Under the pieces are notes generated by a model. It worked only from the letters and a program-made list of their open reading frames with translations. It was not told the origin of the DNA and made no database searches. Both the position numbers and the translations under genes were made by a program. From assembly GCA_904063045.1 (NCBI GenBank), contig CAJFCJ010000024.1, positions 186,001-250,000 of the forward strand: a stretch of DNA of 64,000 bases. The letters are read 5' to 3'. Source of the DNA: Dimorphilus gyrociliatus (lineage: Eukaryota > Animalia > Annelida). This document shows positions 1 through 64,000 of this stretch, in pieces (within the stretch, counting starts at the first letter, position 1; each line of letters begins with the position of its first letter).

Positions 1-1106
1 TTTATGTGCTATGTTAAAATGAAAGAGTTGTAAATTTAGCTGAAAAAACTACTGTATTTACTAAAACTTTAAAGATATAACTTCTATTACTGTTTTTATA
101 ATAATTGAACATGATTGTACTTTTTAGGCTTGTCACCTAAAATATAAATCTAAATCAAAACCGTAAAAATAGTATAAAGATACATATACAGTATACATAT
201 AAGGGCTGCAGAGAGTATAAGATAAAAATTATGTATCATTTGTTCATTAGCATGTAGGCTAATGAACTCTTATTCTTCTTCTTTACGAGTAAAATATCGG
301 TTTTTTTCATTGTCTATCAAGCATTGTAGATATCAGAAGAGCTTGAAGTCTGTTTAGTAAAATTGAAGATACAAGGTATCCTTATCGTTTGTTTTTATAT
401 ATACTTGAAATAGTAAAAAAATGAGAAGAATCTCTTTTCATTTTCCCTGTAGCTATATATTTACATATAGTATAGAGAATACAGCATATTTGTCTCATTG
501 AAATTTCATAATTAGATAATAAGCCTAGAAAATTATAAATCTTTATTTTTTCCAACTTATCAGATGAAATCGGAGGAAGAAAACATAATTACATTTCTTA
601 GTTTGCTATTGGGGAAGTAAAATCTTCTTTTGTGGATATAATATAACTTCTAGTCTGAGTGAATTGAATCACTTATATTGTTCTCCATATGGTCTACTTC
701 AAGTCTTTGAAAATTAATACTGCTTCGGCACCCTTAGTAAGATCTCTAGGACATAATTTTGAAATGTCATAAATGGCTTTGTATCTGAGAACGCTGCCGT
801 GATAATTGCTTTCAAAGAGAGAGTGGCTCATGTACGATACCTGCTACACTCGTGTAATTAGCCAAAGGCTATCACATTCCGCGTTTCTTGGAAAATTAAC
901 CATCTTCGTTCTTAAAGAATTATCTTAAACAATATATAGACATATTCTTTATTTTTCAACGAACTTTGTCCTACCCAATTGCATATACAGACGTGAAACA
1001 AATAATTATTTTATGCTTATACAAACTACTTGATTGTTTACATTACTTTTAGATATTAGTCTTTACTTGTCTTTTACATGTCATAGGATTTATCCTTTCA
1101 TTTCGT

Positions 1107-1120
1107 ACGCCATCTGTCGG
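1107..1120 (-). promoter_or_regulatory. CTCF-like motif CCGACAGATGGCGT
   Basis: Matches the CTCF core CCnnnAG(A/G)(T/G)GGCG. Confidence 0.55.
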
Positions 1121-1762
1121 ATAAATAACGTGTCTTCAACGGAGGAGTTTTGTTTTAAAGTTACACACTTATTTAAAATATAATAAATAATTCGTGAATA
1201 AGATTGAGTTTCTCCTGAAAAATTTAATATTCATTTAAGAATTTTCAATATAATTTAGTAAAAAGACAAAGATAAGCAAAGTAAAAGTATTACAACTTTA
1301 GTGTTAATTTCTTTCTAAAATTATATATACTGTATATGTAACTTTATGCAATATATTTCTTTATGAATAAATGAAAGAATAAATGGCAATAATGGCAGAA
1401 ACAGGAAGATCACGTTTAAAAAGAGAAATACGTGAAACTTCTTTGAAATAAAAAATAAAGCAATATGGAGATGAAGAAAGGCTGAATTGTGATTACAATT
1501 CTGTAATAAAGAATTGGCTATAGCTTATGTATAAGTAGTGATGAATGAAATTTTAGTTGTCGATTGGAAACAGTGTCAATAGAGGTTTCTATTGTATTAT
1601 CTTAAAAATACAGTGAAAAGGCAAGGAGACATTAAAACAACATAAACAATTTGCAGAAGGAAACATCCATGCAACATTTTATACATTATGTAACTTTTAA
1701 AATGATATGAATTTGTGGACAAGTATTCAACAACAATTACAATATATAATCATTTTTTCTCA

Positions 1763-2755
1763 TTATGTTTCTATTGGAGTTTTTATAACAGATAATGAGC
1801 GTCTTTCAGGAAAGAGTTTGTGAAATATTAAATATTTACGTAGTTCTTTCCTAAAAGCAGAATATCTAAAAGTATATATAAACGGATTTATAAAACAATT
1901 TACAAATATCATAAACACTGAAAATAGACCAAAATCTGTTTCCAAATTATATACAATACCAAGATTGTAACATAGGAAATATACTTGATTGAATATCCAA
2001 CAAAATAGGAAAGCGCCCGCAACTATTGCAAAAGTTTTAATACTGTTTCTTTTTACTCTTTCAGAAGTTTGAATTCCAGTAGATGGTTTAATAATTGTTG
2101 ACTTTTTTGCAAAAATAAACGCTATACCCATGTAGGAAAACATGATTGCTACAAGCGGTATGATAAATTGTACGCAAGTTAAACCAATACCAACAGCTTT
2201 TGCAACGGCTATACTTGGCCAATTCAGGAATAAACCGCAGGTACCGTTCGGCAGAACTATCGATGTAGGAACATGATAAGAAAATTCATATAATATTCCA
2301 AATATCCAAATACATATACAAAGAACAATTAGACAGCTTCGTTTAACATTTTTATGTTGTATGGGAAATCGAATAGATGCAAAACGCTCCAACGATAAGA
2401 ATACTAAATTGTAAGTTGACGCTATTAAAAGAGCCCATACTAAAACACCACCATACCAAGCTCTACAATACCATTCGCGCAGGGTAACACTTGAATTGGA
2501 CACATCCACTAGCCTCCTTGTCCAATATTCCAAAACAAGTAAAACCGAAGCTAAGCCGTCCAAAATACTCTGATTGATCAAAAATATCGTTGATGAGATT
2601 TTTTTCAAAGGACCTTTAGACCTGAGTAGAATAAAAAGAACAAACATATTTCCACTAGTTCCCAATATAGATATTAATGTATAAACAATATCTTGAAGAA
2701 CTTCTAGTTTTCTAGTTGAAGAATGTGCAATATTTGTTGTATTTCCTTCAATCAT
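1763..2755 (-). CDS. Orphan class A (rhodopsin-like) GPCR, cluster copy 1, intronless
   Basis: Seven hydrophobic segments with GN (TM1), NQSxxD (TM2), WYC/ERF (TM3), FIIP (TM5), CWIFNQ (TM6), NPFIY (TM7). The track start at 2782 is a GTG; the first ATG (MIEGNTT) is at 2755. Confidence 0.93.
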   Translation of the reverse strand: MIEGNTTNIAHSSTRKLEVLQDIVYTLISILGTSGNMFVLFILLRSKGPLKKISSTIFLINQSILDGLASVLLVLEYWTRRLVDVSNSSVTLREWYCRAWYGGVLVWALLIASTYNLVFLSLERFASIRFPIQHKNVKRSCLIVLCICIWIFGILYEFSYHVPTSIVLPNGTCGLFLNWPSIAVAKAVGIGLTCVQFIIPLVAIMFSYMGIAFIFAKKSTIIKPSTGIQTSERVKRNSIKTFAIVAGAFLFCWIFNQVYFLCYNLGIVYNLETDFGLFSVFMIFVNCFINPFIYTFRYSAFRKELRKYLIFHKLFPERRSLSVIKTPIET

Positions 2756-3414
2756 GGTAATTATTTGTCTAATATTCGCCACTCTACGATCAATTCATAG
2801 AGGTCGCTATTGCCTATCAATAACAAGAAATTAAGTATTTGCACTTCTACTATTTAAGTTATTAAAATTATTTTCCAAAGTATCTTCAGGAGGATAAAAA
2901 ATCTTCAAACGTATTTGATCATTTAAGTATGTGTGTTAAGTTTAGTTTACTTATTTATAGTGGTATATATGTATATATATCAGACATATATAGAATTGCA
3001 TGATAGAAAAAGTCTCCTCTCTACGTATTAGGTTAAGAGAAATAGTTGAAAAGAAAATGATAAAGAGATGTCGCAAAGTAATTCATTAAGAGGACAATAT
3101 CAAAATTTCCTTGAATCTTAATTATCTATATGTTTTTTAGGCTCTTTAAACCATCGAAATATTGTCTATATTTATTTATCTTTACTATTTTTATTGCTTC
3201 ATCCCTCTTTTTCTTACTTTATCATCTAATATAGATAATTCTGTAAACAAACAATCGTTTAAAGATGATTTATTTGAGAATAAAGTATCATTTAATACAC
3301 GCTGTTAAAATTCTCATATAACTCTAGTTTTGCACTTATTTTTGTCCTATGTTAGAAATTTGTCAATTAGTTTATTTCTTCGTAAAATGCAAATAGTAAG
3401 TTATGTAATGTTTG

Positions 3415-3428
3415 GCTCCATCTGTTGG
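3415..3428 (-). promoter_or_regulatory. CTCF-like motif CCAACAGATGGAGC in the shared GPCR1/GPCR2 promoter
   Basis: One mismatch in the GGC core; CC retained. Confidence 0.4.
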
Positions 3429-3745
3429 ACAAAAAGAGATTATACAAATACGCTGCAGGGTGAGAATATACTTTATTAGATGAAAATTACAATAACTAAA
3501 TATAGCTAAGGACTTAATGAAATGGAGACAAGCTTTAAAAGTTTTGTCTGGGATTTATTATCCAATTGAAGTTCACGTGACTTTGTTAAAGTGAAGGCGA
3601 TTGGTGGTACTGAGATGACATAAGTTGTGGATGTAATATACCTTGTGGAAACACTTAACATGGATCTTTCATATTCAAGATCAAGTAGCAGCCACATCGT
3701 TTATTCTAATTTTCTTGACGGAGAAAACTTTAAACTGGAAACGCA

Positions 3746-4777
3746 ATGAATTCCAATTCTGATAATACAACAAAGAAGGATGAACTACCTGTTGATCCAG
3801 AGCAGGAAAACATCGAATTAATGCAAGATATCATTTTTACAACTATATCTATCTTTGGAACGTTTGGGAATTTATTTGTTTTATTTATAATTTTGAAATC
3901 AAAAGGAAGATTGAGAACAGCTCTATCTACTATATTTATTATCAATCAAAGTCTATTGGATATGACGGCAGCTATCTTATTGTTTGCTGATCATTGGACA
4001 AGTAGATTAGTTGATGAGACTAAACTTACTGGAACATTTCTAATTTGGTATTGTCGTGCTTGGTACAAAGGAGCGTGGGTTTGGGGTATTTTAACTGGAT
4101 CGTCGTATAATTTGGTTCTTCTATCGTTAGAACGATATTTTTCAGTTATATTTCCAATCGCTCACAAGAATTTATCGAGGAGGAAAATAATCATCGCCGC
4201 TATTTTAGTTTGGCTTATTTTTATAAGCTACGAATTTTCACATCAAACGCCTACGAGCACTATTTCAGAGACAGGTCATTGCGCTCCTTTTTCTAAATGG
4301 CCAAATGATCTGATAAGGCGGTCAGTTGGAGTTTTGATCATAGCTATTCAATTTATAATACCGCTAATAATCATTGCTTTTTCCTACATTTCATTGGCAA
4401 TAACTTTTTCTAAGAAATCAGCTAGTGTTGCACCTTCACAACATGGTCAGGATATGTCTCAAAGGGTTAGAAAGAATAGTATTAAAACCTTTGCCATTGT
4501 AGCTTGCGCTTTTGTAATTTGTTGGATATTCAATCAGACGTACTTTTTAGGTTTTTATTTTGGTCTTGTCTCGTCTCTTACAGGATACTATTATCATTTC
4601 TCCGTATTTATGGTATTTGTTAATTGTTTTATTAATCCATTCATATACACATTTAGATATGGTGAATTTAAGAAAGAGTTACGTAAATATCGTCTATTTA
4701 AATTGTGTATGAGGTCTAAAGGTGAAACAAAAGAAGGAGCAAACATGTCAACTGATAAAACTAGTACAAATTACTAG
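3746..4777 (+). CDS. Orphan class A GPCR, cluster copy 2, intronless
   Basis: 343-aa ORF, 7TM with GN, NQSLLD, ERY, CWIFNQ, NPFIY and an N-terminal N-glycosylation sequon; divergently transcribed from copy 1. Confidence 0.95.
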   Translation: MNSNSDNTTKKDELPVDPEQENIELMQDIIFTTISIFGTFGNLFVLFIILKSKGRLRTALSTIFIINQSLLDMTAAILLFADHWTSRLVDETKLTGTFLIWYCRAWYKGAWVWGILTGSSYNLVLLSLERYFSVIFPIAHKNLSRRKIIIAAILVWLIFISYEFSHQTPTSTISETGHCAPFSKWPNDLIRRSVGVLIIAIQFIIPLIIIAFSYISLAITFSKKSASVAPSQHGQDMSQRVRKNSIKTFAIVACAFVICWIFNQTYFLGFYFGLVSSLTGYYYHFSVFMVFVNCFINPFIYTFRYGEFKKELRKYRLFKLCMRSKGETKEGANMSTDKTSTNY

Positions 4778-6858
4778 TTGCAATTAATTATTTCTCAATC
4801 TTACCATTTTAACAAATTAGATTGATGTTTATCAGGGTGTTCGTTCTAGAATAGCAAATTTTCAGACACGTACGAATACGCAAACACATAACACACACAG
4901 CTATACTCACTTACAAATATATATATACTAATATATATATATACTGCATAAATATGTACAGTATGTATATCCTTCTCTCTCTCTCTCTTACTCATGACAC
5001 TAAATTCATAACTGGTTAAGTGATGTTATGTGTCATTAAACTGTTGTTGTATATTAATTAATTCTTATTCTTTAACAATTTTTAGCTAAAATATGCAAAA
5101 TTAATTTACAAAGTACCATTAATCGTGCTAGTTGATTTGAATACACAAATAAAATATACAGTATTATGATATAATGCGTTATTAAAACGTTTATTAATCA
5201 GCCAAAAATAATCTAAAGTCTATTTAAAGGCAAATGTAGGTACACTATATTTATTAATATATAGACTTATATATTTATCATATTTGGTAGAATAAGAAAA
5301 GCACTCTTGCTCTTCGTCTATTTGAATAAAAGATAATTTATTTATTTTATATTAAATAGGGAGATTTTTTTTTGTTCCGATGTTAATCGACATTCTCTTC
5401 ACCTGAAATAATAAAGAGAATTTTATATATTTAGTGTGTTTGCATTAGAAACTATATGAATTAATATCCCGGTTAAACAACATCTTCGTTAGATCATCTA
5501 ACGATGAAAATTCAAAAGATTCATTTTTTTATCATACTAAAAGAAGTTCATTTCCTTTATCAAAAACCAGGCATCCGTAAGTTTTGGAGCATTTAGTTAC
5601 AGACTGAACTTGAAAGGGATTTTTCTGTTGTAAAATTATCCAAACAAACTTGCATTGTGATCATAAAAGACAATTTGACCTAAAAAGGGACTAACGGTAT
5701 CCTTCCATCCATTTTTATATAAAAAAGAAGGTTATCAAAATTTATCCTTGTTGAAATATGTTTATATAAAAATAGTTTCCAATTTAGATAAATAGATAGA
5801 GTAATTTAACATAATTATGATCATTAATTCTTTTGTATTTCATAAAGAATAGACAAATTTCACTTTTTATAGCTTTTCTTTCATAAAAATTATTTCTATA
5901 AAAAGCTCTTTCTCTTCCTCTTCTTCTCTGTATTATCTTTTCTCTTTTCTTTTTCTTATTTAAACATTTTACTGAACTTTACTTACATCCTTAAACTTTG
6001 TCTTCGTTAATTAACTTAACAAGTGATAAGAAAAAAAATGGAATATGAAGTATGCTGTATTATTAATCCTAAATTGATTATCCTTCCTCCTTTATTACTG
6101 TCTATTAGAGTTTCTTGTTTATTGTTTACTTTGTAAATTCTATTTTTCTTTTATCACAGACACTTTTAAAGAAGATCCTGGAGTGATAATTTTTATAATC
6201 CTTCATATTTTACATTATCAGTTAAAAGGATATTTGTGTAATAAGACCATCCAAGTTTTGTCTTTTTTATAATTAACATACAATACTATAATTACTTCTT
6301 TCTCAGTCTTTTGTTGCTTAAAAAATGAAAATTTCCTAAGGAGCTCACCTTTCGGGTGCATTCATCAGTATCTAAAAAATATTTAGTCATTTTGACTTTT
6401 ATCTCCTCTTATTTAATATTTTTTTGAGATGAAAGGATAAAACTTTCTATAGGTTTCCTCTATGTCAATAGCACTAGGGTTCTTTAAATTGTATCGATAT
6501 TTCTAGATCGTTTACTTATTTTACAAACTGCCAGTATAATCTGTTGAAAAGTGTTCTAGCCGACTATATATTTACTGCAGAAATTCGTTATGCCTAACGG
6601 CGCAATTTCTCTTTTTTGCATTTCCTGAAATCCTCATTTCTTTATTTTTGGTGCATTAAAATAAAAAGATTCATATGAACTATATGCATGCATTCCTATT
6701 TAATGAGTATACAATAATCTATAGTTGGAAAAAATGATAATTTAATTGAAAGTCTGTTTTTAATTAAAAGTCTATTTGTATTGAGAATTATTTGTTCACT
6801 AAAAGGGATTTTCCAAAATTTTCAACATCATTACGCTGCATATATATCATAATTATTA

Positions 6859-6872
6859 ATGCCATCTATTGG
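6859..6872 (-). promoter_or_regulatory. CTCF-like motif CCAATAGATGGCAT
   Basis: CTCF core match, between convergent GPCR2 and GPCR3. Confidence 0.5.
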
Positions 6873-7410
6873 ATATGAAGAAACAATCTCAAACCTACAT
6901 TCTTTCTAAAATCTATTTAAATATGAGCGGAGAAAGAATAGAAAGATGAAAAAGTTATATTATCTACTGTTAATTTAATAAAAACAAATAGAAAATGTTT
7001 GTTGTTTACTGAAATAGTATTTTCTCTCTTACAGTCTATATATATACACTTTATTTATGTATTATTATAAATACACAGATAAGACAAAGTCTTTACACTA
7101 AGTCCTCTTAACCTGTTTATATTTGCCCCTATTCTATATATAAGTTGATTTTCTGGACAAAAGAATTTATAATGATAGCATTCTTTTCTATATTTATATA
7201 ATTTTCGTTAAAATACAAATGATGAATGTAATACTAGATAATAAATTTTAAGCATATATTAAAATTTTATCATTCCAATTCAAAACATAATAGAATAACA
7301 TTTTATACTAAAAATGTGTTTACATTAGCACGAAATTTTCTCATTTTTCTATTAAAATTTGATACATGTATAAAAACAAGGAAGAATGGACAATGAAGAA
7401 ACAAGGAGAA

Positions 7411-7434
7411 AGAGAGAGAGAGAGAGAGAGAGAG
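7411..7434. repeat. (AG)n microsatellite
   Basis: Direct reading. Confidence 0.95.
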
Positions 7435-8175
7435 AATGATAAAAAATGTGTCAGATACCTATTTTTAGATATTCTATCTTGGTTTCTGTTTACATCATGT
7501 ATAAAGTTTATATAAACGAACTAATTTAGAATATTTAGGTACAGTTCCCTTTTTTTACTTTTACTCTAAAATCAATTTTATGTAATATTTTTTATAATAA
7601 AAAAAAGTTCACTACTTAAGTACAGAATCTTAGTATCTATTGAAAGTATATTTATACAAATAATACCATTTTTTACTCTTCATAATAAGTCTTTGATTTC
7701 TCTCGTTTTAAGTTTTTAGTTTTCTTTTTTTTTTAAAAAAAAGAAATAAATTAATTTTAACTTTATTTAAAATATTTAATATCATTCTTTACAATAAATG
7801 AAATTATTTTAAAAAGCGGCGGCAAAGAGATGTAATGTCAATACGTCTGTATAATAACAACCGTTCCTCAAACACCCTATTTACAGAATGATTACATCGA
7901 AGTTTTATTTTCCCTATGAACACTCTAGTATGAATTCTAGCGGTATTTTCCTGTTATTCTTCAAACATGATTACTTTATTTTATCATTATCCGAATGAAT
8001 GTGAAATGGAAATGATATTGCACTTTATTTTATTTTTTGCGTGTTTTATATTAAATATTTTCTCAAATATATTTTACTACAGATATGTATAGGAGTAATC
8101 AATTAATAAGTATACAAACAATTTCATATGGGCTTAGGGGAGTACGACGAAATCCTACAACATTAATATAATTAG

Positions 8176-9216
8176 TTAGAACTTTGATTCCTTTGTGTCC
8201 TTCTCCTCTGCTGAATTTTCACCACTTGTTGATATTTCGTTACTAACTTTAAAACATTGCTTAAATAGACGATATTTACGCAATTCTTTCTTAAATTCAC
8301 CATATCTAAATGTGTATATGAATGGATTAATAAAACAATTAACAAATACCATAAATTTTGAGAAATGATAATAATAGCCTGTAAGAGACGAGACAAGACC
8401 AAAATAAAAACCTAAAAAGTACGTCTGATTGAATATCCAACAAATTACAAAAGCGCAAGCTACAATGGCAAAGGTTTTAATACTATTCTTTCTAACCCTT
8501 TGAGGCATATCCTGAGCATGTTGTGAAGGCGCAACACTAGCTGATTTCTTAGAGAAACTTATTGCCAACGAAATATATGAGAAGGCAATGATTACTAGCG
8601 GTATAATGAATTGTATTACAACTATTAATATTCCTACAGCTCTTCTGGTAAGATCATTCGGCCAATTTGAAAAAGACCGACATAATCCGGTACTCAATAC
8701 TACAGTTGTACCCGATTGATGAGCATATTGATAGCAAATGAATACAATCCACACTAAAGTTGCTGCAATAATAGCCTTTCGCCTCGATAAATTCTTGTGA
8801 GCGACCGGATACATAACTGAAAAGTATCGTTCTAATGATAAAAGAACTAAATTATACGATGATCCTATAAGAACACCCCAAACAGTTACATGCCCATTCC
8901 AGCCGTGACAGTACCATTTTAACAATGATCCATGCATTGTTCTCTCGTCTATCAATTTTTCTGTCCAGTAGCTAATTCCAAGTAGAACGGAAGTTGCTGT
9001 GTCTATCAAACTTTGATTAATTAAAAAGATCGTTGACATCATTTTATGTATTGGTCCTCTGGATCGAAGTACAATTATTAAAACAAATATATTACCAAAA
9101 GTTCCTAAAACAGATATTATTGTATAAGTAACATCCTGAACGAATTCAATAGTTTCTTTTTCGTTTTTTATAGTATTTGAATTGTTTCTTATTATCGTTC
9201 CATTGAAAGTTATCAT
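8176..9216 (-). CDS. Orphan class A GPCR, cluster copy 3, intronless
   Basis: 346-aa ORF with the same motif set; C-terminal third nearly identical to copy 2. Confidence 0.95.
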   Translation of the reverse strand: MITFNGTIIRNNSNTIKNEKETIEFVQDVTYTIISVLGTFGNIFVLIIVLRSRGPIHKMMSTIFLINQSLIDTATSVLLGISYWTEKLIDERTMHGSLLKWYCHGWNGHVTVWGVLIGSSYNLVLLSLERYFSVMYPVAHKNLSRRKAIIAATLVWIVFICYQYAHQSGTTVVLSTGLCRSFSNWPNDLTRRAVGILIVVIQFIIPLVIIAFSYISLAISFSKKSASVAPSQHAQDMPQRVRKNSIKTFAIVACAFVICWIFNQTYFLGFYFGLVSSLTGYYYHFSKFMVFVNCFINPFIYTFRYGEFKKELRKYRLFKQCFKVSNEISTSGENSAEEKDTKESKF

Positions 9217-9448
9217 CTCACTTTTCTCTTCTTAATATAATGTTCCCAACATGAATGTTATTTTTATTACAGTTCTTACGAAATTTTGTCTCAGGTGTGC
9301 TCGAAAATTACTTTACAGCTTCATTTTTATAATTAAAATATCATCCAATAGACTCTTCTATGTTTATTCTATCCAATCACAATTCGTTTTAGAAAATATA
9401 ACACCTATTCTATAGTAAAATTTGTTGTTTTTTTTAACTACTCCAATA

Positions 9449-9467
9449 TAGACGTCAGTGACGTCTA
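9449..9467. promoter_or_regulatory. Perfect 9-bp inverted repeat forming a double CRE-like site
   Basis: TAGACGTCA-G-TGACGTCTA; each arm matches TGACGTCA at 7 of 8 bases; 233 bp upstream of the GPCR3 ATG. Confidence 0.5.
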
Positions 9468-9588
9468 ACTAATTTGCATAAATTGACAGAAATGGCTAAT
9501 ATTCTTTTAGAAATTAGTTTCTTTATTTAAATCTTTTTGGAGACATTAAACATTCAATTATGAATAGATGTAGGTATTGCATTTATAT

Positions 9589-9603
9589 GTGATAGATGGC
9601 GCC
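9589..9603 (+). promoter_or_regulatory. CTCF-like motif GTGATAGATGGCGCC upstream of GPCR3
   Basis: AGATGGCGC core. Confidence 0.5.
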
Positions 9604-10031
9604 AAAGATAAATATGAGAAAATGAAAATAGACGAAAAAAAAGGAAAATTATTATTATTCAATAAACAAACAAAGAAACTCTTGTTTAAAACGAAATATT
9701 CAACTTTTAATCTTTTAATGACTAATAACTTCTTTTTTTAATGTTTCTTAAGAGGATAAAGGGAAATACAGACTGTATGTACCTAATATATTTATTTGTT
9801 TATTTGTAAGTATATAGGTTTTGTTAGAAATTTCTAAGGAAAAATGTAGTATTTGATATCGTAGATGAATAGGCTAATAAAGGAAGCTAAGGAATATTTC
9901 TGTGGCTCTTTCATAAACAAAAGTATAGAGGGATACACTTTAAAATATCTCATTAAGAATAATTTTTAGGAATAGGGAAGAAAATATTCTAAAAACAATG
10001 AAAGTATCTTTTCGTATTATTTAATAATATT

Positions 10032-11012
10032 TTAAAATGAGCACTGTGTTCTCGCGGATGTTCCTTGTGAAGCATTTAATGGGTTCACCTCTTTCTTTTT
10101 AAAACAGTTACGCTTTAAAAGTTCTTTTTTAAATTCGTCATATCTAAAAGTATATATAAATGGATTAATAAAACAATTAACAAATACCATAATAACTGAA
10201 AAATGTCCAAATACTGTTTCTAAACTGTCGATTAATCCTATACTAAACAAGAAAAAGTAAATTTGATTAAATATCCAACAGAAAACAAAGGCTATTGAAA
10301 CTATAGCAAATGTTTTTATACTACTTTTGCGTATCCTCTGAGTTGTTTCATTCGCTATGCTAGATGTTCTCTTGACAAATGATAAGGATATCGATATGTA
10401 AATATATGATATAATTAGAAGTGGTAATATAAATTGAACAAGTACGACAAATATACCAACACCTCTAGAAGTTTCCAAATTAGGCATTTTAACAAATAAA
10501 CCACAATTACCATCTGGTAAAACAATCGTTGTTGGAACTTGCCTCGCTAGTTGATAGACTACACACACCAACCACAGAACTACACATAAGACAATTACTC
10601 TGTTTCGCGACAAATTTTTGTGCTGAATAGGATACTTTATGGAAACGTATCGTTCCAAGGAGAGAAACACAAGATTATATGTGGAGGCTACCATTATACC
10701 CCAAACAAAAACGCCTCCATACCATCCTCTACAATACCAGTTTAACAATCCGGAGCTCAAATCGGAGACGTCTACCAATTTTCTAGTCCAGTATTCAAGT
10801 GCCAGAAGAAAAGATGCCGAAGCGTCCAAAATACTTTGATTAATTAGAAAGATAGATGACAATGCTTTGTGAATTGAACCTTTTGACTTTAACACAATAT
10901 ATAAAACAAACAAATTTCCAAATATACCCAAGATTGCAATTAATGAAAATGCAATGTCTTGAACAAGTTCTAATTGAACAGAAGTTTCAGAATGAGAGGA
11001 GTTACCAGCCAT
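10032..11012 (-). CDS. Orphan class A GPCR, cluster copy 4, intronless
   Basis: 326-aa ORF, 7TM with GN, NQSILD, ERY, CWIFNQ, NPFIY. Confidence 0.95.
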   Translation of the reverse strand: MAGNSSHSETSVQLELVQDIAFSLIAILGIFGNLFVLYIVLKSKGSIHKALSSIFLINQSILDASASFLLALEYWTRKLVDVSDLSSGLLNWYCRGWYGGVFVWGIMVASTYNLVFLSLERYVSIKYPIQHKNLSRNRVIVLCVVLWLVCVVYQLARQVPTTIVLPDGNCGLFVKMPNLETSRGVGIFVVLVQFILPLLIISYIYISISLSFVKRTSSIANETTQRIRKSSIKTFAIVSIAFVFCWIFNQIYFFLFSIGLIDSLETVFGHFSVIMVFVNCFINPFIYTFRYDEFKKELLKRNCFKKKEVNPLNASQGTSARTQCSF

Positions 11013-11062
11013 ACTCTCTCTTCTAATCTTTAATAATCATAAGTAAAGAAAGTATCTATAAT

Positions 11063-11076
11063 TCTCCAGGGGGCGT
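11063..11076 (+). promoter_or_regulatory. CTCF-like motif TCTCCAGGGGGCGT about 50 bp upstream of GPCR4
   Basis: CAGGGGGCG core. Confidence 0.55.
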
Positions 11077-11441
11077 CTAAATATCAACTCCTCGACTAAG
11101 GTTTCGTTTAAGGATTTGAAATTATGTTAATTAACCTATGTGCTTTGGTTGTAAATTAGATTATCAAAACAAATACTTAATTATATTGAAAAAGTTTGAC
11201 TAATTAAATGCGCTATGTAATTTCTTTCATATCTTAAGTTTACCATAAAGTTTATATTTCATTTCTATGGAAACTAGAAATATCGTTAGTAGCTATTATA
11301 TTTTTAACGTGCTTTTATGCTAATAGAAACTAAACTGAAAAAAGAAATTAAGTAAATAGAGAAACGTTTGAGAGGCTTTTAGGAAATAAATAAGATCTAA
11401 CAAATATTAGAGTCCTAAGAATTATTAAATATCTAGATTCA

Positions 11442-11468
<27 letters not shown>
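11442..11468. repeat. (AT)n microsatellite
   Basis: Direct reading. Confidence 0.95.
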
Positions 11469-11473
<5 letters not shown>

Positions 11474-11881
11474 AATTGTGAATTGCAAAGCATTGATAGC
11501 CATATTCAGTCATAATTTTCAATAATAATAGGTACATATAAGGAATATAAAATAGTTTCAAAGAAATTATCTATAACTGCTATGTTTTGTCATCTCTAGA
11601 GTGAAAAAGAATACAGTTTTTATGTGCTTGAAACGTTAATCTTCCATACGGAATAGACACTTTTCTAACTCTTACCTTCTATAATATCCGGTCCATTTGT
11701 AAGATCAAGAACAAACACAGTCATACAGGCACTCTAAGATTACTTTTTTCTCAAAGTCTCACCTTTTATGTTTGACACTGACTTATAGGACGAAATAGTA
11801 TCACACTAAGGAAACAATAAAACTTCAGATTAACAAGTGAAATCTTTAGAATTTAATACAATCGAGGATCTCCGAAAAGCT

Positions 11882-11895
11882 GCGCCACCTATGAA
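11882..11895 (-). promoter_or_regulatory. CTCF-like motif TTCATAGGTGGCGC
   Basis: AGGTGGCGC core, between GPCR4 and GPCR5. Confidence 0.55.
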
Positions 11896-12263
11896 CCAGC
11901 TTACATAAAAACTATGTAACGATTGTCAGCCTAAGAATTAAGTACTTTCTTATTTTGAAGTTTGGAGGGAAAATATAAATATAATCAATAATTAATAATT
12001 CGTTCTAGACATCAGTTGTATAGTCATATTTTCAAGCTAATTATGTAAATATTCTCGTAAATGAACTTTTAGCATATGCAAATATATTTGGTGTGCATAT
12101 AGTTTATTATACATAATGTAACTGCTATATAAAATATACTTAAACAATACATAAATCTTTTTTTTTAAACAAAACAAGCAAAGTAGCTATTGTATCTTGT
12201 TTTCATATCTATAAATGGTTAGATTCCCAAGGAAATATTAATCATATTGCATATATATTGCAT

Positions 12264-12277
12264 ACGCCATCTATAGG
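12264..12277 (-). promoter_or_regulatory. CTCF-like motif CCTATAGATGGCGT
   Basis: CC..AGATGGCG core. Confidence 0.55.
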
Positions 12278-12795
12278 ATTTAAAATATGCATTTGAAATA
12301 AAGGCATCTTAAATAGGGCTTTATGATGTATAATAGAACATTATTAAATATAGAAGGATTATTAAATTTTTAGACACTACATATTTATATCACCATTATT
12401 TATATAGATATATATATTTTAGGTCTAGAATATAAAGGGTTAAAAATGTCTATATCATGACTAAATGACTGTTGTAAATTAACTTCAGAGATAAAATGAA
12501 GGTAACTAATCCATGCTTTGTAGAGTACATTGCTATGAATTTTCGCAAAATGAGCCTTCAAGCAATGTAAAACCAGCTTTTAATCTTCCTTTGGTTTAAA
12601 ACTTTAAAAAGCTATCATGTAGAATGCAAAATGAAACGATAATAAGATATATAATCATGTAACATTTTATTTTATACTAACAATGCAAAATTTAATCAAT
12701 ACATATGGAAATAGATATTGAAATATCATCATAAAAAAACCCCTTAAACTATCTTTGTAGGAAAATTATTGTAAATCTATCAAAAATATTACCAA

Positions 12796-13815
12796 CTACG
12801 ACTGATTTGTTGCTCTACTGTCATTTGAATGACTTAACTCTTCAACATGAACTATTAGTTCTTTCTTAATAAAAAATACTTTAAATATAGCATAACGATG
12901 TAATTCTCTTTTAAATTTATCATATCGAAATGTATAGATAAATGGATTAACGCAACAATTAACAAATACCATAAACACTGTAAATTGGTAATAATCTCCA
13001 TCTAACTGATGAATTAAATTGAATTGAAAGCCAAGGAAGTATGTTTGATTCCAAAACCAACAAATAATAAAGGCAAATGCGACTAAGGCGAATGTTTTTA
13101 TGCTGTTCTTTCTGACTCTTGAATTAAACATTTGGCTATTTTGACTCGGATTAATTGTAACATTCCTCTTTGCCAGTATTACTGCTAGAGATATATACGT
13201 AAATGCTATAATAGCTAACGGAAAGATAAACTGTATAAATATTATAAAAATTCCAACTACACGTCTCGTCAAATCATTCGGCCAGTTGATAAATTGTCCA
13301 CAAGTTCCATCCTCAAGAACTTTACTTGTTGTTGCCTGATGAGAGAACTGATACGGAATGAATATCAGCCATATTATTATAGCTATTATTATAGTCTTCT
13401 TTTGTGAAAAGTTCTTGTGAGCAACAACAAATCTTACGGATAAATAGCGTTCAATTGATAAAACTACCAAATTATATGTTGAGGCAACAAGAATACCCCA
13501 TACTGGGACTCCTCCAAACCATGCACTACAATACCATTTAATAGCAGTCGGACTAAGACTCTTCTGATCAACTAATCTCTCTGTCCAATGATCGGTCATA
13601 AGTAAAATCGAAGCTAAACCATCTAAAAGACTCTGATTTACCAGAAAAATTGTTGATAAAGACTTTTTCAAATTATTATTCGCTCTACAAACAATAATCA
13701 ATACAAAGGTATTTCCAATAGTTCCTAAAATTGAAATTGTTGTTATTATAATATCTTGTATTAGTTCCAACTTTGAATTAGAGTTAATGCTGCTGTTCAT
13801 CCTACTCGGTGGCAT
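12796..13815 (-). CDS. Orphan class A GPCR, cluster copy 5, intronless
   Basis: 7TM with GN, NQSLLD, ERY, CWFWNQ, NPFIY. The track start at 13875 is non-ATG; ATGs lie at 13815 (MPPSRM) and 13800 (MNSSIN). Confidence 0.93.
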   Translation of the reverse strand: MPPSRMNSSINSNSKLELIQDIIITTISILGTIGNTFVLIIVCRANNNLKKSLSTIFLVNQSLLDGLASILLMTDHWTERLVDQKSLSPTAIKWYCSAWFGGVPVWGILVASTYNLVVLSIERYLSVRFVVAHKNFSQKKTIIIAIIIWLIFIPYQFSHQATTSKVLEDGTCGQFINWPNDLTRRVVGIFIIFIQFIFPLAIIAFTYISLAVILAKRNVTINPSQNSQMFNSRVRKNSIKTFALVAFAFIICWFWNQTYFLGFQFNLIHQLDGDYYQFTVFMVFVNCCVNPFIYTFRYDKFKRELHRYAIFKVFFIKKELIVHVEELSHSNDSRATNQS

Positions 13816-13839
13816 GTACGGATCTGTAATACTCTTTAT

Positions 13840-13853
13840 CGCACAGAGGGCGT
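13840..13853 (+). promoter_or_regulatory. CTCF-like motif CGCACAGAGGGCGT about 25 bp upstream of the GPCR5 ATG
   Basis: CAGAGGGCG core. Confidence 0.5.
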
Positions 13854-14504
13854 CTAAAACATTTTTGTGCCACAAAAAAAAGAGTATCTAAAAAAAAGAC
13901 CTTCAATGGTAAAGTGAAAAAAATCGCAAAATTTCTATTATTTACTTTAGGGCTATAGCAGATAGTATAGACAAATAAATCTAATAAAGATAAGCTTGAA
14001 CATTTATATACAGTATATATCTCTCTATATATATAGATATAAATAAATAAATATCTACTTATATATACATATATAAATATTCCAACATAAGTATTTTTAT
14101 GTATGATTTAAAAAAGAGTACTACTTATACACAAGGACAAAAAGAGAATTCTCTCAGCTTTTTATCCATTTATTACAAGACAAAACAATCTTTTTTGAAG
14201 AGTATCATCAGTCGGCAGCTTATAAGTAGTTTTTATTCCGTATAAAATCATTATGATATACAATTTATTTGTTATTTATGCTATTTATTATGTCATTTAG
14301 ATGCTCTATTATTTTAGGCTTATTAACAAAAGTTTTTTTTTAACATTTATAATAATTTATGTTAATTATTCAAGTGCCTTAATTAATTTACACAAAATAA
14401 ATGTAAATCAGAAGTAAATCAATGATTTTTAATTATTGAATACAATATAAACAATTAAAAATGAAAAGCTTTAGATAGCTTTATTAAAGATGTACTTATA
14501 TACA

Positions 14505-14510
<6 letters not shown>

Positions 14511-14558
<48 letters not shown>
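14511..14558. repeat. (AT)n microsatellite
   Basis: About 24 units, direct reading. Confidence 0.95.
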
Positions 14559-14561
<3 letters not shown>

Positions 14562-14779
14562 GTTCAATCACGTTATCAAATAAAACATATTGTCAACATC
14601 ATTGTTTAATCCATTATTTTTATAAAAATAACAATAGCACGATTACTAATGATTGATTTGACTATTGTCTAAGCCTTATTTAAATCATATCAATAAAAAG
14701 AGTATTCAATATTATATTGAATTAATTAATTATTGTAAAAAGTCAACATTAACTAGACCAGAATTGGATTAATATATTT

Positions 14780-15290
14780 TCTATTTATTATTTAAATAAT
14801 AATTCAAATTCGGTCTTATCATAGTAATTGACTTTTTTTTAGTACGTTTTTTGCGATATGTAGCAATGGTATCTGAAGATTTCGTCCCAAATCACCCAAA
14901 ATAATTACGATTAAAGAAAAAAATTATATCGACTATTATTTCTTAGATATTTCGACTGAATGATTAATCTCGGTTGAGAGATGGTTTCGGATGAAATCTC
15001 CCATGACCACTTAATGATATTTATATTAATAAAATAATAAAACTTGAACTTACAAAAAACTTCTTCAAAACAATTGTACATTTTTGTTTTGTTTGAATAC
15101 AGTGATTTGTTTGAATACAAGGTTTTTTTTAGTATTTTTTTAAAGCCTCTGGTAACCAGATCGACTAAAATAAGATTAAAAAGGAAAAGATTATAAGAAT
15201 TAAGTAATTTACATTTAAAAACATTTAGTAAAACTATTGAAATTATACTATCTATGCAAATATCCTGTACGCATACTGACTTATACATAT
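14780..15290 (-). pseudogene. Decayed class A GPCR relic (TM1-TM3 recognisable), different subfamily from the five intact copies
   Basis: ORF 14911-15288 contains DSIISIVLL...LLNSYNLFLFNLILVDL (TM1-ICL1-TM2 pattern N-x-FL-x-NL-x-x-x-DL), FCKF (TM3 Cys) and a degenerate ISSE..I..P. It then loses hydrophobicity and hits a stop. An internal 11-bp duplication (gtttgaataca) is present. Confidence 0.42.
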
Positions 15291-15508
15291 ACTGTAAATT
15301 ATCTTCTTAATACTTAAAAATATACATATGCATATCATAATTATATGAATATTAATTAGGTAATAAATAGAAATATAGACAGAAAAAAAAGAGATAAATA
15401 ATGTTGATTTAGAAAAAATGTTATTTATTTTACTAAAAATGATTTTACTTTATGTGGATATTTTTTGATTTAATATTCACTTTTCTCTGAAAATAGAAAT
15501 AGAGTACT

Positions 15509-15736
15509 TTACTTTCCACAGGGCTTCATGTTCACCATGTTGTCAGCAAAAGTTAGAGGTAACTGAACAATACCAAGAACAGCCTCCGCTGCTCCTTTCA
15601 TAGCTTCAATGCAAGCTCCGAAAGGTAACAAACATACGTACAACCAGGCTAGTAAAAATCCAATTGGCCAGCCCACAAAAATTAAACCAAAAAACCAAAT
15701 TACAGCCCATAGAAGTCCTGGACAAAGATCCGCCAT
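15509..15736 (-). CDS. 75-aa hydrophobic membrane microprotein, uncharacterised
   Basis: ATG in good context; GC content clearly above flanks; Trp/Pro/Gly-rich hydrophobic segments (LWAVIWFFGLIFVGWPIGFLLAWLYVCLLPFGAC); single exon. Confidence 0.75.
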   Translation of the reverse strand: MADLCPGLLWAVIWFFGLIFVGWPIGFLLAWLYVCLLPFGACIEAMKGAAEAVLGIVQLPLTFADNMVNMKPCGK

Positions 15737-16579
15737 ATTTCCGGCTGTTTATTTAACTTGTACTCAAAGATATATTCAACAAAATGATGAAAAAAGTTGC
15801 ATGAGCAGTTTTACCTCTAGAGAATGTATTCCAACTAATAAACAAAAAATAACTGTGTGTCCAAGTAGAAGCGGGGATGCGATTTAAGAGCGTATTAAAA
15901 ATAAGAAATGCCTCAGTTCCTAGGCGACAAGGTACAATAAATATTTATCTCAGATAAAGTAAGATAATTGCATACTTTCTAGATAAAAGAGCGAACTGCT
16001 TTAACAGGTTAGATCGACATATATATGTATAGTTTTAAAAAGGGAAGCGACCTTTCAAGAAAATTCTGCGGAATTAGTAGATCGTTCTCATTGTCTTACA
16101 AAGGGAAGAGTAATTGTACATGCATTAAAAAAATACTCTGTATCATTCTTTATCTTGTTTAAACTGTAATACGCCTATAGCCTAATATCAAACAGAGTGA
16201 TGTAATATCACCAGGTGCTCTCTTTTATGTGTAACAAAAACCTCGCCTACAAAAGGGAGCCTTCTAATCCGTAGAAAGCATTACTCTGAATTTTATAATT
16301 AATAAAATCTAGCTGCTACATAGAATGTATATAAACTTGTAGAATACTATACATGTATAAATTAACCATCTAGAGAGCATGTATCACATGTCATTTAGTT
16401 TAACGTGATAAAGATATGAATTGCTAATTTACAGTTAAATCAACAATCAATCGAGATAATAAGTTTAAAGAGTATTTTTTTAAAAGATTAACAAATTAAA
16501 AATTATAAAAATTTATAAAAGTTTTAATAAATGTATTTTTCTGTCACAGGTAATTTTTATAAAGGTAAAGTGAGAATTT

Positions 16580-18647
16580 TCAAAGTCTTCGCAAAAAGTA
16601 TACAGCTGCTGCTAATCCTCCAACATTGACACCAATAGTTTGACATCTCTTCCACAAATGGGATAGTTTACTTAGAGTCTGTAGATATTCATAATTATAA
16701 TGTTTTTACTATTTTACTTACATGTATAGCTATAAATTGTATACAACAGGGTTTAGGTTTACAGTATATTATATAGCTAAATTAATATTATTATTTTCTA
16801 TTACCTTATTCTATCGTATATGGCTTAGATAATGTATTTATACTTACATGTAGCATACATTTCTTATCCTGAGTTAGAAGACAAGCCCTGCCTGATTCTT
16901 GTTTACACACCCTTGCCATTTCAGTTAAGGCTTTTGGATATAGTTCCCAGTTGTTTCTCTTCGAGCCGCTTCTCTTTCCAAAAGGCTTTTATTTTAAAAA
17001 AATAACACGAATAATTTTTAGTTCATTAGACCTTAATATAACTTACCATGTCCGTGACAAATACATCTACAAAGTTATCTTTTAAAGGTAGAGCAGTTAC
17101 ATCCCATTTATGAATGCTCATTTTATGAATAACACCAGCATTTTCCAAGTTTGTAAGTGACTTTGATAGTAGTTTTTCATCAATATCTCCGCAAAGGTGA
17201 ATGTTTTCTTGCCAATTCAAACAGGCCTTAATAAAAATTTAGTAAGAAAATTGATAAAAACCCTTACTTATTTATGTGTAAATCTACCTCGATAGGAATC
17301 GATCCACCACCGCACATAGGATCACAGACAACCTCTCCAGGTTGTATATGGCACAATCTAAGGAAAATAGTAAAAATAATAGAACTTTGCTTTTTAATAC
17401 GATAATAGTAGTATTATAAACCATTCTACCTGCACATATTATAGCCTATAGTTGATCTAAGAGAAGTAGACGTAAATGCTATTAAATGACGTTTGTGCAA
17501 TGAGCTTTTAGTAACTCCTACACCAACGTAGACATGATCATCCTGGATTAAGAAAAAGTAGCTCATTAAAGTTTTTTGGTACATTTCTTATACAATAACC
17601 ATATATAAGCTTTTATTTTAGTTATATGATGCTTTACATATTTCTGCGGTAACACCCTAGTACAAATAAAATAAGAACAAAGGTCTATAGTCACAAGTAC
17701 AGTACTTGAAAAGATTTTTTACTTTATAACATGTAATTTAATAAACAATGATTTTATAAATCATCTTCCTAACTTTTAAGATAAATGATTTAGTAATGTG
17801 ATAGGTTGGATACAATTAGATGACTGATGCATATAGAGAAATATATGAAACTTGTTATTTTCTTTCGTAAACATTGTAAGAGTTACAAATAACTGAATAA
17901 TAGTCGAATAAGAAATCATCTATTTAAGAAAGAGATTATTACCTGAACGAATAGAACGCAGTCAATGTCAAAATTTTTTAAATCGACATTCCAATTGAAG
18001 TAGTCGTGAATCCCACCTCCGAAAAATTTTTGTAGGTCAGTTGACTGGAAATTATGTTTCATTTTATATGCAGCTCTAAAGCAAGTACCCCTAAATTTTG
18101 GTTTAGTTTTATCAAATGATTTGTTATCTTCATCTGAACATCTATAATCGAGAGGTGGCTTTATTTTGATCCTCTCTTCCCAGCCAGGTGCAGGATTATG
18201 GTCGATAGGATGTGGAAACGAATGAAACAGAGACCATAATTCTATTGCCCTTTTCCAATCTATATTTGGTATTAGCTCTTTAAATTGTTGACAATTATCA
18301 ATCTGTTAGAAAAATGTTTATAATAATTATCACGTGTATCTCTTGAGAAAACAGCAATTACCGTCGTATTGGCAAATTTAAAGTCTCTAAAGTGATTAAT
18401 GATAATAAAGACATTATCAATAGATTGCAAATCCAAAACCTAGAGATAAAAGCGAATATTAGCATGAGAATTGAACCGGCTATATATTATCGCTCACAAC
18501 CTCCTTAGCTTTGCTAACAGGTATGGTAAATTGAATGCAGCCTCTTTCTACAATGCTATCGACGTCAAATTTTTCTTTAACCTCTTCTGCAGCAACTTTT
18601 TCAAATCCTGTTACAACCGTTGCTTCAAATTCACATAGATTTTCCAT
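16580..18647 (-). CDS. THUMPD3: THUMP domain-containing tRNA (guanine-N2) methyltransferase, multi-exon
   Basis: Hand-spliced exons give EATVVTGFEKVAAEEVKEKF, LQSIDNVF, a DPMCGGGSI SAM-binding motif, WDVTALPLKDNFVDVFVTDM-PFGKR and a last exon VNVGGLAAAVYFLRRL*, matching recalled THUMPD3 motifs. Confidence 0.9.
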
Positions 18648-19243
18648 ATTGAAGAAAGTGTGATATTTTTATTTAGCTGCTAACGCCATCTCTACGTTGA
18701 AATGGGATACTCAACCCAGTTCTATTCTGAATATGATAACTTTCACAATATTATGTCGGAATTAAAGTTGATGTAACTAATTTCCAATTATAACTTTAAT
18801 ACATTTTCAAAGTATTCTGACAATATTTCGTAACAAATAAGTGATTGCCTGCAGCTATCCTACAAATCCCTTTTTAAATTCTATACTATTTAAAAATTTC
18901 CGTTTAATTAACACCGCTCACAAAAATATTAAATAGATTTTGGATTAAAATCTTTCTATCTTAAAATCTCTTTTTCCCTAGTTTGAATAGATTCTGAACG
19001 TAAAGAGGATTACTACAACTTTTTACGAGAATAAAACAGCGACATCTACAGCTCAAGTCCTACATGCTTTATTTATAAGAATTAAAATCAATCATTATCT
19101 ATTATGCAGTATGAACATGCCTTTATTTATTAAGTTTTTATATGACATAATCATCTATCAAATAAAATAAGATTAACAATTTGAATGTACAATAAATTTC
19201 ATTGTTACGAAAATAGACAATTATCTGTAGTCTTTTTCAATTG

Positions 19244-20029
19244 TTACATTACAGAACAGACTGCAGATTTCTTCTTATCCCTGTGTGAAGAAACCGAAGT
19301 AACTGCAATATTGTATAAAATATTTTCAGCTGATTGGCTTTCATTTTCAAATACAAGAAATCCGCATTTGTTCATTATTGCCATGTGTTTACCTTCCTCT
19401 GTAGATACAAAACTATATTCTTCCTGCCTGTATTAATTTTTTACAAATATCTTTATATTATTTATTAAATAATACTTAGCAGTTTATTCTATTTACCTTA
19501 TATTGCATATTATAATAATTGGTATTGAATTATTTACAGTACTCTCTATCAATGGCACCCATCTTTCTGAAACATCCCAAAAACTAAATCTATCGTTTGG
19601 TGAATAAACTATAATAACTGCATGACTTTTTAATAATTCTTCTTGTCTTATTGCGTCTAGACTTTTATTAGAAGCTATTTCCGTTAGAACAATTTCACAC
19701 AGTACAGGTAGTTTTTTCCTTTCTTTTGCAGATTGTTTATTTAAAGGTACGGTAACAGTTTGTGAAAACACAAAATCCGTAGAATTAGTATAAAATTCGT
19801 CTAATCCATCTTGAAAAAATGATACTAGAGAAGTTATAAGATGGGTTTTTCCTGTATTTTTATTGCCTAAAACACATATTTTCCTAGTAATCGTCGAAGC
19901 TGTTGAGTATTTATGAACTGTTGTAAGCTTTTCTTTCTTCTTCTTTTTGTCTGTATTCTGTTCAATGTGAATAGTGGGATGTCCTACTCCAGGTAAGCGA
20001 TTGAAACAAGCTGAATTTCTAAAATCCAT
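19244..20029 (-). CDS. Atypical Rho/Ras-like small GTPase copy 1 (CaaX CSVM), 2 exons
   Basis: P-loop GNKNTGKT and Rho-like HAVIIVYSPNDRFSFWDVSERWVP. A phase-2 intron at 19428-19496 joins an exon ending KKKSAVCSVM*. Confidence 0.85.
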
Positions 20030-20261
20030 ATTAAGTTATAAAGTCTACCGCAATATCATAATCGCCAGCTAGCTTCTAACTTTCAAATAGACCGCTAGTC
20101 TAAACGAGAAACCTTTTAACCCACTTAATTTTTAGATTTATGTATTGATCCAATTTTTCTGCTCCCTGTATAAAACTTCTTTATCTATTTGTATGAAAGA
20201 ATAATATCTAGGGTGGATTAATAAATACATATACTGTATACTTTAGAAATAATAAATTCAT

Positions 20262-20276
20262 AGCGCCATCTGTAAG
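20262..20276 (-). promoter_or_regulatory. CTCF-like motif CTTACAGATGGCGCT upstream of GTPase copy 1
   Basis: AGATGGCGCT core. Confidence 0.5.
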
Positions 20277-20514
20277 ATTTTTTATCGATAGACAATTCAA
20301 AAGTATTGAATATTTACAATAGTACGTATTTTTGTATTAATACAAACACTTTATATTGTATCTACACCAAAAATTGAATATATATAATTTAATGGAATAA
20401 ACATGGATTATCGTAAAATAACTTTATTGTTAAAATACAAAAGTCATGGCTGTGACCCTTCGCAATGTCTTTCATACTATATGTTGCATTACTAAACAAT
20501 TAAATGTTTTCCGC

Positions 20515-21311
20515 CTACAATAAACAACAAACTTCATTTTTCTTCTTATAAACGTTTAACGATAAAATTAGATTCGTTATAGTCTTCATAAGATCTTCGA
20601 TTATTTGATTGTCATTTGTGAACGAGGCAAACTTTACACCATTAAGAAATGCTCTTTCTTGACCAACTTCTAAAGAAAAACATCGAATGTCGTCTTGTCT
20701 ATTAAAAAAGAAAAAAGTTATTATATTTGATTTTGCAGTCTACAATAGAAACATTAATTTAAATCTTACCTGTAATTATCAATAATTAATGCAGGTGTTG
20801 TTAATTTATGAATAAATTTCAACCATCTGTTTGTTAAATCATCGAAACTTGTTTGATCGTTTGATGAATAAACAAATATTATTAAATGACAATTGTTTAT
20901 TTCTTTTCTTCTTAATTCATCACATTCCTTCAATGAACTGATTTCAATAAATTCCAATTCAAGAAATTTACTGGCTTCTTTAGTTTGAAATTTTTCAGAA
21001 ACGCTTAAAAGTGGAATGTTAATTGTATATTTTGTCAGAAATCTTGAATAAACTCCATTTGATGAATAGCTACTCTCAATCCACGAAACTTTCCCCAATG
21101 ACTTAATTATATGTGTTTTACCAACATTCTTATTACCAAGAACACATACTTTTCGTTCGATATTAAGTTTTTTTCGACCATCATTATCTACTGGATTGTT
21201 AAAATTACCTGTAAAATAAGGTCCTTCGGGAACTTTATAGTCCATTGAGTCTAAATCTGGCCAAATCGAACCAAGATTTCCTATGCCAACTTTCCTCCAT
21301 CGTTGTTCCAT
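20515..21311 (-). CDS. Atypical Rho/Ras-like small GTPase copy 2 (CaaX CCLL), 2 exons
   Basis: P-loop GNKNVGKT and HLIIFVYSSNDQTSFDDLTNRW. A phase-2 intron at 20699-20769 joins an exon ending KKKNEVCCLL*. Confidence 0.85.
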
Positions 21312-21596
21312 ACTGAAGAAATTGTAGCTATCAACTGAAAGATACTAATCGCACTTTGATTACTAGTCTAGTGATCTACGCAATAATATGATTATTGTTG
21401 TGATTACTCCTTCTTATTTTATTTATTATTTATTATTCATAGACTAACATTTTATATCTGATTTAATCTCTTTTATTCCAACCTTAAAGAGTATAAATAA
21501 ATATAAATAGGATCAAAATTTCTTTTTCTTTATACGCTATTATGATATTTAATTATTAATAAATATTGAATAAATTTCCGGTCAGAATATATTTAA

Positions 21597-21599
<3 letters not shown>

Positions 21600-21634
<35 letters not shown>
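21600..21634. repeat. (AT)n microsatellite
   Basis: Direct reading. Confidence 0.95.
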
Positions 21635-21637
<3 letters not shown>

Positions 21638-22345
21638 TGATCGAAAAGTAGCAGGTAGCAATATCAAAGCATAGGCCAGGAAGGTGAGCAGACTGATTCC
21701 AAGCAACTTTATATTAGAATAATAGAATATTGCTTTGTAAAGAGACAGAATAACAATGGTTATGATTAAAAGGTATAAAAATATTGAACCGTGTAAGCGA
21801 GAATAAATAATCTTTACTGAAAAGGAATTTGAAAAGGAAGTAAAATTTTTTTAAATTAGAAAATAAGCTTTCCATAGAAAATAAAATCTCTTACAAATTG
21901 TCATATTAATAGTTCATTTATTAATTTTAAGTCTACATAGAAATGTCGTTCAACTACGACTTCTATAAAAAAAAATACTAAAATGTATACGTACATAATA
22001 TAAATAAGGTATCATTTTACATGTACAGATATACGCCTAATAAATTTTGTTAGAGCTAATTTTAACTTCTTTATTGATAAATAATTTAATTAAGGTATTA
22101 AATATAGTTTACTTTATTCCTATTTCAAATTGAAAAATTCAAGTGACTAATGTTAATTGCACAAGATTTAACATGGTTATGTAATTATTATATACTTTTT
22201 GTTAATTCTTGAATTTTCCAATGCTTAAACTAAAAATAGAAATAAAATTCAAACTTTAAACTTCAACATAAACAATCAGGTTACTTCGCACATACAGGAA
22301 TAATTTAATAATTTATTACACATATATATAGTTAGATCTTTCAAT

Positions 22346-23036
22346 TTACATTAAGCAGCATGAAGATGACTTCTCACGTTTTTTGGAGCATAGAGCAAAT
22401 ATTCCGATTTCTCTTAAACAATTCTGGATCGTTTCTTCGTCGTTGAAGAACTCCAAATGTAATGCATTATACTTCTTTGCTAAAGATTTTCCTTGTTGTT
22501 CTGACACATGGGGCTTTAGCCTATTTCTGATTTAAAAATCATATTGATTTAGTTATAAAGTTTATTAGCTATGATATTATGTACCTCGTGTTGCGGATAA
22601 ATATCTTTGGTATTTTTTCTGATAGGTATGCTGGAATCCAGTAGTTTTCAATACTTTCTAAACTTTCTCTATTTTGACTTGAATAGACAATAATAATTAG
22701 GTGACAGTTTGATATTTTGTCTTTCAAAATAGCTTCGTATGGATATGGTTTTATGTCCCAAAACTTTGCTGCTAAATATTTCCAATGAATGTTACCGTGC
22801 TCACTGTAAGTTAAAGTCATTTGAGTTTCCGCTGCATTTATATCAGAGTCACCCTTTTTTCCAGTGAATTTTTCGAAGATAAAAGACTTTCCAACCGTCA
22901 CATCTCCCAATAAACAAATGTCTTTTTTTGGAAAATTTTTAGCCTTTCCAGATTTACTAAGGGTACCTGTTGAAGCTCTTCTATAAAAGTCATCTTGGAA
23001 GCTTTTCGAAAACGAGTTTTCTTGAAATCCAATCAT
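22346..23036 (-). pseudogene. Atypical Rho/Ras-like small GTPase copy 3 (CaaX CCLM) with an apparent 1-bp frameshift in exon 2 (or an assembly error)
   Basis: P-loop GDVTVGKS and HLIIIVYSSQNRESLESIENYW; same phase-2 intron (22526-22584). The exon-2 frame ending KREKSSSCCLM* is reached only if one base is added in the TTT run at 22514-22516. Confidence 0.7.
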
Positions 23037-24039
23037 TTTGAATGTCGTTCGACTGTCAATCGTCAAGTGCAAAGTGAACACAAAGCTCCATAGCAAAAAT
23101 TTTCTTCCTTAATATAAAAAAAAATAGCTTTTTTCAATTGATTAAATAAGATTGTCTATGAATATTGTATAATAATATTAATCATGGTCCGTTCCCCTAT
23201 TATATGCTTCGAAATAGATATGCTATTAAAATATTTAATGAATTCACTTTATAACTGAGGAAGATAAGAGAAAGAGAGATAGAAGAGAGACAGCTGATTA
23301 AATAACTTCCAATTTCAACATCATAATATTCGATTTGTAATAAATGCTATTTTACATTTTAAAATTTGGTCTAAATGTAGAAAATTATTATAACGGAGCA
23401 TAAATATTAAAATATTTTAGCTATTCTTAATCAAATATAGTACAGAGAGTATTTATGGATTGTATTGAATGAAGACATATTACAATGAAGTTTTAGTGAA
23501 GCATTTACTTCAATTCTATGCTTCACCGGAATACGTGAGATATTTGTCTATTTTCTATGTGACCTATACTCCTTATCTCAGATCTGAAAGAAGAGCCTAT
23601 TATAATTGTAAAAGTAACTTTTCTAAGCTGCTTAAAGGACTATCTACAGATGAAAATGAATGAAACAATGGTTAATTACTCTACTTTAAATAGCTATACT
23701 AATGCATATATATATATAAATGTATATGTGATTGTAGAATATTTTCTTAATATATTAGTACGGCTAATATTTATCTGTCAATAGTCTTTGTTAACAAAAA
23801 AAAAGAGAAACACCCAATAGAGGGGTTCAAGATAATTTACTTCTCAATCCTTTCCTACTCTAGCAGAGAATCTTTTAAAACGAACATACAATAGAAACGA
23901 ACACGAAATAGAAAAATATGTAAATAAATGAAATATTTATATCTCTCTTTCTTTCTTTCTCTGTTTATGTAAATACATTGTAAATCAGAAGGAAAATAAA
24001 TAAGTATATATAGGCAAAATGAGTTTTAAAGATGCTTCA

Positions 24040-25371
24040 TTAAAGCATACAATCAGAGTCGACAACTAACGACGGTACTTTATAAATACCGCTATTTTTA
24101 ATATCTTCTAACATTTTTGGAACAATACAAATAACATATTCATTTTTCCGAAAACAATTCAAGTTGAGATAATTAAATGTATCAATAATATCATCTCTTA
24201 AAATTCCAGTAACCTTTACAAGTTCATCTATGCTTATAATTCCTCTATAATCTTCAATTATACTCATTAATTTCCATATCCAAAAACTTCTATAAGTCTT
24301 CTTACCCAAATCTGATATAGGTATTTCAGGTGTTCCTTGTTTTCCTTCAAGTTTAGTCAGTTCATAACTCAAGCCAATTAGAAATTTTCCATATCCATTT
24401 TTTTGATAGTGCGGTAAGATAACTATGCAGGCGACGTTATAGTCATCATCTGATTTCTTTTCCTTGCTAAAGTAGCCAATTAAATGTGCTCCTTGCCGAT
24501 CGACTTTGGTCAAAACATAAAAAACGAATGGGCCAATGTCAAAGAATACTGTCTTGTGATCGATGAATAATTTACAAAATAACGAGAGCAATTGACAATA
24601 TAATTTCTGAAAATGTTAGAAATATCATAAATAAATAATTAATAAGAAATTGACATATTTTACCTGTTCAGCTCCATCTATTTCGTAAACTTCTAATTGA
24701 TTTTTTTTATATATCTTTTTACCAGGTGGATGTCTAACGGCGCACTCTCCTTTATGATATCTATATGTTTTTTCCATTTCCATGTATTTTAAACAAAATT
24801 CACATATATATAACTTTTTACATCGACCAAAATTATTTGGATACGGTGAAAAATACCAAGTATCCATTTCTATTTTACCAAATTGAACTTGTTCAATATA
24901 TTTTATCATCGTCAGGTTTTCACGTTCCTTTTCAGCATCATCTTCAATATTTTCAGATTCTTCCTTTTGAATACTTTCTTGGAGATTAGTTTCCTCGTGC
25001 TTCCTCTTCATATTACGAGTTATCTTACGGCCTTCGCTTGTAGCTGGAGATTCGGGTTCTATTTTTAAATGATAAGATAAAAAATAAAGAAATTTCTTAT
25101 GTAAATATTAAAATAGACCTTCATTCTTTGGATTGTTAACTGAATTCTTTATTCGATCCGCCGTAACCCACTCATCTAATCGTCTATCCAGGCCTTCGTA
25201 ATGAATATAGTACTCTTCTATACCAGCGTTTAGACGGCGTTCTACTATACATCCTACCTGCGTTCCATCCTTTTCAATATTATAGTATGTACCAACTTGG
25301 AGATCTTGAGATGAAATTGACTTTGATCTTTGTTTTTTTAGATTTGACGCCGATTCATTTGTGGATGGCAT
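24040..25371 (-). CDS. KAT8: MYST-family histone acetyltransferase, KAT8/MOF-like, 3 coding exons
   Basis: Tudor-knot chromodomain (YYIHYEGLDRRLDEWV), RKITRNMKRKHEE, C2HC zinc finger (LYICEFCLKY...HKGEC), LFIDHKT, VACI, QKNGYGKFLI and PEIPISDLG. Confidence 0.88.
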
Positions 25372-25559
25372 TCCGATTTGCTAGGATAATAGAGAAAAAA
25401 AATACAAGAGCGATAAATGAGGTAAAAATTTTGGGGACTGCTAAACTGTGGTAGGCAACATTATCTAAACAATAACAAAAACTCTGGGAGATTTAGAAAA
25501 TATTTCGATAGCCTAGGTAATTAAGGTATGTTTATATATAAGTCTATATGAATTAGTAC

Positions 25560-25598
<39 letters not shown>

Positions 25599-26796
25599 AA
25601 TGAAATACACAAAATACCGTATAAAAATAATGTTTATCATTCAAATTTAAACATGCCTTTTATGTAAAAATCTGTTATAGTGCTCAATTGTATATCAGAG
25701 TAGTACGTGTTATTGTTTATACTATATTGAATGGGGAAGTCCCTCTGCACAGTATAACAATAATAATAACAATAATAAAGATAAATGAATAAACTTTAGA
25801 GGAGAAGAATAGTTTACTTATAATTTGAGAAATTTATTAAATTTTTCATATCATCTAACAAAAAAGATATAGTTAATTCTTGAATCAATATCTGTTTATG
25901 GATAAATATATTACATGGACCAATTATGTATAATTGTTTCGATGATAGGTAGTGAATAATGATGTACAAAAATATAAATATAGTATCTTTGAATATAGCC
26001 AGTCCAGTATTTGAAAACAATGATCCGTGTTTAGTGCGACCAATTTCAGTTCGAATTGTTAAAAGGTTTTAAACAAGTGAAGTTGTGTGACTCATAAGGT
26101 TTTTTATTTATCGTTGAATAGCCTTATTTTCGAGATAAATTACTATTACGATATAAAGGATATTGTTTTGTTTAAATTCCTCAAAACAAACTTTATTAGT
26201 TGGATTGAAATTAATTCACAGGTAAATTGAATTTTCCCCATTTATGATTGAAAATCATCTGATCTCATATTTTATCTATATCGTCGACACCTAATCGCCT
26301 TTTGTTTCAATCGTTACATACAATGTATTATTAATGCTAACATATTGTTTATAAGTCGTAATAGAGCTCATCCTAGCCTAATAGTATTCGTATCATTCTG
26401 TTTTACAATTATAGGGTGGATGCGGAAGGTAAAAACTATGAAAGGTTACTAATTTACAGTGGAATTATTTATTATTTAATTAGCAGCTCTATTTCATTTA
26501 ATCCACAGCTATGATTGTTAAAAAAAACCCTCTTGCAGATAGATATCTGTCATATAAAATCAGTATGAAAGAATATATATTGAAATATATAAATGTAAAG
26601 ACAGAAACTTACGAAGATAATTTCTTTTGTTTTCGTTATCATGTTGCTGTATCGGTTCATACATTTTAACATAATACTATCACAATAATTAAATAATTAG
26701 CAATATTTTCTCTTTTTTAGACCTAAGATATCTTCTAGTCAGTTCTCTTTTTATGAAACTTTGCGAAGTAATTAAACTGGACAAACTACTTTAACA

Positions 26797-29700
26797 ATGC
26801 TTAAGCAAAATGATCTCAGCGAACCCAACGAAGTAAATAATAACTCCTCCACAAAATTGGATAAACCTCCTCTAAAACCAAAACCAAAGATTACAAGATC
26901 TCCTGCGACAGATATTAAAGAAACAACTTTTTCTAACGATGTGTTCACCGAAATAAAACCGCGGATTGACAGCTATTCGTCAAGTAAGTTTTAGACTTAT
27001 ATATATAAATATATATATATACATTTGCTTAACGTTTATTTGAGTAATTTAAACTACTGAGTACTTAAATAAACAGGTAATAAAGTCAATTACCTGGATA
27101 TTAGGACTGTAACAATGTTAACAAATTTAATTTTATTTGCTTTAACTTTTACATCTACTATTTCGATTATCGTTCAAGTTTTCCTTCATAAATTCTTTAT
27201 ATTCAACTAAATTCCTTTTTATAAAAAATAAGAAATATAATTTTCATGATAATCAGACATCAGAATGAACACGATTGTCCTTTTTTTTTATTTTTTTAGC
27301 CTATTCTCTGATATTTTCTATATAGCAGTTCTTACTTAGTCATACACCATTTCCTAATTATAGTTTTACATAGGTATATAGTTGTTTATAGCCAAATTGA
27401 CCTGGATTATTTATTCAATACTTTCTATTGGATATTTACACATGTCATAATATAAATTTTCCCAATAAAACCACCAGAATTGAGTATTGGAAAGGACCCA
27501 CCCTCTGGAATTCTCGCGAGTGATATGGGCTGTGTTTTTGGAGTTAATAGACAATTAAATGACGATGACGAAAATAACGAAAGTAGCGATAGCAAAGACG
27601 ACTCTCTGCTGGATGATTCTACCGCACCCACCCTTCCAAAACCTGGTCTCGTTAAAGACAGAATTAGGATATTTGGAGCATGCGAAGCAAAAGCAAATTC
27701 ATATAATTCAAAATTACATGTACCAAATACCCTTCAAAAACCAGCAGAATTAACTTTAAGAAGAAAGTCAGACTCAAATAATGATCCTATGAAGAGATTA
27801 TCAACAAATTCATCATCATCCGGTAACAGTAGTTTTTCATATAGAATCTACGAAGATATGGAAGAAGAATTTCCAAATGATTCTGAACGTGAAGACGCTG
27901 AAAAAAGATCTAAAAAAGAGTACCGATGTCATTCACTTAGAATGGAGTTATTAGAAACAGAAAAAACTATGTTTAGGAGATACGACTATTTGATTAAAGT
28001 AATATATAATTACTAATTACTATGCATTGTTAAGCAATAACTAGCTACTTTTTTTTAATTACTTATTTTTAGAAATTACCCGAAAAATGGGAAAATTATC
28101 GGGAAAAACACAACATCTCACCAATCGAGGGTTTTGAAGAGCGTTTATTAAAATTTTTAGAAACTTTGTACCTTTGCAGCGAAACTCTAATTGCAGATTT
28201 AGAAAAGAGAATGCAATCAGAATGGTAAACTCTATCCTTAATCAAATTAAACTCCAAAGATGAAATATCCTTACTTCTTTCAGGAAGAAAAAACCATATA
28301 TATTAGATGTTATACTCAATATAGGACCTTACCTAAAATGTTATACGCCTTACCTAGCAAAGTGTGTATTATTTTCTCATTATCTCTCTCTCCCTCTATC
28401 CAGATTTCTTTTCTATTTACGACTACTAATAAACAAATTTGCAGATGGGAAGCTGAAGTTTCCCCACTAGCCCATCTGAAAAAAGAAAATCAACACTTTT
28501 GTAAATTTGCAGATATGAGAGACGTAAGTTTCCTAAATATAACTTTCTAGATTCCAAACGAATCAGTAGTGATTCGTTTAAAAAGCATATTTTGAATATA
28601 AATAACTTAAATATCAAACCAACAGCTGGAAGTGAGAGAATTAAATTTAGGTTTTAACTTAGAAGAAGTATTTAAAGCGCCAACGTTTCGTTTAATGAAA
28701 TATCCAATTTTACTGGAAAGTATGAAACTATTTTTGTTTATCTTATTGAAATATTTACTACTTTCCTTATTTAAAAAGTATAAGATACTAAAAGTTTTAT
28801 AATTATCATTTAGACTATAAATCCTATTTGGAACCTCATATGGAAGATTACAATTATATAGATACGGCTATTAGAATAACGAAGGCAGCTGCTGAACATT
28901 CCAATATCACGTTAGGAGCTCGCGTATGTTAAACTATCATAATTGAATTTTCTTATTAATTATTTAATATGCCTTTTATATAGAATGATTATAAAGAGTG
29001 TCTAAAATGGCAAAGACAAATCATTGACTATGATAAAATACCGGAAAAATTAAGGGTTTATATCTATTAATATTTTATAATACTATATAATATACTGTTC
29101 ATACAATATATATATTATATATAGTACTATAATTTAATAATGGAATATTTAAAACATTTTTTATGTTATTTATAGAAATTCGTTCATTTTGGCCAAGTTA
29201 AGAAATTTTGTAGAAGTGTAAAGCAAGACAGATACTTGCTGTTGGTGTGTATTTATATATTAATCATAATTTTGAGCAATCATCTATTTATAGATTTAAT
29301 CTTAATAGTTTTCGGATGTCCTATTGGTATTAAGAGAAATTATAACGGGACAATATAAGTGTCCACAATATTTTGACTGGACGGTTGATGGGGTTGGAAA
29401 AATCGATTTTGAACTAAAGGACAATCCTTTGGCTTTTACTATTGCAAGTAAAAAATTAGCGATGAAGTTTGAGGCTTTGTAAATATATTGTTCTACTTAA
29501 TTTATTAATTTCCGTTAGTTTACTTTCGTTTTTACATCAGAGATGAGCAATCGTTTAATTGTTGGAGAGAAAAGTTGCAAAAAGTATTAGACACAGATGA
29601 TAGACATCAGGGAGATGAAGGAGAAACTGAGGAACCTAAAGTATATTTTTTTAAAAAGAATTTTAGCTGAACCAAATTATTTATACTTCTTATTTACTTT

Positions 29701-31186
29701 CAACAGCCTTGGATAAATGATCAAGAAGTTACAAAATGCCAAGCATGCAGTAAAAAGTTCAAAATAATCAACAGGAGACATCATTGCAGGAGATGTGGGA
29801 AGGTTAAACTTCTTTTTTATTAGTTTAATGAAAATTTTTACTGTAACAACGCCCAACCCCGCCCACAACTCACTTCCTATACAGTATATCAATGAATGTA
29901 TACACTGTATAATAAGGACAAAGAACAAATAGTTTCATACTTTATTTTGTGTTATTATAAAGTTGTCATATTATTGTTAGTTAATTATTGATGCATTAGG
30001 TCTTTCGTTTAACTACGAAATGAGCAAACAATATGAATAATCGTAATTTGAGAAAAAATTACTTTTTATTCTACCTTTTATGATTAATATTAATGAATTT
30101 AACAATATTTAATCCATTAGATTTTCTGTGGTGCTTGCTCGGATGGTTCAGCTCCTTTAGATGATGATAAATATAAGGGAAAGATAAAAAGAGTTTGCTA
30201 TGTTTGCTATGCCATTTTATTAGGTAAATATGAAATATAATTAAAGATTTTTAATATACTAAAATATTAGTAGTTATCTTTATTTATGCTAATACGTGAA
30301 TATCTGTATTGTGCAATTATTCTCATTTTAAGGCGAACATGAAAAGAAGTATAGAGAATTAAGATCTCTAGCGAATAGCCCAGGAATTAGTAAGTTATTA
30401 TTTGAAATCATCAATTCTTTATATTCTTTATATCGATTTTTTAAGACATGGGCGAAATTCAAAGAATATATCAATCTATAATTAATAAGTTTAAGAGACC
30501 ATCTATAATCATCGATTACGAAACTGCATTACAAAAATTGAAAGATCAAGAGGTTTGTTAAATTTTGATTATTTTATATTTTACTACTTGAACAAGTATT
30601 TAATAAATTTCTATAACTTATTATTTTATAGAAAGCTGCCATATCGAGAGAATGTGATAAATCAAGTTTCTTATTCTATCGAAGAGGTGTTAATAATACA
30701 AAATGGGAGAAAAAATGGGTTGTTTTAATTGATGAAGTTTTGTATCTTTATGGAGCACCACAAGATTCAAAGGCAGAAGAAACTATTCCACTACTAAGTT
30801 GGAAACTTAATTTCACGGTAGCTCAATCATATTTGACAGTGTTCGTTAAGAAATTTTCTTAATTTATAAATTTTTTCTCCTAATCTAGCCAAGGTCTGAA
30901 GAAAGTCAATATTCAGGAGCAACAAGGCCAAGAAAGGGTTCCGTTGCAAAGGATTTAGCTAGTCATTTTAATTCCGTAAGGAGTACTTTTTAAAAATTAC
31001 TATTCCTTCCTACATATAAAGATATTTCTATTTTGATTCTAGAATTTTTCCACGATGGACTCTCGCACTGAATTTTCGTTATTTCATAAAAATGTACCAG
31101 CTATAAACTTGAAAGCTGATCAATCTATAGCTGAGGAATGGATTACTAAAATTCAAGATGTTTTATCGAAATATGATCCTGCTTAA
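26797..31186 (+). CDS. FGD: FGD-type RhoGEF (DH-PH-FYVE-PH), multi-exon
   Basis: DH helices (ELLETEK; PTFRLMKYPILLE), a PH segment, FYVE (WINDQEVTKCQAC...RRHHCRRCGK...CGACS...RVCYVC) and a second PH ending EEWITKIQDVLSKYDPA*. In-frame stop upstream of the ATG at 26797. Confidence 0.85.
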
Positions 31187-32390
31187 AAAGCTTTAATTTA
31201 TCCTATACAAGTTTAATTATCAAATTTATTCATAAAAAAAGATAGATAATTAGAAGACGACAACAGGAAAATATTTACTCTTATAACAATTTAATGACAT
31301 ATATATATATACATAACTATTTGACTTTATATTCTTTCATCACCTCCCTCCCTTCCCGTCTCTCTGTTTTTCTATCATACACATGTTGTATTTATTTTTC
31401 TCTATCGTTCTTTTTGTCTTTTGTTTTAAAGAACTTTTTAATGAATTAAATATGTCATTCTCCCTTCTCTTTTTTTTAATAAGGGACGTAATTTCTGTCT
31501 TTTTTTAAATGAAATAATATACTGTATTGTTAGTTTTTATTTTATTGACAAGAGACAGTAGACATAGTCATAAAAACTAATTTAACTTTTGTTTGTTTGT
31601 GATCTGTTTTTTTTGCATGAACGAGTTAAAAAAAATACAAAGCTTTTAACTATTATATTATTTTAAATATACAGTACAAATACATCATTTAAGAATAATA
31701 TTCGAGTAAGATTTATTTATTTACTTTTTATTTGAGTCTAGATAAGGAACGTCAACAGGATTTCCATTTTATCCAGTTTTTATGTCCCATGAGAAGTGAA
31801 CTTTTAATATTTAATACTGTGATTATTGAGATTATTAACATGTCGATATATCTGGCTACTTTTTATAAATAAAAAAAAGATAGAGGGATTCGCTGGGTGG
31901 AGAGAAAAGGAAACTTTCAAAAGCTTAATTCGATAGCTGGAGTATTTACCTTTCGTTTAAAATAATAATAAAAATTACTAACAAGTATGTCAAGACGAGT
32001 AAAGAACAACAAATTTGTTTTCATTTGCTTGTTGGGCACCTGTTGCTCTAAATTTGGTTTTATAATGTTTAATTTTTCCACTGGAACAATATGATTAACA
32101 TAAAGACTAGTAAACCATAATATCTAACAATAAAACAAATTAATAGCACAGAGAAAATAAGGCAGCAATTCGCTAACTTGATCAATCGGACCCCTAGAGG
32201 CGTACAGCGACCCTGCACCAAGATATCTCTACTGCAACCGGATTGGTGGCGCCAATAATAACACTACTGCAAAAGAGAGAGAGAGGGAAGATAGGAAGGA
32301 ATAGTTAAACTAAAGAGAGGAAGTGGAAGATAGATAAATAACTCTAGAGTAATATAACGTCTCCTCTTTTCTATCTACTAGATACAAACA

Positions 32391-32963
32391 ATGTCACCCT
32401 GGATTAGACGATTATCGGCAATAGTTGGTCATGATGTAGATTGTAATTTATTAATGGTAGGATTACCAAATTCTGGAAAAACAACTTTAATGAAACAGTT
32501 AAAGCCGCGAAATAAGAATTTGGATATAATTCAACCGCCAATAGAGAATGAATGTTCAACTTTATCTGGATTTTGGTTTGATCGCGTGTCTATTAAGGCT
32601 TTTAATTTGTGTACAAGTATAACTTCGCATATTGGATGCGCATGGGAAGAATTGTACCTTACTTCAAACGCTTTTATATTTACAATAAACTCAGCAGATC
32701 GTCTTACAATGCATTTGAATGGCGAATACTTACAAAAGGTCATATCAAAGGTTAAAGAGAACAGGCCTATATTAATCCTAGTAACCAAATACGATTACGG
32801 CGATGAAATGAATGATCTTCAAATATTAAATAGCTTAAATATACCAAGATTTATGGGTCCTAGAAGATGGAGATGCGTAACCGTAGACTTAACAACAGGC
32901 GAAGGTTTAAACGATGCCTTTGATTGGTTAGCCAACGAAATACGTAAAGTTACTTTTAATTAA
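32391..32963 (+). CDS. Degenerate ARF/ARL-like small GTPase, intronless
   Basis: 190-aa ORF: LLMVGLPNSGKTT (G1), AFIFTINSAD, PILILVTKYD (G4-like) and TTGEGLNDAFDWL (ARF C-terminal signature). No Gly2. Confidence 0.85.
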   Translation: MSPWIRRLSAIVGHDVDCNLLMVGLPNSGKTTLMKQLKPRNKNLDIIQPPIENECSTLSGFWFDRVSIKAFNLCTSITSHIGCAWEELYLTSNAFIFTINSADRLTMHLNGEYLQKVISKVKENRPILILVTKYDYGDEMNDLQILNSLNIPRFMGPRRWRCVTVDLTTGEGLNDAFDWLANEIRKVTFN

Positions 32964-33864
32964 TAATAATATGAAACCCTTGAATTAATATAACCCAAAT
33001 TACTATAAATTATGGAAGTAGAGGGAAATCAGAAATCTTTCTTCTAAAAGTTGTAAACTCCCTGAGTGTTTCTTATCTCATAATTGCCTTATTCGTTCAT
33101 CATCTATACAAAAGCCTATTTTTTTACTAAATAAAATAAACTAAAGAATAGAAAATACAATAAAAAATAGAAAAAGACAAATAGTCTCTTTCTTGGGTAA
33201 TAATTCTTGATTAGTTTGTAATGAATTTGTATTTATAATACCAGTAAAAAGAATACTTTAATCGATGATAAATAGAGCTCTATTTTCTTCGTGCTATGTT
33301 ATCTATAGAGGAAATATAACTATATTAACTTAACGCAAACGCAAACCTATATTTATATTTGTATTTATATTTACATTTATATGTATACCTTTCATTCATG
33401 GCGATAATAAACGCTCTCCTCCATCAATCTTACCGCTTAAGTAATCTGCATTGGAAATTTGGTTAATGTTTCACCAGACGTTCCACTTGTCAGTAACGTC
33501 TCGTTTGTCACACAAACACACACAAAAAAAAGAAAATCAAACAGAAGAGAAGAATTTCCGTCCTCTAAACAGGTTTGAATAGATAATACCATTTTTGACT
33601 ATTTACTGAGTATACACATCAATGGTGGCGCATATGTTTTTTCTTATAGTTGATTTACTTTGTACTATCTCTTTTGTTTGGTTTCTGATTTTATAGTACT
33701 TAATAAAATCAAGTTATATATATTATAATATTAATATAAAGATACATTGTAAATATCCTTGTTGTCTCTTTATTTTTTTGAAAAGATATACATGTTTCAC
33801 TTTTGCATTATCTTTTATATTATTACGTAATAAACCAAATAAATGAATAAGAATCGTAAATTAT

Positions 33865-35257
33865 TTAAGAGAAAGTCTGTAAGCAAGGGGGTAAGAGTCC
33901 AACTGAAACCATTCTACAACTTTCCTCCCATAACTTCCTAGCCATATTTTCATCTTTTGATATTGTTGTCTGTAATTCTGTTACCTCACAATTATCGTAA
34001 TAAAGACCAGTTTCGTTGCCAGCTTCTTCGTCGACTGCGCAATGAATTTGAGTTTGAGCTCCAGTTTTACAATCGATTGCTGTAAATCTTTATAAATCAA
34101 AAAGATGTTATAAAACAACAGATTAAGAGGACATTCGATATATCTATTTAAGCGGAATCTAACCTCTTGACGCATTCGAAAATTGCAACTAGCAACGCAT
34201 TATGATTGTCTTCCATACCTTGAAAGATACCAGTGTCAACCATTCCTGGATGTAGGGAGTACGTGTTAATCCTGTACTCTCTTAGCAGTCTTGATAAGTG
34301 TCTCATATGTAATATCATAGCCAATTTACTGGTTTCGTAAGTTTTTAGGAATGGATATCTTATATCGGATTGATCCCGAGGAGTAAAATCTAAAGTTTTA
34401 GCTCTGCTATACATCATTGATGATACTGAAACTATTCTGCCATAATTTGATTTAACAATCAATTCTAGTAGTAGATAGTTAAGTAAAAAGTGACCAACAT
34501 AATTTATTCCAAATATATAATGAAATTTATCCTTAGTAATAGATGGTCCAAAAGCGGCACCAGCATTATTAACAATAATGTCTAAGTGATCTTCAGTACT
34601 AAGAATTTCTCGAGCGCATTCTCGAACACTTTTTAAATCAGATAAATCTAATTTGACCACTCGGATATCATCATTTTCTGATAGTTTTATTAGCTCTTGC
34701 TTTACCGTTTCCGCGTTTGCAAGGTTTCTACAGTATAAAAATAGGGAATACAATCAATTTTAAATTAATTTGCAACAGAAAAGATCAAGGTAATAAAATC
34801 ACTATTAGGAATTTTATATGTATCTTAATAGGTACATAAATATATACCTTATATACTTTATATGTAAAACGAAATATTTATGGTTTATATACAAATAGAT
34901 AATAGACCTTGAGACAAATTCCCACTTAGTTTAATCTGTTTTAACTACTGACCTAACAGCTCTAAATTCCATGATTTTAAAAGTATTCAAGAGGGGAATA
35001 AAATTGTTGTATTACCTACAAGCCAAGATAACCTTCGCGCCTCGTTGAGCAAAGTCCAAAGCCGTTTCTTTGCCTATTCCATTATTTCCTCCTGTGATAA
35101 TTGCTGTTATGCCATTCAACTGCCTTGAACTTTCGCAGAATTTTCTATTTCCAAGCTTATTCAATTTACTTGCGTATAAAATTATACTAATCAAGAAAAT
35201 TAGAATTAAAGCAAGTATGCTTGCTACAACGATAGCAACGATAACGCCCGGATTCAT
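33865..35257 (-). CDS. Retinol dehydrogenase 11/12/14-like short-chain dehydrogenase/reductase, 4 exons
   Basis: N-terminal TM anchor, TGGNNGIG cofactor motif, NNAG, YETSK catalytic YxxxK, HPGMVDT, GAQTQIHCA and ARKLWEES. Confidence 0.9.
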
Positions 35258-35332
35258 GATAAAATGAAGCAATTCGCTATCAGAAAACTGATATTGAAAT
35301 AGCCAAAAAAAAAAGGTTATTTAATAAAGCGC

Positions 35333-35346
35333 AGCGCCATCTAGAT
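35333..35346 (-). promoter_or_regulatory. CTCF-like motif ATCTAGATGGCGCT at the RDH promoter
   Basis: CTAGATGGCGCT core, about 75 bp from the RDH ATG. Confidence 0.55.
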
Positions 35347-35840
35347 TATAGTACATTGACGTATCCCGGTAACAAATTTCAGGCGAAACGACAGTAGTTA
35401 TGGTTCTTATTTAAAAGAAAATGCAACCAAATTAAAAGAAACTTTTACATGAAGGAAAGAAGATGTCAACCTCTCTCTTACGTCATAGGTAACGACTGAA
35501 AATGTTAATAGCCTAAATATTTCGGCTACGTTTAGGTTTATTTTTTATATTTATTAAGTAAATATTTAAATTGATATTTATACATCTTCATATACTCATT
35601 TCTATTATTGTATTTACCTGTCAGATATGCTGTGGGAGATATGTGAATGTTTCATGTAGACTTTTATTAAAGTATTACGAAAGTGAGAAAGAAATCTTTA
35701 AATTTGTAGTACCTTACGAAATATTTAATTATTATACTTTTAGATATAGATAGAGCGATAAAAAACTTATTTATTAAAATACAGAGCAAGTCTTCTCCTT
35801 TAAGAAATTTCCTTAAATAAGAAGCAATGACAATGATTAG

Positions 35841-38800
35841 CATTCCTTATACGTTTTTATATTTGCTCCATCTGTGCCTAATTGGATTTATATGGATTTA
35901 TATGTTGACAATTATTATAACAAATTCTACAGTTTTAAGTATAACTAAGAAATTAGAATTATGGATGAAGTTAATTTAATAATCATTATGCTATGCTGCT
36001 GCTAAGGGTCGTTCCTCTAAAAAAAAACTCTTATTCCAAAAGTTCAAGAAAGAAATTAGCTATATTAATTTAAAAAGAGAAAATAACATCTATACATTAA
36101 AATAGAAAATAATGATAAGTTAACCCACCTTGTCAACTTATTTATTTCATTATTTTTCTTATCAAAACTTCTTTAATATTGCTTAACAAAGATATGTATA
36201 TAACAACAAATTGACTATTTCTTTTACTTTCATTTCTTCACATTTGTAAAGTGTCAAAACCTACTAAATAATAATTATAGTTATCTCTTAATTTTTTAAT
36301 ATATTTTCATCTATATCCAATAAATAATATCTATAAATTACTGTTGAATCGATTAAATATCAATCCTAATTATATAGCTATCAAAACTATTGTCAATATT
36401 CAACCTTTCATAGCATAGAGAAGCGTGGTGAAAGTAGGAGAGACAGAGAGAGACAGAGAGAGAGAGAGTAAATGATAAATATTAATTTTTAAATTTGATT
36501 GTAACCATAGCCAGATTGTTATCTATGCTTTAAATAGAATTATTTTTTACATATTGCATAAATAACATATATTAATTTAATAATCATAATAATAATAATG
36601 AAACGGTAAAAAATAGATTAGAGAAAGCTGGACCAATATTTTTTAATAAAGTTGTATATATTTATCATTTTTTTTCTAGTCTTTTTTTAGTAACATTCTT
36701 TAGAGATAAGGTTAACCAAAAAAAAAATCATATATAAATATTCAATAAACTCTTGAACACGTTCTGATGTATTGAAAAAAAATTCCTTACTCTCCAATAC
36801 TGATATAAATAACATCAAGTAACAACCGAGGAGATTTCGTGTTTTTCTTTTTTTATAGATTCAACCTTGTTTATATTTTTTTTTCTTTTTTTGCAGTACT
36901 AGTTTTTTCCATAGAAAAGTAGTACCTTTCACCTTTACTATTCTTGGAAAATTTATTTATATTAATCCACTTATCTATTGAGTTAGTTTGGACTGAGAGG
37001 GAATGTTTTATTTTTTATCATTAAACTTAATTGGAATAGATTATTAGTTATATTGTTTTTCTTATTATAAATTAAGTAAATTTGTTATCTTGATAAAACT
37101 TCTTCTTTTTCTTCTTTCTTTCTCTCTATCCTACATTTCTTACTTGTTTTCAACTAATATTTAACGCTTGAGGCACGATAGTTAGGGTATAGTAAAACTA
37201 CGCCATCTACTGGAAAGGCTTTGAATATAATAAAATAGTTCCACGATCAAGTTCTTTGTTATTGTGTATTGATACGCGGGAAATCAAAATGGCTTCTGGC
37301 GCGTTAAATTCTCCGAGAAAGATTCGTTCTCCTACTATATACGTCATTTGATGTTTGATATAATATGGAACAATTTAGCAACGAAATTACAATAAACCAT
37401 ATCTCCGGTTCTAGGGATACGAAAACGTCGAAAAATGAAAAAAAGTCTCCCCCTTCCTATGCGGATTACAACAATTCACACGTGCCCAGATACATTCCTC
37501 AGATGAGTGGATCGACGTATTCTAGTCCCCGTTCGAGTATTAGTTATGAATATTCGAACACAGCCCAAGTTGCACCATCGTCTTCCAGCGTTAGCACAAC
37601 GTCGGCTGACTCTAAAACTTCAAGTCCAAGAACCGGTTCTGTGGTACCACCTCCCCCGTATGAACAAAGGGACTATCAGAATATTGCAGAGAAGAGGTTA
37701 GCTGTACTAACTCAACAGCTGGAAAGAAATATGCGAGTGTCATCACCTCAAGCACCACCTCCTCCTCCTTACACGGCTACTCATAATGTTCAAAGACCTA
37801 TTTCTTCTAGGATCAATATAGAGAGGAAAGTAGAAGCTCTGACAAATAGTATACAGGATAAAATTGACATTGGAGGTGAATACTTTGGTAGGCGTTTATA
37901 TTATTTTAATAATAATCCAACATTCCTTGCGTTCTTTTGATAGGCCTAATTTTTCGAATACTTTTTTGAACAGGTGAATGTGTCAAGTGTGGCGATCGTG
38001 TAAATGGGTCGGAAGAGGCTTGCCAGGCTATGGGAAGTAAGTACTTGTAGAAGGGATTGATATCTGTTTATAAAAAAAAAATCCCATTCTGATTGAATAT
38101 ATAGCGTAGTAGATTGTTTAAATTTTTTCGCTCTCTTTCCCCCGTCTTATGCTCAAAGCAAAAATAGAGGAAGTGGTAAATTTTATTGACCATAGAATGT
38201 TTATAAAGCCTTAACGGATTTCGAATTTGCTTATTATCGTAACAAATCTAAACATTTTTTTTCAACTAGTCCCGAAACTAAGAACTAAGTTTTCTAGCTA
38301 TTTTAGCTTTTAGTTACGTACTAAATAGCATGTATTTTTGGTATATATAGCAAAGTATATTATGCATATTTCAGTGTTATTTTTATCTATAAATAGGGTT
38401 AATTTTTTTGAAAGGGAAGGAAAAAAAGTAATAAATTTAAATTTTCCCTTTACGGCACTTAATTTTGAACAGATCACGACAAATTCATTCAATAAGTACT
38501 ACGGGACCAATTGTCCTCTTAAGAATCAACAAAAAAAATGATGGAATTTTGTTTATTTTTTCCCTCTCTAGGCACTTTTTAAACATTCCTTTATTAATCT
38601 CTTTATATTATTATTAGTTTTATAAGAAAAATCTATTTTTAAACCAAAAGAAAAGAGACTTAATATTTTATTATTGAACAATGTCTAATTAATTGAATAT
38701 GTAAAAATGTATAATAATGTAAACTTTTTATTTTCTTTCGTTTCGTTTTGATATTTTATTAGCCAAATATTTTATTGACGTGTAAAATGTAACGCTTTTA

Positions 38801-39593
38801 AAAAAGTTCAAATAGAGGCGAAAGGGCCGAATAACTAGAATATAGAGAGTGTAGGATAGGAGGGGGTGGGGGTATAAAGGGCGGCTTGAACAGATTCTAT
38901 TCATAATACTAATTTTGATTTAAAACATTATATTTTAGTGCTATTTTTATCAAGTTGTTAACTGTTAATCTTATTCAGGGCAATATATCATTTTCTATTT
39001 GAGTTTTTAATCGCCCAATTACATGTGACTGATCCGGAAAAAGGGGAGTGTTTTCAACCTTTTTTCCGTCACGAAAGGATTGTTAAATTGTTACTTTAGA
39101 TTTCTTTCAATTTGTAACAGAATGTTTTTATCAACCGGATACATGAAAAATGACTTACATAGACGTTAGGATCAATATATTGTTAACAATTTTAAGCCTT
39201 TTTTAATCTAGTTATGAGCTAAAACAGTTTCTTAAATTTCTTTGCTTTAGCTTTAAAGTCAAAAAAAAAAGGATTTTTTGAATTGGGTTAAAACACAAGT
39301 TGAATACCATGAACGTTGAAAATTCCTTTTTTGCACTCACCAACTATCCTCCCATCCCCTCCCTTTTTAATTCACATAAGAAGGGCATTCTTGACAAGCC
39401 TAATACGGGCGTTTAAAAAGAACCTGTTTCTATAGTTACGCTTGAAATGATGTTCTTTGGACGGCCCCCTCCCTACGTTAACCTGTGGTAACCCGAAAGG
39501 AAAAATATTGTAACTATTTAGGAATGCGCACGTGAGATGCGAACGGGAAAAGAGTACTAGAGGGGGGGGGGTGGTTCGGAATCTGTAGGAATG
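35841..39593. promoter_or_regulatory. Cluster of TEAD/Scalloped (CATTCC/GGAATG) motifs across the WTIP promoter and introns
   Basis: Hits at 35841, 37000, 37493, 37921, 38584, 39521 and 39588. Confidence 0.45.
37200..37213 (-). promoter_or_regulatory. CTCF-like motif CCAGTAGATGGCGT at the WTIP promoter
   Basis: Near-consensus CTCF core about 150 bp upstream of the ATG. Confidence 0.62.
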
Positions 39594-41225
39594 TTTAGTG
39601 CCTTTCGGCTATCAAAGAGTATTACATCATAGAATCCCAAAAGAGAAAATTATTGTGTTTTTTCTCTTCTAACTGAAAGAGATACTAATCTATAAAATGG
39701 ATAGAAAGACGAATTTAAATTCGAAGTGAGCTATTTAAATAAAATGATTTTCTTACGAATTATCTTCAATAGCTTTTAACGCCGGAAGCTATAAATATTT
39801 GTTCGTCGATATCGTTCTGTTAGAAATACAAAAGTTAAAAAAAAATGAATCACAGATCTTTAATATCAAAAGAAAACAGGAAATAGATTCAAATTGTGTG
39901 ATAATTGAAGAATCTTTATATATATTACAATAACCTATATAAGCTAAAGTATATCAAGTTATTGATAACGGAGATACGCTTTGTACATTTATAAAAGAAG
40001 GGAGTGTACATTCTGGTTTTTAAGCTGGAAGAATAAGAAAAGAAATTCAGAATATTTTTTATCTTTACATAGAGTGTCTTGTCTGAAAAAAAAATTGATG
40101 ATAGTAGTGAGAGAGGAAGCAGAATGGGTTATTAAACACTTTGTAGATTATAGGATTAGGTTCATTTCAATTTATCTTAATATCTTGTTTTTAATCTTAA
40201 CAGAACTATATCATACAAGCTGTTTTGTATGTGTTTCTTGCGGTAGAACACTAAGGGGGAAGACCTTTTATCAAGTGCAAGGGAAGGTGTATTGCGAAGA
40301 GGACTATCTTTATTCGGGCTTTCAACAATCAGCCGATAAATGTGCGGTCTGCGGTCATTTGATAATGGAGATGATTTTACAGGCTGTTGGAAAGTCTTAT
40401 CATCCTGGCTGTTTTAGGTGCTGTATGTGTAACGAGTGCCTTGATGGCGTGCCTTTTACTGTTGATGTTGAGGGAAGAATATTTTGCGTTAAAGACTATC
40501 ACAGGTATGTATTTCTTTTAAACATTACAATATTAATAAACTGAGGGGAGTAACATTTCAAACTAACTACAATATATATTGTATATATATAAATATGTTA
40601 TATGTATATATACGATATATATATATATGTTGAATGAAAGAAAAGAGGGGGAGAATATTTTTTTTATCAAATCGGCTATTATTCTGACCTCCCGCAGCGT
40701 AGTAAGCCTAGCTCGCGCTGTAGATTATACTTTAGAACGCGCTGTGTACATACGAATACCAGAAGAGAGGGGGTTAGTTGGTGTGTGCGGTGCAACTGGT
40801 GACGGCTGTAGTAGCTGTATTTTTTTTTTTTTATTTATTTAGAACATGATTTTTCTAAATAGAAAATAAAAAAGAAAATTGGGTTTCTTTTCTTTTTAAT
40901 GTGCAAAATATAGATTATAGTTAGCTTTTTCTTATTGTTAATATATCACATCACAATGATAGAATAAGAAATATATATATATATATATTTATATAAATAT
41001 ACAATATATAGAGCATATATATAGATAACGTAAGAGTGAGAAAGAAATATGAGTGAATTGATAATTAATAACTATAGTATTTTATTATGATATATATTTC
41101 TAAAATTATAAATGCTTTATTGCTGTTCACTTAAATAGAAATGTTCAAAGTACACTGTACAAGAACAATGCTTATTTTTAGATAAATTTATTAAAAGAAA
41201 GATATCAGTTATCAATTTTATTTAA

Positions 41226-41258
<33 letters not shown>

Positions 41259-42771
41259 CATTCTGCACATATCTTAAAAGTTATTTTTAGAAACGTTGGT
41301 CAAGAAATGAGAGTATTAAGACATCTTAATTCTTTCTATTGATTTTATATCTAAGTTTGACGATAGAAAAGTTATTGGAGTTTGTAAAAATATTTGTTCA
41401 AAACAAATTTTTTACTGATAAAAGAGTCTCCCCATTCGTAATATTTACTTCGTAGCAACAATTTTTGTTTAATTCTATTGTACCTTTATACAAATGGTTT
41501 TAAATGTATAAATAACAGGATAAATCGTTTGTAAATTGAAGATCTTTAACCAATTCGGTTTAAATAAACTATTTCTCTATTTAAATTCTTTACTAAAGAA
41601 AGAATTCATCGTAGTACAAGATCAGACTGATCGCTATTGACTCGTCTTTTTTTTTATTTTGACCTTTTTTTTTTTCTCAGCTAATGATCAGTTTAACTGC
41701 TAAAAACATGAACAAAAAAAGATCTTTCCCTTTTTTAACTGAAATATGGGAAATAGATTAAATTCTTTGTAAAATTGTCTTGAAAAGTTATATTTATCGC
41801 TGAAGTTTTATTGTTCAAAAAAATGCTTTCTTTTTATCTAAAAACAATATATTTATACTGTATATATATATATATATGAGTACAAATAGTTTATATCCAA
41901 ACTTATCTCTTGACGAACTCTTCATATAGCCCTATTTAATATTCTATAAGAAAAATATTTCTATATAAAAATATTTAAGAAATATAGAATAGAATAATAA
42001 TAATAAAAAAAACACTACAACTTGAAATGTTCAAACAAATCGTATGAAAATTTTTATGAACAAAAAAAATTTATCTAAAAATATATTTACGTTCAGTTAT
42101 ATTGTAAATATTATACTTTTTTTTTAAGGTTCTTGAATAAGCATAAAGTTATTTTCCTTTATTTTATAGTTTTTTTTAACAATTTATACTTTTAGTTTAA
42201 TTAAAGAAGGTTTATTCTTTATTTTTTTGTTTAGCTCTATAAAGCACAATTAACCCTTTTTTGGTTTTTTATTTTTTTTTTCATTTGATTTTTTACAGTT
42301 TTTTGTTTTTTTTTTAAAAAAAATTCGTGATTTTTTTTTTTACTTTAGTTTTTTATATCGTCTTTGATTTGTTTTTTTTTTATTTTACGGTTTTAACACT
42401 TTTCTATATTTATGTATTAATGAATAATACAATTTTTAATTGTTTATTATAGGAAATACGCTCCGAAATGTGCTGTTTGTGGTCATGCAATTACGCCAGT
42501 AGATGGCAGCGAAGAAACTGTTAGAGTTGTGTCTATGGATAAGGACTTCCATATAGATTGCTATAAATGCGAAGATTGCGGAGTTCAGCTAACCGATGAA
42601 TGTGATAGGAGATGTTATCCTCTTGATGGGCACTTATTATGCCATGCATGTCATATAAATAGACTTCATGCTCGTTCCGCTCCCACTCCCACTTCAGTTT
42701 ATTCTCAAAGATCATCATTAGTTTCAAATGGAGCATCTTCTAGGCCTCATTATAAAATAACCGACCTCTAA
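37365..42771 (+). CDS. WTIP: Ajuba/LIMD1/WTIP-family triple-LIM protein, 4 exons (37365-37887, 37974-38036, 40204-40504, 42453-42771)
   Basis: Pro/Ser-rich N-terminus with [13 protein letters not shown]; three LIM domains including [18 protein letters not shown] and [14 protein letters not shown] (Ajuba-subfamily signatures); GT-AG phases consistent. Confidence 0.92.
41232..41258. repeat. (AT)n microsatellite
   Basis: Direct reading. Confidence 0.95.
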
Positions 42772-42876
42772 ACAAGCGCTTTCTTAGTGCCATACGGATA
42801 TTGACGTGTTGGAAAATCTCGTTTTACTTTTCTCCTGTTTTACTTTGACAATTGTATATAAATATTTACATGCATA

Positions 42877-42911
<35 letters not shown>

Positions 42912-45602
42912 GTATATGTATATTAACTTGGAAAATTTGAGACTTTTCTGCTATTTTTTTTAAGCTGTTTTTCTTTATTGCAAATGAAGTGTGGTATAAG
43001 AAAAACCAACTGAATTTTCAATGGTTAATGCGTTATTAAACTGTTTTAGAGTATTGATTCGAGTGCTCAAATGTTGCAAAAATTTTTTTTGGCTAAATAA
43101 AAATCGGGCAACAAACACATTTTAAAATCTTTTTTAATCCTCTTTTTTTTCCTTTATATAAAATCTTGCAACCAATGCTGTGGTCAATTAATTCATCGAT
43201 ATATTGTGGAAATATATCCGGCCTATTTTAAAGGAATTTTTCAATTACACTCTTTTTAAGTGTAATGAAAGAGTATAATCTACCTTATCAATCCCCTTTC
43301 ATATTGATTTTTGTTAAAAAATATATATTAGTATATGCTTTGATATATAGTTCTCTTTTTTAGATAAATTTGGGGGTCCTTATTGAAAAGAATTTGAAGG
43401 GAAGCGATTAAAGAGTGGCTTGGAGGGAGGGAAGTTGATATGACGGGTTTAAGGATAAAGAGAAGGGAGGGGGTAGTAGATTCTTTTTCTTACTATAACA
43501 ATGCTTTTATGCGGTTGTTCAACCTATTGTTAAATACGTTTGATATCTTTGAAAGCGTCCCCCAAATAATCCTCTTCAAAATCAGAGGCGGCCATACGGA
43601 AATTAAAAGAAATACTATAAAAGGGGTGGCTCTCTTTTTATTTCTCAATTAAATAGTTATGTAGTAAACATACACATAATAATACAACTGAATAAATAAA
43701 CTATTGTTATGACGTTATAAAGCTTATTGTTTATTAAGGAATTCGGACATACTTAGAGGTTTTCATTGTCAATTTACATATTCTTTATCGAAGATTTATG
43801 CCACGTCTTTCCTCTCTTTATCTTTCTCTTCTTATCCCACTCTCTACCTTTATTTTCTTAATACCCTTCTATTATTCGTCTATTTCCCTTCTTGTATACA
43901 AATATAATGAATTTTAAATATTTACTAGTTTTATAATTCTATTTAATATATCTCTATATGTTAAATATATACATAAATCATTTCTCTTTATTGTTATTGA
44001 CAAATTCTCACGAATTTTTAAAATTTTAACCTTTAACTTATAATATTTTCTTATTTTTAAGACATTTACCGCCCGATTTCATGTCAATCAGAATAAAAAA
44101 GAATCTGTTTCAAAATAGTTCAAGAGAGGGCGCTGTTGAAATATTTTAAGCGATTGTATCAATTAGGTTTATATAAAGAGAAATAATGATTTATTAAGAA
44201 AAAAGTAGATGGAATTGCAAAAATATATATTACATATTCTGTTATAGTAGATCGTTACAAACAACGTGTTTTTGTTTGTATATATTGTAAATAGGTAATT
44301 AGAATATTTTTACGTAAAAGTGTCATATTTTGTCAATATTAGGTAATCCTCTTCCTACATAGTATTTGATTTAGATACGTGATATTTTATTTATCTACCT
44401 CTCCCTCATTCACTTACTCCCTCACTATACCAACCTATTGAATTTAGAAATGAATTATGTTTCACAGAATAGACTTGTAGTCAGATGCATTACTACGGAG
44501 CAAATCGATACATTATTAAAGAGTATTAATATAGAACCTTTAAAAACTCTAACAAGTCATAAACAATAATTAAATGAATAGATAAATTAATAAAACTTCG
44601 AACGAATAAACGTAATAAACCTCACGAAAAAGACGAGAGAAGAATAGGTAAAGTATACAAATTTACGGAATTTCACTAAGAATGCGAAAGGAATTTTGGA
44701 AAGGGGGAGTAGAGAGGCGTCGCCAGGTCGCGTATGCACTAACGGTCGTCGCCGTCATCATTCAAAGGGAAAGCTCTCGCTTTTTCTCCTTTGAAAGTTT
44801 ATATAAAATGTAATTAAAAGCAGGAAATATACTTTGAACATATATTTTACTATTTAAATGAATTGATTTGAAAATTGATTAAAAAAAATATTAAACTTGA
44901 TTTATTTCGTTAAAAAATATCCATATTTTTCTGTTTAAAAAAGTAATCAGATCTCATTTTTTCTTTCTATCAGGATCTAAACAATGATAGGAAGAAATTA
45001 GCGTCACGTTATCAAGTTTAGCTGATTTAGTAAGAGTATAGGTGGAAGAGTAATAAATACAGGTTAGTGAGAGGGAGAGAGGTGAACATTTAGGTAATGG
45101 AGGAAAGATAGGAACAATAAAAACATCAAAAGATACGGACAGAGAAGCAGACAGCTATACAAAAGATAAACTAAGTCACATAACAATAGAATAATTCATT
45201 ATATTATTACTTAATCCTTTAACATATACTGCTCTCATAATAATCTCTATAGGAGAGAACTATTTATAGGCAGTGAGAAGAAAAAATCTTCGAAAAGGTT
45301 TAGATATATCTTGAGGAGTTAAGACCTTCTTATGCCTTTCTCATAGAAAATAGAGTTAGGAAAGAGTAAATTCAAGTGTCTATTTTCTATTTCTATTTCT
45401 CCTTTACCTTTCCACTTCTTTCTTCTTGAAAATAATCAATGATTAAAAACACTTGTATTAATAAAAACAAAGTATGATTGCCAGTTTGTTATTGTTCGAT
45501 TATCTATAATATTCTTGATCAAGTTCTTCCTTTTCAGTCTTTTCTATACATATATATCTTATTTATTTAGAATTTCTTTCAGTTCCTTGTTCAATTCGAA
45601 TT

Positions 45603-46058
45603 CTATTTTAATAAATTTTCCTTTATTAAATCATCAGCTTCAGAATTCACTTTAAAATATTCGTCCAAATGTCTAGCTAAATAATATGAATGAACAGCGG
45701 ATGATGTAAATATAGCGTGTACCCATAGCTGATTTCTATCTCCATTTTGTGCGTGCAGCCATGAGAATATTCTTTCCATATTTGGATGTAACGCACAGAA
45801 ATGTCCTATATCTGAACATTTAAATTCCATAATTTCGGAAGATTTGATATTTCGAAGTTGAATACCCGAGGGATTGAGCGTTAACAGCATTCTTGGAAGT
45901 TTGTCTTCCGAGACACTCCTTCTCCATATATTCTCAACAGGTTTAATTGTACATCCATTCGACGGCTTTATATCGGTTGGAATGGAACCTATATAGCTTA
46001 CCTCCATTTTAATACAGTTAGATAATTTTATTCTCGAAGGATTACCGAAAGGCAACAT
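45603..46058 (-). CDS. Stand-alone PTB/PID-domain protein, FAM43-like, intronless
   Basis: VSYIGS..., NGCT..PVENIW, MLLTLNPSGIQL, IFSW and VHAIF align by eye with recalled FAM43 PID-domain motifs. Confidence 0.65.
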   Translation of the reverse strand: MLPFGNPSRIKLSNCIKMEVSYIGSIPTDIKPSNGCTIKPVENIWRRSVSEDKLPRMLLTLNPSGIQLRNIKSSEIMEFKCSDIGHFCALHPNMERIFSWLHAQNGDRNQLWVHAIFTSSAVHSYYLARHLDEYFKVNSEADDLIKENLLK

Positions 46059-47556
46059 AATTTCTAATCTTTTCCTTTTGTCATTAATCTTCGTCTATCT
46101 TTGTTATCCTCTATTTTTAAAATGTTTGAATATTGCATAAAGATATTCCGCAATTATGACGAAATTATTAACTTTTATTACTCCATTCCGTGTAAATAAA
46201 CACACAATCTTTACCTATAATTAATTAAGTGTGAGACAATTTATTCTCATCAGGTAAGGAAATCGAATGTAGGTTGTATCCTGCAAAGTACTGGAAATGC
46301 TTTTGAAGTATTTATGAGCGCTGTGATGATCGATTCTGTTCTGTGCGTATTAGGCCTAAAATGCCATTCTAGGAGCTTTTGGACAAATCAATATAACAAT
46401 AGCTAATCTTCTTTATTTAATATTTTTTATTATGATTGAACAATGTATAGAAAAGAACAAATCGTTGTGTGAAAATTTAAATGAGAATATATCTCAATTA
46501 AGTTATTATTATATGAAATAGACTTATATGCTCAGAAGAGAAAAAAAAGGAGAGAGAGAGAGAGAGGGAGAGGGAGGAACATCTCTTAGACTTTATGAGT
46601 AAAAATTCTGTCTTGATAAACATACTATACATAAATTTATATAGTATACAAGTAGTAGTACCTACTAACTATTATTTTTAAATATGCATTGTATATCTAC
46701 ATTATATACCGCATAATTTCAATTTTTACTAGTTCAGTAACCGTTAAATAATTGACCAACACATGTTATGAGAATGAAATTATGTTATATTCCACTGCAA
46801 ATCGCCTTTTATTTAATTATTGAATAAACTTTTCATTAAGTATAAAAAAGACTAATAAATATTTTCATTAAAGTATAATGTACACATACATTAAGTGTCA
46901 ACATACATTGTGCAGATGTATAAGGTACAGTTTGTATTCAATATATACATTTAAACATACTATAAGTCATAAATTTCAATGCATATAAAAGGAAAATTGA
47001 TCAGTATAAATAAAAAACTAAGAAACGCCAAAGAAATGGAAGAACGCAAAGTAAACTTGAGAGAACAAGAAATAGAGCGAGAGAGCGAGAGAGAGAGAGA
47101 AAATTATCAGTCTTTTATTAATAATTTCCATTTTATTTTTCGTTCTCCTTCATTTCTAACACAGCTTCGTACGTTGGCGGTGAGATTATCGAAATGGGTT
47201 GACCTGTTAGAAATGATGAATTATGTTCAAAGATCTTTTATTCGATAATGCTTATCACATACATTTCGTTCATCGTTCATTACATTAAAACCATGAAGAG
47301 AATATATAAAAATCGTACTAGCTTTATTGTTATTAATCAATAATTTATTATAAAACAGATTTTTACAATAATTATTACGCAGTAACTGTAAAGTAGTACT
47401 ATTATTATATTATTTTATGCTATTTCTCTGAATAATAACATTTATAATTGTTGTTTTTTTGTCTTTTTCTAGTATTTTTCTATTCCTTTTTCATGATTTT
47501 TACTATATTCATTAAATTATAAAATTATACAATCTAGACTTTCTCTGAATTATTAA

Positions 47557-48986
47557 TTAATGTGACCAGGGGCGTCTATTTTTGCTACGGTAAACAAACA
47601 GAAACTGATAATATTTAATTTTGTACTTACTACTAAGCATTTCATCTGTTCCATAGGCGGGCGGTGATGTCACACAGGTAATTTCATTCAATTGAAATGA
47701 TGGATTAATTTGGCTGACTGAAACAGATTGCTGACCATTATCTGTTGGGTTCTGAATAAATGACAATAATTAGAGGAAAGTTACAAGTTTTATTAAGAAA
47801 AGTTTGATTAATTAGATTACCTCTGTAGATTCTAATCTGGATGTAAAAAATTTAAAGCAAATGTAGGAAGACGGCAAGGATATGAATATAGATAATCCAT
47901 ACATAATTCTTATCGTCGATGAATACTATACAGAATAAACAAAAAAATATAAGGGATATTTAATTAATTTTGTCAGCTTTCTTTGAATAGGAATGAATTC
48001 GCTTATAATCTGAATATTTCAAGGATTTAATTTACAGAGAACAAAAGGATTGGATGCTTCTGTGGATTTTTTATAATGAATAGTTAATTTTATTATAGTA
48101 AGTAATGAAAAGAGCTTTAGCAGCAAATCACGTAAACTAGGAATATTTAAAGAGATAAATATAAATAATGTCTCCCTATTTTCTATCAGTTTAATTTTAA
48201 ATTGCTAAAATCTACAATAAATACTTTGAGAAGTAATAAAAAATTAAAGGGAAAGTTTTTTCTTTTCTTTCCTTCTCCCTTAAGTCAGTCGATTGGTCAA
48301 AAACTGTTTTACCTCTTTAATAATAAACGGGTTCATGTTGTACGATTGAATAAAAGCGATAGACTACAGCTTACTAAACACAGTTTGAATATTTGAATAT
48401 TTCAACATTATTCTAATGTTAAGTGACAGATAAATAAAAACTATAATGAATATTTACCTGACCGCTTGCATAACTGTCTATAAGATGTAAAATACATATT
48501 ACAATAGCGGCAACAACGGCCAGAAGAGTTATTAAAGCCGCTATTTTACTAAATGTAATATATCTTTTAAAAACCTACATGAAGAAAGAAAGAAATAAAG
48601 ACATTAGTTAAAAACCTTATCAATTTGAACAATTTATTTAACGTACGTCTTCGTTTTTACGATGTGATTCCGATAATTTTATCAAAATTGCAGTTGCAAA
48701 CATTAGAATAGCTAACCAATAACCAAATCCATAGCCACCGTCCGATCTTCCTTTTCTATCAATTATTATTATTGCAGTATTTATGGCTATATAAAATATT
48801 CCAAATATTATAACATTGATCCGGAAGACTGATGAATTTCTTTTCGTTAAGACGATAGTGTCAATTAGATTGTTTTCTATATTACGATTCTAAATAATCA
48901 AAATAAACGATAAATAGTTGTCTGTTATATGAAAAACAATAAAAGATCATTTTATAAGAAAAGAACCTTACATTCTCATTTTCCAT
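47557..48986 (-). CDS. MS4A/CD20-like four-TM protein, copy 1, multi-exon
   Basis: Hand-spliced GT-AG exons give MENEN|...VIIFGIFYIAINTAIIII...GYGFGYWLAILMFATAILI...|...IAALITLLAVVAAIVICIL...|...RIMYGLSIFISLPSSYICF...|...SPPAY...RPWSH*. The middle exon linkage is uncertain. Confidence 0.6.
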
Positions 48987-50199
48987 ATTGTATCCTTTTT
49001 TCGTTCTCTTAGTCTTTTATGTTATATTTTACGTTGCAAATAGGTAACGGCTAAGAAAAAAATTAACTAAATTAACTAAATTTAACTAATCCAAGTAATC
49101 GAGATAAGTTTAGTAATAGTTTTCTTCCTATTTTCTACGTCTGCGGAATTACTTCCTTTGTCGGCAAAGAAGATTGTCTCAGCTATACTGATTCATTTGA
49201 TAAATGCACCAAATATATTACCAGACTTGCAACCTATAATACTGATAACCTTTATATCAGTTGTTATCAAGTCTAATAACATGACGCTGTTACCACGAGT
49301 GTCAATCTAACCTAATATTCCCATTTAAAGTGTTAATGAATGAAATAAATTATTAAATTAAAGTTATGGCCACCTCAGCTATTCAATTGTTACATTTATA
49401 TATTAATTATTATTTAAAATACCATATTTAGCAAATATGTGACAATCGTCACTAAGTCAGTCTAGGAGAAATATCCTCTATTCTGAAGGTCGTAATTTAA
49501 AGTTCAATATTCTTTTATCGTTTATAATTTAATAAATAAACAATAATTGAAGGTTTATTCAAAAAAAAATATAACTTGAATTTTGAACTTCAACATGTAT
49601 CCTTACTTACTTAACATTCAAACACGTGTTCAAGTTCTAAACAAGAATAGGAAGATGCTGCCTTGTAATATACAGCCTATATTAACTGCAATACATATTA
49701 TTCTGTTATAATCTCTGTTTTCCTTTTCTTTCTACTCTACTCTTTCCATTAACAATTATCTTAGTAAATGGAAAATTTCTCTAACAAATTATTCATTGAA
49801 TAAAAGATATCTTGTGCAAAATATATATCTGATTGCGTAATCAATAACTTTTCTAACAAAGATATGTGTTTATACTATATTTAACATCTTATCCTTTTTA
49901 ATAGAAAGCATTTTTGAACTAATAGACCTAGTTAAACAAGAACTCAATTCAGGAAAAATATATATAATGTATAATAATAAAAGTTTGATTTTGTTCCTAT
50001 ATGTTATCATTTATTCAACTAGAGACAAAGCCATCACTTAGATAACATATAGTACAAGATGGCTTAAGATAAAGTTCAAGCAGAAAGTATAATAACTTTC
50101 CACAATAAGAAGAGTTTATAAAAGAATTTAAATAATTTATTGAATTCAATTTAAATTAAACGAAAATTACATAATTATTAAAGCGCAATATAGCCTTCT

Positions 50200-50264
<65 letters not shown>
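50200..50264. repeat. Poly-C followed by (CT)n microsatellite
   Basis: Direct reading. Confidence 0.95.
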
Positions 50265-50268
<4 letters not shown>

Positions 50269-50874
50269 CCTTAAATTATTTAGTGAATTCCAGGTGAAAT
50301 GTAACGATTTTGGTGATTATTTCTGATGAAAATTTCCTATTTATATAATAAATCATTTCAAATTACAAGAAGTAATAGGCGAAAAGGAAGAAATAAAAGC
50401 TTTATTGCGTTTGAAATTCACTTTCCACTTATAAATAAATATATTTATATATAGAAATTTCATTGTAGTTGTTCAAGCGAATTGAAAAATTAGTAATAAA
50501 GAAGAAATGAAAATCAATAATAAATGACAAGAACATCTTTATTGTTTTATTTTTGTAGGATAACGAGAAAATTATTTCTTGGTTACCGATTTTAATTGTT
50601 TGGTTTTTTCAATATTTCTAATGATTTAATTGGGTAATAAATATTGAAAAATGTCTAAATATATACTTGTTTCATTTGAGAATGAACACGCAATATTTAT
50701 TCTTAGGATGGTAACAATGGAATTAAATTTCACACTTGCTGCTTTATCCGTTGTGGAATTCGACTCAAATTCTCCTTACATAATCCTCTTATCAGATCAT
50801 GGGAAAAAAGGAAATAATCGGCTTATCTTTACGTCTTTCGCAAACAGATAACCTATTTTGAATTACGTAATAAG

Positions 50875-50888
50875 CCGCTAGATGGCCT
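50875..50888 (+). promoter_or_regulatory. CTCF-like motif CCGCTAGATGGCCT
   Basis: Near-consensus core between MS4A copy 1 and the XKR 3' end. Confidence 0.55.
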
Positions 50889-51075
50889 TAGCGTGTGGTT
50901 GGGAATGTTTAATTATAGAATTCAAATCCATATTAAACGCTTAAATAGATTTTCTTCTAAGTTTCCGTTCAAACAAGACTTGAAAGAAAAAGTAATCGTT
51001 GTTCTGATATTTTATGAGTCATTGGAAATTTTCAAATGCGCGATTAGTGTTTTTCAAATGTTCGATTACTTAGAA

Positions 51076-53530
51076 TTAACAGTGGCCTTTCGACTCTTCT
51101 ATAAATCATTTTTCTGATTTCATAATGTGTCTATATACATATAAAGTATAGAATAAAAGGCATAGTCGTTATGATTGCTTATTCAATTTGTTAATATTTT
51201 ATTTTATATTCTAAATTATGTTAATTAAATAATTTCTTAATGTTATGTAAAAATTTTTTGGCATAATTTAATCAATTATTAGAATTTTCTTTAGACTTAC
51301 CACCAGAATTTGTATTCGGTTCGTTAATTTTATAAGGACTGGCTCCATCTTATAAAAGAAAAGAAAGAGGTGAAAAAAGAAACAAGAACAATATTGATAT
51401 GTTATATAAAATATTATAAATTTTAATATATATATATATATATATATATGTATACAGTATATATATATATGCAAGAGTGTACATGCGATTAAGTAAAATA
51501 CATATTACATTTACTAACCTAATTCGCAATCTGTATAGTTAACATATTCAGCTTCATCTTGTCCTGTATTTTTTCCACATACGAAAGACTGCTCCTGATC
51601 AATAGCTAAGTTTATCAAAACAATAAAACTTTAAAAAGAAAAGACTGAGAAATGAATCGCTTTTGCAAAGCTTACCTTTCTTACTAGTTGCAGTATCCTC
51701 GAATTCGCTATAAGAATCTTCACTGAAAGTACTATACGCTAAAAGTTAAAGAATTATGTTGTTAAAAATTGTTGGTTTCTATTTTTTTCTCTTCTTTTCT
51801 ATTATATTTCTTTTAAGTCAATGAAAGCAAATATATACCTCTGTCCGTTGTTGTATTGTTACTTCTATCTTTGAGCTCTGTACGGAATTGCATATATACT
51901 TAGTATATGATATACAGTATATATATATTTATTTATTTATATAAAGCTAAGTACTGGCTACAAATACTGTGTCTATTTAAATAAGGTAGCTATTTAGATT
52001 ATAGGAAAGTTCGATACCAGGCTCGTTTTGACTAACTTCGGCTTCTACGATAAGAATAGAAGAAGAGGCAGATGGTTCAATTTCACACACTTCGTCAATT
52101 GTTGGTAGACAATGCGAATCTAAAAAAAACTATGAAAGCATTCCAACAGAAGAAATTTGTCGTTTTTTACTAACCATCTTTTCTTTTATAGCAAGATGTT
52201 TCCGCTTCTTCGTTTGTTGATTGAGTAACTTCACCATCAATTTCATCCTTAGATCTTAGGCAAGTTGGTATCAATGGTAAAACATTTATAGATAGACGCT
52301 TTTTCGGATAGACACTAGGATGAAGTCCACTTCTATACCATCCCATAAGTGCTATGCCGAGAAAGAATGTCACCATTATGTAAACACTCAACTCGGATTT
52401 TCCATAGTTAACACTAATAATTATTATATTTTCTATAAATATAATAATGGAAAAGATACTAAAGTCACGCAAATAATTCTTATTTGATCTCTTATAATTG
52501 AGTTTAAAGTAAGTAAAGCAGAACATCCATGTTGCATAAACTCGTAGAGAGAATTTTGCAATTTTACCATGAGGTTCAATTGTTAGAAAATTTACATTTC
52601 TCCATCCAACGAAGAGAATTGACACGATTAACATGTGAAGTGCAAGACCAATTAGAGCCCACGGTAAACCAAAAGCGGTAGCTAACATTCCAATTGCTAT
52701 ACACCTACTTGATAAAGAGGCCAAATAGGAGAAATACTGAATTATAGTTCCAGGTAGAATACTTAAGCATTCCCCCCTCCATTTTGGTAGTTTTTCGCTA
52801 ATATTTTCAGTCTTAATTGATCCGAAATAATCTATCATTGTAAAAGAAATACAGCATATTGACCAGGTAAGCGAGAGCATTCTCAAACCATCTGGAATAG
52901 ACAGTTATTAATCATTTTGTTGGTATTGTGTAAATATAGAAAAGTTGACTTACTAAAGTTTCCTTCATGAATTGAAGTTTGTATTATGGCCTGCGATGTT
53001 GATTCCGTATAAACCTTGATTAAATCAGCTTGACGAGCTCTAAAGTTCTCATAACAAATTAACTTTCTGAGAATAGCCTTCTTTCGAGTATCTTTACTTT
53101 TACTGTATCTATGGCATAGCATCAAAATCTCCACAAATCTGACTACCACGCCCAATTGCAATACTGTAAATACATATCTCAATATTGTAATTTTAAGGTT
53201 GGGAACATATTTCTTTCCCAAGTTTAATTCAACAAAATATGTTCTCTTCTCAGTCCAGCCGCAATCGTCGGATACATATATATATAAGGTTACTATGCAG
53301 AGGAGAAGTAGTGAGAAAATCAGAAAGACAGCTGTAGCGTCAGCATATTCCTTCTCTCCAAAGCAATAGTGAATGATTAGAATTAAGTCAATTATAAGAC
53401 TTACGAAGAAAGAAGTGGCTGACAAAATAAGAGGAATAAGCATTGATATACTTAGATCTCTATAATCAATAAAGCTATTGGATTCCATATTTTTAGGCGG
53501 TAATCTCTCTTCGTAATCGTTAATTGACAT
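51076..53530 (-). CDS. XK-related (XKR) phospholipid scramblase-like protein with a long acidic multi-microexon tail
   Basis: Two large exons with XKR motifs (IDLILIIHY, LQLGVVVRF, YTESTSQAIIQ, SRCIAIGMLA, FIENIII, WYRSGLHP), followed by short phase-1 exons. The 3' end (51076) is tentative; the first ATG is at 53530. Confidence 0.78.
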
Positions 53531-54067
53531 ATCCAACCTCCGGTCTAAATCCTTATAAAATATTGAGTATTATAGCCTAGTTTAAGATGAGTAGCATATG
53601 AAATGAAAACAATTAAACAACTAACTAACTACTCATCAACAAACCAACTTATTTTTCATTGCAATACAAAATATAAAACTAAATAACAAGTTTATTCAAA
53701 GAACAATAAGAAAAAAAACATTCACTTCTTTGATATTTAAATGAAATTTTGAAGGAAAAAAAACCTGATATTGTTTTGATAACGAAAAAGAAATTGAAAT
53801 TGGCAAAATGATAACTTCCTTCAAATACTTTCTTCCATTTTTCCCTTAATATACTTGTTGTCTTTAATATAATTTCTGCTATATAAATTAGTTTTCGCAA
53901 TAAGTGAAAAAAAATCCAGTAATAAAAAGTAAGATGAAAAATTGAGAGAGAAAAATAACTGGTAGACTCTTTTCCAACTTACAAAGTAATAAAGAGGAAA
54001 TATTTTAATTGATGGGAAAGTAAACAATTAACATATTGTCTATTACATTTTTTCAGAGGTTTCCGAA

Positions 54068-55060
54068 TTATTCATGATCGTAGTAAAACGTACGTGGAGC
54101 ACAGGGCAATTCTATGCCATATGCTGCTGGACAAGGAGGATAGATTGCTGTCGTTTCGACATATATAGGTTTTGGAGGCTGTGTGTTTTAAAATATAATA
54201 AAATTAAAAGAACAAAAGAGAAGAAAGAAATGTTTTTAGCATATTTTATTTTGAGCTATTGTTATAAACTTACCGATTTGAGGTCTATGCAAGAGAATTC
54301 ACCACCTAAGCAAATATGACATTGTATAGAAGAGAAAATCACTTCACTAATACCAGTAACTTCAAAAACTATATAAATTAATATAAAGATGTCCTGTGTT
54401 AAAAAAAAGAAAAAAGAAAATAGATTAACTAAACTAAAATTTAATTAATTAATTAATTACCAATTCGTCAATTCCTAATTTGTAGCATGTTCTCAATCCA
54501 AAAATCCCTAATGCAATTACATATACGGCAGATACCAATGCTAGTATAGACACAAGAAGGCACCCCGTAAGCTGAAAAGAGGAGGCATATGAATATTAGT
54601 AGTCATGTTTTTCTTGTAACGATTAATAAAATGATATACCTGATATTTATTGTTATCTTTCTTGGAAGCATATATGCCTATTATTCCAGCTCCTATTGCT
54701 GAAAGGCCACAAATGAATCCACCAGAAAGATAGCATGCTGTCTTTAGCTCAGCCCGCTTTGGTAAAACCACACCTAAAAAGTTACAGAATACCATAATGC
54801 ATCCCAGTACTATTTGGTAACACCCTATCTTTCTACAGGCTCTTCTGTGAACTACTCTATCAATTATCATAGATTGAAAAATGACCTAGATGAATAAAAA
54901 AAATAGTTTACTAAAGAGTGTGCAATCGATATATTAAAGTTCAATTACTTACCTTTCCCTTTTGCAATCTGTGCTTTGAAGAGTCGCATTTGTTTTGAGT
55001 TTTAATTGCATCTTTATCGTCAACTGTTGATTCTTTAATGTCATTTTTTTCCCCCTCCAT
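54068..55060 (-). CDS. MS4A/CD20-like four-TM protein, copy 2, 5 exons
   Basis: All phase-0 GT-AG exons give IGCYQIVLGCIMVFCNFLG...SGGFICGLSAIGAGIIGIYAS|LTGCLLVSILALVSAVYVIALGIFG|DIFILIYIVFEVTGISEVIFSSIQCHIC|PPKPIY...; the GxxQIxxG and E-x-x-x-S patterns are typical of CD20-like proteins. Confidence 0.72.
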
Positions 55061-55654
55061 GACAATCTTTTTACAGTCTTACGCAACCTTGAAAGAAGCA
55101 TTTAAAGTTTATAAAGTGGTTAATAGTATAAAATAAAGATTGAATAAATTGCAGATTAACTTTAAAGCAAATTAGCAAATGAATTATAGATGGTTTTGTG
55201 AATAAAAGACTTACAAAAGAAGAAGAGGGTGCCTTCCAAAAAAAATATTTGTATCGGAAATGGAAATATTTTAGCTACCGGAAAATGTAACGATAAATGT
55301 GATTGGCTAATGATTTGCCTGGTGGGCTTTCCGGTGTTTTTAGATTGAATATTTAACTTATTATCTGATAAAATAATAATCTCTGATTAATTATTGTTAT
55401 TAGATAAATAAATAGATATCAATTTAGTTAAATCATATTTGTAGCCCGGAAAACCACTTTTGTTTTATTGAAAAAAAAAAATCATGATATAGTTTTTATT
55501 TATAAATTCATAGCAATTCAAACAGAAGATATAAACGCATAACACGATTATTCTATTAATAAACAATAAATATATCTTACTAGTATGCTAATAGAACTCA
55601 TGTTTAAATAACTATATACCTTATTTCTTTATAACCCAATTAGTAATAAACATA

Positions 55655-56508
55655 TTAAATATGTCTAGAAATCGTATTAAGATTGTCATCATTCAGGTCT
55701 GTATCAACTGATAGATCATCGTTCTAAATTGAAATACAAAATTATTAAATATATTAGATATTACATGTTTCTTTTATATAAAATATACTTGATTATGAAT
55801 GATGTTTAATGGACAAAAAACCATAATATTTAAAGCAGAGATTACGGCTAAGCATGAAGAAAATATTGCCTTTAATAAGGATAATGTTAACTGAAGAGAT
55901 TAATAAAAAGAATTAATTTGAATTTCATATATTAATATATAATTAAAAGAAATTTACATAGTCGTCTTTATTTGTTTGCTTTGAGGCTTGTATCAAAAAG
56001 TCTTTAAATGCCAAAAGACTGAATATAATTGTAAACAATGATATAATAATACTCCCCATTTCCTAGAAGTTTATACATAAATATACATAAAAACAAAGAT
56101 ATTTGATAAAAAAGAATTATACCTGCGATGCCCTTTCCCTGGAATAAGTAGAACTATTTGCAAAAAACCCGGAAGCAATAGCTAAAATACCAGCTATAAA
56201 TGACGAATCCATAGTTAACATATACCAGGTATATTTCTCTAAAGATAATCCAATATGTAAGAGATTTAGGAATATGATGAAAAATCCCAAATTAATTAGA
56301 GATAGGCCAAGTATATATTTTATTCTTTTACCACACTTTTTACTTATCAATTGTTGATTTCTAATCTAATTAATAATAATTAAAGAATACGTTAACAAAT
56401 AAAAGTACAATAAAGAATTACTACCTCATTTTCATTGGTAAAATTCATATTTTCAGCTTGTATATGTAGTTCTAGATTTTGGCCTTGATGATTTAACGGA
56501 TTTATCAT
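55655..56508 (-). CDS. MS4A/CD20-like four-TM protein, copy 3, 5 exons
   Basis: Phase-0 exons give ILGLSLINLGFFIIFLNLL...SFIAGILAIASGFFA|GSIIISLFTIIFSLLAF|LLKAIFSSCLAVISALNIMVFCP|acidic tail*; same exon layout as copy 2. Confidence 0.68.
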
Positions 56509-57160
56509 TTTTCTGTTAGTGTTAACGAAGTTAAATTTTAGTTTTAGTAATAATAATCGAACGTTAAATAACTGGATATATTTTAATAAAAGTAGTTGAT
56601 ATTCGTTGGTTATCGGATAGAAACAAATAAAAGAAAACAAAGAGAGAGAGAGAGACAGAGAGGGAGAGAAAGACAGAATATGGAAAATTTTAATAACAGA
56701 CATTTAATATTCAATATTTCAATAAAATTCAATAGAGATAAAATATTTCTTTTGAAGTAATACAAACTTAACACAACAGTTTATTACCAATTTGTTAAGC
56801 CAGTATTTACAAAGTGATGAAGAGACAACTAGACTGTATATAATCTTAATCTGGGACACTGTTCCTTTAAAGTATATAAAGTATATATATAGAAAATCGC
56901 ATATTTCTCAATAATGTCAATTTATTATAACTGCAAAAGCTGAAAGAAATTTCTTTTCAAGTCCAAAAAAATAGGGAAATGTTTTTAAAAGTTCATGAAA
57001 AAAGAGTGTTTTGATGTTAGTTCTTCACTCTATTTCAATACAAATGAATCTATGTATATATAATTAATAAAAGTAATATCACACCTTGTTTATATTAATT
57101 TTTTAAGGCACAGCCAGAGAAAAATATTAAAGAGAATAGGAAAGGGCGAGAGGATGGGAG

Positions 57161-57172
57161 GAGAGAGAGATG

Positions 57173-57224
<52 letters not shown>

Positions 57225-57237
57225 GAGAGAGAGAGAG
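57161..57237. repeat. Compound (GA)n/(GACA)n microsatellite
   Basis: Direct reading. Confidence 0.95.
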
Positions 57238-57905
57238 GGTGGCCAGATGACTTGTGCGGGAGAGCACAGGACAGTATCTAACTAAGAATTAGGTTGTTTA
57301 ATTTTCGAAATTGATTTATACTATGGATAAATACTCATTTACTACTTGATAATGCTCACAGTATTGTGTTATATATTCTGTTAATACTTGTTTATATGTT
57401 TGTTAATATATATTATCGAGTCACTGTGTAATTCTTATCTTTATAACGAATTAATCGATATATATTATTTTAGCACGTTCTTTTATCCTACTTTTATTCC
57501 AAATTTGTCTTTTGCTACTTGTAAAATAATTAGGATTAATTTTTCCTTAAATTAACCAATAAAACTTCTTAGGATTTAAATAGCGGAAAAATCAAATTAT
57601 AAGGCAAAATTAGCGCGAACTTCATTAATTATGTATATTCAATGGAGAAATCATTATTTACTAGACTCCCAATTGAATATTGGTAGCTATCTTCAGTATA
57701 TATTAGTAAACATAAAATAGTTACGTAATAGTTATAAAAAACTTGAATGTATCAGTGGAACAATAATAAAAAAGAGAAGTATATGGACATGTTTTCTTTT
57801 TGCTTTTAACTTTTTTTTCCTTTATAGCTAAGGGGAAAAGTATAAAAAAAGGGGAAATAAGAATTTATATTAACTTGACATGAAACTATCTCTGTATATC
57901 CAGCT

Positions 57906-57909
<4 letters not shown>

Positions 57910-57944
<35 letters not shown>
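57910..57944. repeat. (AT)n microsatellite
   Basis: Direct reading. Confidence 0.95.
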
Positions 57945-57945
<1 letters not shown>

Positions 57946-58523
57946 TGTTGATATATATGAAAATCTCTTTCTTATTATCTCTTCTTCTATCTACCACTCT
58001 TGGTATTTTGTCTAAGGTTTTGTCTGTGAAGTATAAACTAATGACAGTCGACTAAACTACAGAAGTACGTGATTTTTCTTTAATCCCTAAACGAAACAAT
58101 ATATCATTATAAATACTGTATAAGTATTGAATTATTACCTATATTAAATGAGAAAAATTTAATCTTTATTGATTAAAAAATGATAATAACAGTACATAGA
58201 GTCAATAGACAGGCAAGTGAAAGGTAAAATATTACATTCATATTTTTAATGTGATATTTCTTTTATTTTTTCAAATTGTCTTATAAATACTTTAATATCA
58301 ACTTTCTCTTTTACTACAAGTTTTTTTACAGCGCAAAAGAACATAAATATTACGCTTAACTTATTATAAAGTAAGTAATTAAATAATAGAAAAAAGTTAG
58401 ATGTCCTTTTCTCTTTGTTTCTATTTAAAAATATCATTTTTTACATGTTTTCCTTTTTTTATATTTAACGAATCGATAATTACTTTGTTTTTTTATAGAT
58501 TGATTATGCTATTCTATTAATAG

Positions 58524-59406
58524 TTATTTATTTATCATTCCATAGGATGGCGGTGGATCATAACCACTATAGGGCGGTAATCCCTTAACATCAGCTGGAG
58601 GTGCTGTATAAGATACTGGTACAGTTTCCTGTTGATAGACAATAGTATCACCGTGTCTTATTGCTGTTGGATCTTCCTTTTTTAAGTAACAATATCTGAA
58701 CATTAGGAAGCCTGCACTTATTAACAGTAAAGCCCCTGTAACAGCACACCCAACTTTTACCCAAGTTCCGAATCTTTTCGAATTGACTTTTCTCATTTCG
58801 TATCTAATCCGAAATTCTGAATCCTCTTTTCCAGAATGAAAAATAATGTTCAACTCCTTACTCTGCGTAACAGTTTCTGTATTGTTTGGCATTGATGAAC
58901 ACCAACGTTTTGAGAACGATTCACTCCTTATTTCGAAATAAGCTTTGTTGCAGTCATTATTGCCGAGTATGATTAATTTCTCCAACTGCAAAAAAATAGT
59001 CCATCGTGATGATTTTTTTGTTTTTTTCACAATCCAACATTTTGTAGCTGAATCGCCAAAACTTCTCTTGTATACAAAAATATCGATTTTCTTATTAGAA
59101 GCGATTAAAGTTGCTGTAGAACAACCGCTTGGTAATCCATCATTTCCTGTTAAATAATTTCTTTTCTTTTATTTGATTATAATTAAAATTATGAAATTAT
59201 TTTGAACATTTATTTAAAAAATATAGAAAGTTCTTTAAACAATGAACAAAATACTTATATTACTAGTATTTTTCAAGTAATTAAGAAGAGAATAGTAGTT
59301 AATTATTGGTAAGTTTAATATTTTTAAGTAATAGCTAACAAATTAAGTAGTTACCTGCAATAAAAAATAGAAGAATAACTATCATTAAAACTGTTTTAGT
59401 ATCCAT
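58524..59406 (-). CDS. Type I membrane protein with a single CUB-like domain and cytoplasmic PY motifs, 2 exons
   Basis: Signal-peptide exon (MDTKTVLMIVILLFFIA), CUB-like Cys pattern (C..CWIV..C..YFEI..WC..ELNIIFHSG..FRIRY), TM (VGCAVTGALLLISAGFLMF) and a tail with LPPY and PPSY. Confidence 0.72.
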
Positions 59407-60318
59407 AGCAAATTTATTTTACTCTTCTCCCATATGTAGCAGCAACTGATCGACCTCTAGCTATATCGATTTTCTTCTCTATAAACTATTTAGGTAACAT
59501 ACATATATTATAATAAATTTATCCCCCCTATTATACCATTCCATTTATAAGCATATGTATATGTTTAAGTGATGTAACGCGTATAAATTACATTTAAAAA
59601 ATCATACAATGTATGACAAAGGTTTCATCTCAAAATATTCAATACTTCTAATATATTCGTAGTACTGTTCAAATCTGAAATATAACTCCATAACAATAGA
59701 TGAATATACTGTATTTATATATATTATATACAAGAATTAATATGTATAGCGTATTCTAATTATTGTTACTTTCAAGAATTATATAATGATTCGGCCTACA
59801 ATTACCAGTTAATAAGTAGAAACTATTTTGTGAACGCAATACATAAAACTATGTATTCAAATAGAATATATTTTCTATATTATAATAATAATAATAACGT
59901 TATTCGGAAGGTAGAAGTACTAAATGTGTCAAAAACATTTTTTTAAACCTATAGTGTAAGCAATAATGTCTAAATGAGATAAAACAAAGCACATACATGC
60001 GCACGTACGCACCCAAATATACAAAAGAATAGGAAGGAAGGTAGAGAAAGGAAAGGAATAAAAAATAATAAAACATAGGAAATTAAAGGAGAATAACAAA
60101 GAATATTTATGTTTTTATTAATAAAATTTGATTAAATCTCTTCTTCGTCTTCTTCTTTTCCTGCTTTTCAATTTCTATTTGAAGTTATTCATTGTGTATG
60201 TGTGCTTTTATTAATGTTACGACATTTAGACACAGATAGACAATTAGGCAGATGTGAATGAGCCAGTGAGAGGGAGAGAGATAAATTATAATATTTTCGC
60301 AATTAAATTGTTATAATA

Positions 60319-63300
60319 TTAATTGACGAGACTAATTTGCACAGACGGTGAATTAGTACCGGATGTTTCGGAATTTTTACTGCTTCTAATGAAAACTATG
60401 TTAGGCTCAACCAAGTTCCTTCGCAGCAAAAATGATAGCCATGCCATTCTAACATCCTTACATTTCAAACAGTGTAATAAGAAGATGAATATACCTTGAA
60501 AGTTGAATGTAATGACGAAGAGAGCCTTAGGAATAATGAAAAGAAAATCTTTTTAATTCTTTTCAAGTAGCAGATAAACAAGAAAATAATTAATTGATTA
60601 AAATAAACAAATTGTAAATAACAAAGATATTTTTTATTAGCGCCATCTACTGATTTTAAGATAACTTGTGTGTATACCAGGCATATTCCTTCAAAAAGCT
60701 CAAGGGAATTTGATTTATCTGCGTCAATTGCTCCAAAAGAGCCAAAAATCCAGGGTACACCTAACAAACTGAGAGTACCAATAGCTCCTAGAACTTCAGA
60801 GACAAAGATTTTTTTCTTAGATTCATCTGGTGAGCAACTTAACCGTGAAAGATCTTATAGTTAACAAATATACAATACTCTACCGGATCTTCTCGACTGT
60901 CTTCGAATTTCTCTCATTACAAACCCAAAGACTCCCAAATTACACAACATAATTAGTGAAACAGGAATTATAAAACCATAATATTGAATTTCCGAAGATA
61001 GCGTACACCTTAAATTGAAAAGATCATAAGTTGAATGAATACTGGAAAATCTAATAATGTCGCTAAATATAGATTGTTTATATCTATATATTTACACATA
61101 TGTGCAATCTATCCATTCTCCAAGGAAACTATCCATACGCGAAAAGTTTACTATCAGAATTATTACAGCCGGAAGTACTGTAAAAATAGTCACGCAATCA
61201 TTGTTACAAATGTTACGTCATTAGTGAGATACAAACCCCAACTAACAAGAACAGATTTCGTTCTAAAGTTAGATATTTCACTATTAAATACTTTTATAAG
61301 CTTCATGTACATATTTATAGCTTCAACTCCATTCCATAACAAAGATACCAGAATATTGTAAAGCATAAGAGAGTTAAGCATCTTACACATGAACTTAGAG
61401 GTCATCAGGAGGCTCTTTAAGTAATTAAGCAGCAACAAGATTAATAAGGTAACACATAAATTAACCAGTATAAATGTATTAACTCCTCTTCTTACTCGCC
61501 TATATTTTGAATATTAATTAATAAAAGTATATATACAGTTATAATTATGTTTTCACATAAAGATATTCGTACTTGAAGGCAATGAATGTAACAACAGTAA
61601 TAAGTAGGCAAATTCCAGACATGGCTTTTAAAATAATTCCAAGAATTTCTATCTCATAAATGTAAGAAAACCTCTGTGAGGACAGAGTTATTTTAACTGA
61701 CTATGAATGTAAGGAAACCATTTAAAAATGTAATTTGATCTCACCAAGGACGTTTCGAGGCCGTTGGTCTTACGATCCTCAAACGATTCCTCCTGTCTCA
61801 ATTTTTCCTGTTATTATATTCAATAAAAACAATATTAACAATATGCTTTTATTATATTTTGTCCTCGTGTGACAATGTAATTATATGAAATGGATGCTTT
61901 TAATTATTTACTTTATTTGAGTATAGGCCTATATAGCCATCTATCTCCTTCAATACGCATTTGCAATAAACTTTGCTTAACTTTTTGTCAACTTCTGTTT
62001 CGCAATTATCAGAAAACCAATCTTTTAAAAACACTGAAAATAAAATCAACAATTCCGTTAATACTATAAACTAAAGCAACCATTTTTCTTTAACTAATTA
62101 GTAGTACATGAGAGATCGTTATTCTCCTCGGGAGTTCTACTTGTTGAAAAAGTAGCGCACTTGAATATTTCGTTTTCCTTAAAAAAAACAGTAGTTAGTT
62201 GATTTTCAAAGTCAATCTATTACTGAAAATGCATTGTACGACTTACATGTATTAATATCTCGAAAATGGAAAAAACTTTGACTTTCGTAACATAATCATT
62301 ATCTGCAATTCTTACGAAAATGACGGCAGTTCTCAGAGAACCAGGAGAATATGAAATCGTAGAACCTGTCTTAGTTTCATTCTGTCATAATGGGTTTCAG
62401 AAAATGTAAAACAAAAGATAAAAAGAAACTATTAAATTGAGAATATCTCAAAATGAATATATTTGTTATTTACGATTTCCCGACTATATGTAACTTTCAT
62501 ATTATCTCTTCTTTCTTCTCTATCACCAGTTGAAGCTGCACTTTTCACTATTTTAGATTTGAATGCCTTTATGTTCTTGAATACAATGATATATGCTTTA
62601 TAACTGCCAGCAAGTCCTACTTAATAGTAATAAAAAGTTACTTCGAAATAAAGAATCTATTTCATTTTGAATTTACTTCGATCCTTTTCAACAGATATTG
62701 ACAAGAATAAACTACTCTTTCGATCAATTTGAAATGAATTTCTATATGATCCAGAAGCTATCCCTTCATGAAAAGTAATGGATCTATCGAATGAATGAAG
62801 ATTTGACGGATATAAAGGAGGTTTCAGAATACTTGAGTTTGTTAAAGTTATAAAACATCTGTGTTAAAAAAGTATAATTTTAATAATTAGAACATTACTC
62901 TGTATTCATATAATGAATTTACTGTCCATTGCTTCTATGATCATCAAAGGGTACAGGAATGGAATTGATAACGTAGGTTATTATGTCCACATACATTTGA
63001 TTTCGAAGTCTTTCCCTATACCCTGATTCTTTACGATTCGTGAAAAGATTACTTTCACAAAATTTTTTTGAATAGTACAGAAAAAGAAGTTGCGGTAGTC
63101 TTAAACCTTCTTTTCTTACTATTATTTCATGGAATGTCTCAATTAATTCATCATAATTCAAGCGCCCATTTTCATACTTTAATAAAATAATAAGTTATAT
63201 TTTCATCAATTCAGATGTCACAAACATACAAATAAATATATTTACCATGTTTTGTACTATTTGTAGAGGATGGCTCAAACATGCTTCAACTTGAGCTGGC

Positions 63301-63745
63301 TGCCATAATCCAACATTTTCCTTCTCTGGATCAACCGTGCAAACCATATAAGCTTGAGTACTTTTAAAACTTAACTTATTGGAAATGTTCATGTTCATAG
63401 ATAAATGACAAGGTAATAGAACCCTGTAACCAATTGGTATTTTTGGCCATGTTAGAGCGAAACTAAGGTCGCCAATGCCATAGTAAGTTTTCGTTTTATT
63501 GCAAAATCCAACTTATAGTGATAAACAACAAGTTAAAAGGAACAAGTTAAAAAATATGATAAAATCTTACTTTTTCTGCATTCCTTGGGCATATCATCAT
63601 CATATTCATTGTCTAAACTGTTGGCTATATTTTGTACTTTTATAGGTAGACTTGAGTCTTTTTCTATAACAATTGTGGAAGATGTAGACAAAGAAATTAA
63701 ACAAATTTCCAATGAAATTGCAAAGAATAATATTAGTTTGTTCAT
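60319..63745 (-). CDS. Adhesion GPCR (signal peptide-HRM-GAIN/GPS-7TM family B2), multi-exon
   Basis: Signal peptide MNKLILFF; HRM (FC...LTWPKIPIG..LLPC...AYMVC...GLWQ....EAC); GPS-like exon (DWFSDNC...VYCKC); TM motifs VEAINMYMKLIKVF, LLGVPWIFG and FNFQGIFIFLLHC. Confidence 0.85.
60639..60653 (-). promoter_or_regulatory. CTCF-like motif TCAGTAGATGGCGCT in the last intron of the adhesion GPCR
   Basis: Near-consensus core inside a hand-defined intron. Confidence 0.55.
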
Positions 63746-64000
63746 ACTTTCTTCCAAAATGAGGCTGAAAGAAAAAATAAACTAATCAGCCTGTAAATAT
63801 GTATATATTTATATGTGTGTGAGTATATATACTAATATAAATATATATATATATATATTTTATATATAAAAGCAGATATACATACATATAAATTTATATA
63901 TATATATAAATATATGCATATAAATATACATATATGAATATTTATATATTAATTGATCAGATATAATATTTATGCCATTTAATAAATCACCAATATTTTA

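Follow-up and report, generated by a model that had tools for sequence, protein, structure and literature searches.

The window analysed here is a stretch of 64,000 nucleotides from the annelid Dimorphilus gyrociliatus (contig CAJFCJ010000024.1), and its positions 19244-23036 hold three two-exon genes, G1, G2 and G3, in a head-to-tail array with each gene on the minus strand (Table 1). The features that the first-pass annotation had read from the letters, namely three head-to-tail genes with one common phase-2 intron position, intact P-loops, changed G3, G4 and G5 motifs and a basic tail with a CaaX box, are all present at these coordinates. Each intron splits an arginine codon (AGR, cut after AG) directly following N-I, N-Y or N-T. 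The frames are open in six of six exons, and the predicted proteins are single domains of 210-241 residues.

Table 1. Features of the three genes and of the RNA joint inside exon 1 of gene G3 (window positions).
Feature	Positions	Strand	Details
G1 exon 2	19244-19427	minus	60 codons + stop; degenerate G5 region; tail HRDKKKSAVCSVM
G1 CaaX box	19247-19258	minus	CSVM, in exon 2
G1 intron	19428-19496	minus	69 nt, phase 2, GTAAAT..ACAG
G1 exon 1	19497-20029	minus	ATG at 20029; 177 codons + 2 bases; C-N-I-(R) end
G1, G3 motif position	19670-19681	minus	EIAS
G1 P-loop	19844-19867	minus	GNKNTGKT
G2 exon 2	20515-20698	minus	60 codons + stop; tail VYKKKNEVCCLL
G2 CaaX box	20518-20529	minus	CCLL
G2 intron	20699-20769	minus	71 nt, phase 2
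G2 exon 1	20770-21311	minus	ATG at 21311; 180 codons + 2 bases; D-N-Y-(R) end
G2, G3 motif position	20934-20945	minus	EISS
G2 P-loop	21114-21137	minus	GNKNVGKT
G3 exon 2	22346-22526	minus	59 codons + stop; tail CSKKREKSSSCCLM
G3 CaaX box	22349-22360	minus	CCLM
G3 intron	22527-22584	minus	58 nt, phase 2
G3 exon 1	22585-23036	minus	ATG at 23036; 150 codons + 2 bases; R-N-T-(R) end
G3, G3 motif position	22746-22757	minus	DIKP
G3 P-loop	22884-22907	minus	GDVTVGKS
59-nt stretch in G3 exon 1, absent from RNA contig	22806-22864	plus	ends GTAAGT...TTTTTTCCAG

Transcripts and gene models

The RNA evidence consists of the contigs of one public run (X1, library type not on record). These contigs skip the three predicted introns exactly, and their CT..AC ends correspond to GT..AG on the minus strand, and the RNA-seq junction check that had been proposed thus finds all three introns of G1, G2 and G3 removed exactly. 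In gene G1 the joint is 19426->19496 (cut +1); a contig from 19131 to 20077 spans exon 1 end to end, and exon 2 is covered too. Exon 1 of G2 is covered by a contig of 20770-21576, while for its exon 2 the RNA cover extends over 20651-20698 only, the contig ending at 20651 with the CCLL end outside. Exon 2 of G3 is contained in a contig of 22137-22526. The sole RNA contig over exon 1 of G3 carries a GT..AG joint, 22805->22865, which has no ambiguity in its placement and would shift the G3 frame. Because the splice ends of the missing 59 nt are canonical on the plus strand only, this stretch is probably an intron of an antisense RNA.

The public annotation fuses G2 and G1 into one protein of 488 residues (P0002), which hides one CaaX box, and removes the last five codons of G2 by splicing. 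Our reading of G1 exon 2 matches P0002:254-488. Exon 1 of G3 is identical to the public protein P0151, which contains exon 2 of this gene as well. The annotated G2-G1 fusion was considered as the main product and rejected: the G1 contig shows no splice at the annotated acceptor but continues past it as far as 20077, and no contig of X1 covers the bridging exon. For the searches described below, the spliced queries were P0002:254-488 for G1 (without the first three residues), P0002:1-236 for G2 (without VCCLL, so that all searches took G2 in this incomplete form) and P0151 for G3; individual exons were also searched separately.

Fold, G motifs and membrane anchor

Against the Pfam Ras profile (PF00071, curated cut-off 21.6 bits) the spliced products of G1, G2 and G3 score 40.2, 25.2 and 37.5 bits, and against the Roc profile (PF08477, curated cut-off 27 bits) they score 30.8, 27.0 and 27.2 bits. 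Exon 1 taken singly gives E-values of 1.4e-07 (Ras) and 2.1e-07 (Roc) for G1, 2.9e-06 (Roc) and 8.1e-05 (Ras) for G2, and 3e-06 (Ras) for G3, and exon 2 alone yields no match in Pfam. AlphaFold2 models of G1 and G3 have a mean pLDDT of 79.3 and 79.4, respectively, and consist of six strands and five helices. Alignment of these models with Rab8, Rab6 and KRAS by VIA-align gives Z-scores of ~22 and an r.m.s.d. of 1.8-2.0 Å over ~160 residues, with Foldseek E-values of ~1e-11; the structural check thus returns an ordinary small-GTPase fold for both models. Searches of the ESM Atlas and of structures found generic Ras/Rab/Rho neighbours only and named no subfamily. The earlier description of the proteins as Rho-like is not borne out, as neither model contains a Rho insert: the connection from β5 (168-174) to α4 (184-193) measures ~9 residues in the G1 model and ~10 in that of G3.

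The P-loop, GxxxxGK[ST], is invariant in eight of eight family rows from two species. At the G3 motif, DxxG(Q) is replaced by EIAS, EISS and DIKP in genes G1, G2 and G3, and at the G4 motif, [NT]KxD gives way to N-I-R-Q, N-Y-R-Q and N-T-R-N; a G5 motif of the SAK type was sought in all three proteins and not found. The position of the Gly that senses the γ-phosphate is taken by Ser in G1 and G2 and by Pro in G3, and that of the catalytic Gln by Asn, Leu or Tyr. Across the family, the G4 Asp position is occupied by Gln, Gln, Asn or Ser, with Asp retained in P0006 alone. A Ser or Thr is found two residues ahead of β2, at the site of the switch I Thr. Despite the changed G3, G4 and G5 motifs, the fold and the P-loop place these proteins in the Ras superfamily, as non-canonical members.

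The three proteins end in CSVM, CCLL and CCLM, each preceded by a stretch rich in Lys and Arg. In a relative of D. gyrociliatus the orthologues end in CSIL and CSIL, exon 2 of the G2 orthologue ending in CSIL. Two paralogues elsewhere in the D. gyrociliatus genome, C9 and C6, were also found; the paralogue ends are CNLL and CCIS, and the CCIS of C6 is kept in the orthologue P0153. The family thus conserves the Cys four residues from the C-terminus that marks CaaX prenylation substrates, in which it usually adjoins basic residues or another Cys. The CaaX ends of the first-pass annotation are real, with the same type of box conserved in orthologues and paralogues, and this conservation fits membrane anchoring by a predicted prenyl group.

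Family extent and evolutionary constraint

A profile search of 1.84 billion (1.84e9) protein representatives gave 643 matches at E<=1e-3. Four proteins reach E<=1e-30 and one more has 5.6e-16, and all five belong to D. gyrociliatus or to the one relative; the claim of a lineage-restricted family holds for this set of representatives. Word-indexed protein searches found one match for G1 exon 1, none for the C9 paralogue, and for the C6 paralogue nothing beyond its own annotation and a single orthologue. In the relative, G2 is again followed by G1 (on L004), the introns have the same phase and the proteins end in CaaX boxes. The two dispersed CaaX genes, C9 and C6, group with the three neighbours, and the resulting clade of eight rows (the trio, the relative's three genes, C9 and C6) has a support of 97/95, although it joins long branches. 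The term “trio” is correct for the three neighbours but not for the whole family, which counts five genes in the D. gyrociliatus genome, and what had been put forward as a candidate for an undescribed system is a protein family and no multi-part system.

Among solved structures, the best match to the family profile is the N-terminal GTPase of Miro1 (1.5e-10), followed by EhRabX3 (1.8e-07) and RhoA (2.8e-06). By sequence, the nearest known relative may thus be the Miro N-terminal GTPase domain, a placing that is weakly suggested. We built a tree with 15 of the worm's own GTPases, whose subfamily labels are a sequence reading, and both Miro domains, and it leaves the family in a polytomy among these GTPases. 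A sister grouping with the Miro N-terminal GTPase is absent from the best tree, and constraining it costs 9.8 lnL units (p-AU 0.138); P0006 as the orthologue of G3 has a p-AU of 0.312, and neither grouping is favoured or rejected by these values.

Identity amounts to 56-58% with the relative's orthologues and to 20-38% between paralogues. For exon 1 we obtained a dN/dS of 0.30 (G1) and 0.26 (G2), and for G3 against P0006 the ratio is not computable owing to saturated synonymous sites. In G1 the block from switch II to α3 is 79% identical, compared to 29% in the linker, and the N-terminal motif of G2 is 76% identical. The genes are under purifying selection, which is strongest on the block of β3, switch II, α2, β4 and α3 and on the N-terminal peptide motif. 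The altered G3, G4 and G5 motifs are themselves conserved, as opposed to random decay. Since the Pfam Ras and Roc scores exceed the cut-offs, the fold of the G1 and G3 models is confident and a second species has orthologues with this intron phase and CaaX ends, G1, G2 and G3 are not chance reading frames. They are separate transcribed members of a gene family. The subfamily is taxon-restricted as far as sampled, fast-evolving and constrained.

Possible modes of action and comparison with known atypical GTPases

We hypothesize, with a probability of roughly 0.55, that the proteins are single-domain adaptors of the Ras superfamily, predicted to be prenylated, which hold a nucleotide in the P-loop and do not cycle. 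A farnesyl (CSVM, CCLM) or geranylgeranyl (CCLL) group would, together with the basic tail, hold them on the membrane, and a nucleotide triphosphate would still be held via the P-loop. With the guanine-specific Asp, the γ-phosphate-sensing Gly and the catalytic Gln gone, there would be no normal GTP/GDP cycle driven by GEFs and GAPs, and the proteins would serve at the membrane as constitutive adaptors that do not cycle, much like Rnd and RhoH, with partners binding to the conserved switch II/α3 face and the N-terminal motif. The first-pass terms “hydrolysis-dead”, “nucleotide-promiscuous” and “scaffold or decoy” are inferences from motifs, and so are prenylation, the binding and hydrolysis of a nucleotide and the choice of its base as considered here.

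Could the proteins instead be active NTPases that use non-canonical catalytic residues and prefer another base (with ATP, xanthine nucleotides or any NTP as substrate), serving as switches or slow timers? We regard this as unlikely but worth serious thought. The invariant P-loop and the Ser or Thr at the switch I site would suit such enzymes, and so would the substitutions of the G4 Asp, of which the change to Asn is the classical guanine-to-xanthine specificity change (Ras D119N, EF-Tu D138N). The replaced Gly and Gln speak against them, and no alternative catalytic residue was found. A changed G3 motif alone, however, is no proof of a dead enzyme, because the N-terminal GTPase of Miro1, which is without DxxGQ, was crystallised holding GTP (a precedent for the adaptor reading as well), and published work cited in the same paper describes Ras-like GTP hydrolysis by constructs of the Miro N-terminal GTPase (10.1101/729251). 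The Miro C-terminal GTPase has moreover been reported to hydrolyse ATP, CTP and GTP (cited in 10.1101/729251). Quite doubtful is the further proposal that phosphate binding has been kept while the base pocket has been rebuilt (NKxD to N-x-R-Q/N, SAK to x-N-[DE]) and that ATP, a xanthine or another purine nucleotide is used. If true, nature would have made small “G” proteins that are anchored in a membrane and have exchanged GTP for another nucleotide, and this family would have arisen inside a single annelid lineage, perhaps out of a domain like that of Miro.

It appears improbable that these are class i pseudoGTPases, defined by the lack of nucleotide binding (PMC12490416), in which the lipid-anchored G-domain would do no more than fold and bind partners. 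All of the G3, G4 and G5 motifs are non-canonical, and normally folded examples of the class have been described (PMC12490416, PMC5593906), but GxxxxGK[ST] is invariant across paralogues of 20-38% identity and in both species, and if no phosphate were bound such invariance would be difficult to account for.

That the genes are functionless tandem copies in decay, with transcription as mere noise, is highly improbable: evolution is fast (56-58% identity to orthologues, 24-38% between paralogues) and the frame of G3 is broken in the sole RNA contig over it, but all six exons are open, a second species shares the intron phase and the CaaX box, dN/dS lies at 0.26-0.30 and conservation is block-wise and not uniform. 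Barely credible is that the genes are ordinary orthologues of Rnd, RhoH, RGK or Miro made odd by a fast-evolving genome, for which the best solved matches (Miro1 N-terminal GTPase, then REM1, GEM and RAD) might be quoted, since these matches have E-values of 1e-10 to 1e-5 and are weak, a canonical Miro is encoded elsewhere in the genome (C19, 658 residues, with EF_assoc domains), the models are without a Rho insert, E<=1e-30 is reached among the 1.84e9 representatives by proteins of the two worms only, and the matches examined between 1e-10 and 1e-16 (P0005, P0007 and P0009 only) are multi-domain Rab- or Rho-like proteins with summed domain scores; the condition under which the first-pass annotation would have been refuted, placement as such orthologues, is thus not borne out.

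What is known of atypical and pseudo small GTPases comes mostly from a handful of vertebrate proteins. The present family, known from sequence and models in one non-model worm and one relative, offers one lineage in which the switch and base-recognition motifs have been replaced in a conserved manner while P-loop and predicted lipid anchor were retained, and may show, as an experiment of nature, what becomes of a G domain once GTP cycling stops. For the annotation of a reference annelid genome the gain is direct, as two genes are fused there, a CaaX box is hidden and two further members lie elsewhere.

The adaptor reading takes its working analogy from Rnd1-3 and RhoH, which are CaaX-anchored small G proteins with terminal extensions; one structure row of the ESM Atlas search named RhoH. 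Rnd and RhoH are constitutively GTP-bound and, instead of cycling, are regulated through their amount or by modification. They keep DxxG and NKxD, bind GTP specifically and are without the catalytic residues only, whereas the trio is without the base-recognition motifs; they also carry the Rho insert that the trio does not have.

Miro resembles the family more closely in sequence, with a match about a thousand times better in E than that of the next family. Its G3 motif is likewise non-canonical (D-Y-S-E in human Miro and D-Y-N-A in the worm's Miro, in place of DxxGQ), and both share a [VI]-T-[VI]-P stretch in β2 (V-T-V-P / I-T-I-P) and an R-W-[IV]-P-L-I stretch in α3; the ITIP surface of Miro has been noted as conserved (10.1101/729251). 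On the other hand, Miro consists of two GTPase domains flanking EF hands, has a transmembrane tail anchor and keeps NKxD, while the trio is single-domain with CaaX ends, has lost NKxD and SAK, and gave no Pfam match to EF_assoc or EF-hand domains.

The RGK proteins (Rad, Rem, Gem/Kir) are the second-best solved matches to full-length G1 (REM1 5.2e-05, GEM 5.4e-05) and share with the trio a non-canonical G3 motif and N-terminal extensions, but they keep NKxD, and their C-terminus is a long extension that binds calmodulin and is without a CaaX box. EhRabX3 of Entamoeba, the second solved match to the profile (1.8e-07, over ~40 residues only), is an atypical GTPase with a degenerate domain; it differs in that a single chain carries two fused G domains, and its lineage is unrelated. 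Finally, the class i pseudoGTPases CENP-M, p190RhoGAP pG1/pG2 and AAGAB resemble the trio in that their G motifs are degenerate within a G-domain fold, and such domains serve protein binding (PMC5593906, PMC12490416). Their P-loop is lost and no nucleotide is bound, whereas the proteins described here have an invariant P-loop, are free-standing and are predicted to be prenylated.

Gene models and transcripts

The minus strand carries three head-to-tail open reading frames of 150-181 codons at 19244-23036, in a window whose base composition is that of AT-rich animal DNA (GC 27-31%). Each frame runs up to a GT donor that interrupts an arginine codon after its second base, and 58-71 nt further on an AG acceptor precedes an exon of 59-60 codons that carries a terminal CaaX box. 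The three genes are named G1, G2 and G3, and together the trio. Their P-loops read GNKNTGKT (G1), GNKNVGKT (G2) and GDVTVGKS (G3 gene); the G3 motif position is occupied by EIAS, EISS and DIKP, and the G4 motif by N-I-R-Q, N-Y-R-Q and N-T-R-N, respectively. A SAK motif (G5) was found in none of the three proteins. On re-reading the sequence, the genes, motifs and CaaX ends described in the first-pass annotation were right in all details.

Trio genes and dispersed paralogues (L008 and L009 are stretches of contigs C9 and C6 of the D. gyrociliatus genome, G000)
Gene	Exon 1 or single exon	Intron	Exon 2	Strand	Length	C-terminal end
G1	20029..19497	19496..19428 (69 nt)	19427..19244	minus	238 aa	CSVM
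G2	21311..20770	20769..20699 (71 nt)	20698..20515	minus	241 aa	CCLL
G3	23036..22585	22584..22527 (58 nt)	22526..22346	minus	210 aa	CCLM
C9 paralogue	L008:1273-2067 (G000 C9)				265 residues	CNLL
C6 paralogue, DgyrCDS4519	L009:1276-2037 (G000 C6)			minus		CCIS

By exact look-up, the trio is annotated as DgyrCDS13158 and DgyrCDS13159 in the compact genome (PMC7854359) of an annelid, Dimorphilus gyrociliatus. DgyrCDS13159 (P0151, 210 residues) is identical to our G3 gene model, and DgyrCDS13158 (P0002, 488 residues) joins G2 to G1 via a small bridging exon at ~20118-20170, within the interval 20030-20514. This fusion loses VCCLL of G2, and with it the CaaX box, as well as the first residues of G1 including the start codon. 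It is unsupported by the contigs of X1, the one public run that provides the RNA evidence (library type not on record), in which the bridging exon is uncovered, and in a close relative of the worm the two genes each have their own start and stop.

In the X1 contigs, each of the three predicted introns is removed at its exact boundaries, which are GT..AG on the minus strand. The G1 contig (19131-20077) spans all of the coding sequence and has 5' and 3' ends of its own. The G2 contig starts at 21576, crosses the intron and stops at 20651, so that the CCLL end lies beyond RNA cover. Directly upstream of its 5' end is a (TA)17 microsatellite (21600-21633), which may be a TATA-like promoter element of G2; the 5' UTR would then be ~265 nt, far longer than in G1 and G3. 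Two stretches are missing from the G3 contig (22137-23047): the predicted intron and 22806-22864, a segment of 59 nt inside the minus-strand exon 1 whose splice ends, GTAAGT...TTTTTTCCAG, are canonical on the plus strand only. The second gap probably represents a spliced antisense RNA that the assembler merged with the sense mRNA; as it stands, the 59-nt skip shifts the reading frame of the only RNA record over G3.

Exons of a MYST-family histone acetyltransferase (24040-25011, minus strand; Pfam MOZ_SAS 6.9e-58) adjoin G3 and show no obvious functional connection with the GTPase genes. A tandem array of five rhodopsin-type GPCR genes, each a single exon encoding 326-359 residues and not all in the same orientation, occupies 1763-13875; the one checked matches Pfam 7tm_1 at 1.5e-26.

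A constrained, taxon-restricted family

A profile of five exon-1 sequences, scored against 1.84 billion protein representatives, gave 643 matches at E<=1e-3, only four of them at E<=1e-30 (P0002, P0003, P0001 and P0004); P0006, at 5.6e-16, is one more family member. All five proteins come from D. gyrociliatus or from the relative's DNA runs SRR23372216, SRR23372228, SRR23372229 and SRR23372231. Of the stronger remaining matches, those inspected (P0005, P0007, P0009, P0010 and P0011) proved to be Rab- or Rho-like proteins of several domains with additive domain scores, and the weaker ones include ordinary single-domain GTPases and Miro proteins. The lineage restriction proposed earlier is therefore borne out among these representatives, with family members only in D. 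gyrociliatus and the relative.

A single contig of the relative carries the G1 orthologue and, upstream of it, the G2 orthologue, which is interrupted at the matching position by a phase-2 intron of 74 nt and whose product ends in CSIL. In P0006, also from the relative, the intron phase is shared, G4 reads N-Y-R-D and the C-terminus is again CSIL. Compared with the orthologues, dN/dS is 0.30 for G1 exon 1 and 0.26 for G2 exon 1, with synonymous sites near saturation. The beta3/switch II/alpha3 block of G1 is 79% identical to its orthologue and the linker 29%; for G2, identity is 76% over the first 33 residues. Throughout, the sequences keep the P-loop pattern, the CaaX cysteine and an N-x-R at G4.

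The family profile, run against the D. gyrociliatus genome, picked out two dispersed single-exon genes, the C9 and C6 paralogues, with intact P-loops, degenerate G3 and G4 motifs and long N-terminal extensions. The orthologue of the C6 gene is 59% identical and shares its CCIS end. A maximum-likelihood tree that combined the family with both Miro domains and 15 small GTPases of the worm itself placed these two genes in one group with the trio and three genes of the relative (support 97/95, to be read with caution given the long branches).

Other GTPase genes were also encountered. Some ten open frames, 436-493 residues long, on contigs C13 (944896-1072683), C57, C61 and C63 of G000 each have a Ras/Roc-like domain at their start (Pfam Ras E ~1e-11) and look like another expanded GTPase family. 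The window itself holds a single-exon Arf/Arl-like gene (32391-32963, plus strand; 190 residues, Pfam Arf 5.7e-20, P-loop GLPNSGKT).

Fold, putative function and comparison with Miro

The trio passes the Pfam Ras and Roc cut-offs weakly. AlphaFold2 predicts for both G1 and G3 (pLDDT 79) a standard G domain preceded by 35-45 disordered N-terminal residues; a Rho insert, sought in both models, is absent. Structure searches returned Rab, Ras and Rho alike (Z ~22), and neighbours in the Atlas structure search were just as generic. The trio belongs to a genuine subfamily of prenylatable G-domain proteins that is constrained and taxon-restricted and whose non-canonical nucleotide pocket is conserved. 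From the first-pass interpretation, lineage restriction and the anchor motif stand; the "Rho-like" label is unsupported, and the supposed "system" is a protein family instead.

The P-loop binds phosphate, the DxxG glycine and the next glutamine serve gamma-phosphate sensing and catalysis, and the NKxD aspartate confers guanine specificity; a CaaX box with M or S as X directs farnesylation, and with L geranylgeranylation. From these established motif roles we infer that the trio proteins are probably located at membranes, that they probably still bind a nucleotide and that a normal GTP/GDP cycle is unlikely. We rank first the reading that they would be constitutive, non-cycling adaptors. NTPases with an altered base preference would come second, and nucleotide-free modules third.

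The closest resemblance by sequence, though a weak one, is to Miro, of which the worm's genome encodes a separate, canonical copy. Against solved-structure sequences, the family profile matched the Miro1 N-terminal GTPase at 1.5e-10, then EhRabX3 (1.8e-07) and RhoA (2.8e-06); full-length G1 also matched this Miro1 domain best, followed by REM1, GEM and RAD, and the G3 gene alone gave weak matches to Rab22 and Rab1. The family has V-T-V-P in beta2 where Miro has I-T-I-P, and R-W-V-P-L-I in alpha3 where Miro has R-W-I-P-L-I, and a non-canonical G3 motif is common to both. The maximum-likelihood tree gave a sister placement of the Miro N-terminal domain to the family neither support nor rejection (p-AU 0.138). 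This domain has no DxxGQ, yet it was crystallised with GTP bound (10.1101/729251), and GTP hydrolysis by it has also been reported, according to work cited in 10.1101/729251. The Miro precedent may accordingly be read in both directions as to what the changed G3 motif of the trio means.
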